Assembly (NCBI RefSeq): GCF_964204645.1
Contig: NC_134026.1
Coordinates: 31,051,432 to 31,115,431 of the forward strand
Length of the DNA stretch: 64,000 bases
Origin: Tubulanus polymorphus
Lineage: Eukaryota; Animalia; Nemertea
Reading direction: 5' to 3'
Below are positions 1-64,000 of the stretch, in pieces. The notes beneath the pieces are model-generated. The model saw only the letters and a list, made by a program, of their open reading frames with translations. It searched no databases and was not told where the DNA came from. The position numbers and the translations under genes are program-made. Every line of letters starts with the position of its first letter. Position 1 is the stretch's first letter.

Positions 1-31
1 TAAAACAATTTTGATGTAAGTCCTATGAGTA

Positions 32-358
32 CATCCTCGCTTGCCAGGGGTCCAGTATCACTCCCGAACTCGCTTCCACCAGCCCCCTGGCCTCACGAAG
101 CGTGATTTCATTACTGGCGCTGTTGCGCATGACGTCATATATCGATTTGCGAAATACTTCCTTGTTCGGTAAAACGTTCGCTGATTGGTCCATTTAACGG
201 GAAAACAAACAGAAGTCTACTGTCGGTTTGTTACAAGAACTGTGATCGGTACGACCGGATTCTGGTCGGCTAGTAACGACTCCAACGACTCGTGAGGTCA
301 AGGGGTTCGGGGAACAGCTTTAGCGTAGTGGGTTCGAATCCCTTGACAGGTGAAGATG
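32..358. mobile_element. About 105-bp non-autonomous element (copy 1) flanked by the 8-bp TSD TATGAGTA (24-31 and 359-366), carrying a nested insertion
   Basis: Copy 1 equals copy 2 (54667-54767) except for 222 extra bp at 84-305. Termini CATCCTCG...TGAAGATG form an imperfect short TIR. The interior has the tRNA T-loop-like motif GTGGGTTCGAATCCC. Confidence 0.6.
84..305. mobile_element. Nested MITE of about 222 bp with 15-bp TIRs (CCCCTGGCCTCACGA ... CGTGAGGTCAAGGGG), inserted into element copy 1
   Basis: The filled site ccaccagc[84..305]ttcgggg is compared with the empty site ccaccagc|tcgggg at 54711-54720. There is no clear TSD. The interior carries CCAATCAGCG and TGACGTCA motifs (on the minus strand). 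Confidence 0.6.
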
Positions 359-2524
359 TATGAGTAAGGCATCTGAATATCTCGTTGATGTGACTGAAAC
401 TGATCGAGATTTAGATAAACCTATTCCAATCCACACATTCAAACCAAGGTGAAATTGTGCCGCTTTCAAGACAAAAATAAAACAAATCAATCTCACAAAT
501 TAATGTCACTAATAATTTATATTGGTTGTTTTTATGTTATAATCAATAATTATAATAATTATAGTTATTATTTATATTCATATATATAATATATATAATG
601 ATATCACAGACATGAAACTGATTCAGTAACGTGTATTATTATACCTCACCAATCTGATCATTGACAATCTCTCTCCCCGTATAAAAATAGAAAATAAAAA
701 ATTCTTACATGAGATTTTACACAAGTAAAACTAACGCAATACGACACAAACATCGCTTGCCAGTGATGCATTTCCATCCATGATTCAAGATTTTCATACA
801 ATAGCCTAAAAGATTCTCATAGGTAGGTCGTCGACTGGGATTCGAACCTGATGGCCAGATCGAATCCCTGCCGAGGTTATGCGCGGACGTCACCGTTACT
901 GTTCACACGTCACATTGGACGTAAGATGGCCGTCAACTTCGACTTTTTAATTCAGTTTAGCAGTTGTGTTCGATTCCGAGAGAGCACGCAGAGACGTCAC
1001 GTACTATATCAATTTGTGAAATTCGGAATTATCAGAACATCTTCATATAGACCCGATATACCATCAAAGAGGGGCTTAAACATTTTTGAAAATTTGACAG
1101 ATAGAAGAAACCTTCAATGGATGCATCAGGGCAAAGTTAAGAACAATTTGTCAAACAAAGCTACAACAAATTAAACTATCCAGCAAACATACCAAAATAC
1201 ACGCATCAGCGGTTCAAACATAAAGCTGATATTTCACACCGGGAACCAGTCTCATATATAAACTCTAGTCTTTGGTTAAGTCGCCATTTTGGTTACTTCA
1301 TGCGCTGAATCGGGACAATAATTCAAAAACCTATCCGATTTTTTCTTTAGAATACCCGTTTCTTTTTCATGAAACTGGCCCCTGATTTACAGAATATATA
1401 AATGATTTGTAATGAAAGGAAAGATCGCTACCTCGGGTAACGCACGTACAGTTTAAGGAGTCACTAAGTTCATTGACGTATGAATGAAAAACACTAGCCG
1501 TAAATATCAACATTTCATGATAAACTATGAAGCACGCACATCATTATAGCGTTTTAGTTCTTTGTGTGTCTCAAACATTTTTTAAACAACAAAAAACGAA
1601 GGTTTATCAAGAACAAACGAAGAATTGAAGAGCGTATTTTTTCCACCTCAAACATCAATAGCAGTTTATCTTTCACTTTTAAGTCTGTCTTCAACGCGAT
1701 ATATCTAACTATATCAACTCAATTAATCGTTTGTTCGGGTTCAAAAACTACCGGCAGTTTATCTCTGAAACTATAGATAAGTAAAATACATCCGGATCGC
1801 GTTAGTTCAGAACACTTTAATATTAACTCATTCATACATTCAGCTTTCACATCTGACCGGCCGCAATTCATCAATTATAAAGAAGCTTCGATACTTCAAA
1901 CTCTTTAGGAATTCGAGCAACAAAATTGTGCTACAGTAAAACTAACTTAATCCGGATGACTCGAGGACCGCCCCCAGATTTCTTCGAATTAAGCAAAATT
2001 CGAATTATGAATAACACGGTTCCAGGTTTTAAATGTACCGAATATTTCATCCGAATTTATTAATGAAAATCCGGATTTAAAAATCCGAATGAAACGAGTT
2101 CTACTGTAGTTTAGTATTAGACCGACGCGACACCTACTCAAACATCGTTCTTATAATTAATAGTATAATTGAGTCGGTTGCAATGACGACAGGAATGGGC
2201 TCGACAATCCGAGATGGTTTATACATATAAATACACTGACTCTGATTGTCTCAGCTTCACGGATCCTTCGTAAAGAATAGTACATTTAGTTACTTCTTGT
2301 ACAATACATTATAAATAGATAAAGACTGACGCTTTGAAGTCATTTGTCGTTATATTATTATAACACACGTACCATACACACACACATACACTTTAAGCTG
2401 GCAATAAGTTAGTATTAAATATACATAAATACGAGTAACAAAACGACAAAAATAAATGCTGCCTGAAAATTATCGCCGAGATTCATCAATAACTTGGAGA
2501 ATACAGGCTTTTAGAACCACCAGG

Positions 2525-2750
2525 ATGGCCAGCCATCTCGCGTGTAGGGCCAGCCATCTCGCGTGTAGGGCCAGCCATCTCGCGTGTAGGGCCAGCCATC
2601 TCACGTGTAGGGCCAGCCATCTCGCGGTAGGGCCAGCCATCTCGCGGTAGGGCCAGCCATCTCGCGGTAGGGCCACCCATCTCGCGGTAGGGCCAGCCAT
2701 CTCGCGGTAGGGCCAGCCATCTCGCGGTAGGGCCAGCCATCTCGCGGCCA
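2525..2750. repeat. Minisatellite, 22-bp (CCAGCCATCTCGCGTGTAGGGC) and 19-bp variants x about 11
   Basis: Direct reading. ORFs 2456-2763 on both strands are artefacts. Confidence 0.9.
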
Positions 2751-2809
2751 ATGCTCGGGCCAATACTTAAATCTATCTTCAGTAGAACATCCTGAGCCGT
2801 AGCATTTTA

Positions 2810-2935
2810 ATTTTAGGGGGGGCAGAGATACCCGAAAAAGGGCAGTTGATATAACAACAATATTTGGAAAAAGGGCACTTTTCCAAAATCCCCCCCCCCC
2901 CCGCTAAATACGGCCCTATAAAACGGATTTCTATT
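2810..2935 (+). repeat. Dispersed repeat with a poly-C/poly-G tract (family C); other copies at 14335-14480 (+) and 51235-51300 (-), possibly at 17855-17900
   Basis: GGAAAAAGGGCACTTTTCCAAAATCC(C)13GCTAAATACGGCCC matches the reverse complement of GGGCCGTATTCAG(G)11 at 51240 and GGAAAAAGTGTACTTTTTTGCAAATATC...GACC(C)11TAATATTCAAATACAGCCCCGCTACG at 14380-14480. Confidence 0.55.
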
Positions 2936-3826
2936 CTTTGAACTTTGGCCATTTGTACATAACGTGGTTTCTCATCTGACTGACCTTAATCTAGATGGCT
3001 GCCAATTAGAAAATATCTTAAAAATCCCAAAATATGTTAAACATGCCTTGCACTACTATTTCCGGATGGATAAACATAAATGACATTTTTCAGATGTGGC
3101 AATTTTAGTTAGAATGTTATAGAATTAGCCTTAGTTTGTTTAGTATTCTTCCAACATAAACAGATTGCACTGAAGGGAAATGATAAAATCTACTGAATCT
3201 GTCTCCACCAGTCTTTATAAAATTTGATCAGCTTTCAAATTTTATCATACACTCAAAACATAAACGGATATTTTTTGACGTTAATCGATTCTGCGACGAT
3301 TGGACAATGAGTTCAAGTGGCAATAGCGTTAACGTAAAACAGACAAACAACGTGTGAGATTCGAGTTTTCATTTAAACATTGTTCAAACGCGGTGGTTCA
3401 AACTAAGAGATGATCCCTGAAATCCTATAACAACCCAAAAATACAATGTTCGTATTCCGAACCCAGCGGAGGAACAAGACTGTCTTTTATAAATGCATGT
3501 TGAGAACATAACTACTTTAATTAAAGCCCATTAACTCTAAAACTATGAACGGCTACTGTCACTAAGCTTACGCGGTTTATAACACGAAAATTCGTTGTTT
3601 TAAAGGTTAAAGTTTGGAAGTTCTACCGGGCGGCGATTTCAACGTGTTCACCATCACCACCATTACTGTCGACCCTTATTATTCTGTCACCTTTTCCCGA
3701 TTGAGAAAGATAGTATTTCACGATCTCATGCTCTTCTGCTTCTGGTTCGCGATAAACGAACTTCTAGCCGATAATGTGGCCGTATCGGATGTTAACCATA
3801 TCATGGATTTACACTTAACAATTCCT

Positions 3827-3991
3827 TCATTCAATAACGCTATCGTATTTCAGTTGTCCTGATTGGTCCACTAATCTGTGTATTGCAGCAAATGTATACG
3901 CCATACGGGCGCTTTCAGTGTCTATCTTAGGCGGAACGTAGCCCTCGGAATTCAGCGTCGATCCGTCAATTTTTACGTCAAGATTTTGCAT
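3827..3991 (-). CDS. Candidate terminal exon (phase 0; stop 3827-29)
   Basis: Acceptor tcgttttag. Encodes MQNLDVKIDGSTLNSEGYVPPKIDTESARMAYTFAAIHRLVDQSGQLKYDSVIE*. The product was not identified. Confidence 0.25.
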   Translation of the reverse strand: MQNLDVKIDGSTLNSEGYVPPKIDTESARMAYTFAAIHRLVDQSGQLKYDSVIE

Positions 3992-5302
3992 CTAAAACGA
4001 TAAAATGAAAGCATTGAATACGATGGAAGTATGAATAAATTGTCATTCAGCAAAGTATCATCAATAAATACCCAGTGAGAACGTTGAAGCAAGATAACGC
4101 AACATGATGAAATATCTTTATGGTCTATGAGAAGAATTCCAAAAAATAATTTAACTGATGCCGTAAAGTTTTGGCCGTTTCCTAATCAGGTGGAATGATG
4201 ATGACATTCAGCGAACAAAGTCAATTGTCCAGTTGGACAGTGGCTGTGCCAGTTAAAACTCTGGGTGAAAGATTAGTTAATTTTGAATGTTTTAAAGTAA
4301 AATCCTAACTCACAAATAAGTGTAACTGTGGAACAACTGTGGAACTGGGTCCAGATGATAATTCAAGTTCTAGTCTTCAATTGGGGAATCTAGATTTTAA
4401 CACCGAATTTGTATGAATAACTCGTATTACAAAATCCAATAGGCATTTCCCCGGTTTATTACAGATTGTCACAAGCTCCTCGCGTGATGGGAGCGTTTAT
4501 GTAATATACATAAAATTGAGCTTCCCTGTGAATGTAATGTGTTCATACATATTGAATCTGTGACAATGTGCGGGTGTTTGAGAGAGAGCATTACATATCG
4601 TAACATTATCCTATTAACAAAAGGTCAATGATCATGATGACAAATTATAACGAATGCGGAGTGAAGTATTTCGAATAGTTGTTGAGGTCCTCTAGAATAA
4701 GGCGTTGCATAAACGCGCCCTCGTGTTTGTACTCATGTAGGGACCGATCTCAGAGTGTGAAAGTAGGTTTATATCATTAAACCCTTCTGTCGAGAAAACC
4801 ACAAAATTTACACTTTCACGATAAAATAAACACGATGAAGATTAAACCGGAGTGTGATGTAATGTATACCAAAATAATCATCATATTCATCGAGTACCAA
4901 TCCCCTCATCAACAGAAGTTGCTAAAACGTACAGATGTTAGATGATTGTGGCGCCCACTGCTCAACCATCCTTAAACACCTTGGCAAATAAACAGATTAA
5001 ACTAAAAAGGCTTCGTACGATTCGTCCGGTGAGATTAACGCGTTATATTTGATCGGAACCCAAAAACCACATCTATACCGACCCCTGCAGGAGTCTGGTC
5101 CCCGATGACCATCTGCTGCCGTAGTTTTAACAAAACTCATTCGATATCTTTTGTTTTTTTCGAACAGACAAAATGTCAATCATACCACCAACCATTGTGT
5201 TCATCGAACCATTTGCGGTTTGGAACCGAGTCCAATCTGTCCTCGCTAACCACACTCTATACGGAAGCTATCAAACCGTTTCTTCAACGGATTAAGACTT
5301 AC

Positions 5303-5530
5303 CACATATTTAAGGTTGGCAAGGAAGGCTTCAATTCGTTGACTGACTTTCTCTAACTCGCACAAGAACCGGTTTGGATGATGTACTTCACCTTCGGGAC
5401 ACGTATGACTCGGGCACGGGTTACCGCCCAATGTATATAACGTACAAACTACTCGATGTTCCATTTCATAGACTCGATTTATTATATGTTTGTATTGAGT
5501 CATCACTCTCAAACCGCTATTTAACGCTAT
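5303..5530 (-). CDS. Candidate exon of the same unknown gene (phase 0-0)
   Basis: Acceptor aaactttcag, donor GTG|GTAAGT. ORF 5246..5551 gives IALNSGLRVMTQYKHIINRVYEMEHRVVCTLYTLGGNPCPSHTCPEGEVHHPNRFLCELEKVSQRIEAFLANLKYV. Confidence 0.35.
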
Positions 5531-6822
5531 CTGAAAGTTTAAAAACAACAAAATCCCGTGTGAAAAATAGCTTTACGTACATTTCATATGATATATATAT
5601 TTAACTATGCAGTAAGACATTGAGATATCTAATCCTGGATGTATTTATCTTTAAATAGATACTGATTGTATGCATGGTGCGCAAGACCCATACGCGGCAA
5701 GGTTTTATTCATTTCTGCAATTACATCAATTTGTCTCTTTTAAATGAATGAATGCATTTCAAAATTACAGGTCGGGAAGACACGCAATATCTGATGTAAG
5801 AAACACTGGTGTAATCAGTTCAGAAAACATGTTATCATAAATGAATTTACAAGGTTTTGTATATGAAAGGTTTTTGAGAAGGTGCATGAAACATTATATG
5901 ATTTTGCCAAAAAGGCGACATTTGTTCCAGAATTTGTTCTAATCATGGAGGAACAATGAATTAGTCGATGAGGGTTTGAAGTAATCAGACTGAAACTCCA
6001 AGATGAGGGACACCCAGGCTGAAGAAGATATGCATAAGAGTTGGAAAAGGGAGGGGGTGGAGTGAATGCCGGGGAGGGGGTGGGGTAACTGTGACTCGTA
6101 TTGCGTGAGCTGCTGCTGCTGCTGCTACCATTTCGGAAACTCATTGATGGATTTATCCATATTTCCCTCCTATATTTAGACGTCGTTTTCTAGTCTTGTA
6201 TCCTCGATTTTGACAAGAATGTTACATAGTTAATGAGAGAGAGGAATGGGACGTCGTTGACACGCGATCTATTATCTATTTGTGAATATACGGCACTTGA
6301 CCATCGCTTACGCCTACACCAGTCTACAATATTCTATTTATTCTTATGTCAATATTGGCAAATATCAGGGGTGAATTTCTTTCCGTGGAAAAAAAACTTA
6401 ATTGGGTAAAATTCTGCACCGATTTCCAAGGTTGTGACGAGTTAAAATTCAATTCATTTTTGATGACTCTTAGTCAAATATTAACTCCAGAACTGTGAGG
6501 AACAAGTTCCAGGATCTGCAGTTCCACATATTTAATTAATTTCTAACAACTGTGGAACTGAAGGTTAGTTACGTGGTAACCGGATAGTCGGTTTCAATAG
6601 ACAGGTAACCGTCTAATTCAAATTGAGAAGAAACACCCTCAATCTGAAGTGAACTACTTAGTGTTTGACGTGTCCACTCAATTATGAGACGGTTTTGAAA
6701 ATAGCTCATAATACTCTCATATTTTCTTCCTCATATTACGGGTTTTCTTTAACCTGAAAAGAATTCTACATTTTTTTCTCTGAGATTAAAATAGTAAAAT
6801 GAGTTAAAAATGAATAACTTAC

Positions 6823-6969
6823 AGCCAAGTCATCATTAACAGTCGGATTAGTGTGGTCCAATATCACTGGTACTATTTCTGGTAAACCAAAATATTGCGC
6901 AAACGTCCGCGCAAAATCGTCGCAGGATGGATAAGCATCTTTAGGAATTTGATCTCTTTGTCGGTGACA
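6823..6969 (-). CDS. Candidate exon of unknown gene, minus strand (phase 0-0)
   Basis: Acceptor tttttctacag, donor GCT|GTAAGT. Encodes CHRQRDQIPKDAYPSCDDFARTFAQYFGLPEIVPVILDHTNPTVNDDLA with no stops. Confidence 0.3.
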
Positions 6970-7595
6970 CTGTAGAAAAAAACAAAATCACAACATGAAG
7001 CATCGTAACCTAATCTTTAACAAGGTATAAACTAACAGAGAATGAATAAAACAAACAGTCACCAGTCAGAAAAAATCGATAGATATTTATCAAATATTTT
7101 TTTCATCTGAAAATAATACGAAGCAAAATGAATTGACGCAACGCGCGCCAAGTTGTTCTCCTGGACCACCGTGAAGTATTGAGATATTTATCTGGCACGG
7201 GGATCATCATTAAGGTCATTCCGTCTAAATTTATGTCCACCGCTGTCTACTTAATTGGTAATTAAGGCTTTTATTTTAATTAAAACTAGACAGCAAGCAC
7301 GCGACTGAGATTACATTGTTCTCTTATGTAATGAGTCAGAGGCAGTTTTCTTCACTCGGTCAGGTTTTTACGGTGCACTCCGTCAGTAACTGCCCCTTAT
7401 TGCACTGAGCGCAACCTTTATACGACGAACAACTCGAGTGTGTGTATGCTGGAATGGGTCCAGTTACACCCTCGATCGAAACATCCAACTATAGTACGAT
7501 TTATTCCGATTGCCGATTTCAAAATCAAACCCCAGCTTCGTTGTAAGGTACACAAACACCGAACAAGCATACGATAACATAACAAGGATCAGGGC

Positions 7596-7725
7596 CCAGT
7601 TTCACAAAAAAGTTTAAGCCTAAAACGGTTAAGTTTGAATTGTTGTCCTCATTGAAAATACGAAGTAACCAATGGCAATTACAGCAAAAATTTTAGTTAA
7701 ACTTTTTTTTGTGAAACTGGGCTCA
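7596..7725. repeat. Small foldback element: about 25-bp perfect inverted repeats (CCCAGTTTCACAAAAAAGTTTAA / TTAAACTTTTTTTTGTGAAACTGGG) around an about 80-bp spacer
   Basis: Direct reading of both arms. Confidence 0.7.
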
Positions 7726-8095
7726 GAACCAGACTCTTCTAAGAAAGCGAGCGTACCTTACTAATTCTATTTAGATATGTATAACTTGTTACAAATTCTT
7801 TTGAAAATCATCTATTTAAAAGTGCCGTGTCAAAAAGGCGAACTTCTTATCGTAAAGAAGGCCAATTTTAGTTATTACTCCCATTTAATGGAAATATCCC
7901 TGGATTAAACCATCCTTTGGAGGACGCGAGGTTTGCGACCTCGAACTGGAGAACGTGGAGGTGGAGTGGATCCGGGTCTAAGTTTAACGTTACACCTCGG
8001 TCGGCAATAACGCGCCCTTGTAAACCGATATACTTCTTGAATGAAAACAAAAAAAACCACCCGATTTAGGCACACCTTTCCACGTGTTCGTCATC

Positions 8096-8140
8096 ACGCA
8101 CTGCACGCACGCACACACACACGCACGCACGCACGCACGT
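8096..8140. repeat. (CACG/CA)n-type low-complexity microsatellite
   Basis: CGCACGCACGCACACACACACGCACGCACGCACGCACG. Confidence 0.8.
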
Positions 8141-9480
8141 AGCTCTATCTTGAATGAACAATTTGATAAAAAATTTCAAATAGTAGAAATTGAAATGGTG
8201 TGTCTGAAAAAATTGGAAAAGTTTTAGGTTGATGAAGTTCTTGTAAATTTTCTAGGAAAGAATGGAAGTATGTTCTACCCTCGATTATCCACCCTAATTA
8301 TCCACCCTCAATTATCCACCCTCAGTTTTCCACCCAAAGTTTGAATCCCTTTTACAAAAATTTTGGTTCATCGTCAATTAAGAAATTGAAGACAAGAATT
8401 GACAATGACTGTAATACGAAGTGTGGGCTTCTGGCTTTTAAGGTTAAAAGTTGACCAGGATCTTGTTTCACAGTTGTGAGTTAGAGTTAACTCTGAGTTA
8501 AGATTGGTCCGTTTTCAACGAGTTAACTCTGAGTCAAATGCGGAATTGGGACCTTGAGATAACTCAGGTTAAAATCAGAACTTTTTTCAGAGTCAAGTCT
8601 TAACGCACACACACACTGTGGATAGCGGGTCCGGTGTTTTCTTAATTTACAATATTGTTCATCTTCTATCAATAAAGTAAATGCGAATTAATGCGGGTGA
8701 AGCGGTCACCAGTCACAGCTCGAGGACGGGGGTTCGGGAATACTGATGTAATCAATCCGATGGTGTAATACTCTGCAATCATCGCTGATGAATATTGATC
8801 ATTTGGACAAAACTCGAGAACGGCGGCAGCGGCTGCAAGTCAGTGTTTCCACGAACGATTAGGTAATATCCCTGTTTTAGGTAAAACCTCTCACTCACTC
8901 TCAGTATCAGTGCGTGAGATAATGTTCTGAAAAAGACGTAACACCGAGAGACGTGTGAGTTGTTGTTCCAGGGTTGTTTCGGGATCCGATGAGGAATATG
9001 ACTCACCGATTCCGAAGTTTTCGGTTGACAAATGACATTGACCGCAATTTAGAAGCTCATCGATATGTATACATATACTTGTATCATTAATTGAAGTATG
9101 TTTACATTGCTGATAGTAGATATGTTCACTACCACCGGCTGATATAAATAAATAATACATCCGCGTGAAGCTAATGTTTACGCTGATTGTGTTTATAATA
9201 AGTCATTTAATATAGGTGATTCATGACACGAACAAACAGCAGATATCTTCGTTTTTAGACTGAGTCACTCTCACTCTCGGACTGGACGGACACGGTCGGT
9301 AACTCGCAGGGCCGCCAGCCGGGCTGTCGCAGCTCGGTGGGTGATGATGCTAAATTTAGAACAATAGGTTTTTCATACCGGTGATTCATTAAAGAAAAAA
9401 CTATCTTGACTTAATTTGTGTGTCACCGTCAGATGATAAATTGGTCACGATACAGAGATTTTGTTTATCACTTCGGTGAG

Positions 9481-9750
9481 AAAGACTTTTTAGAACTGGG
9501 GCCAGGTGCACAGTAAGGTCTTAAAACGTTCTATCGAGTCGACTCATTTTGGTTCTATAACCAATCCTACAACTTAAGACCAGTCTAAGCTCATTTTGGT
9601 TCTATAACCAATCTGACAACTTAAGACCACTCTAAGCTCATTATTTGTTCTAAATTTAACACTAAGTCTAAGCTCATTTCGGTTCTCAATTGCCAATCTA
9701 ACACCACTTTTGGATTCAAGTCTTGCCGTGGAACTGTCCCCAGGAACGAT
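9481..9750 (+). mobile_element. MITE-like element, GGNCCNGTTCCACAG-TIR family (full-length-looking copy)
   Basis: Termini GGGGCCAGGTGCACAG ... CTGCCGTGGAACTGTCCCC (reverse complement GGGGACAGTTCCACGGCAG). The interior has CTTAAGACCAGTCTAAGCTCATTTTGGTTCTATAACCAATC subrepeats. Confidence 0.6.
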
Positions 9751-10641
9751 TACGAGTCTGTTTCGCTAACTAACGTACGTTCTAGAGTCTGTTTCGCAAA
9801 CTAACTTGTTTTTATGTAAGGTTGGTATATATGCATTTATACTTTAACTCGTAATACAATGACACTTGCAATGCCTGCTTTTAGATATATATAATACTGA
9901 GTAGGCAATTGTGACACAATTATCAAGAGTTTATTTCAGTTTTGCTATAAACATTATTGTGTCGTTTAGGTTACATATATACATAAACATTTGAATGTTT
10001 GATGGGCATTGCCGGGACATTCTTGCGTGAATACCTCTGTTTGTACGATTTGACCTTTCGCTGATTGAGAAATTTTACTTTTGTTGGAAATATCAATAAA
10101 ACTATTTTGCTCAATAGACAGAACACGATTGAAACGCGTGCCAAAAATAAATGATTGCCATATCTTTCTTTGTCAGTGATTACGCAAGTTTCGAAAGTCA
10201 GTCTAAAAATATTGGTAAAATGTAATTCAAGATATTTCGCACGTAAAAAGGAAATCCGTCTAGCAGTTCAATAGTTAGATACACATTCCTACGCGCCATA
10301 CCTACATGTAATTAGTCTATACTAGAATATATAGATCACAAAAAATCATCCAAATAAGTCGGGCAAAACTCACTACAGAAAAAACAAACCAACTCAATTA
10401 GTTACGTGTCTGCATGTACGTGGTAGCATACACGATAAAGCATCTCATCATCCCCCACCGACTGCGGAAATGGTCCGATTAGACCATTTGAGTGCAATAA
10501 CCCCATGAGCTGAGTACCGCCTCAATGTTCAACAGAAATATATATATATATAGGTATTTTGTTGATGTTTTTCCAGGCACTTACATAAAACATAACTCTG
10601 TCAATGGGGGCGGTACGGTGAACGTGCTGTTATATACTTAC

Positions 10642-11058
10642 ATAGTAAATATACGTATCGTTGGATCTGTACTGTAAATCAAGAACTGCTTGTGAGATCA
10701 ATTTGATTTGCTTCTCTAACATAATACTATCCATGAGATCTATACTCCGCCGAGTGCGTAAAACTGAAACCAGTATCTTAGGAGTCGCAAAGCGTTCCCT
10801 GTGTCGTAGAAAGCGTCCTGAGAGTTTACGAAATTGTTGATGTAATCCTGAAAACGTGAAATGCTTTTGCTGCTGATACGCAATGGCTGCTTCTGACGGT
10901 GCTGATGATGGTGGTGTTTGTGAATTGCGGGAGCTATTGGGAATCGATGCTATATCATGAGTTGAGGTCCGACTGAACGGTACTGCTATCGTACTATTTA
11001 CTATCAGTAGCGTGGAAACTAGCACGGCATAAATACCTAGAATATTAAAACAAAACAT
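10642..11058 (-). CDS. Candidate secreted prohormone-like exon (signal peptide plus RTRR site; ELH/CRH-family-like segment)
   Basis: ORF 10630..11058. Encodes MFCFNILGIYAVLVSTLLIVNSTIAVPF (signal peptide) ... FRKLSGRFLRHRERFATPKILVSVLRTRR|SIDLMDSIMLEKQIKLISQAVLDLQYRSNDTYIYY, then a GTAAGT donor. The SIDL..LL..(E/K).. pattern resembles sauvagine/urocortin (ISIDLSLELLRKMIEIEK) and molluscan ELH ([31 protein letters not shown]). AT-rich TATA-like motifs lie at 11066-11091 just upstream. Confidence 0.35.
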
Positions 11059-14000
11059 TAAACAATCTATTTATACCAGGCATTTTTATAATGATTCATA
11101 ACTTGAAATGAAATTGGCATTTTTTTTCAAATATTGCGGTTGATTAATTTGAGTTTTTTTTAAATTTGTATTTCGAAATAAATGCAATGTTTTAAATAGG
11201 TGACGCAATGCAGTTGATGTGAATATGGAGAAATATTTCACGAAATAACTTTAAAAAAATGTTATTGACGGAAAGAATAACAATAGACGCACTGCTTGCG
11301 GAACAGACTGTAAAAACAAAAACTATTTTCTAAACAGCATTAACATTTAATGAGGCGGATATTTCCGCGAGCTCCAGTCGAGAATAAGAAAAAAATGCAC
11401 GTAAAAGTATCTTAAAAAAACAAATATTAATTAGAAAACTTACCGTGGTAACTTCTGGACATATTTGCTGGAATAAATTCGTATAATTCCATACTGATTG
11501 ATAACAGTCCATATAAAATAAAGATTTTACGTTGATATATGTAAGGAATGATGTAGTCAGTGTCTGAGAGAGAGAGATATGTTGTTACCCGTCCTGCGAG
11601 TTCTATCGCTAATATCATATTTGCCATTTATACTCTTACTATACCGGCTGAATCATTTCATTCACAAAACGACTCCCACGCACGTATCTGATTGGCTGAC
11701 GCATATCTCTCTGCACGTGCGCTTTACTACGGGCGGAATAGATTGTGTATATCTTACCTTATACCATCATCGTACAATAACATGATTATTCCCGAATTGA
11801 AATATGTCACATTGGAAATAGTTTTATATTCTCGCGAACCACGGCTTACAGAGGGGGTGATGATCTTCCACACATCCTTAATAGACAAGGTCATTGGGTC
11901 TAAAAACCGAGGAACTTCTATTAGCGCTGAATGAACGACTTTAAAGTTGTTATTTTTGGTATAGATGTAGATTCTCGCTGTAATTATCTGTTATTTCTCC
12001 TCAAAGTGTTTTTTTTCTTACGGTTGAGTTGAAACTTATTGGCAGAAAAGGCGTCAGAGTTAAAGAGCTCGGCGCGATCAGAGGCCACGGAGCAGTTCTC
12101 CGTGTGAGGTTTTTTTTATAACCCGTCTACAGTGTGCCGGTATCGTGTCGAGTTTGTCTGGTTTCGCGCATATTTGACCGAATAAAAGCCTTGAGCTAGT
12201 GACCGGTATGTATGTCACCTAGAAATATAAAAATTAGGAAAAAACCGTTCAACACTCAGACGTACGGGGTTCAATCAGCCGTCTGCGCACAAATTAGTAT
12301 CTATAATTGATATAGTCAGTATATCAGATTGAGTCAAATTACTGGTAATTCAATTATTTGACTTTTTCCAGTTGCCCAGATATAAGAGTCGTATAAAGTT
12401 GTAACTTTGACTGCGAGGGTCCCGTAGAACTACAGTCAAAGTAGGCTGCCGTCCCCGTTAACTTCGATACTCACTTGCCAATATTTATCAGAGAAATGAT
12501 TTGCACAATTTCCATCAAATTTGATGAAAACTCCATTATTTGCAACGCTAAATTTGTTATAACGCATTATCATTCATTCACCCAAACGGTGGCATTGTAA
12601 AGGACTTTTACTTTTTTACAAGATAGAAACACTGTAAATATATATACAACTTTAGTAAAAACTTGGTCAAATCAGGGAGTTGGGGGTGCACTCCCACCTC
12701 CCTGGTCAAATTAACGGCGTTATGAAAACCAAACAGGAGACAGAGAGAGTTCAATAATGTGTAGGTAGGAATTCACAGATAACCTTGCGATTAGGTCGGA
12801 TAAAAGTACAATCACTACAGGTCGATTGATTTGTGATTTTGTGAAGGTCAGATCGGGCGCATACTCGTGTTGGGCGTGGGTTGATGAATCACTGTGCATT
12901 ATCTAATAATCCTATATAGATATAGTTACGTAATATACTCCTGTCCGAAGACATCGCATTTCATTTAGGGGGTATTGCTGCCTTTTGTTGGTCGCAGTTG
13001 TCCAAAGATTAGCGTAGATTTGAATTATTGAGTAGGCGTTGGTCGACACCGGTAAACATCAAAGCGAATTGAACAACTGCGTTTTATTGTTCGAATCCTG
13101 TTTGCGATTTCCGCCCATCCGCCCGCCGACCCGATCTCTCTTCCGAGATCCGACGACGTTTATTTGCTCGTTATTTAGAATAGTTTCGGAAGTTTGTGTT
13201 GCGGGTTTCGAAAAAAAAAGTTTACTGGAAATCTATTGAATTGAAAGTGATAACGGAAATGTATATACGCGATATGGAGTCGAACGTTAGATATACTGAG
13301 TTAACCTTGCAATCAGCTTAGAACAATTTCTGTAACATTGAACAATGTTTTACAAATGATCATCTGTCCGACTGAGCTATTTAAACCAGCCATGGTAAAA
13401 AAAGCCGTTAGATAATTTACCTGTTAGAGGATGGGAAGACTTAAACAGCATCAAAGAACGCTATTACATCGATGCCAACCACCCAACTTATGTTATCTCA
13501 GTCAAAAATAGGCTGAACTAATTTGAACCGGGAATGGGAGGTGATGAGGAGGTACACGCGAGAGTTCTGCGGTTTTTTGACGGATGAGGGACTCGACTCG
13601 ACGCGTTCTCGTCTGCGGCTCACAATGAACCCGATAAATAATGAATTAGAATCAGGCGACAAAAGAGGCGACAACTAATTTGCGGTAGGTCATATCTCGC
13701 GGCTCCGTTACAATAGGCGTTTACCGAATTAGGACCTCGTATGTTGCGGGCTTTCGTAATGTTGGTTTTGAGGCGACGGATTAATCGAAGAAAATCAAAC
13801 ACAAGTGTCGCCAATAACGTAGCGTGTAACCTTCTGATCTTTTATACCGCGCGTCTATAAACAGTTGAACGTGTTGTTAGAACTATTAGTTTTAAACACG
13901 TTTTGTGATTTGTGTTACACAGCTCGTATCGGTCGTATTGACCTGATAGTCGATATTGGCGCCTAATTACGTCGAATCGTCGAACTTGGAATGTCGCGGC

Positions 14001-16091
14001 TTCCTTGCGGTTTTAAGTAATTTGCTATAGTGATTATATTACATGACATTATCGCATTTCCGATGAGTGAGTGAACAGCACAAGCGCGCACCTGATGATG
14101 GCGATTGTCTGTTGAGGAAACAGCAGAAATACGTTGTCGTCTCAATAGACTTTTGGGCGCAGATAAACTTTAAAGGCTTCGACGAGACCAGTCTGAAGCC
14201 ATTCTAGTGTAGTAGCCAATCTGATAACTTCAGGCCTGTCTAAAGACCACGTTTAGACGAAGGTGCATGACCGCGCAACTGGTCACAGGTCCCTCGAGCC
14301 AGATACACACCGGTCAAGGCTTGGACCAGTCTAAGGCAGGGCCGTATAAGCCGGGGCATCCCCATGAATTTTGGAAAAAGTGTACTTTTTTGCAAATATC
14401 ATTGTTTTATCCCTTAGGCCTGCCCCTTTTTGTGTTTCTCTGACCCCCCCCCCCCTAATATTCAAATACAGCCCCGCTACGACCATCTCTGGAGAATCGA
14501 CCAGATTGTGTAAGATTTAAAAACATCTTTGAACATAAGTCATAACTGTGCGGCTTGGTCTTCGGATCTTAAATGTGTGGCATTTCGCTAGAATAATTTC
14601 CAGTAAAATGTGAAGTTCTGATAAAAAGACGCGTCTGCACGGTTTAACAAATTCTAAGATCGAGAATTCTTCGAAGTAACACATGGTCACATTAAGGGAG
14701 AGACCGAAACCAATCGGCTATAAAATATATTTATTGCACGCATCATGCAGCATCAGCATCAGATCACTTCCCTGTAACCAGTTCCCGCGACCGATCAGCG
14801 CCGGAATTCTCCGAAGTCTTCCGAATGATGTCAGCGGATTTCCTTCGGTAAATAGATGTGTTACACGAAAACTTCGGTTGTTTCTATTTAAGGATTGAAT
14901 TCCATAAATAGACGTTACACTAGTGCACTAAACTCAACAACCGACCCACAATCGACGACCACCAACAAACATTTTGACCACTATCTCTCTCAATCATTTT
15001 GTCGGGTTCTTTTTGAACCCTCTTTAGGCGGCTTTCTGTTTTGTATCCAAATACAACAGACAAATACAACACGCGCGGTTTTGAAACGACGTTTTTTTAT
15101 AAACCGCAAGATAGCGAACACCGACTTAGATTCCGAAAATATAACAATGTGTTCACTACGAAATTAATCGTAGGTTTTGTGAAAAACAATTTTTACACGT
15201 TCAGATCTGGTATTGATGCGGTTTACTAGTAATTTGTACTTAACAACTTTACGCGAACATGTGTCGTTTAGGACGGGTGGTCACCACAAAGAAATAAACA
15301 TCGTAATTATGTTTACAAAGTTGTAGAAACGAATTTCCTTAAAATCGTAGAACTAATTTCTAGTGCATTTACAAGGGATAAGATGATTTTATTAATTTTC
15401 TACAATTTCCGTGGTCTGTGGATATTTAAAAAAAAACGAAGAAAACAAACATTTATTATTTTGAAAAAAAGAACCATGAAATTCAATTGATTAAAAGCCA
15501 ATATATTCAAAATGTTGTAATTATTATTTTGAAACGCCAATATTGATGACGTTGTACCCATCGATTCCGTTAAATAAGGCATAGTGGTTATCAATATGAA
15601 AACATTTTTGTAACGGTTTTTACAGAATCGAAAAATTTAAAATACAACATAATATCGACGACGATCGTCACGATCAGACCGCTGAACGATGGTTTCGATG
15701 AAGCGGTATTCTAGAGGTACAATGATGCTGTATCACACGTGGCTCAGATATTGTAACACGTCTTACTGCGGTTTCCGAACAAATTCATTCATTTCCGATT
15801 TGACTATTAATCTAACTATGTGTAACCATCGTTAATCAGCTATTAGTGGGCTGTGAGTCCCGTTAGCTTCAGGCAGCGGATAGATTAGACGGTTGAAGGT
15901 GTGGTATTAAATTGTGCCGGGCGAATTTTTGTGTTTTTCCGTGTTGCTGAAGACTAAATGTATAAGTATGTAGTAACTACGTGTTTATCACTGTTAAACA
16001 CTGATAAGTTGATTATCACATAATGTTACTGTACAACTTATCATCGATAGAAATGACTCATAATCCTGTTTTAAGCTCGGCCGTCACTTAC

Positions 16092-16094
<3 letters not shown>

Positions 16095-16172
<78 letters not shown>
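16095..16172. repeat. (TA)n microsatellite, about 38 units
   Basis: Direct reading. Confidence 0.95.
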
Positions 16173-16175
<3 letters not shown>

Positions 16176-18589
16176 ATATAGATAGATTTATAAAGTCATC
16201 CTTTATTAATCGATAGACTTTTTGGAATCGTGCAGGAAACGAGACGGTCGTGGTTTCCATCTTGAGGAAGAGATGATTGTCACTCCTTATGCATTTGATT
16301 GGTTTCTATTTCCATTTTTTATCTTATTTCTCATTTTGAGTTGGTGTCCCTTACAATCCTACCACACCTGGCGGGAGCGAAACAGAGGGTTTGATTTTGA
16401 AATCGGAAATCGAAGTACTGATATAGTTGTGTGATCAGCGGTCGGACTTTTTTTTCAAATTAGGAAATTTCGATTCCGGTTCATTCAAATACATTTGGTT
16501 TATTCATTTTGATTTTTTTTTGAGTTGGCGTTCCTCACAAAACCACCACACCTGGCGGAGCGAAAATCGGAAATCGAAGTACAGACAGTTGTGTGATCAG
16601 TAGTCGAGTTTACAGAATTTTTTGTTTAAATCGGAGTACATAATTGGGAAATTCGGTTCCGGTTCATTCAAACAATCTCCCATTCAACGAATCGCAAAGA
16701 GCTTCATAAATATGATTAATAGTTAACTCTCATTCGTGATAAATGACGACTAGAATTTCAAAAATGTAAATGTTTATTGAGGCCGCATGTTTTCTAAATG
16801 CATCATCAAGTGAGATATCGCAGTCGCTAATTTTTGACTAATTTTTGAATTATAGAAATTCGCTTTCATATTGCTATATCGCAAATCGCAATCTGGGTGA
16901 CCAGGGGAGCAGTGACTGGTCTTCGTCCACGCATCCACCCCCAACCTAGCGGTGGACCGAACATAAGCTCTCAGGGTCATACTATCCCTGGAAAGGTGTA
17001 CGTCTCCAGAGGGGAGTTCAGAGACATGTTTTGTGCTGTTCCTGGCCCTGGAAATCACAATTAACAAAAACTATTTTTTTCATACCTTAAAGAACTTCCA
17101 GACATAACTTTATGCTTAATCAACAAATCTACAAAAGATTCATTGAAGATGTTTTTTTTCATCTCACAATAGACAGAAACAGAGAAAGAGAGACAGAGGC
17201 AGAGGCAGGAGAGTACTGTGCTGATATACATGTCGAATGACGTTATTTGACATTCTCGATTCATTCTTGGAATTGTCCCTAAATTTATCCGTAATAACCC
17301 TGGTAGAGTTGATGCCCTTCAATTAGACACAGTGTAGTAGATAATGTGTATATCTCCCGGGTTGCACTTGACTAAAATCACGTATTAGTTCCCTTTAAAC
17401 CATTTGGAAAAATTAATCGGAAATTTCAGAATAATCCAGTACGCCTGATGATGGCAAACTAGAAGCCGAAACGCTGCTAAATATAACTCATCTACTACAG
17501 AACGTTTCGTCCGTTCTCTGGACCTATTGCGCGATTTTTTACTCATTCGCTATCGTTTTCTGTGTAGACTTCAATACGTCACCAGCCACCACGCCCTGTG
17601 CTATGAGAACTCATACGTCATCAGTACTATTACTATATGACGTAGTCTATTTAATTGTTCGCTCTACATCTCGTCGTAACTATGTTGTCACTTGACATGC
17701 TAAAACATAACGTTCTAATAACGATTAAATATTAATAGTATGAAGACTCTTGCCGATACGCGGTGATGGCACTCTTGTATTGGATAAACTGCCGCTGATA
17801 GACCGGTTGAGAATGATGCTTTGCACCCACATAGTGTTCAAAACTGTATTTAAGGGACAGATCTAACCCCCCCCCCTAAATTTCAAGTTGCCCTAAATGA
17901 AAAATGAAAAACTGATTTCTAAAGATCATAAGCATGTTATCTGTACTTCCGAAGACCGGAAATAAGTTGATGGTTCCCGATGAGGTTCACTGGGAGTGGT
18001 GGGGGAGGAGGTGGGGGAGGGGGTGAGGTGCCCTCCCTCCCTAAATCACACCCTGATCCGAGGCCACTGAATTACGCTCTATTTCTACGAGAAATTGCAT
18101 CTCGTTTCGCTCAGTCGCGGACGAGTTCTAAAAACAAAAAAAAACTAGGACTGATCAGGGAAAGACGTAATATCACTAATATTATAATCTTGCCCTGATA
18201 ACATCCCGGTAAAAGGAACTATTGTCCTGAATTAAGTAGGAAAACCACAGGAAACTATTATACTATTATAATAATAATTCATGTACAGATAATTTGCACT
18301 ATTTCACAAATCGTTCGTTGTTGTTTATTTAACGATGATATCTACTCATTAACAACCACTCAATGATTTGATAAGAATTTCACTATATTTCACTAGGGAT
18401 TGGTGAAATGGAATGCGGCGGCGTCGGCGGCGGTGGTGCTACCTCTTTCTACATTGACAATACTATATACACTGATATTCAGTCAATTCAACCTGGATAT
18501 GGTTGGTTTGAGTTTAACCTGCAGAGTGGATATATTGACATTTTGACTATAGTAAAACCGCGACAGACTCCGGTTGAATTATACAGATA

Positions 18590-19195
18590 TTTTACAGAAG
18601 TCCTACATCCAGTTCTGAACCCATTTCCACAGGCCCAGTTCCACAGGACTCCTCAGGACCCAGTTCCACATGACTCCTCAGGACCCAGTTCTGAACCCAT
18701 TTCCACAGGACTCCTCAGGACCCAGTTCCACAGGACTCCTCAGGACTCAGTTCTGAACCCATTTCCACAGGCCCAGTTCCACAGGACTCCTCAGGACCCA
18801 GTTCCACAGGACTCCTCAGGACCCAATTCTGAACCCATTTCCACAGGCCCAGTTCCATAGGACTCCTCAGGACCCAGTTCCACATGACTCCTCAGGACCC
18901 AGTTCTGAATCCATTTCCACAGTCCCAGTTCCACAGGACTCCTCAGGACCCAGTTCCACAGGACTCCTCAGGACCCAGTTCTGAACCCATTTCCACAGTC
19001 CCAGTTCCACAGGACTCCTCAGGACCCAGTTCCACAGGACTCCTCAGGACCCAGTTCTGAACCCATTTCCACAGTCCCAGTTCCACAGGACTCCTCAGGA
19101 CCCAGTTCCACAGGACTCCTCAGGACTCAGTTCCACAGGACTCCCCAGAACAATAGGACTCCTCGGGACCCAGATCCACAGGACTCAATTGGGGG
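18590..19195. repeat. Satellite array, 24-bp unit (CCCAGTTCCACAGGACTCCTCAGGAC with a CCCAGTTCTGAACCCATTTCCACAG variant), about 75-bp higher-order period
   Basis: Direct reading of about 25 tandem units. It generates the spurious ORF 18408..18860. Confidence 0.9.
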
Positions 19196-19261
19196 ATCCA
19201 CAGCTATCCAGTTGGTTTGACTTAACATTTATTCATTTTCAATGTTTGAAGTCAAAATTAA

Positions 19262-19512
19262 ATCAAGAACTGTAGAACTGGATCCTGAACTGTGGAACTG
19301 GGTGCTGAACTGTAGAACTGGGTGCTGAACTGTAGAACTGGGTCCTGAACTGTGGAACTGAGTCCTGAACTGTAGAACTGGGCCCTGAACTGTAGAACTG
19401 GGCCCTGGACTGTAGAACTGGGTCCTGAACTGTGGAACTGGGCCCTGAACTGTAGAACTGGGCCCTGGACTATAGAACTGGGTCCTGAACTGTAGAACTG
19501 GGTCCTGGATCA
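19262..19512. repeat. Satellite array, 20-bp unit GAACTGT(A/G)GAACTGGGTCCT x about 12, reverse-complement orientation relative to 18590-19195
   Basis: The unit is the reverse complement of AGGACCCAGTTC(C/T)ACAGTTC. The two blocks form a roughly 900-bp interrupted palindrome with a roughly 65-bp spacer. Confidence 0.9.
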
Positions 19513-20205
19513 ACTGGCAAATAGAATTAGTTAATTCGTAATTAGTGTTAACCGTATTCAGACATAGTTTATCAGAACTAGGTTCCGGTTCCGGTTACGG
19601 GAGGGATTGACCGAGGTGTTTTACATTTCGGTTTATTTCAAACGAAAACATGGATAATTATATTCATAAGCCGAGTGTCCGTAAGAAGGAAATGACCAAT
19701 ATGTTTCCTTATGGATATCATTTCAAATTAACGGTTAATATAATACACTTAGTCAGTATGAGATGATAGAGTACAACTTCCGTTAAAACTAACCACAAGA
19801 TAAGATATAATAGTGCTTACGAGCAATACGGAAATATCGCTGACGGACCCGCGGCTGGTTAACATGCGGTTAAACATCATTAACCTTCGATGATCGAACG
19901 AAAGGAACAAAAACGTTTTAGAGTAAAGAATAAAAATAATGCTTCGTAATTTAGGGTTACCCAGTATGAGTGGAGCCTGATAGAGAAACAGTATACGAAA
20001 TAACTACATTTTCTCCTATGTTTCATATTGTAATTGCCCAGCGGCCCTTGGGCCTTGCTGGACCTGCATGATGTGTAATATAATTCATTATTTTCGTTAT
20101 TCTATGCAGACTGAATTAAAGACTTGTCGTCACAGAGACGGTATTTATTGTTGATCTATTTCCTGGCGATTCTGGCCTAAAAATTTATGTGTTCGTTTTG
20201 CTCAA

Positions 20206-20284
20206 ATCCGCCAGCACCACCAGCACCACCAGCACCACCAGCACCACCAGCACCACCAGCACCACCAGCACCACCAGCACCACA
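20206..20284. repeat. (CACCAG)n hexanucleotide repeat x about 13
   Basis: Direct reading. Confidence 0.9.
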
Positions 20285-20606
20285 CCCACCTATATTGGAT
20301 ATTTAGCTGGCGGATAGATTCCAGGACACCACCGGATTTCATAAGGCTGATAATAAGTGCACACATAACAAAACAGCCTTAACCTTTAGCGAATGTTGTA
20401 TTTCTGTAGGTATTTAGCCTCCCCCTCAATTAGGTATAAAACACATCACTTTTTCACATTCGCTTTGAGCAAAAAACGCTCTTTTGCGATGAACTCGATG
20501 TTAAATCTTATTAGAAGGGAGTGGAAGATATTTTGATATGAACGGGCACCAAAAACTAGATATCCTCTATTGATTCTTCTTTCTCTAAACTGGACGACAC
20601 AGTCTA

Positions 20607-20790
20607 GCAATTATCTGAAGTTTATAGCGGCTTTCTGGAGTATATACTGACACAGTCTTATAGCAGCTTTCTGGAGTATATACTGACACAGTCTTATAGC
20701 AGCTTTCTGGAGTAAACTGACACAGTCTTATAGCAGCTTTCTGGAGTATATACTGACACAGTCTTATTGCAGCTTTCTGGAGTAAACTGA
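20607..20790. repeat. Minisatellite of about 43-46-bp units x 4 (CTGACACAGTCTTATAGCAGCTTTCTGGAGTATATA)
   Basis: Direct reading. Confidence 0.85.
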
Positions 20791-21186
20791 CATAGTTTTG
20801 AAGCATTATATTTCTTGCTCTATTCTGACGAATGGCACAAATACGGTGAAAAGATTTTGGAACATGAATCTAAAACGAATCCTTGCAGTGGTTGGCCGAA
20901 AATAACATTATTAGTGTCCTTCAGAGAAAGTGTTTATGAAGACTATTTTCGCAGCTCTTTTTGAGACGTAACAAAACCACGTGTTGCTAATAAAGTGACA
21001 CTGTTTTGACGTATCTGTCAAATATAAGGTTACAGAAATGTTGGTTTCGTTGAGAGAAAATTAAACGTTCTTCATCTGCAATTAATCAGCGAAGTTCAAC
21101 AGAAATACTCCACGCAATTTGCTTCATTTCCTCTCCTTATTGACTTTCTACTTCACTTCACGTTTATTAAAATCATAGAAATGACC

Positions 21187-21523
<337 letters not shown>

Positions 21524-23973
21524 TAGTCGCCTACGTGAACGGAAACTGTTTGGCTTTGTAGAGTTACTGCTGTGTGACCAAAATCACTAATATCGGATCT
21601 ATATATAATAACAGGTTAGGGACTGACAAAAAAAGATGAACGTATTCATAGATTTTACTCAATTATAAGGAAGAAAGTGGACAATCTGGACAGCCCTATC
21701 CCTGTGGTAAACTAGGTTTATAGTTGAATGAGAATCCATGGCGAAAAATAAAGTGAATGATTTCTAATCTTTGGAAATGTCTTGCAGAATTTAGTCGATT
21801 CGTCACTACTTTCTTGGTTTTTTCTTTAATCGAACTATTGAAAGTCAACTATTGTCTATGTAAACCAATTGTGATTCTTTCCCGATACCTTTTTCAGAAG
21901 GTGCCACACGTTCGTGTGATGAAGCGATATATAAACGCTGATACGAGGATGTTACTATGTGACGTCACTGATTAATTGTCAATAGTTCATGGCGTGAAGA
22001 AGATACATCGCCTATTGTATGAAATAAGGCTTATTTTATAATGAGAATTTTCCTACGATCCGAAAAAAGATTAAGAGCGGGTCGTGACCGTGCTCTAAAT
22101 CAATACCAGGTCTCAGAAGACTTGAAATGACATGGAGTTGGTTGCATCTTCTTTCTATGAGATCATTGTGTAGATTTTTCTTTGAAATAGAACCACACGA
22201 CAGGGAGTTTCGTGTGAACGTGATATCACGGCTTTTTTACACATGTAATTTGAAGTATATATTGCAATTTGTAACGGACTCGCAGCGAGAATCTGCTTTT
22301 TTCGCCGATGCAGAATACTGTTCTTCGCAATTCTAAGATTCTCAGAATGATACTGACGAAAGCGGGAACAACGAACGACCTTAGCCTTGTCTACGCGGCG
22401 ACTGCCACCCACTGTTATTAGCTGAAATTTTCTCAGATCTTTTTGAGAATAATTTGAAAGCACTTTTTATTGTTTTGTTCGTAGAAATTTCTGAAATTCA
22501 TCTTTCTACAAATTGCCATTTCGCGTGAGACACGGTCTCAATTCGACAATTCAAACCTCGTAACGACTGAGGCTAAATTTGCGGCTAGAAAAGTGGCTCG
22601 AGGATCGCTTACAGAAACAGATTCCCCTTAAACAAAGCTTTAATGTTGATAAAATTATTCATTTAAAACAGTTTGGCGTTGAGTAATGAATGAAATTCGA
22701 CTAAGTAAAATATCTGTAATCCTCACATGCCACAGTAGAATATTGAGGCGGCATCAGATCTCGACCGTTCGGTGCTGCCACTATGAATAACGATAGCGGA
22801 ATTTCTGTGAACTAACTAAGGGTAGCTCATATTTACCGCCGGAATATAAATTGGCTTATTATGTCTAATAAACCGTCGCCCTCTCTCCCCAGGTAAAATA
22901 TTAAAAGCCAAATATTCACAAGGACAAATTTACTCTCTTAAATTCATCTTATAGAAAAAATTGTCAGTTGAGTTGTTTCAATGCTTTTTAAGAGTTTGAG
23001 AATTTTCTCGAAATCCGGCCCGCAAATCGATAAATAGTTCGTCCATTGCGGCCGTTCTAAGACTTTGGCAAGCGAGTATCATTTTAGTTCACGTTTTTCC
23101 CGCTATAGTTATACATAGGGGCAGCACTAGACGGATGAGATAGCTATTTTTTACAGTGGCGGGCGAAAGATTCAATCGACGCTTATGTTCTATTCAACGA
23201 AATTATTCTTTTAATAAAAATATCAAAGCCACTTTTGAATAATTATAATTCTCAATTTTCTTTATCCGACTTAGAGGTTCCACTGAGCATCCAAAACCCT
23301 TTAGGCAGACTGAGTGAAATGAAAATTAGACCCTCAGAGACATCAGGATGAGTGGACACTAAACATCTAAACTAAGAGACGGTCTGTACCTAGACCTATG
23401 GCCTTCTTTGATGGTAAACAATGATATGACGTGATATATGAGAAAGACCAAATCAATAAACAACAAAATAGTCTTGTATTTTTTCAAGTTTTTTGCCCCT
23501 TTTTATTTGAGTTATTTCTAAGGTTATATTTACAATCTCTCGAATACGCTTAACATCCCATAAAATACAACATGAATTTAAATAAACATCGATTTTAACC
23601 GATAATAATAGCAACATACATTGTATATACACAGTAACACAGTACCAACTTCAGTAGCGAGTATCACCTCTATATTACCAGCCGATGAGAAAAAAAATAT
23701 TCTTGAATTCTTATTAGTTTCAAATGCATTATTTCTATCTTTAACTAAAACAGGATCCAGTTCCACAGTCATCGGTTTGAAAATTCAGTTAGTCCTCGCT
23801 GTTTTAATCCTAGAGTGGGATTTCAACGGCAGAACCAGAATCCTGTGTCTTAAGAACAATATTTCAAGCGTGCATATTTTCATTCATAGCACCCGAAATA
23901 ACCTCAAAAAGAAAATATAATTTCTTGATTAAAAAATAATAACGAAGAAAACGAAAATAAAGAAAATGAAATT

Positions 23974-24627
23974 TTAGACGAGTGAAGGGAAGAGTTCTGT
24001 GAATGATTCCTCCCACATATCGTCGCTGCTGAGAGCTGATATATCGCTACTCGGCGAGGCAGCATCACTGAAATCACTGTAACCAGAATCACTATATCCA
24101 CCTGTACTCAGTGTATTACTGGTAGCTGCTGGTGCTGCCGTTGCTGCTGCTGCTGCTGGTGCGATGATGCTATTATTGTCAATGCTGCTGCTGCTACTGT
24201 CTGTTGTCGGTACAACCTTAGAAATATCACAAATATCAGTCACCATGGATAACAGATCCTCATTGAGGAAACTTTCCAATGATTCGATGTCTTTCAACGT
24301 GAGAATGTTTTCGACTGAACTGTTGGAATTATTTTCGTCGTACGCGGAAAAGTTTATTGTCGGAACGGTTGGAGGGGTTATCATTGTTGGAAGCTCGGTT
24401 GTATCCATGGTAACGGGTTTAGGGGCAGGTTCCGTCTTGTGGTAAACGTGATCAAATTTTATGAGTTCATTGATGGATTCCAACTGTTTTGCTGTGGACC
24501 CCACCATCTCAACGTCGGGCTGCTCGACGGTTGGGCTAGTTGTTTTCGGTTCTCCGTATACGGGAGCGGTCTGGGATTTGACTTCGGTGCTTTGGAGTTG
24601 TTGGAGTAACCCCAGGAATACATCAGA
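23974..24627 (-). CDS. XBP1: XBP1 exon 3 (read in the XBP1s frame to stop 23974-76; the unspliced-frame stop is at 24459-61)
   Basis: Acceptor tgtttcag. ORF 23974..24654 gives the spliced-frame activation domain. ORF 24459..24641 gives the unspliced-frame tail. Confidence 0.8.
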   Translation of the reverse strand, partial: SDVFLGLLQQLQSTEVKSQTAPVYGEPKTTSPTVEQPDVEMVGSTAKQLESINELIKFDHVYHKTEPAPKPVTMDTTELPTMITPPTVPTINFSAYDENNSNSSVENILTLKDIESLESFLNEDLLSMVTDICDISKVVPTTDSSSSSIDNNSIIAPAAAAATAAPAATSNTLSTGGYSDSGYSDFSDAASPSSDISALSSDDMWEESFTELFPSLV

Positions 24628-27109
24628 CTGAAACATTGCAAAATTACAATCCATTACAACGATTTATAAACCAGTTTTTCACTACAATTACATGTAATTT
24701 GACTTTAAAAACAGTAATTTAATTGAAAATGAACTAGAAACCAAATTCTAATCTTTGAGTTATTTGATAGAGTAGATGGTAACTACCCTCTGCAAATATT
24801 AGCACAACTTCCAGATCCACAGTTATGAGTTAGAATAAACTGTGAACTCGGGATCCAGTTCCACAGTTGTGAGATAGTTATCTCTTGAGTTTAAGTTAGT
24901 TCATCTTCTCTGAGTTAACTCAGAGTCAAAAATCTTAAGTTCAAGAAGTAATTAATTAATTAATTACCTGAGAGTCATTAGGAAAGTGAGACAACGAGTT
25001 GCAGCCAGATAATGAGCCAATACCCGCCCCTGCTGCTGAGAGACTTTGAGTGCTGCTGACTCACAGGTGGTAGGCTCTTCTTTGACTACAACATCGTTTT
25101 GTCCTAATCCTAAACGTTCTCGTAATTGATCATTTTCTTGCTCCAACAACAACGTTTTGTTTTCCAGATCTTTATTTTCGTTCATCAACTGTTGATTTTC
25201 ATCTTCGAGTTCCGCGACGAGACTTTCTAATTCACTCATTCGCGCTTTCTTTCGATCGCGAGCAGTTTGAGCGGCAACGCGATTCTTCAGTTTCCTGTAA
25301 AACATTCAATTTGAAATCGTTTACATTCATTTACTCGCCCTGCACCAGTTTTATTTAGTCTCTTAAGATCTGCTGAATCACTGCAGCATTTCAAAACTTT
25401 TCTTAAAACTTAACTTTTGGCGGCTAAGACGCTGAATAAAGTCAATTGTACAGACAAATAATGGATTAGAAAATAGAGATGACTTCAGGATTAATCTGAC
25501 GATTGGTCAAGACTCAAGTCCAAAAATGGTGTTAAATTCTAAGTCTGGTTGTTGTTAGATCGGCTTTATAAGAGCTTCAGAGCTTCAATGGTCTTCGACA
25601 GGTCTTAAGTTACATTGGCAATAAAAATAAAATGAGCTTAGACTGGTCTTAAGTTACATTGGCAATAAAACTAAAATGAGCTTAGACTGGTCTTAAGTTG
25701 TTTGGTTATAGAACCAAAATGAGTTTAGACAGATCTTTAGAGTTCAAGCTATGACTTGGGACCTGGCCCCAGATAACAACCTAACGGCTAGTAAGTGAAT
25801 TTGATTGTACAAGTACTTTTAAGAGGATAGACTTTTAAATTAATTCTAAACGTAAATTGAGAGACTTAATTAGATCAAAAACATATGGCACATAATAAAG
25901 GGCTGTAACATATGTGAAATTGAATACACGCTGCTTACATCAGCATTAAATTCACTATCGATAACAATTCTAGGCACAGCTGTATTTAACAACATGAAAG
26001 TGAAATCATTAGCAATTTTAGACGTATAGTATTCAAATAGCTGTAAGGCTAAATATATTGATTAAAATTCCACTAGTTTATCAAAGTAACAGCCATCAAA
26101 CCCCCGGGGGTAAGTTCGATGTGAAATACGAAAATAGCAGTGATAACTAGACACACCCCTGAAAAGAGAGAGAGAGAGACCACACCCAAACTATTTCTAC
26201 AAGAGATATATCAAAAACAAATCAGAGTAGTTGCGAAATATCTTAATCGCGGAAGCATCTAAAACATAATCATACTAAAGTTCCTTAAATGTCAGAAGTA
26301 ATAAAATTGTATTATTCACTTGTATTCATTGATTAATGCTTTATGTTTTATGTATTTCAGAATAAATTGTAGGTCTACTGTTTAGGTCTAATGAACATGT
26401 GGGTAAAAGTGCAGATCTGCACCTCTCCGCGTAAACGGTTCAATCAATTACGTTAAAATCATTGTTTGAGATTCAAAATGTCATCAGCAATTCAGTAAAT
26501 TGCCATTGGTTAATTTCAAGATATCTTCACTAGAGAGAGTAGAAAGATTTTAGCCAGGATTCTGTCATTCAGCAGATTGCGTCAATCACTCAAGAGGTGC
26601 GCATCTGCACCAAATGTGTAGTCTACATTTGTAGTGGAACTATTACATTTAAAAAAATACATAATTACATAAATTTATACCAATCTATCTTTTTAGTTAC
26701 ATGTAGCACTTTATACACAATGTAATATTTTGATTTAAAGTATCAATACAAGTAATCAAAATATCTCTGTCCTCTCAGTCTCTGGGAGTACGATCAAGAC
26801 AGTACTGCTGACACCCGCAGTTTACCCCTCCAAATTTGACAAGCTGGCAGAAAACCCTTAACTTACTAATTACACAATTAACTGTTAATTCTGATACGAA
26901 ATTAGAGTTGGATTTAGAATTTACCTGCGCATCATTCGTTCCTCGGGTGTAAGATGAGTAAGTCGCCTTCTTTTCCTTGGCTGTTGATCTCCCAGTAAAC
27001 CAAATCTGTCCATGTCTACTGTAGACGTTGTGTAGTGGCCACCACTGGTACTGGCTGCGCCCGATTTTCGGGGCATCGTGATCACTATCGTCTTCGGAAC
27101 GCTTGTCAT
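23974..27109 (-). CDS. XBP1: X-box binding protein 1 (XBP1) gene, 3 coding exons, bZIP factor with an IRE1-spliced frame-switch intron
   Basis: Exon 1 ...QPRKRRRLTHLTPEERMMR(R). Exon 2 KLKNRVAAQTARDRKKARMSELESLVAELEDENQQLMNENKDLENKTLLLEQENDQLRERL... is a near-perfect match to the XBP1 basic region and leucine zipper. The unspliced frame ends in a hydrophobic HR2-like tail (VLAHYLAATRCLTFLMTL) with stop at 24459-61. The +1 frame after removing the short intron continues through exon 3 to ...DDMWEESFTELFPSLV*, an acidic transactivation tail like XBP1s. Confidence 0.85.
24968..25294 (-). CDS. XBP1: XBP1 exon 2 (bZIP; contains the unconventional intron)
   Basis: Acceptor ttttacag on the minus strand. 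Encodes (R)KLKNRVAAQTARDRKKARMSELE... Conventional donor CAG|GTAATT at the exon end. Confidence 0.85.
25036..25055 (-). other. XBP1: Predicted IRE1-excised unconventional intron of XBP1 (20 nt, or 23 nt if cleaved one CAG later)
   Basis: The minus strand reads ccacctgTGAGTcagcagcACTCAaagtctctcagcagcaggggc. The 5' hairpin has stem TGAGT/ACTCA and loop CAGCAGC. The 3' hairpin has stem GUCUCU/AGGGGC (two G-U pairs) and loop CAGCAGC. Both loops fit the CNG|CNGN IRE1 consensus. Intron length mod 3 = 2, which switches to the activation-domain frame. Confidence 0.55.
25480..25775 (-). mobile_element. Same MITE family, minus orientation, inside XBP1 intron 1
   Basis: Ends ...CTTGGGACCTGGCCCC (reverse complement of the GGGGCCAGGTCC terminus). 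Interior GGTCTTAAGTTACATTGGCAATAAAA(C)TAAAATGAGCTTAGACTG x3. Confidence 0.55.
26925..27109 (-). CDS. XBP1: XBP1 exon 1 (ATG at 27109)
   Basis: ORF 26921..27109. Basic motif RKRRRLTHLTPEE. Donor AG|GTAAAT on the minus strand. Confidence 0.8.
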
Positions 27110-27251
27110 CTTCGAGTATCTGATTTAACCGTTAGAAAGATAGTTTATGACGAGTGTCAACATTTGGTCTATCTCCGGCGTATTGCTATAACATCTTGAA
27201 GTTTGGTTTACTCTAATGAGGAAAACACCGTAGTTGAATATTTACTGTAGT

Positions 27252-27270
27252 CGTGTTCGCCGCTGATTGG
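27252..27270 (-). promoter_or_regulatory. ERSE-like element (CCAAT-N9-ACACG) about 145 bp upstream of the XBP1 ATG
   Basis: The minus strand reads CCAATcagcggcgaACACG. ERSE is CCAAT-N9-CCACG (NF-Y plus ATF6), a 4/5 match in the CCACG half. The CCAAT context RRCCAATCAG fits NF-Y. Confidence 0.35.
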
Positions 27271-27334
27271 CTAATCGGCGGCTGACGCAATTTCACAACT
27301 CGGGGAAATCCCGCGATTCTACGAAATCCCTAAC

Positions 27335-27342
27335 TGACGTCA
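27335..27342. promoter_or_regulatory. Palindromic CRE/ATF site TGACGTCA in the XBP1-MVP intergenic region
   Basis: Exact TGACGTCA is present. It is UPRE/CRE-like (the ATF6/XBP1/CREB family binds TGACGTG(G/A) or TGACGTCA). Confidence 0.3.
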
Positions 27343-28489
27343 CACCAAAATTAACTTACGGGTGAAAAATTAACGATTTACTCATCATAAATGCGAGCGA
27401 AAACTTTTTTTGATAATCTTAATGAAAAAATCAATGGTAAAATCATTGGATTTATTAGAAATTTATATCGTAATGATATTATGAATTCGTGGAAAATACA
27501 TCTCACGAAAATAAGCACTGTTTACATTCCACACTGACAGCCCAGATTTGACAGCACTACGCCCCGAAGAATAGCGCTACATAGGTCAGTGCAGAGCATC
27601 GTTTGAATCGAAATATTGCCAAATAATTGAAAATGTAGAAAATTCCTTCGAATAACTATTAAAAAACTGTACGTCAGTCTGTGGCAGCCATGACATGTAT
27701 TACACTAGTCAGTAACCTGTCTGTGGTTTAGTTTCACGATCGGATATTTTCACAAACCACAGTCAGGAATGGGAAGGTCATTTTTGTATGAAATCTTCGT
27801 CAGCCAATTTGACTGACGAGTAATTTGCCTGGCATTTCATTGTCTCTTAAGATATCCGTCTAATTTTTGTTGTAATCGACACACAACAGATTCGTAGTTT
27901 GTCTGATACCTATAACACCTCACCTGACGATCTTAATCCATGTGCAAATCGGCCGTAAAGTGAGAGTAAATTTCCGTAGAGTCAACAGCTGCCATTTTTT
28001 AAATTACTGGAGGTGCTGGCACCTGTGGACTGAGGCCAGGACAACAGCACAAACTAACAAAGCGAAACGACGAAATTGAAAAAAATTAAGAAATCAACAC
28101 TTATTCACATTTTTCTTTTACCAGAATTTATTATTTCTGTATTTATTATGGAAAACACGAAGATTTGAAATATAAGCTGGAAAACCATCAAAAATAAAAA
28201 ATGTCGTTTCGTCTTGGAAGTTTTATATAAATCCTTGTAGGTCCCCTTGTCTTATCATGCCACATGTGCAATACAGAGAAATGGCGGCCAATGGCGAAAT
28301 TTGTGGAGAAATTAATTAATTTCTCAAAATAATGTTGATTAATCACTCGAAACATACATAAAATTGGATTATTTCGAAAGGTATCTGTGTTAGTTTGTGA
28401 ATTAAGCCATTAATTGTGGACTGAAGTGAATAGAAAGTATATTTTTGAAGTGTTACTTTTTTCAACCGTGTTTTGGTCCTTGTCATCCC

Positions 28490-28560
28490 TAACGTTGGTA
28501 TAAGCCCATCCGATTATAAAAAGCTTACCACCAACGATTAGGTAACTAACTAGTATTACA
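28490..28560 (+). mobile_element. Family B repeat module about 300 bp upstream of the MVP ATG
   Basis: TAAGCCCATCCGATTATAAAAAGCTTACCACCAACGATTAGGTAACTAACTAG is near-identical to 29205-29250. Confidence 0.5.
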
Positions 28561-28851
28561 CCATCAATATCTAGTATGTCAGATAGTGGTGAAATAACCT
28601 ATCTATGAACCACCTTAGCTCTGAATAGAGCTTTATTGTGCTCGCCATTCGTGAAGAAACGTTCTTCAATAGTCCTTCTCGTTTTGTATTCATGATTTAG
28701 GTCGAATAACAACTAATATCTTAATAGAAACTCACAAGGTATGAAATCTCTCTTCTTTAGCTATAGAACTTTGCACCAGGAAGTGTACAGCACAGTGACA
28801 GTCAATACGGTACTTCTATTTCAGCAGTGTCAGTACAGTGTACCGTGTAAC

Positions 28852-29012
28852 ATGTCTCGTCAAGGCTCAAGTGGAAGTGGAAACCGAGGTGGAGGGGATG
28901 ATTCGATCTACCGAATTCCACCGTATTTTTATCTGCATGTTCTCGATCAGAATTCGAATGTCACCAGGGTTGAAGTCGGACCGAAGACATTTATTAGACA
29001 AGATAATGAAAG
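28852..29012 (+). CDS. MVP: MVP exon 1 (ATG 28852; donor AG|GTATGT; phase 2 end)
   Basis: [53 protein letters not shown](R) matches the MVP N-terminus ([35 protein letters not shown]). A tttcag acceptor at 28821-28826 suggests an upstream 5'UTR exon. Confidence 0.85.
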
Positions 29013-32000
29013 GTATGTCTATCGGTTATTACATCAGGTGATTTAAGCAGGCTTACTGATAGTCAGTTACCTGACTGTGTTTTAGTTTCACGTTCGGATA
29101 TTTTCACAAACCACATAACCACACATGTAGTCTGAATACCAGTCGTTGTTACGGTTGTTTCAGGAACAATGGCTAGGTACTAGACTACCACACATAAGTA
29201 TAAGCCCATCCGATTATAAAAAGCTTACCAACGATTAGGTAACTAACTATAGCTTACTGATTAAGCTAGGGTACTTGCATAAAAACCGATAAACCTTTTT
29301 CTAAAATTGAGCTGGTAAAATTTGTCCGAATCAAGAGTTAAAAAACCAGAAAAAATGTTAGAAAGTCAGAAAATGATTTCATTTTAGTCCTATATAAGTT
29401 AGAACCCCAGGGCCCGGTTCCATAGTCATGGCTTAGACTTAAGACCAGTCTAAGACCAAATTAGTTCTATAGCCAATCTAACAACTTAAGACCAGTCTTA
29501 AGATTTAAGACCACTGTTGGAAGTCACGACCATGCAGCAGGCCCCCCTGAGTTCAGCATTGTAGAGATTTACTCTATTTTCGATATCTTGTTTTATGGGT
29601 TAATTTTCAATGTACGTCTATAACATGCATTTCATATCAGCTGAAACCTGCTGTTGCTTAGTCATATCTATTTCTATTGCCTTTTTATCATTTTGTACCG
29701 GAAAAAGTAGTTGCGGGGTCATCTCAGATTCATTAAGTTCCTATCCCTTATCATATCTAATGAATTCATTCAATGAAATGCCCCCTGACCTCGCTGAGAT
29801 ATGATTAATAAGTTTTGCTCGTATATTTTAGAGTTGTTTATGGCCCGGAGCGTATGATAACAATTCCACCGAGACATTATTGCATTATTGAAAATCCTGT
29901 GCACAAAAATGACAAAGGCGAAGTCCAGTTTCATGTGAGCGGACAGGTAAAATTGTTACACGCCGACCAAGATATCCGACTAGCGCAGGACCCGTTCCCT
30001 TTATACCCTGGTGAGACTGTGAAGGGCGCCGTCACTCCGTTAAAGGTTGTCGTAGCGAATTCCGCTCTTCGACTTCGAGCCTTACTGGATTTCAAAGACG
30101 ATCGCGGAAATGAAAAAGTAGCAGGCGACGAATGGCTTTTTGAAGGACCAGGTACGAATATATAAACTCATAATAGAGTATACACTCAGCTTAAGTCTGA
30201 TCCAACTCAGATATCACTCTCAAGTCAAAAGATCCGACTTGAGCGGAGTCTACTGTATCATCCAACTCAGATATCACTCTCAAGTCAAAAGATCCGACTT
30301 GAGCGGAGTCTACTGTATCATCCAACTCAGATATCACTCTCAAGTCAAAAGATCCGACTTGAGCGGAGTCTACTGTATCATCCAACTCAGATATCACTCT
30401 CAAGTCAAAAGATCAGACTTGAGCGGAGTCTACTGTATCATCCAACTCAGATATCACTCTCAAGTCAAAAGATCCGACTTGAGCGGAGTCTACTGTATCA
30501 TCCAACTCAGATATCACTCTCAAGTCAAAAGATCAGACTTGAGCGGAGTCTACTGTATCATCCAACTCAGATATCACTCTCAAGTCAAAAGATCAGACTC
30601 TTCAGCGGAGTCTACTGTATCATCCAACTCAGATATCACTCTCAAGTCAAAAGATCTGACTTGAGCGGAGTCTACTGTACCATCCAACTCAGATATCACT
30701 CTCAAGTCAAAAGATCAGACTTGAGCGGAGTCTACTGTATCATCCAACTCAGATATCACTCTCAAGTCAAAAGATCCGACTTGAGCGGAGTCTACTGTAT
30801 CATCCAACTCAGATATCACTCTCAAGTCAAAAGATCCGACTTGAGCGGAGTCTACTGTATCATCCAATTCAGATATCACTCTCTAGTCAAAAGATCAGAC
30901 TTGAGCGGAGTCTATTGTACCATCCAACTCAGATATCACTCTCAAGTCAAAAGATCAGACTTGAGTCTACTGTACCATCCAATTCAGATATCACTCTTTA
31001 GTCAAAAGATCAGACTTGAGCGGAGTCTACTGTACCATCCAACTCAGATATCACTCTCAAGTCAAAAGATCAGACTTGAGCGGAGTCTACTGTACCATCC
31101 AACTCAGATATCACTCCCAAGTCAAAATATCTGACTTGAGCGGAGTCTACTGTATCATCCAACTCAGATATCACTCTCAAATCAAAAGATCAGACTATAG
31201 CAGAGTCTACTCCGCATGTACATTTCTGTACTTCACTGTACATTTAGTTCACTGTATACATGTAGTTCACTGTACATGTAGTTCACTTGTACTTGTAGTT
31301 CACTGTAAATGTCGTTGTTGATTTGTAGGAACTTACATTCCACGTAAAGAAGTCGTAGTCGAGGAAACAATCCGTGCTACGATCGTAAAACCGAATCAAG
31401 CGATCAGATTACGAGCTCGAAAAGAAACAACAGATCGAGATGGAAATGCTAGGGTTACCGGTGAGGAATGGCTGTCGAAGAAATGTGGTGCTTACCTCCC
31501 AGGAGCTTACGAAGAAGTCATTGATGTTGTAAACGCTTACGTGTTGACAGAAAAGGTTTGTTTTGTTTATTCTTTTACAAATGGCCCCATTCATGACAAA
31601 ATTTTGCTCATTTTCAACAATTGCAATTTAAGGAATTATTTCGGTATGTTCCCAATGTCTGACCCTCTCTCCATGGATGTGAATGCTCTTTATGAAGTCA
31701 ATAAAGTCCTTCACACTTAAAAAACAGCCCAAATTACAATAAGCTAAACTCAAATCTATTCGAATAAGTGATCATTGTTTTCAAGGGGTAATAAATCCAA
31801 TTTGATTGATATTCTATTAAGGATTTCTAGGATTTGACTTGAAATAATTGAAGAGCTTTGTTATATCAGTGGATTAGTGTTTGAGTTGATAATTTGACTC
31901 GCGATAATTGAAGAGCGTTTAATATTTCACTGTTTATAGAAAGCGCTTCACATGACAGCGACGAGAACGTTTACAGATGATTACAAAGTAGAACGTAAAA

Positions 32001-35000
32001 ATGGTGAAGAATGGTTGATCACAATGAAAGACACCGAGACGCATATTCCTCACGTCTATGAAGAAGTCGTCGGAGTCGTAAAGATCACGACTTTAACCAA
32101 TCGTCAGTACTGCATTATCTTAGATCCAGTCGACGCAGATGGCAAACCTCAACTCGGTCGTAAGAAACTGATCAAAGGAGAAAAATCATTCTTTCTGATG
32201 CCGGGAGAACACTTAGAAAGAGGAATACAGAACGTGCATGTTTTAGGAGAAGATGAAGGCCTCATTCTTCGGGCTACGGAAGATTTCTTCGATGACGATA
32301 AAGTAAGTTTTTTGTGGAAAAAAAGGATGAAACTTTACATTTCATTTCGTGAAACTGATGAATGAATATCGGTTGTTTTCAGAAAATTCAGCGTCAACCC
32401 GGAGACAAATGGATGATCCGTGGACCTAAAGAATATGTGCCACCAGTAGAAGTAGAAGTTGTAACGAAGAGACAAGCGATTCCTCTCGATGAGAATGAGG
32501 GAATTTATGTTAGAGATGTTAAATCTGGAAAGGTAAGAGAAAAATGATTGTGGAAAATAATTCATGAAAAATGTAGTAAAAATTCAAAAGTTTATTGAGA
32601 CCACAATGTTTCAGCTGTTGTCATCATCATACATCCTCCCTCGGCAAATATTCTAATCTCATAACCTGGGGCTGATCAGGCCCATCCTCCCTAACGAACC
32701 TGATATCATTCCTGGACTCTGCCACCGGGGCAGTTTCGATGCCATCAGGTTAACAGTTGCTACTGTTAGAAACAGCCAAAACTAGTTCCAATAAACTCTT
32801 GAATTCCAATTCTTCAAATTATGGGATTTTGCTCTGATTAGAATGATTTAAATATACGGTAGGTTCGCGCTATCACTGGTGAAACATACATGCTGAACCA
32901 AGACGAGGAATTATGGTCGAAAGAACTTCCACCGGCAGTTGAGACTTTACTCGCCCAGAATAAAGACCCCCTCGCTGACCGCAGTGACCGCTCATCTACC
33001 GGACACGGCGCGCCGCGAGATAAAACTAAAGTCGTTTCTTTCCGTGTGCCGCACAATGCAGCGGTTCAAATCTATGATTATAAAGAAAAGAAAGCGAGGT
33101 AAATCCTTCATTGATTGGTCGATTCAATGTTCAGGTGGCCATCTTGGATTTTAAGTGGACATCTTGGATTTTGATTTGAGTGGCCATCTTAGATTTTGCA
33201 TAAAAGAAGCTCCGAATAGGAAAATTGATTAAGGGTAAAAATGTAGCCAAGGTCGCGCGTGATCAAACATTGCTGCTTAACTGTCAATGATCTTTTGTCG
33301 AGATGTTGTTAAACTGTTGTTTTGGTTGTAGAGTTGTGTTTGGACCTGAGTTAGTGATGCTGAGACCCGATGAACAGTTTACACAGCTCAGTCTCTCCGG
33401 CGGAAAACCGAAGAAACCGAACGTCATCAAATCTTTGTGTTTGTTAATGGGTCCTGATTTCTGTACCGATATCGTGATTGTTGAAACTGCTGATCACGCT
33501 AGACTCAGTCTTCAGCTCTCTTATAACTGGTTAGTATCAACGGTCTCTCTCAATCCTGGTTTATCTTCAGTCGATTTAGTTGATCCTATTTTGTAAATCT
33601 CAGTCCTCCGATGTTGAAGAATATAATGGCTGGTTTTATAAACTAGGAACCTCAGTTTTTCAGTCAAGTTTCATTAAAATTAATTTCTTCATTGATTAAA
33701 AATGTCTTCGATCGATTTATGTGTAATGTATGATAAATAAGTTTTCAATTTTCAGGCATTTTGAAGTGACGGACAAAACGAATGATTCAGAATCTGCGAA
33801 ACTGTTCAGTGTGCCAGATTTTGTTGGAGATGCATGTAAGGCTATAGCCTCAAGAGTACGTGGAGCTGTTGCAAGTGTGCAGTTTGATGATTTCCATAAG
33901 GTAAATTTACTTGTCTAAATATGGAAAATCTTCTATGCCGGTAAATCCACAGTTCTGTGGTTTAGATTTGAATAGAGTTAAAACTCTTCAAAAGAGTGAT
34001 GGAACTGTGATTGAACTGAGTCCTGGTCCGCAGTTCTGAGTTGAGATTCGACTCTTAGATTTGAAACATCAAAAATAAACTCGGCTAATCAAACTTAGCC
34101 AACAACTGTGGAACTGAGCAGAATTTTTCTGGTTTAAGATTTGATCTTTCAGTTATAACATTGAAAATGAACTAATTAATCTCTATAATGTCAAAGTTAA
34201 CTGACAGTCGCTGTAGAACTGTATCCTGTAACTGTTTTTAATTTGAATTTTAAATATTCTGATTGTTGTAAATTCCAGAATTCGGCACGGATAATCCGCG
34301 CGAGTGTTTTCGGTTTCGACGATCAAACAACTAAAGTACGAGAGAGATTCACATTCGCTCAGAATAATCTGGTGATCACGAGTATCGATATTCAATCAGT
34401 TGAACCGGTCGATCAGCGTACGAGAGACGCTTTAATGAAATCTGTTCAACTCGCTATTGAGATTACTACTAATTCACAAGAAGCAACCGCCAAGTAAGTA
34501 CCAGTATTGTAAACTGGGGCAGTCAGTAATCAGTGTTTGAACTTCTTGTCATAATAATTTTTTGTTCAGTGTTGTTTTTCCCGCAACACGTTTAAGAGTG
34601 GTACCCACCCCTTTCATTTTCACATCCATCTCTCTGAGAATCATTCACGGCTTATCAAATATCTTCTGCCCCTACCAGAGTGGATATTCTCTCAATGCTG
34701 ATAATTGCTTTGAAATATATTGAGCTAATGTGAAAAATAGAAGATTACACCAAATTTGCGCTTAGACTTTTTGTGTTTTTGGGGGATCGAAAGCCTTGCT
34801 ACAACAGCAGCCATGATGCTATACACTTAACAATGAATGCAGCCCTTTTAAAATTCCAAATTGAGAAAACTGATGACATTCTGTTATTGATTTACAGACA
34901 TGAAGCCGAGAGATTAGAACAGGAAGCTCGAGGTCGACTTGAAAGACAGAAGATCGCGGATGAAGCAGAAGCCGAACGTTCGCGTAAAGAGTTGTTAGAA

Positions 35001-35753
35001 CTTCAGGCGAACAGCGCAGCAGTCGAGAGTACAGGTCAAGCTAAAGCCGAGGCTCAGTCTCGCGCTGAGGCCGCCAGAATTGAAGGCGAGGCCGCCGTTG
35101 AACAAGCGAAACTGAAAGCGCAGGCGATGAAAATCGAGGCCGAATCCGAGCTGGAACGTTTGACACAAGCTAGAGAAGCTGAAATGAAATTTGTCAAGGA
35201 ACAAAATGATCTGGAACTGGCGAAATCAGCTGAAATGGCGGCGATCACCACCAAGAAATTCAAGGATCAAGTTGATGCTATTGGTGCCGATACAATACGT
35301 GCTATTGCCACTGCTGGACCCGAGTTGCAGGTTAGTAATCTCTCAATAAATACCGCTATCAATCTGCTGTCTGTAACTACTGACCGAGGGGTCGCAGGTC
35401 CCAGTTTCCTTTCATTCAATTTATTTATTCAAATTGATTTGAGAGTTGAACGACCCAGAGTCCAAGCAGCAGATTGTGTGAGGGGCAGGTCGTGACTGCA
35501 GATTGACAGCTTCAAATGACTAATGGATATAGAACAATGATGTATCTGATAATAAAAATAATCTTTTTTTTTTCAGGTGAAACTGCTTCAAGGTTTAGGA
35601 TTGAAAACGACGTTGATCACAGACGGAACAAGTCCGGTCAATCTGTTTAACACGGCTCATGGTTTACTGGGAGGTGGCGCTGTTGTCTCGAGGAAATCAA
35701 AACGTAGTAAGGATGATGATGATGATGACGATGATGACATCAGTTTATCGTAG
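28852..35753 (+). CDS. MVP: Major vault protein (MVP) gene, 11 coding exons, about 874 aa
   Basis: Conceptual splicing of 11 GT-AG exons gives [43 protein letters not shown] / [17 protein letters not shown]...DEWLFEGPG / [12 protein letters not shown]... / ...[18 protein letters not shown] / ...[18 protein letters not shown] / VVFGPE... / ...[33 protein letters not shown] / [15 protein letters not shown]...[16 protein letters not shown] / [19 protein letters not shown]... / [17 protein letters not shown]..(D)n ISLS*. It is collinear with the vertebrate MVP repeat domains, shoulder and cap-helix. All exon phases are consistent and the ORF track covers exons 2, 4, 5, 7 and 10. Confidence 0.9.
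29045..29250 (+). mobile_element. Modular dispersed repeat (family B), fullest copy, in MVP intron 1 just after exon 1
   Basis: Modules CAGTTACCTGACTGTGTTTTAGTTTCACGTTCGGATATTTTCACAAACC / GTCTGAATACCAGTCGTTGTTACGGTT / TAAGCCCATCCGATTATAAAAAGCTTACC..AACGATTAGGTAACTAACTA. The same modules recur at 27700-27790, 28490-28560, 38740-38890 (-), 39190-39310 (-) and 58840-59110 (mixed orientation). Confidence 0.6.
29401..29545 (+). mobile_element. Truncated copy of the same MITE family in MVP intron 1
   Basis: GGGCCCGGTTCCATAG..CTTAAGACCAGTCTAAGACCAAATTAGTTCTATAGCCAATCT... Confidence 0.5.
29832..30151 (+). CDS. MVP: MVP exon 2
   Basis: Acceptor ttttag at 29826-29831. Encodes (R)[23 protein letters not shown]...[14 protein letters not shown]...[29 protein letters not shown](G). 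Donor G|GTACGA at 30152. Confidence 0.88.
30183..31200. repeat. Minisatellite, 60-bp unit x about 17, filling MVP intron 2
   Basis: Unit ATCATCCAACTCAGATATCACTCTCAAGTCAAAAGATCCGACTTGAGCGGAGTCTACTGT. Each unit contains the inverted repeat CAAGTC...GACTTG. ORFs 30140..31321 are artefacts. Confidence 0.95.
31329..31555 (+). CDS. MVP: MVP exon 3
   Basis: Acceptor tttgtag. Encodes (G)[75 protein letters not shown]. Donor AAG|GTTTGT. Confidence 0.88.
31940..32302 (+). CDS. MVP: MVP exon 4
   Basis: Acceptor tgtttatag. Encodes [52 protein letters not shown]...[43 protein letters not shown]. Donor AAA|GTAAGT. Matches ORF 31952..32365. Confidence 0.9.
32383..32532 (+). CDS. MVP: MVP exon 5
   Basis: Acceptor gttttcag. 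Encodes [50 protein letters not shown], near-identical to the human ...[19 protein letters not shown]. Donor AAG|GTAAGA. Confidence 0.9.
32863..33098 (+). CDS. MVP: MVP exon 6
   Basis: Acceptor cggtag. Encodes [40 protein letters not shown]...[25 protein letters not shown](R). Donor AG|GTAAAT. Confidence 0.85.
33332..33529 (+). CDS. MVP: MVP exon 7
   Basis: Acceptor ttgtag. Encodes (R)[65 protein letters not shown](W). Donor TG|GTTAGT. Confidence 0.85.
33756..33900 (+). CDS. MVP: MVP exon 8
   Basis: Acceptor ttttcag. Encodes (W)[48 protein letters not shown]. Donor AAG|GTAAAT. Confidence 0.88.
34279..34493 (+). CDS. MVP: MVP exon 9
   Basis: Acceptor aattccag. Encodes [71 protein letters not shown](K). 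Donor AA|GTAAGT. Confidence 0.88.
34898..35330 (+). CDS. MVP: MVP exon 10 (cap-helix region)
   Basis: Acceptor tttacag. Encodes (K)[64 protein letters not shown]...[25 protein letters not shown]. Donor CAG|GTTAGT. Matches ORF 34773..35495. Confidence 0.9.
35577..35753 (+). CDS. MVP: MVP exon 11 (terminal; stop TAG 35751-35753)
   Basis: Acceptor (T)n-tcag. Encodes [58 protein letters not shown]. Confidence 0.85.
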
Positions 35754-35772
35754 GAATCATCCTCAACATTCA

Positions 35773-36180
35773 CTGAAAACTTTTAGACCCGGTTCCACAG
35801 TTCTTGGTTAATATCAAACTCTAAAAGACTGGGGCCGGTTCCATAGAAACTTAAGTCCGATAGAGGTTTCAAATCTTAAGACTGGTCTTAACTAGTTAGT
35901 GGCTATAGAACTAAGATGAGATTAGGTTGGTCTTAAGTCTAAGCCATCACTTTGGAACCCGCACAAGAGCTTGTTCCATAGCCGAGACTTAAGTCCAATA
36001 GTCATCTTAAATCTCTAAGTCTGGTCTTAAGATGTTAGATTAACTTTAGAACTAAGATGGTCTTAGATTGGTCTTCAATCTAAGCCATCACTATGGAACC
36101 GGCCCGTCTGGACACAAACTCATTTGATCCGTCCAAGTCTTATCTAACTGACCACCACACTGTGGAACTGGATCTGTCCA
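35773..36180 (+). mobile_element. Composite (two tandem) copies of the same MITE family, immediately 3' of the MVP stop
   Basis: Left terminus GACCCGGTTCCACAGTTC, internal GGGGCCGGTTCCATAG, right terminus CACTGTGGAACTGGATCTGTCC. Interior has CTTAAGTC..GGTCTTAA..TAGAACTAAGATG subrepeats. Confidence 0.55.
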
Positions 36181-36788
36181 TTATGTAGCTAGAAAGTGAA
36201 ATAAAAAGACATAAATTCTAATTCTGTGTAAGAATTTTATAGTTTAATTTTGCCGTGTAAATTACAATTGATCACCCCAGTACATAACTGTGATTATTAA
36301 TATTCTATTCATTCAGAACCACTATAGCTGCTACAATGCCCTAATGTGATAACCTATAATACGTACTATTATATTATTTTGTTGCATAAATTTAACTCTA
36401 TATACAATTGAATAAAGGAACTAATGCACACAAATACAGATTTCTTCTGAGTACATTTACTTATTGGTTTGAGGATACAGTATCACAGTATGAGAGACTA
36501 GTTTGATCTCACAGGACTCAGTCCTCATCACATGAATTAGGAATACAGCGGAACCTCTTTACAAACAAACTTCAGAGCACCAGACAATATGTACGTTTTA
36601 TATCTAGCATGAAATTATTGAAATATATTTTGGATGAAACTAGGTTTTAAATAACTGATAAATTATTTGTATGTCGTAACAAAGTCCCACAGTATTTCAA
36701 ATGTTTTATCAGGCAGGACACATAACAGTCTGAGACAAGGAGAGTCTGAGGCACGCAATAATCCCAGGAAAATGCAGTTAAACTGTTA

Positions 36789-37274
36789 TCAAGTTTTTGT
36801 AAATCCATCGCCAAATCCTGAGGTAGTTTGTAAATCCGGTATTCTATCACACATAGGACAGAGTTGATTTCGTATTTCCGACGATCGCATCCAGATAATC
36901 AGATTACATCGTTCACCGTCTGTTATAGGTAGAGCACCGTGCATGTGCTGCCCCCTGTGCAATAAACCGTAACCCAAACTATGTTTACATTCGTTGCAAT
37001 CACTCGCGTACGTCGGTTCACTTCTCATATTCCCGAAATATAAACAACCATCGTCGAAATCATCGTTTAACGAAACGTTTAAAGTGATTTCCGCGTTATC
37101 GAAATGGAAATTTAATTCCGTATCTTCGCCGTGTTTGTATTTAACGGTGAAAGCTCGGTGCGAATCTACGCTAGCTCCACCTATATCTGCATATAGTAGC
37201 GTAGTTATCGGCTGGAGATATTCTACGCGTAAAATGTCTATAAAATCCTTGAATCCGATTTCATCAAGAAGAAC
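36789..37274 (-). CDS. oxygenase-like exon 3 (catalytic core, stop at 36789-91)
   Basis: Acceptor ttttttag. Translation includes HFDNAE...HGALPITDGERCNLIIWMRS. ORF 36789..37028 plus an upstream in-frame extension. Confidence 0.6.
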   Translation of the reverse strand, partial: VLLDEIGFKDFIDILRVEYLQPITTLLYADIGGASVDSHRAFTVKYKHGEDTELNFHFDNAEITLNVSLNDDFDDGCLYFGNMRSEPTYASDCNECKHSLGYGLLHRGQHMHGALPITDGERCNLIIWMRSSEIRNQLCPMCDRIPDLQTTSGFGDGFTKT

Positions 37275-39097
37275 CTAAAAAAGAGGCGAATATTGAACCT
37301 AAAAGAGGCAAATATTCAACCTAAAAGAGGCGAATATTGAACCTAAAAGAGGCAAATATTCAACCTAAAAGAGGTGAATATTCAACCTAAAAGAGGCAAA
37401 TATTCAACCAATTGAACCTAGAATAGAATACAACAAAACAAGTTAAACTCTGCCTAACTCGGTAGTGTTGGCACTGCTGCAGATATTTCACCGAGTTGAC
37501 AATCAGGGAACTCGGTAGTGTGTTGGCACTGCTGTAGATATTTCACCGAGTTGACAATCAGGGAACTCGGTAGCGTTGGGACTGCTGTAAATATTTCACC
37601 GAGTTGACAATCAGGGAACTCGGTAGTGTGTTGGCACTGCTGTAGATATTTCACCGAGTTGACAATCAGGGAACTCGGTAGTGTGTTGGCACTGCTGTAG
37701 ATATTTCACCGAGTTGACAATCAGGGAACTCGGTAGCGTATTGGGACTGCTGTAGATATTTCACTGAGTTGACAATCAGGGAACTCGGTAGTGTTGGGAC
37801 TGCTGTAGATATTTCACCGAGTTGACAATCAGGGAACTCGGTAGCGTGTTGGGACTGCTGTAGATATTTCACCGAGTTGACAATCAGGGAACTCGGTAGT
37901 GTGTTGGCACTGCTGTAGATATTTCACCGAGTTGACAATCAGGGAACTCGGTAGCGTCGGGACTGCTGTAGATATTTCACTGAGTTGACAATCAGGGAAC
38001 TCAATGGTGTTGAGACTGCTGTAGATATTTCACTGAGTTGACAATCAGGGAACTCGGTAGTGTGTTGGCACTGCTGTAGATATTTCACTGAGTTGAGAAT
38101 CAGGGAACTCAATGGTGTTGAGACTGCTGTAGATATTTCACTGAGTTGACAATCAGGGAACTCGGTAGCGTGTTGAGACTGCTGTAAATATTTCACTGAG
38201 TTGACAATCAGGGAACTCAGTAGTGTTGAGACTGCTGTAAATATTTTACCAAAGCAGGGAAATATATTTTCCAAATAAATTGTCGTTAACTGTGTTAGGA
38301 GCAGTCTAATGTTAATGCCTTAACATACGTATTCAGGTACTTACTCCATATCTATTCATAGTATTCGGTCGTCCTTTAGGAAAATCACTTTTCTCAAAAT
38401 GACTCAATTCTTCTATGAGTTGTTTACAGAATTCACGTGTAAAAACAGGTAATGAGAAAACACGTGGAGCTGACGTCTGTTCAACACGAGACAAGATTCC
38501 ACTCTTAGTCGCTGATTCAGATTTACAATAATCAACAAGATCCACGAATTCCCGACGGAAAAAACTCTCCTGAAAATAAACAGAATGTTTAGCTAAGACA
38601 AGGTCGAGAAAAACAAGGTTGGATTGAGTGTATACGTGATTTGTAGCTATGTTTTGGCCAGAAACTACAAGCCACCAAAACCTAATTAAGGGGTTAAGAT
38701 GAAACATACCCCAGTCTGTATTCATACTAGTGTAGAACCAAGCCGTCGTTCCACAAACAACGGAACCCGTAACAACGACTGGTATTCACACTATATTTAT
38801 ACCCATTGTTAGTTACTTATCGTTGGTGGTAAGCTTTTTATAATCGGATGGGCTTGATTTTGGAAAATATCCGATCGTGAAACTAAACCCCAGACAGGTT
38901 ACTGACTGACCTATTGTGTGTTTGTAGTATACCTGTATATTGTATAGATGAGGATGAAGTGGTTTATATTGAGCTTTGATCAACTTTCGTCTTTCAACTG
39001 ATTGAAAACCGAGTGACTTCCTTCGTTTTACTTCATCGTGAATCTCTGTAAGGACCGATTCAATTTCTTCATCTTTTAAACTTCTTTCTTTAGACAT
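36789..39097 (-). CDS. 2-oxoglutarate/Fe(II)-dependent oxygenase family protein (OGFOD2-like), 3 exons, about 291 aa
   Basis: Exon 1 MSKERSLKDEEIESVLTEIHDEVKRRK...HPHLYNIQ. Exon 2 ESFFRREFVDLVDYCKSE...FPKGRPNTMNRYG. Exon 3 VLLDEIGFKDF...HFDNAEITLNVSLN...GGCLYF...HSLGYGLLHRGQHMHGALPITDGERCNLIIWMRS...*. The H-x-D ... H ... R-x-N/S motifs are typical of the P4H-like 2OG oxygenase fold. GT-AG junctions are all phase 0. Confidence 0.55.
37285..37412. repeat. 22-bp tandem repeat CCTAAAAGAGGCGAATATTGAA x about 5.5
   Basis: Direct reading. Abuts the exon 3 acceptor of the oxygenase-like gene. Confidence 0.9.
37447..38265. repeat. Minisatellite, 53-bp unit x about 15, in intron 2 of the oxygenase-like gene
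   Basis: Unit CTCGGTAGTGTGTTGGCACTGCTGTAGATATTTCACCGAGTTGACAATCAGGGAA. It contains the internal inverted repeat CTCGGT...ACCGAG. ORFs 37454-38274 are artefacts. Confidence 0.95.
38345..38569 (-). CDS. oxygenase-like exon 2
   Basis: Acceptor tttattttcag, donor GGA|GTAAGT. ORF 38333..38725. 75 codons. Confidence 0.55.
38740..38890 (-). mobile_element. Family B repeat copy in intron 1 of the oxygenase-like gene
   Basis: The reverse complement contains CAGTAACCTGTCTGGGGTTTAGTTTCACGATCGGATATTTTCC / AAGCCCATCCGATTATAAAAAGCTTACCACCAACGAT / GTGAATACCAGTCGTTGTTACGGG. Confidence 0.55.
38932..39097 (-). CDS. oxygenase-like exon 1
   Basis: ATG at 39097, donor CAG|GTATAC. Part of ORF 38813..39118. The boundary is +/-1 because of a sequence/track discrepancy near 39060. 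Confidence 0.4.
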
Positions 39098-39189
39098 CTG
39101 AATCAACAACAAACACATGAATCACAGATAGACACCCGTTGGAAACGTTGAAGTGATTAGAGAGAGACTTGTCAACTGATCATGGGTCC

Positions 39190-39310
39190 AATTAGTTACC
39201 GACCTAATCGTTGGTGGTAAGCTTTTTATTTTCGGATGGGCTTATACCAACTATTTATGAAAATATCCGATCGTGAAACTAAACCACAAACAGGTTCCTG
39301 AATAGGGTCC
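39190..39310 (-). mobile_element. Family B repeat copy about 100 bp upstream of the oxygenase-like gene ATG
   Basis: AATCGTTGGTGGTAAGCTTTTTATTTTCGGATGGGCTTATA..ATATCCGATCGTGAAACTAAACCACAAACAGGTTCCTGA. Confidence 0.5.
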
Positions 39311-39837
39311 AATAATAAAGTAATTTTGATTGGTTTTAATTATCCATTAGATGTGACAAAAGACCTGTAGAAAAGATGTCAGTTTAAAAATACCGAACCT
39401 GATTAGAGAATTCTTCATCATTCAAATATTGAACATGTCTCTTCAGATAATGCACGAATATATTGTTTGAATAGAAACATTTACAGATAAATTCATCTCC
39501 CGTTGCGTTACTTCGTCCATCATCTTCCATTTTCTCTTTCTCTATCGTTTATTTTTTCTTACTCGGCAATACTGAATATTCTCGGAGGTACCCTTTAGTG
39601 AATCGACACGGCGCCGCGCGCGAGCGGCTGTGCTTTAAAGATACAAGATACAAGATGCGATACGTTATTGAGTCTCTCATCAACAAATACAATAAAACAG
39701 GACTATAAACAAATATCAAAATCATTGCTCGCAGGCGGCCGGGTCGGGCGGGCCAATGAGTAGTCTAAATATTAGTACCTAGCCGTTGTTCCTCAAACAA
39801 CACGATTAATTCAGCTCCTTTTATCAGAAAGCTCAAG

Positions 39838-42597
<2,760 letters not shown>

Positions 42598-45500
42598 GTA
42601 CATATGCCTGTTATATATCTGTATTACATGTACATGTCACATTCATTATTGATTTTATCAAATCCTGACAACTGTTCAGCTGGATGCTGATTGTTTGTTT
42701 GCTGTGAGATAATCTAAGCTCATCTTGCTTTTGGCATCTTCATGTGTTCTTCAAACTTTTGAAACTTTTCCCGTTGAATTACAGACTCCCCTCTCCATCT
42801 CCTCTCCCCTATTGAATTCATCAGAATGCATCACTTATTTTATATCATATCATTATTTACCATCAAAGAAGGCCTCAGGCAGCCACATTAATCAATCTAT
42901 TTGTCATTGGAACTACTTTTTGTTCAGAAGAATATGCGCCTTCACGTATATTCCGCCGTGCTTCACAGACACGTGCGCGCCACAAGACTCGCTGCAATGT
43001 GATCTGTGCGTGTACTGTATATGAAAAGTGTGCCTCTCGTGTTGTGGCCTAGTTGAAAGTTTTCCAGGAAAGTGTATCTGATTCAACTGCCAGGGTTTGT
43101 AAATGATTCACGGACCGGCCGTGAAAAGCAGTGAATTTAATAGTAGGCCAGTGAAACGGGGGTGTTATTAAAAACTATGCACTACTAAAACGAAAACCTA
43201 TGCACTTAGAGGTGTAAGAACTATGCATGACTAAAACGAAGTCCGATGAGCTATTGCACTCATTAGAAATCATCACTAGGGTTCCTATCTGTGTATTCAA
43301 CCATCTCTGCTAATTAGTGTAGGCAATTATACAAACAAATGCATGTGAAACGTAAATTGGTCGGTTTTCTCCGGTGCATATAGTCTTTTTATTTAGTAGT
43401 GCTTCGTTTTAGTAACACTTGTTGCTTAACTCAACGAATGACAAATTTCAAAATCATATTTATTCTCATACAACAATTATACAAAATGCCAGGTTTGTGC
43501 TCGAGGAATTATAACGTAAGCTCCTCAAACACGTGGACTTTCAAAAACAATTAGTCCAACCACCATAGGCGTATAAACTATAAATGAGTGTTTATACGCC
43601 CCTTGGTCCAAACATAGACTCTAAAACAAAAAAGTCTATGGCCCAACCATGGACTCAATTGTCCATGGCCCCCGCACTAAAACCAGAGATAAACCTGGCC
43701 AAATACTCTGGAAAGCGTAGGATTAAGTAATCAATCTGATTTACATTCTTAACATCATTTTATTTTCACATGTCAAATTATTTACTTTTAGCTCATTTTC
43801 TCAAATTTTAATAGTAATTTTATTTGTATTACCATGTATGAAATTGTACTAACTTAAAAACCACAAAAGTTAAATGTAAGGTATTTATAAGTGTTTATAT
43901 ATGATACATTTCCACTACAGCTGATTTATACAATTTGCATCAATAAGAAAATAACAAAAGTACACAAAGAATTGTAATTTTTGATCCATAAAACACCAAA
44001 AAAAGGACTAGTCTGGAAGTCTAAGATTATGAATTTAACAATTCATGAGGTCAATACAACCGACACTTTGTTATATTTCATGAAATATGAATCTATCATC
44101 GTCAACTTTTCAAATGACATCGAGATTGAGGACATCTCAGTTGTCAAGAAAAAGCTCAACTTTATTCGATAGGACCTTAATAAATCAGTGTTTTATGAAC
44201 AATTGACATGAACGTGTCATTTGATCCCCACAACAACAATCATACCTAAATGACAGGTATTCATATACTTGGGGAAGTGCCTCAGTCATTTACAAAAACA
44301 TGACCTGTATTTCAAAAAAGTCTCCAACATAAAATATAAAAACCAGAGATAAAAACACAAATTCAAACTGGAAAGCTTATGATTAACTAAACAGTCTTTG
44401 ATTTAATTTTCATCAACATTATTTTAATTACGATAATTAATATAATTTAAGATAACTAAGAGTTTTGCCACCTTTGCCTTGTCTTTAAGAGTCCATATAT
44501 TGCTGGCACAATCTGCTAATTAACACTGTTCATATATCCTCATTTATCAACAGACTGCTCCTCTATTTTGCTACTCTATTTTCCATAAGGCCCTTAATGA
44601 AAATAGTATTTTATGAACCATTGATGAGCACCACAGTAAAAAAATTACAATAAACGTAACTAAACAATTGAACAGTTTTAACATGAATGACGAACATGTC
44701 TGTCATTTATTCTTGCACAACAATTTTACCCTGGTGGCTTAAAACAGTTCAAAATAAAAACATTAAAACCTACAAATTCACTCACTCTGGAAAGCGTATG
44801 GTTAACTAATTAATCTTAATTATTATTAGAAAACTAAAATCATTGCCAAATTTTCCTCGTCTTTAAGAGATTTCTTCAAACATTATCAACTACTTTTTTC
44901 ACAAATTTTACATTTGAAACAAAGCAGGGTCTGATTTAAGCAGAGATGAGAAACTCAGATTCCCTCTGGAACTCTTAGTATCAATTAATCATTACTTTCA
45001 CTAGAAAACTAGAATTTTGCTAATTTTGCCTTGTCTTAAAGATTTCCAAACACCTCGACATTACATACTAAGTATTTTGACGTTTTTCCTGGCAGCTTCA
45101 ACATAATTATACAATCGGTAACTAATCAATAACATCAATAACTTTCTAAAAAGTAAAATGTATGTACCAGATTTTAGATAGTAAGTCTACCCCAGTATAA
45201 CAATAAACAGTCGCAGCAGTGATTGAGCGCGGCTAGTTGAAAGGACGGGTCGATCTTTCATCACAGTTATTCAAAGCATTCTATCATATCGGTTATTTTT
45301 TTAAAATGTTTTCTATTTAGTTAAGGTTTATGGTTATTTGTTTTGTTCATTACAATAACTGAGTTGATAGAATGCTTTGAATAACAACAGAAAAGATCTC
45401 GGGTTTTCGCTATACTTAGGGAAGGTTGTTCGATAAATGAAGAACCTTGTTGATAAATATTTGAAAAAATGCCTTTTCATGTAAATAGAATATTAATTTG

Positions 45501-47039
45501 TTGTTTGTTTGTATTGTTGTTTATTCTACTTATCATTTATTGGTTTTTTTTTATTTTTTAGAATTAATTTATGTACTTGTAGTTTGTAGTTATGTATTAT
45601 TTATACTCCTCTATTTACAACTGCAGGCATTTTTTCACTGTAAAGTTCTGGGCCCATTTTAAGAAAGCGCTACTGATTCACTGCCACTCCTTAATAATCA
45701 TTATACACCCGATTTGAAGCTAAGTGATTATTCACGAGAGCCATCTCGTGATATGGATTTACCCATTACAATTAAAGAAGTTCAAACAGCTATAAACAAT
45801 GTTAAAACGTTAAAAATTAGTCCTAGCTATAACTTTATGCCTTGTTATTCCTAGCTTTACCTCTCAAATGTAAATAATGGTCTCCTTTCAGATAAAGCTT
45901 TAGTTTTCAAATACGTAGATATGATCATCAAACAGATTGATGGAGGCTTAAATCGAAATCTACGATTTGTTTTAAAATTTTTCAAATTGGTTACCTTCGA
46001 AAATATCAATGCCATCAAATTTGTACATCTACAATTCAGCAAATAGTTAATATTTGTACATCAACACTGGTCTAACGTTATGTTCTATGTTTCCTAACTA
46101 TGTGATATCTACACGGACTTATGTTTAACTATGGTAAGTTGGAAGATTAAACTCACAATTCATGTTGAAAGTGTATCTCAGTTTAGGAGTTAACTCAACA
46201 AACCTACGAGTCAAAACTAGGCACTCAACATGACCATTTACCCCTAGTGACAAACCTAACTTGTCTTATCTATCGACCAAGGATCGAAGACCAAAATCGT
46301 GCATTAATGGAGCTTAGCTTTTATTAGACTCTCACATTGCATAAACATTATCAAATAGTTTCCTCGAAAACACCATATTATCCATCAGACTGGTTTGAAA
46401 AAGGTGATAAGCAAAAAAATCAATACTTTACTACAGAAATCCGCTATTGTCTTCGCCGCTCCTGGATCTCAGTGTTTATAACATGCACTATTATCTATGC
46501 TGCTCCTAATAAGATACACTATTGTCTTTGCTGCTTTTAAAACAGTGTTTATCCTGAATCAGTGTTTATGAGATAATCCATTAGCTTTGTCACTTGAATC
46601 AGTGTTTATAAGATTCACTATTGTCTCTGCTGCTCCTGATATCTAATGTTTTATAGAAATCAACCACCGATTGTAGAAGAATCCATCATTGAGTGATTAA
46701 TCCGTTGCTGGATCCTCAATTTTTCATCTGGGCTTCTGCAGTTTTCATCAGCAAATGGGTCGATCAGTATTCATCTACTTGTGAGTGTCTTCTTCAGGCC
46801 AATTTTTCCGAGATGTAGTTTGGCTGAAACAAAGTGAAGAAAGCAAAACATTTCAGACAGATTTATCATAATTTACGTGTCATTTCAAATTACAAGCCAA
46901 CCTGTTTTTCACAAAGTAAAATTCATTGACGTCAATTGCTGATTTAAACCCCAATAATTAATTGCAGTAGTAGGACTAGTTCATCACTGTTTAATACTAG
47001 TGAAGATAAAAGTTCAGCCATGTGGACAGGTAAATAGAT

Positions 47040-48050
47040 TGCGATGATAGCCACTTATGAAATGATATTCATTTGAGGACTGAAATTTCTATATACAGGT
47101 AATTTCATGTATATCAACTTACCTTAAAAGATTGCTGGGTTCAGTTCTGGCCTTTTCTGTGCACCGTTCCAGTTTGTAGATTTTGGATTGGTTGATGCAA
47201 TTGGTTGATGCATTTGATTCAAGCTTGGATGTTCAGTGGGCGGAGCTTATCTGTAGATTTTTGATGAGTCATTGATTTAAAGCTGGGTAGTTTCATATAG
47301 ATAGGATTTAGCTGAAATGAGCAAACAAATATATCCTGTAATGACAAAATATTTCATTTAGAATTTATCGACATAATTCCACATATATCAAGTTACCTTT
47401 TATGATTGCTGGTTTCATTATCGGCGATTATCTTATTAATTGGTTAGTTAATGAGTTGTATTCTAGTTGGCCTCATCTGTGCACTGTTCCAGTTGGTCGA
47501 TTTTGGACGAGTAGTTGATCTCAAGCTGGGTTTTTTCTTATAGTTGAAATTTAGCTGCAATGATTAAAAGAAGATATCCTGTAATGAAAAAATATTTCAT
47601 TTAGAATTTATCGAAATAATTCCATGTATATCAAGTTACCTTTTATGATTGCTTGGCTATCGGCGATTATCCTATTAGTTGGTTAGTTAGTTGGCCTCAT
47701 CTGTGCACTGTTCCAGTTGGTCGATTTTGGACGAGTAGTTGATCTCAAACTGGGTTTTTCTCATAGTTGAAATTTGGCTGCAATGATTAAAAGATATCCC
47801 GTAATGACAAAATATTTTATTCAGAATTTATCGAAATAATTTCATGTATATCAAGTTACCTTTAATGATTGCTATGTTCTTAATCGGCGTGGATCATCTT
47901 AAGTTTGTTTGTTGATAAGTTGGATTCTTGTTGGCCTCATCTGTGCGCTGTTCCAGTTGGTCGATTTTAGATGAGTAGTTGATCTCAAACTGGTTTTTTC
48001 TCATAGTTGAAATTTAGCTGCAATGATTAAAAGAAGATAAATAGAAGCGA
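47040..48050. repeat. Satellite of about 230-260-bp unit x 4, with degenerate partial copies at 48440-48620
   Basis: The blocks ...GGCCTCATCTGTGCACTGTTCCAGTTGGTCGATTTTGGACGAGTAGTTGATCTCAA(G/A)CTGGGTTTTTCTCATAGTTGAAATTTAGCTGCAATGATTAAAAG...CATGTATATCAAGTTACCTTTTATGATTGC recur four times. Confidence 0.85.
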
Positions 48051-48689
48051 GAAAATTTTGGTGGTTCATAATGTGAGGACCCATAGGTCGAAAAGTACAT
48101 CGAGATGAGTCGCAAAAAACGGCAACACTTCCAGGAAGGATTGAACTTTTATATATTTCAATTCCAAGTATGCAAATTCTCATATATGAAAACGTACCAT
48201 TACTTAGTGCTAAAAAGCAGGGTTTTTACGTGTTTTTCAAGAATAAGTCCCCTAAAAATAACTTGATCACTATGAAATTTTTGTTGGCTCGAGAACTCAT
48301 TATAAGCCAAACCATGACACCAAAAATCAACAGCCAATGTTTATGCCTTGTTGACACACCGGTACTCTATTCATTTTCAATGAAAACTGCTTCTCCAGAC
48401 CATTTGCATAGGTAAACCTACGGTTCGCCAAAAATCAACTTACATTTCAAGTTTGCTGGGTTCAGTATCGGTTAAAATGTTCTAAGTTCGTATCAAATAT
48501 CAAATTACCTTTTATGATGGCTGGGTTCATTATCGGAGGATCTCCTAAGTTGGTTGGTTGAGTTTCATCCAAATTGGCCCCTTCTGTGCACTGTTCTCTA
48601 ATCGGCAGATCTTAGTTGATGAGCTCTCGTTCGACTTTTTGAGTTGGTGTCCCTTACGATCGTGACACACCTGCCAGGAGCGAAACAGG

Positions 48690-49075
48690 CGGGAATTGAA
48701 GTACAGATATAGTTGGTTGATCGTCGGTCGATTTTACATCATTTTTTTCGGAATCGAAGTACAGATATAGTTGTGTGATCGTCGTTCGATTTTACATCAT
48801 TTTTTTCGGAATCGAAGTACAGATATAGTTGTGTGATCGTCGGTCGATTTTAAATAATTTCTTTTCGATAATTTTACAATATTTGGTCTTTTTTCACGTA
48901 GTCCGAAAGGTTACAAGGTTGAAGATGATTTTGTCTAAACGTTTTTTTCGAAATCGGAGTACAGATATAGTTGTGTGATCGTCGGTCTATTTTACATCAT
49001 TTTTTTGGGAATCGAAGTACAGATATAGTTGTGTGATCGTCGGTCGATTTTACTTAATCTTTTTTCAAAATCGAA
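48690..49075. repeat. 58-bp tandem repeat x about 5 (GGAATCGAAGTACAGATATAGTTGTGTGATCGTCGGTCGATTTTACATCATTTTTTTC), part of a dispersed family also at 16230-16440, 16490-16600 and 48620-48690
   Basis: Shared segment GAGTTGGTGTCCCTTAC..ACACCTG(G/C)C(G/A)GGAGCGAAA..GGAAATCGAAGTAC(T/A)GA(T/C)A(T/G)AGTTGTGTGATC at three loci. Confidence 0.8.
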
Positions 49076-49294
49076 GTACTTCTTTGTCTTCTTGGGTTTC
49101 GTCGAAGCTGAAATTGAGAAAAAGAAAAACATTTTGTAGTCACACATTTCTTCATCATTAATCCTAATTTACATGGGTATCAACTTAACTTTCAAGATTG
49201 CCGAGTTCAGTGTTCTTTTTTCGGCATCGTCTTCTTTGTAGTCGCCTTCAGCATCTTCTTCATCTTGGGAGTCCTGAAATAAAAAAAAAGAGAA

Positions 49295-50105
49295 GAGCGA
49301 TGAAAACCTGGTACGGAACAAAACTAATGTCCGAAAGCTTTACAGCTCTCCGTCGCCGGTCACATGCCGAGAACACCAGACAATGAGCCAGCCAGGAATA
49401 TACTGCCCTCTACACGCCCTCACACAGAACGCGAAAACCAGAATGACAACGCCTCACATTCCCCATCTAACTGCAGGGTGTACTGGGCGACGTCAGTAAC
49501 TGACAAACCTGTAAAATTGCACGAAACACAAATAGCGCAGTACAACCAGCTTGACCGGGTTGAGATTCAGGATCTCAACTAGCACCCAAAAGCGTGACAA
49601 GAGACTTCATCCACTGACCGAGGTTGTCACAAGGACACAATGAAACTAGCACTCACAAGCCGACGAGAGACTTCATCCACTGACCGAGGTTATCACAAGG
49701 ACACAATGAAAACTAGCACTCAAACTAGAAATCAAAGAGCGTGACAGTAGAATCATCCCTCAGCCGACTCAGAATACCAGAAACAAAGAGCGTGACAGTA
49801 GAATCATCCCTCATCCGGGCGGTCACAAGGACACAATGGATGCTAGTAGCGTGACAATCCAGTATAACCGCTCCATTTGTATCCCGCGCAATCCCACAGA
49901 TATGCCCGTCATTGACATCACTCAGCACACTTTGTAGATAGGTGGGGGCAGTGAGGCCTCGTCATCCTGGTTTTCGTGTTCCGTATGAGGGTGTGTAGAG
50001 GGCAGCCATTTCCTGACCGACTCTTTGTCTGACATCCTCGACACGTGACCGGCGAAGGAGAGCCGACGCTTTCGGACATTAGTTTTGTTCCAGCAAACGT
50101 TGAAA
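49295..50105. repeat. Large inverted-repeat structure: arms of about 150 bp at 49295-49450 (+) and 49945-50105 (-) around internal tandem repeats (49590-49830)
   Basis: GGTACGGAACAAAACTAATGTCCGAAAGCTTTACAGCTCTCCGTCGCCGGTCACATG at 49310 is the reverse complement of CACGTGACCGGCGAAGGAGAGCCGACGCTTTCGGACATTAGTTTTGTTCCAGC at 50041. ORFs on the two arms encode similar peptides (..SHAENTRQ / ..FAGHVSRMSDKESVRKWLPSTHPHTEHENQDDEA; PSTRPHTERENQNDNAS). Confidence 0.65.
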
Positions 50106-52664
50106 TTCGACAGAGAAATCGGCCCTGAAAAATAAAACGGGTTAATTGCTGAAAAATAGAACGGATTAATGAACACATAACAGTACAGGACAGCACGGAG
50201 ACGAACAGTAACACATAAAACATAAAGACGTCGTTCCTCAGGAAGCAGGAACAGGAGCAGGAGCGGGAGCGCAGCGAAAATCGCCAGGAGGAGAATCCAC
50301 GGTAGCATGTTCACAGTGTGAGTGTGCAGAGGTGAATGGTCTATGCTTGTGTACACCAGTGGTCAGCCAGTGACGTATTCAATAGCGCGTGTCAGAATGA
50401 TATCAACAACTCTGAAAAACGGCAATTGTGTCTCTATTGTTGAATGGATTTACATTGAGAGCTTATAGAAGTTGAATGAAAAGGTTCAATTGCCGGGTTG
50501 AATACACGCCAGTAGCCAGCTGAACAATATCGTGGAACTTTAATAAGGCCATAAAAATAAATTTCTTTGATTCTCAACAGCTCCCCTCCTAATTTAGCTG
50601 CCGCCTGTTTTTTTTTCTTAAATTTTAGAATGATTTATTGAAATCAAAGAATAAAAACGTTAACATTTATTGATGAAAACCTCTAGCTTCATTTCTCATA
50701 AATCCATAGATACCCCGAAGTGGTGGCATTAAATAATTCCAAGTTCAAGGCTAAACAAAAATGATACTTTGTTTCTTCAGTTCATTTCTATAGCGGCCGG
50801 GTCTGTTATGGTAAAATAGATCACGATTCTAAAAAACAGTAATGTCCAAGGTAGATGGGCGGCCGGGTCAAGTTTTAAGCTCAGCAGAGCGGAGAAAAAA
50901 TTTTGTTGAAGTTTTGTTGAAGTGAATAAATTGTCTAACAAACTTCATACACAGTGTACGATCGATAATTCTGTAATGTACAAAAAGGTTAATCCCAGTA
51001 CAAGGGTGAAGGGTTCATCTGAAGTCATGTGATGCTTAGCCGCAACAGGATCTGTCTTCTGTTCGTGGACACCAAGACGATAAACTAGCATATAAAGTAC
51101 AACCACTTAGTTTCATCTTATGAGGATTTTGTTCCCCGGCATAAAGGACGATCCCCTACATTATAGTTCACACGATGTAAGTGGAATGTATTCATGATTA
51201 ATCATCATTTCATGCTGTTATCACAGAGATCCCGTACCTGTAGGGCCGTATTCAGGGGGGGGGGGTGCGAACGCTCCTAACCCCAAAAGTTCGAGTGCCG
51301 CTTCATATTTTCCATGCGTTATGTGTTGTTTATATGTCTTACAATTTATGTGGTTGGTATCCTGTTGTTTTGTCAACAATTTTAAATGTTAAATGTTATT
51401 CCAATTTGTATAGGCCTCATCAGTAGTACGCACATGGGTCAAAGATCATGATGGCATGGTGGACCCATTGCATAGAATGATTCTATGCAATGTTTCATCA
51501 TGGGATTCCTCAAATGCAAATGATTTGAAAAAATAAACGTTACATTTTAAATCACGAATTTTCTAAATGAGTCGATCTTAGGTTTTTTGATTTCATAGAT
51601 AAGTTTTCTGTGGGTTGGAAGCATTATTGATTACATTGCTATGAGGTGATGATCATCAAATCAAATTTTCAGATTATGAAAAATAATTTAGATTCTGCCG
51701 TACATGGACAATGTCAGAAAGCCCTCAGAATACACCTTAGAGTGCCTTAAATAGATGAAAAAAAATTTAGACAGGGCTGCATACCCATAGACAGGGCTGC
51801 ATATGGCCCAGCCGTCAATAGACAGATTTTCATAAAAACTCCTTGATTCAATTGAGGGGAGAAATATTAGGCTTTTTTTAATCACTCGGAGCACGGATCT
51901 TCTGAAATTACTGCCAAAAACTTCATGCTTACCACTCATGATTTGAAAAAAAAATTTTTCTTTAATTTTGATACTAGATTAAACGGTCAAGTCCATATAA
52001 AGAATTTCGTTTCTTGTTTATCTCTGTTTTAGGTTGTCGAGTGTTTAATAGAATTAGGGGTTGATTGTAATCAAGGTGAAGGTCAGGATACTCCGATCTG
52101 CTACGCCTGTCGACATCAGAACGAGGCTATGGTACAGTATATATCGATGTATCGAGTATCAGTGACTCCAGTGAGAGAGCAAGCCAGTCCAGTTTATATC
52201 TACTGAAATCCATAAATCTGATCTGGCTGAGCTCATTTTCATCTTAAGATCAGTTTTAGATAAGAACATGCTATGAGTGTCCCTAAGACCAATCGCAGAA
52301 GCATCTTGTATCTAGATCTTGACTGGAATTAACCCTACACTGATTTATAGCTAGAAATTATCAAATTTGCCAAATTTAAAGGTTAACTTTCTTTGAGGTC
52401 CGACTGTGTAGTGGTTGTATATATTTTCAGGGTATCAATGATGTACAAACTGCGCTGAAATTAAGTTTAGATTTAGAAGCTCATAATATTACAGGCATGC
52501 TGCTTCATCATATGGGATTTGATAAAGAAGGTATCTTACGATCAAGTTTATTCCATATGCTAGGTGTATAATGGTGACGTCACGTCAGTGTTTTATCATG
52601 CGGTAACTTTGACAATTTGAAATGTTCAGAGATATTTCCACTTGATGAGGAACTAGTGAATCGT

Positions 52665-52885
52665 CGTATAAACACCGACTCAGGAGCAGCTAGTGAATCT
52701 TATAAACACTCGAGGAGCAGCTAGTGCCTATTATAAACACTCGAGGAGCAACTCGTGCCTATTATATAAACACTGACTCAGGAGCAGCAAGTGCATCTTA
52801 TAAACACTTTGATGAGCAGCTAGTGAATCTTATAAACACCGACTCAGGAGCAGCTAGTGCATCTTATAAACACTAAGGAGCAACA
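52665..52885. repeat. Tandem repeat of about 38-42 bp x about 6 (CTTATAAACAC(C/T)GACTCAGGAGCAGCTAGTG(A/C)AT)
   Basis: Direct reading. Confidence 0.8.
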
Positions 52886-54666
52886 GAGACAATAGTGGAC
52901 TTCAAAGTGTAGTAAAGTAATGATTTATTTTTACACTTCACACTGGTCTAGTCAGAAATGTAGTTCACGAAATTTACCAGATTACAGTCTACTTAGGTAG
53001 TGGTATAGAACAGAGTATGAATTATTTAATGAATGAAGTTAGGATAATTAGGGTTCTGTGGTCTTAGAAGGAACTATCTACCTTTGAATATTTCAATAAA
53101 ATCCCTTCCATATTGATTGGGTGAACTATTTTCGAGAGGACTAATGAATTTGTATACAGTCCATCTGTTTTGTAATCTGATTTAAGTTCCTTCTTAGTCT
53201 CATAAAATCTAGCTGCATGATTTTGATCTTTGCTCCCAGATAGATTAGTTTAAGTTAGGTCAGTGACGCTGTTTAAATGATCGCGTCCACTGCCAAGTTT
53301 CGACTCATGTCGGTTGAGTTGCGCCTTAACAAAGATATGATATGAATATGATATTGGGAACTTAAGATGATTTTTTTTTATACTTAGTTGAGCATAACTT
53401 TGAATGATTTGTGATACCAATGACATATAAACCTGGATGAATTGGTTTTTTAGTCCTCTATCAACCAATCTTAGAAATAGTGGTTCATTTTATATTTCCT
53501 TAGTGTGAAATAATGTGCTTAGCCTGAACCTTAATTAGTCAGGATTTTAAAGAGTTGTATGTGCGAAAATATGTCGACATAAAATTTTAGACTTTTAGAT
53601 GCAATAAAAAAGTTGACCAATGAGTTGACTATTTCGATTTTCACCTAGAGTTCTAACTTGTCGATGATCGGACCTGTTTACTTGAAAACCATAACTTCAT
53701 CTTAAAGGAGATTTTTGTATTCACATAAGAGAGGTATAGCCAGGAAGAAGTTGGTCTTAAGTGAAAGCTAAGAATAACTTTCAACGTTTAATTAGTTGAT
53801 AGCTGTTTTCACTTCCATCGTAAATGTGTACATCCAAATCACGAGGTTGAGTGGCTTTCATAGATGATCACTTAGCTTCAAATCGGTGTGTTTCATTGTA
53901 AACGATTATTTACATACAACAGTGAATTGATAGCGCTTTTCGAAAAATGGGCCCGGTAGAAAAAAAAGTGCTTGATGATGTAAACAGAGGAGTATAAATA
54001 ATACACAATACAAAATACATAGTACATTAATAAATGAAAAATAAACACTTAAATGATAAATTCTTTGAGTATAATACCTGTCACTTAGCAGCGTATAATA
54101 GTTGTCATCAGTATAAAACGACATGTTCATCATCATAACTCTTCAATTGTTAATAGTTTAGTTTATAGCAAATTTTTCACCATTGTATAGAATCAAGTGG
54201 TTCATGCGATAGCGATTTAATTAAGGTCCTATCGTAAAATAGAGTAGAGTTTTTTTATAAATGAGGATATATGAACATTAGTAAATTGTCCTAGTTTATA
54301 GTTTATATGTCCATTATGGTTGGACTTTTTTGAAATACAGTCATCGTGGTTGAGGAACTTACATTATAATTCTTAATAATCTGGCATTTTCTATAATTGT
54401 TGTATGGAAATAAATATGATTCACGTTAAAACATTTCAATCGTTTCATAAAGTTTTTAGCAACAATCAAAAGGTTGATTCAAATGAAGCCCTTGGGCTTG
54501 GCCCTGTTTTGTTTATTTCATCGTTGTTTCTACCATGAGTTTTCTTCGAAAAGTGGATGTATTAGGATCGTATCGGCATGGGCCTGGCATCGAATTCATG
54601 TTATTACCAGACGTGAAACATCGGATTCTACTTTTTTAAGAGATTGTTTATTTCTACCGATCTTCA

Positions 54667-54767
54667 TCCATCCTCGCTTTCCAGGGGTCCGGTATCACTC
54701 CCGAGCTTCCACCAGCTCGGGGAACAGCTTTAGCGTAGTGGGTTCGGATCCCTTGACGGGTGAAGAT
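54667..54767. mobile_element. Copy 2 of the same about 100-bp element (empty site for the nested insertion), flanked by the 8-bp TSD GATCTTCA (54659-66 and 54768-75)
   Basis: TCCATCCTCGCTTTCCAGGGGTCCGGTATCACTCCCGAGCTTCCACCAGC|TCGGGGAACAGCTTTAGCGTAGTGGGTTCGGATCCCTTGACGGGTGAAGAT. The minus strand carries a short ORF tail (..IIFTRQGIRTHYAKAVPRAGGSSGVIPDPWKARMDEDR*). Confidence 0.6.
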
Positions 54768-56394
54768 GATCTTCACCATAGTAGGGTCCAAAAAAGTTCG
54801 GCTTCCACTTGTACCTTCGATTTCTGTTGCAGTCGTCACATTGGCTCCCTCACCGATAATCATCTAATTTTTCTGACTTTATAAAAACGAACTTTCCGAT
54901 CCATAATTCGGGCAGTTCGCTTATTGGACACTATTACCACCAGTGGCCCACGAGAGCAGTTTGTCTAAATTTGGCGTGCATATTTTTAACCGATCATCCG
55001 CCCCGCTAGCCATGAGGCTTGCGTGAGGGTGAAAATACTATCTATTAATATTCTGACACTAAATACACCTTTTTCCATACACTTTCTAAACTTCCTGCCA
55101 CGAAGTGACGTCTAAGGCTAGCTTCATGTCGACGCCTAGACCAACGCAACCGGCCGGATAATCGCCGATCAGCGCCACATAAACACAGCGTTTTCAAACT
55201 TCGAAGCATTTTCAAACTTCAAAAGAAAAGATGCCATTGACCGCAATTCAAGAATGGCCAGTGACCTACCTGCAATACCTTTTGAAATCATTCCCCGAAG
55301 CTTTTGTTATTTGTGATGCAACCAATCACCGGCTACGAATTTTAAGGGGGTCAGTTAAAAACTGGTGGGCGCTCCTACAAGTTGTCATTACACTTGGAAA
55401 TTCTACACGGCGAAGAAGTCTCTGTCGCTGGATATTGCTCAGATAGGACACGTTTTAGAAAAAGAGAATTTACATTAAATTGTAACAAACGCGGCTGAGC
55501 TGATAAACTATTTGTTATTAATACAACTGGTTTTTGGCAACAGGACACGGAATTTAAAAATGACTTTAAAATTGACTCTTGGATAAAAGGATTAAATTTT
55601 CAAATTGCTGCTCCATGTTCCGCGTTACAAGGTTGCTGTAAGGTAGGTGGAACATTTATTTAACATTAGCGGTCGAAATTATGTTTTATAGGTTTAGATT
55701 TAGGAAAAAATAGTTGCACTTTAGGTTAGGGTTAGGTTAGGTTTAATTAACAGGTACCCCAGTGTTACAGCTTCATGGAAGATTCAACAGACTCGCCTAC
55801 TGATGAAAAACAAGGGCGGTCCGAATTGAATAAGGTAGGACATATTTCAGCGTGGACTTGTCAACTAGAGTTGATACGTCCATGATTTCAGTGAGAAGAA
55901 AAAGACCCCCGGGCCACGGAAGATCGAACCGGAAGTTGAATGATGATGACAGAGTGGCTTGAAAAAATTCAGGTGCGACTTGTATGACATGTCTAATAGT
56001 TCTTGTAGATTAATAGAATTAATAGAACGTATGTTAGTTTTAGCTAGTTATTTGACCCCCCAATTAAAACATAATTTCAACCGTTAATTCTTAGGTATTT
56101 TGAATATATTTCACAATTATCCAACGTCCCCACCCAACCCTCACCCCTCCCCTTAAAACGTAGCTTCCACGGTTTTGTGGGTTAAGCGTGACTTTGGTAG
56201 GATGAGGAATTGACGATTTGGACTTGACAACTTTTTTTTACAAAATAGAAACACCTAAACGTTCCCATGTAGAGCTAGGGGGTTGGACTATCAACCCCCC
56301 AAAACACATACAGATAACAGTGATACAAATATAAAACAATAGACAAATATTCGTATATAATATTACACATTAAAATGATAGAATTAAATTTTTC

Positions 56395-56570
56395 ACGCGC
56401 CATTTTATTTTGAAGTCATCTCGCGCCATTTTATTTTGAAGTCATCTCGCGCCATTTTATTTGGAGGTAATCTCGCGCAGTTTTATTTTGAAGTAATCTC
56501 GCGCCATTTTATTTTGAAGTAATCTCGCGGGGTTTTATTTGGAGGCAATCTCGCGCCATTTTATTTGTCT
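56395..56570. repeat. 30-bp tandem repeat (CATCTCGCGCCATTTTATTTTGAAGT) x about 6
   Basis: Direct reading. Confidence 0.85.
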
Positions 56571-56589
56571 TTTTGCGCATCCCGCATAC

Positions 56590-56775
56590 ATCAACTCACT
56601 CAGTTATGTATTGTAATATATGTATTGTATTATGTATTGTATTATGTATTGTACCATGTATTGTATTATGTATTGTACCATGTATTGTATAATGTGTTGT
56701 ACCATGTATTGTACCAGGTATTGTATTTTGTATTGTAATATGTATTGTACCATGTATTGCACAATGTATTTGTAA
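56590..56775. repeat. 15-bp tandem repeat (TGTATTGTACCATGTAT) x about 11
   Basis: Direct reading. Confidence 0.85.
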
Positions 56776-58561
56776 TCACCCTGCTCACTCTAATTAGTGT
56801 CAGTCTGCTTATACTGTTGTTTGTCCATTGACTTTACTCATTCACCTGATGTAGCCTCTATAGTAGCGAAATATTGATATTCAGTTTATGTTCTTTGTAC
56901 AAGAAATTAATTAATTAATGACTCATTAAACTGATGAAGCTTCTATACATTAGTAGCGAAAGCTCGTGAGTCAAATAAACCTATATTGTATACTTATACT
57001 TGTCTCGTTATAATTATTCTAAACCCGGTTTATACCCCAGGCTCCTCTACGGAATAAGGGAACATCGTGTTTTAATTCCTGATTCGGACCCACTGTCGCA
57101 GCCTTCGTGGACACAGAGGACAACTCGGGCTGGATTCGAACCTTGAAAGCAGCAGGCCCATTTCTCTTGGACATTGAGGAAAACTTCTAAGACTATGATT
57201 CGATTTTCAGCCTTCTTGAACAAAGAGAACTTCAGTGGGACAATACTCACAATTCGAACTTGTGGAATGAACCTGTTTTGGAATTTTCTGCGGAAGCTTA
57301 ATTTTTCTAGAGGAAAATAAATCATTTTCATATCGATAACTATTACGACGAGTGATAGGAAAAATTCCGAAACATTTTCATTCCATCACGAGGAGACTGA
57401 AATTGACTGGTGACTAACGTACGCCGGGCGAACTTCGGTTATGTCGCCGAGTCGACTATCTACTCGAACTAAGTGAAACCGAATTAGTCGGAACTATAGT
57501 CCGGAAATACTTCGGAAATTAAGCGCATTCGGTTATTAGTTCCGACAACTAGTCGACTAGATACGAAAACCGAATTTGGCCCTTACTGAGGAACTAGGAT
57601 TCTGACCCGGCGGACACTGACCATCAGCCAGGAACAAGATAGTCCCGACCAGTCTGGACCAGTGTGTGGTCGGCGGATAAGAGAGGATCACTGTACAAGC
57701 TTGGAAGGTCTCCACTGAAGGCGCTGCGATGCACTAATCTCGGTAAGTGGACTTTATTAGAATAAAAATGACACTAGTAAAGGCAGACGTCGGTCCGCAA
57801 TAAAATTAAATTGTTGTTGGGTAATAAACTAATTTAAAGTTGAATTAAACAATAAAATAATTTGAATTGGAATTGAATTTCAACATTCACCCAAACTTTT
57901 GGGTGACATTCTACCCGACGGAATATATAGACTGGTTGCCTGTCCGATTCTAGAGACCGGTAACCAGTCTAGTTCTCGGGGAGCGGTACCGGACCCTGGA
58001 AAGCGAGGATCACTGGTTTAAAGACGATTTGTCCTTTACGAGTTTTCGAAGAAAATCACAATCGAGCAAAGATAACTAAATTTAGAGATTCTGTGGTGTA
58101 AATCGGACTCAAACCAAGACGACTTGCAGTTTGATATAAATTGAGAACCTAACGACAGAAATACCGCTAGTAAACCGTATAGTGCTGCCACCAATCATCG
58201 TGAACGGGTTACCCGAGGACACCGGAAATAATTTATCTGTCAAATTCAGCGCATGCGTACATCGCCGTAAGTTATTTTCGAAATTTACAAAACTTTCTAT
58301 TTTCGGATTTCGAGTTTTTTACAATCATCAAACATTTTAAACGTACCATTGGTAAGATAGGTTTTTATATTGAAGGTTTTCAGACTGTTTAAACCGTCAC
58401 TGAGTCGATACTCCTGCTGAACACTAACGACAGCGGGTTCACGACAGCTCCACCGCAAAAATAAAATAATATAGGTCACCATTTTCTTACACACACAGGA
58501 AACGACAAAATACCAGCAGCAGTTAAAACCGAAAAGATAGGACGTGTTCAGTACAACTCAA

Positions 58562-61983
<3,422 letters not shown>

Positions 61984-64000
61984 CCGAGAAACTTCTTTTA
62001 GTTCATCAGAGCTCCTTTAGTTTAGACATTCTACTGAAATAATTTGCTTTTGAAAATAGTTTGAATATTGGTTTAAATGTATAAAGCTGTTTCATATACT
62101 GGTAATGTGTATGTGTCATCTGATAACTGAAATTGTATGGTGCATTTAACAGGGTCAATATCAATTAGTGCCTTCTCGAAAATAGGTTTATTAATTATTC
62201 ATTCATAATAATTATCATCAATTGCAATATCGATTTTTATTAAAACATTTTGTAATTTTGTACATAAATGTAATCATTTTATTATCGAACATCAGTTTTA
62301 TTAGTTTTTGTATTTATAAAAATAGAATGATAAAAATCTGTGATGAATTATACTAATTGACTAAAGAAAGATAAATCATGTTTCTTACAGATCAGGGATA
62401 ATCAGATCACGCTGAGAATATCTTTTATGATTATTATGATTTAATCTTTTTTTGTCTGCGAAGGTTAATGAAAATATGTGCGAATTTTAGATTTCCTGAT
62501 CTGTAAGAATTCTGATAAATTCCTGGTCGAGATTTCGAGGCATTTATTCACATCATACAAAATTGTCTCAGTATTTTGAATGAAAAATATAATTTGAAAG
62601 TAAGATTCTTGTTTTAAAGAAAGGTGGCTTGCTATATAAATGATTGATGTTGCTATATGTGTTGTTGTTTTTAAAATGTTCTTCCTGGTTACAAAAAATG
62701 ATGCCAATTATAAAGTGATATATGAATTGTAACATGTGTATTTTAATATCTAATTTATGAATATTTTTATAGAAGAAACAATGATTTTTATGTATTGAAA
62801 TAAATCTTGTATTATATTTGAAGAAATTGTTAATAGTTCGGATTTTGTTTCTCAAATCGTTTCATCGGAACAACTAACAGTGAAAACAGATGCGGACGCT
62901 TTGAGATCTGACACATCACACATAAGTGTGTTGAATGCGAACTCTGCTGTCCGACCAGTCACATCCTTCAATTTAGACTATCAGTTATGAAAAGGTTATG
63001 TTGAAATGTGTCTAATGTCGGGTGATTTTTATCAAAAATGTCACAGGCGAAGTCCTGAATACATGTGCAGTTCGGACGATGTGTTTTTGAAAGCGTGCCA
63101 ATGTCCCAATGTCTGATCTGTAGTTCATTTTCCAATAAAAATGTCTCGGGTGAAGTTCTGAACACATGTGAAGTGTGGACGATCAATTTTTACATCACAA
63201 GACCCAAACATGAGGAAGCTAGCAGTATTTATTAAAAAAAGCACACAATTGTGTGTATAATGATATGTACGAACTTTATAGAAGAAAAAACTGTTACTGC
63301 ACATTGTATTTGTACAACTGTAAACTGTTTAATTTTTGTATCCTGTGCTCGAAAAAAATGTATAATTTCTGGAGCAATAAATTTAAATCTGAATCTGAAT
63401 TTTTTGAAATTGCGCTGATGTGTAATGTCTGATGTCTGTTGTTCATTTTCCATTCAAAGATGACTCAGATCTGAATCCCTGAACCCGAGAGACACATGAT
63501 AAACAGCGGCCATTCAATTTACACTCATAATGCGAGACAAGTTTCTTACCGATAAAACAGTTTATCACATACTCAAACACAAAATTCATAAATAGAGAAA
63601 TGAGATTATATTTTTCAGATTTCGAATTCAAATTAGAAATAGATAGAATTAATTAAAACAAATTGAATTGATAAGTGAAAATGTTTAAGTTTCGATCCAT
63701 TAAACGATAGATTTATAATGTCTCGTTGAATTACGTTTAGGAGCCTCTGAGACTCTTTCTCAACCTCGACAGTAAATTATCGGCTGACAATTGTTTTTCT
63801 TCCTCGGCCGCAGCCATTGCCCACAGTGACACAAATATTCCACATAGTGGAACAACCAATTTTGTAGACAATTCTCCTAAAAATACATACACTCATTGAC
63901 ACTAGCTTCTACGCCTACACACGGCTGGAGCTAACAGAATATTTTATATGAGAGTCTTTCTTTTCCGCGGTTCCTTCAACAAGAAGGATATTCCAGGAAT

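Follow-up and report, generated by a model that had tools for sequence, protein, structure and literature searches.

The window analysed here is a 64,000-nt stretch of the genome of Tubulanus polymorphus, in which a gene with three coding exons was found on the minus strand, the strand of all XBP1 features described below. Coding exon 1 (26925-27109) begins with the ATG at 27109 and encodes the N-terminus up to RKRRRLTHLTPEERMMR, where the basic region begins. Exon 2 (25294-24968) is bordered by the acceptor ttttacag/ and the donor /gtaatt and encodes the basic region and leucine zipper, the putative IRE1 site and the start of a hydrophobic HR2-like segment. A spliceosomal intron (24967-24628) separates it from exon 3 (23974-24627), which is read in two frames, one carrying the tail of the unspliced product, XBP1u, to its stop and the other the activation domain of the predicted spliced product, XBP1s, to a TAA at 23976-23974. 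The unspliced product of 226 aa is identical over its entire length (226/226, 100%) to NCBI entry XP_074642509.1, X-box-binding protein 1-like of T. polymorphus. A Pfam search places bZIP_1 at residues 59-115 (E 5.9e-11) and also matches bZIP_2 (E 9.5e-10). A protein search gave 1025 homologues; among the 120 listed, those bearing a name were overwhelmingly XBP1, and several spanned 88-100% of the predicted spliced protein. The sequence RKLKNRVAAQTARDRKK is invariant in alignments of the XBP1 homologues. Searches of the PDB returned generic bZIP matches only, and a PDB search with the XBP1u C-terminal tail returned no match. By its domain and its homologues the gene is an orthologue of XBP1, the metazoan bZIP factor of the UPR, as it had been named in the initial annotation.

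Within exon 2 the mRNA is predicted to form a bifurcated stem-loop (BSL) at 25010-25080, an element delineated by the predicted fold, Rfam and a covariance model; it had previously been placed at 25020-25075, where it does lie, but the whole structure is slightly larger. The minus-strand letters quoted for the site were confirmed: TGAGT (25063-25059), CAGCAGC (25058-25052), ACTCA (25051-25047), AAG, TCTCT (25043-25039), CAGCAGC (25038-25032) and AGGGG (25031-25027). The BSL has an outer exon-exon stem (GAGCC 25077-25073 with GGCUC 25018-25014) and an inner stem (ACCUG 25068-25064 with CGGGU 25026-25022), from which two hairpins would emerge, UGAGU[CAG/CAGC]ACUCA at 25047-25063 and UCUCU[CAG/CAGC]AGGGG at 25027-25043, where brackets enclose the 7-nt loop and the slash marks the predicted IRE1 cut. 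These cuts fall at G25056/C25055 for the 5' splice site and at G25036/C25035 for the 3' splice site, and the predicted unconventional intron between them (25036-25055) is 20 nt long, CAGCACUCAAAGUCUCUCAG. The closing stem is 5 bp long in the 5' hairpin and 5-6 bp in the 3' hairpin, where an additional G25044-C25026 pair is possible, and both loops conform to the CNG/CNGN rule (C1, G3, G6), as had been claimed.

Folding had been suggested as a check on the site, and its outcome was divided. The minimum free energy fold of the 71-nt element approximates the BSL at -20.4 kcal/mol, but a 66-nt segment taken alone is not more stable than its shuffles (z = +0.8), and for this reason weight was put on the architecture and the comparative data rather than on folding energy. 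Both strands of the window were scanned for pairs of CNGCNGN loops that have closing stems of 3 bp or more, lie 14-30 nt apart and shift the frame; the motif occurs once, at the XBP1 site, and in none of 300 simulated Markov-1 sequences of 64 kb. Rfam family RF04247 (bZIP non canonical Hac1/Xbp1 intron) matches 25014-25077 with 34.8 bits (E 2.4e-4, 2 kb searched) in an alignment that takes in both loops and all stems. This score does not reach the gathering score of 41, and the whole window gave no RF04247 match at threshold. Clear orthologues score 28-47.7 bits with the same model and only 3/10 attain 41 or more, so that most of the spiralian sites with short introns in this comparison fall below the curated threshold. 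In Tubulanus the second position of each loop is A, which lies outside the C(C/U)G/CAGC consensus of a survey of 34 vertebrate, insect and nematode species (PMC4687415) and agrees with the rule of three conserved bases given in PMC4891664. In the predicted fold of the spliced RNA the exon-exon stem stays and CCUG/CAGG-type pairs are added around a 9-nt loop, with a short exon-exon zipper (ES1). Judged from its letters and relatives, the site is well supported as an ordinary IRE1-cut mini-intron of the Hac1/Xbp1 non-canonical kind, that is, as a predicted IRE1 substrate.

Comparison with orthologous loci, a second check that had been suggested, bore the prediction out. Ten further loci are matched at the orthologous position by the RF04247 model, and in the resulting 11-sequence alignment 79.7% of cells pair compared with 70.3% in shuffles, a value reached by 0/500 shuffles; pairing falls to 35-51% once the partners are slid. 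Pairing is highest in the 5' hairpin helix (96% of cells in the 11 species, 4/5 pairs showing compensatory changes) and the 3' hairpin helix (93%, 2/5 pairs), followed by the outer exon-exon stem (84%, four compensatory pairs), whereas the inner 5-bp stem in the register chosen is only 47% paired. A leave-one-out covariance model, R1, built from ten orthologues without the window sequence, finds a single site in the window, at 25010-25080, with 77.1 bits and 20/20 standard pairs.

Across these loci intron length takes the values 17, 20, 23 and 26 nt and is always 2 modulo 3. An intron of 20 nt is common to half (5/10) of the related invertebrate sequences compared. It occurs in Saccostrea echinata (L009), Gigantopelta aegis (L010) and the marine transcripts L002, L003 and L005, and also in L006 and its duplicate, L007. 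The closest relatives, L002 and L003, both have an intron of this length, the 3' loop of L003 being CUGCAGC. The relative L001 has a genuine 23-nt intron, and L004 and Paralvinella have introns of apparently 17 nt. The initial annotation had remarked on the shortness of the Tubulanus intron and on its identical loops as departures from known examples. Neither feature is supported as unusual: 20 nt recurs in the sequences just listed, and the 5' and 3' loops are identical to each other in L001 (both CAGCAGA) and in L006 (both CUGCAGC) as well. The length of the Tubulanus intron is therefore no oddity.

The unspliced sequence at the site reads GTGAGTCAGCAGCACTCAAAGTCTCTCAGCAGCAGGGGCGGG. Removal of 20 nt (25055-25036) would give GTGAGTCAGCAGCAGGGGCGGG, with the nucleotide junction GTGAGTCAG/CAGCAGGGGCGGG, the peptide junction ESA/AGAG and a predicted product of 381 aa. 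As 20 is not divisible by 3, the frame changes at the junction, and the shifted frame runs on for 239 codons, ending in DDMWEESFTELFPSLV before the stop at 23976-23974; the 226 further codons given earlier correspond instead to the residue count of the unspliced protein. The shift had been described as +1; introns of 20, 23 and 26 nt are indeed equal modulo 3, but in the coordinates of the unspliced mRNA the shift is +2 (i.e. -1). The predicted 381-aa product aligns with XBP1s proteins to the C-terminus, and a multiple alignment shows its ESAAGAG junction to be the same as in P0083, the product of a vertebrate XBP1s transcript; pairwise BLASTP against a vertebrate XBP1s had returned local pieces only, without the junction. 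The spliced-frame blocks SDVFLGLL, LESINELIKFDHVYHK and WEESFTELFPSLV are kept as far as vertebrates, and SDVFLGLL, INELIKFDHVYHK and WEESFTELFPSLV align with amphioxus and vertebrate XBP1s. Both reading frames, unspliced and spliced, are conserved in relatives. These alignments support the view that excision would exchange the hydrophobic tail for an acidic, Ser/Thr-rich activation domain, the character previously ascribed to the spliced frame.

Without excision, the frame runs as predicted through the hydrophobic HR2-like segment VLAHYLAATRCLTFLMTL (25023-24968), continues beyond the spliceosomal intron as SLMYSWGY in exon 3 (24627-24604) and stops at the TAA at 24461-24459. The Kyte-Doolittle maximum over 19 residues is 1.26, at XBP1u residues 153-171, and the LTFLMTLSL core of the segment is kept in relatives. 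The C-terminus, LRWWGPQQNSWNPSMNS followed by the stop (24512-24459), is a candidate translational arrest peptide. It contains the conserved XBP1u C-terminal motif WWGPQQNSWNPSMNS; six spiralian XBP1u proteins have the pattern WWG..Q..WNPS.N without variation, and it appears in Tubulanus as W212-W213-G...W220-N-P-S-M224-N-S. Similar tails close the unspliced frame in an oyster, a gastropod, an annelid, amphioxus and a vertebrate transcript (ending in LWGPHQQSWKPLMK). At the level of sequence the layout of an XBP1u targeting module is present, with HR2, an interval of about 50 residues and the C-terminal tail just before the stop; the Tubulanus spacing agrees with that given in PMC11077094, where the role of the human motif is also described. 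XBP1u of Tubulanus is accordingly a candidate for a co-translational targeting module made up of HR2 and an arrest peptide.

An intron of 23 nt had also been entertained, in which IRE1 would cut the same site one CAG further downstream, after G25033. The mRNA would then read GTGAGTCAGCAGGGGCGGG, with the junction GTGAGTCAG/CAGGGGCGGG, ESA/GAG in the peptide and a product of 380 aa. The CAGCAGG at 25035-25029 fits CNG/CNGN, the frame is the same as with 20 nt, and L001 provides a relative with an intron of this length, but the shifted loop lacks a closing stem of at least 3 bp in the twin-loop scan, one Ala is lost from the ESAAGAG junction common to P0083, L002 and L003, and both the Rfam model and R1 place the 7-nt loop at 25038-25032. 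Of the two lengths first offered, 20 nt is therefore retained, and the longer one appears improbable. Neither predicted product, of 381 aa or of 380 aa, had an exact match in a protein collection, and a scan of metagenomes and metatranscriptomes with the spliced-junction 21-mer gave chance matches only, in three copies of an unrelated poly-Q gene. A spliceosomal micro-intron was rejected, as the segment begins with CA rather than GT and is 20 nt long; spliceosomal introns start with GT, and 20 nt is too short for one.

The twin CAGCAGC might instead be no more than CAG-rich sequence coding for Gln, Ser and Ala, with hairpins that arise by chance and an alternative frame that is reached by some other route or never. 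The site does encode SQQQ, the same window holds a perfect (CAG)111 array at 21188-21521, and the folding energy is unexceptional. Such an origin is nonetheless very hard to reconcile with a motif that occurs nowhere else in the window and in none of the 300 simulations, with stems that covary across phyla, with intron lengths that are always 2 modulo 3 (17, 20, 23 and 26 nt), and with an alternative frame that meets no stop over 239 codons and can be aligned with XBP1s as far as the last residues; we give it hardly any weight. Equally little weight attaches to the proposal that IRE1 cleaves the site but that cleavage leads in this lineage mostly to RIDD-like mRNA decay. Passages in PMC4687415 and PMC8674358 describe degradation of mRNAs by IRE1 through similar stem-loop motifs, and nothing specific to this locus points that way; productive splicing is favoured by the conservation of both sites, of the stem that pairs the two exons and of the entire activation domain that XBP1s has in the shifted frame. 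Overall, we put at about 90% the probability that the window contains the XBP1 gene of the nemertean T. polymorphus and that its mRNA has a 20-nt unconventional intron at 25055-25036.

By analogy with the established IRE1-XBP1 pathway, XBP1 would presumably be spliced in Tubulanus under ER stress, in the bifurcated architecture and by the mechanism described by Peschek et al. 2015 (PMC4687415) and summarized in PMC11077094. The unspliced mRNA would be translated to the 226-aa XBP1u, and the HR2-like segment and a pause of the ribosome at WWGPQQNSWNPSMNS would jointly carry the ribosome-mRNA complex to the ER membrane. Upon ER stress, active IRE1 would cut each CAG/CAGC loop 3' of G3, the exon-exon stem would keep the exon halves paired while the 20-nt intron is let go, and RtcB ligase would join the exons. 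The resulting frame switch would replace the hydrophobic tail with the 239-residue acidic Ser/Thr-rich activation domain of an active 381-aa XBP1s.

In vertebrates (human and mouse, with amphioxus L011 examined) the host gene is orthologous, and the site shares with that of Tubulanus the BSL with its exon-exon central stem and two 7-nt loops cut after G3, the Tubulanus cuts being predicted. Also shared are the ESAAGAG junction and the switch from an HR2/arrest-peptide tail to an activation domain (PMC4687415; PMC11077094). The Tubulanus intron is 6 nt shorter than the 26-nt vertebrate one and the linker between its hairpins is 3 nt rather than about 9; its loops are CAGCAGC twice, those of amphioxus CCGCAGC and CUGCAGC, and its gene differs from the vertebrate XBP1 compared in having three coding exons. 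The spiralian sites (L009, L010, L002, L003, L005, L006) share the 20-nt intron and the architecture, a junction of the form (E/G/R)SA(A/E)G and the XBP1u C-terminus WWG..Q..WNPSMN, but in most of them the loop starts with CUG rather than CAG. Drosophila and C. elegans xbp-1 and plant bZIP60 use the same mechanism and belong to the same length class modulo 3, with introns 3 nt longer. The xbp-1 introns of Drosophila and C. elegans are 23 nt long. Plant bZIP60 likewise has 23 nt, but in the plant substrate the activation domain is N-terminal and the arrest peptide is a different one (PMC11077094). Fungal hacA/hac1 of Aspergillus niger, A. nidulans and Trichoderma reesei also has an IRE1-dependent 20-nt intron (PMC6627864), but in a distantly related bZIP to which alternative transcription starts and uORFs are added, and for which no XBP1u-type HR2 and arrest peptide is described.

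It is possible, though we regard it as somewhat doubtful, that spiralian XBP1 forms a short-intron class, of 20 nt in nemertean, oyster and gastropod, with apparent 17-nt introns in an annelid and a single transcript, lying outside the species set and loop consensus of PMC4687415. If so, a 17-nt intron with abutting hairpins would be shorter than the 19-nt IRE1 intron cited for Candida albicans (PMC6222058) and, by that comparison, the shortest, and 17 nt would set a lower bound on the spacing between two cleavage sites for the IRE1 oligomer. A literature search by genus name, covering spiralians and cnidarians, brought up nothing relevant on XBP1 splicing. A full-text search found no paper on a 20-nt animal intron; its scope did not take in Hooks & Griffiths-Jones 2011, reportedly the survey behind the Rfam family of Hac1/Xbp1 introns.

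The finding matters mostly for annotation, as the NCBI entry for Tubulanus XBP1 has the unspliced isoform only. Several public gene models of spiralian XBP1 (Paralvinella, Saccostrea, Tegillarca) are chimeric and pass from one frame into the other, since the IRE1 intron is not modelled by gene-prediction pipelines. XBP1s, with its predicted 381 aa, would be the active transcription factor and, seen as a 20-nt size shift, the right read-out for ER-stress assays in nemerteans. Conservation of the IRE1-XBP1 switch, together with the XBP1u pause and targeting tail, would extend, not surprisingly, to Nemertea, and within Spiralia intron length appears to step by 3 nt (17, 20, 23) with loops and junction peptide unchanged.

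The eukaryotic DNA of the window is AT-rich, with a GC content of about 0.38, and carries on its minus strand an XBP1 gene with three exons: exon 1 (27109-26925), which opens with ATG; exon 2 (25294-24968), with acceptor ttttacag and donor gtaatt; and exon 3 (24627-23974), the downstream exon joined to exon 2. In the unspliced frame these encode a 226-aa protein (XBP1u) in which the Pfam domains bZIP_1 and bZIP_2 were detected, and which is identical at every residue to XP_074642509.1, "X-box-binding protein 1-like" of Tubulanus polymorphus, a palaeonemertean ribbon worm. Nearly all named proteins among the 120 homologues listed are called XBP1.

The sequence quoted in the initial annotation as an IRE1 site matches the minus strand exactly. 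It holds a 5' hairpin, UGAGU[CAGCAGC]ACUCA (25063-25047), and a 3' hairpin, UCUCU[CAGCAGC]AGGGG (25043-25027), separated by AAG. Both strands were scanned for two CNGCNGN loops, each with a closing stem of at least 3 bp, at a spacing of 14-30 nt that was not a multiple of 3; the XBP1 site was the sole match in the window, and the motif occurred in none of 300 Markov-1 simulated 64-kb sequences. The Rfam family RF04247, "bZIP non canonical Hac1/Xbp1 intron", matches at 25014-25077 (minus strand; 34.8 bits, E 2.4e-4) over its full model length, with both loops and every helix aligned. This falls short of the family's gathering score (41), and no Rfam model reached its own gathering score anywhere in the 64-kb window.

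For comparison, the corresponding sites of ten relatives were examined. Six are transcripts taken from marine metatranscriptomes or from Logan assemblies (L001-L006; L007 is a copy of L006), and four are genomic loci, from the annelid Paralvinella palmiformis (L008), the oyster Saccostrea echinata (L009), the gastropod Gigantopelta aegis (L010) and the amphioxus Branchiostoma lanceolatum (L011). Twin 7-nt loops are present in all ten, and RF04247 matches the orthologous position in each (28-47.7 bits), with only three of these ten clear orthologues reaching the gathering score. In the 11-sequence alignment, 79.7% of cells pair, versus 70.3% after column shuffling (none of 500 shuffles as high), and sliding the partners by 1-3 columns lowered pairing to 35-51%. 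This alignment, which had been proposed as a check, bore out both hairpins: the 5' hairpin paired in 96% of cells and showed compensatory double changes at 4 of its 5 pairs, and the 3' hairpin paired in 93%, with such changes at 2 of 5. For the outer exon-exon stem the figure was 84% (double changes at 4 of its 5 pairs), and for the inner stem only 47% in the chosen register. A covariance model trained on the ten relatives alone, with the window left out, found a single site in the whole window (25010-25080, minus strand; E about 1e-23), with 20 of 20 pairs standard and a score of 77.1 bits that partly reflects plain sequence conservation of the coding region.

The predicted fold is that of a bifurcated stem-loop, with GAGCC/GGCUC as its outer stem, ACCUG/CGGGU as its inner stem, and the two hairpins as arms. 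The minimum free energy structure of the 71-nt context (-20.4 kcal/mol) is essentially this canonical form, for which the strict structure has -18.0. A 66-nt fold had no stability advantage over shuffled sequences (z = +0.8), and folding energy alone therefore proves nothing.

Cleavage after the G at loop position 3 would remove 20 nt (25055-25036), giving the junction GAG UCA G/CA GCA GGG GCG GGU (E-S-A-A-G-A-G). The resulting predicted 381-aa XBP1s aligns with a vertebrate XBP1s transcript product (...AESAAGAGPA...), with amphioxus XBP1 and with a single-ORF invertebrate XBP1s (...ESAAGT...), through SDVFLGLL and LESINELIKFDHVYHK as far as the C-terminal WEESFTELFPSLV. The initial annotation had allowed 20 or 23 nt. 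An intron of 23 nt, the length predicted in L001, would cost one Ala of the ESAAGAG junction and use a shifted loop without a closing stem, and both closest relatives, L002 and L003 (3' loop CUGCAGC in L003), have 20 nt. Because of these points the 20-nt intron predicted from the sequence is strongly favoured over one of 23 nt. A length of 20 nt is also predicted for L005, L006, Saccostrea and Gigantopelta, 26 nt for amphioxus, and 17 nt for L004 and Paralvinella; every one of these lengths is 2 modulo 3. No spliced Tubulanus transcript was found in a metagenome/metatranscriptome scan with the junction 21-mer, and the predicted XBP1s did not appear in the protein collection. The matches of the 21-mer were to three copies of a single unrelated gene, low in GC and eukaryote-like, that starts MAQPSSNGDLSQQQGQGQQQQQW (L013 3117-3137, L014 4629-4649, L015 5977-5997); short CAG-rich junction probes are thus not specific.

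Orthologous XBP1 sites in L004 (507-530, Logan SRR16601882) and Paralvinella (1785-1808, JAODUP010001238.1) appear to have IRE1 introns of just 17 nt. Their hairpins abut directly, the Paralvinella 3' hairpin having 3 closing pairs only, and removal of 17 nt keeps an ESAEGT or ESAAGT junction in the activation-domain frame. Among the papers examined, the shortest IRE1 intron mentioned has 19 nt, in C. albicans (PMC6222058).

The unspliced frame is conserved as well. The hydrophobic maximum of XBP1u spans residues 153-171 (VLAHYLAATRCLTFLMTLS...), and the protein ends ...LRWWGPQQNSWNPSMNS. The tail WWG..Q..WNPS.N is invariant in 6 of 6 spiralian XBP1u proteins compared, and a similar tail terminates the unspliced frame of oyster, gastropod, annelid, amphioxus (WGPQHHAWTPLRN*) and a vertebrate transcript (LWGPHQQSWKPLMK*). 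Two frames thus overlap along about 170 nt of exon 3, and both are conserved. The arrest peptide of human XBP1u halts the ribosome when one codon is left before the end, about 50 residues past the hydrophobic segment HR2, and thereby allows HR2 to bring the complex to the ER membrane (PMC11077094). The Tubulanus tail occupies the position of this peptide, M224 lying about 48 residues past the end of the hydrophobic segment.

In its anatomy the site matches the bifurcated stem-loop model of Peschek et al. (2015). There, a central exon-exon stem bears two arm hairpins of exon-intron pairing, IRE1 cleaves each 7-mer loop 3' of its position-3 G, and the exons remain paired, zipper up to eject the intron and are ligated by RtcB (PMC4687415). 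In predicted folds of computationally spliced RNAs of Tubulanus and most relatives, the exon-exon stem is kept and a few pairs are gained at the junction, which is consistent with the zipper model. The analysis itself shows the sequence, the predicted structure, the covariation and the conservation of both frames; by the established pathway, Tubulanus XBP1 mRNA would be cleaved by IRE1 at both loops and ligated, and XBP1u would pause the ribosome and be targeted to the ER membrane. The proposed IRE1-type intron is supported by the twin-loop motif, the RF04247 match, covariation and the conservation of both frames.

At 20 nt, the predicted intron is indeed shorter than the well-known XBP1 introns of vertebrates (26 nt) and of flies and worms (23 nt), but the length is shared by about 5-6 of the ten relatives. 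The plant intron has 23 nt (PMC11077094), and the hacA/hac1 introns of Aspergillus and Trichoderma likewise have 20 nt (PMC6627864). L001 and L006 likewise have identical loops, a feature that had been thought unusual. With A at loop position 2, the Tubulanus loops depart from the consensus C(C/U)G/CAGC, which was drawn from 34 vertebrates, insects and nematodes (PMC4687415); CAG loops are found elsewhere in L001-L003 and Paralvinella, and across kingdoms strict conservation is limited to three bases per loop (PMC4891664).

Several repeats were also noted in the window. A (CAG)111 array (21188-21521; 334 bp, 100% matches) lies about 2.5 kb from the XBP1 coding end. An AT-rich inverted repeat within spliceosomal intron 2 of XBP1 (24865-24965) matched miRNA families of plants and animals on both strands, but weakly and far below threshold (E 0.8-2.2); this palindrome probably arose by chance or is transposon-like. 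In the 40-42 kb bin, a spike in GC skew (+0.42) and AT skew is accounted for by a long (GA)n array at 41124-41708, with about 307 copies. Large minisatellite arrays lie at 30200-31211 (60 bp x 17), 37456-38250 (55 bp x 15), 59903-60767 (48 bp x 18) and 60969-61734 (27 bp x 22), the last coinciding with strong negative AT skew at 60-62 kb.

XBP1u is the only annotated form of the Tubulanus gene (23974-27109). Public spiralian gene models from Paralvinella (P0009), Saccostrea (P0007) and Tegillarca (P0006) are chimeric: they stay in the unspliced frame beyond the IRE1 site before switching to the XBP1s frame. Full-text literature searches returned no 20-nt animal IRE1 intron, although Hooks & Griffiths-Jones 2011 may already tabulate them, and no description of the IRE1-XBP1 system in the ribbon-worm phylum was found in the literature searched. 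This is the textbook IRE1-XBP1 system, now in Nemertea, and its value lies in an annotation fix and in one more data point for how intron length varies within Spiralia.
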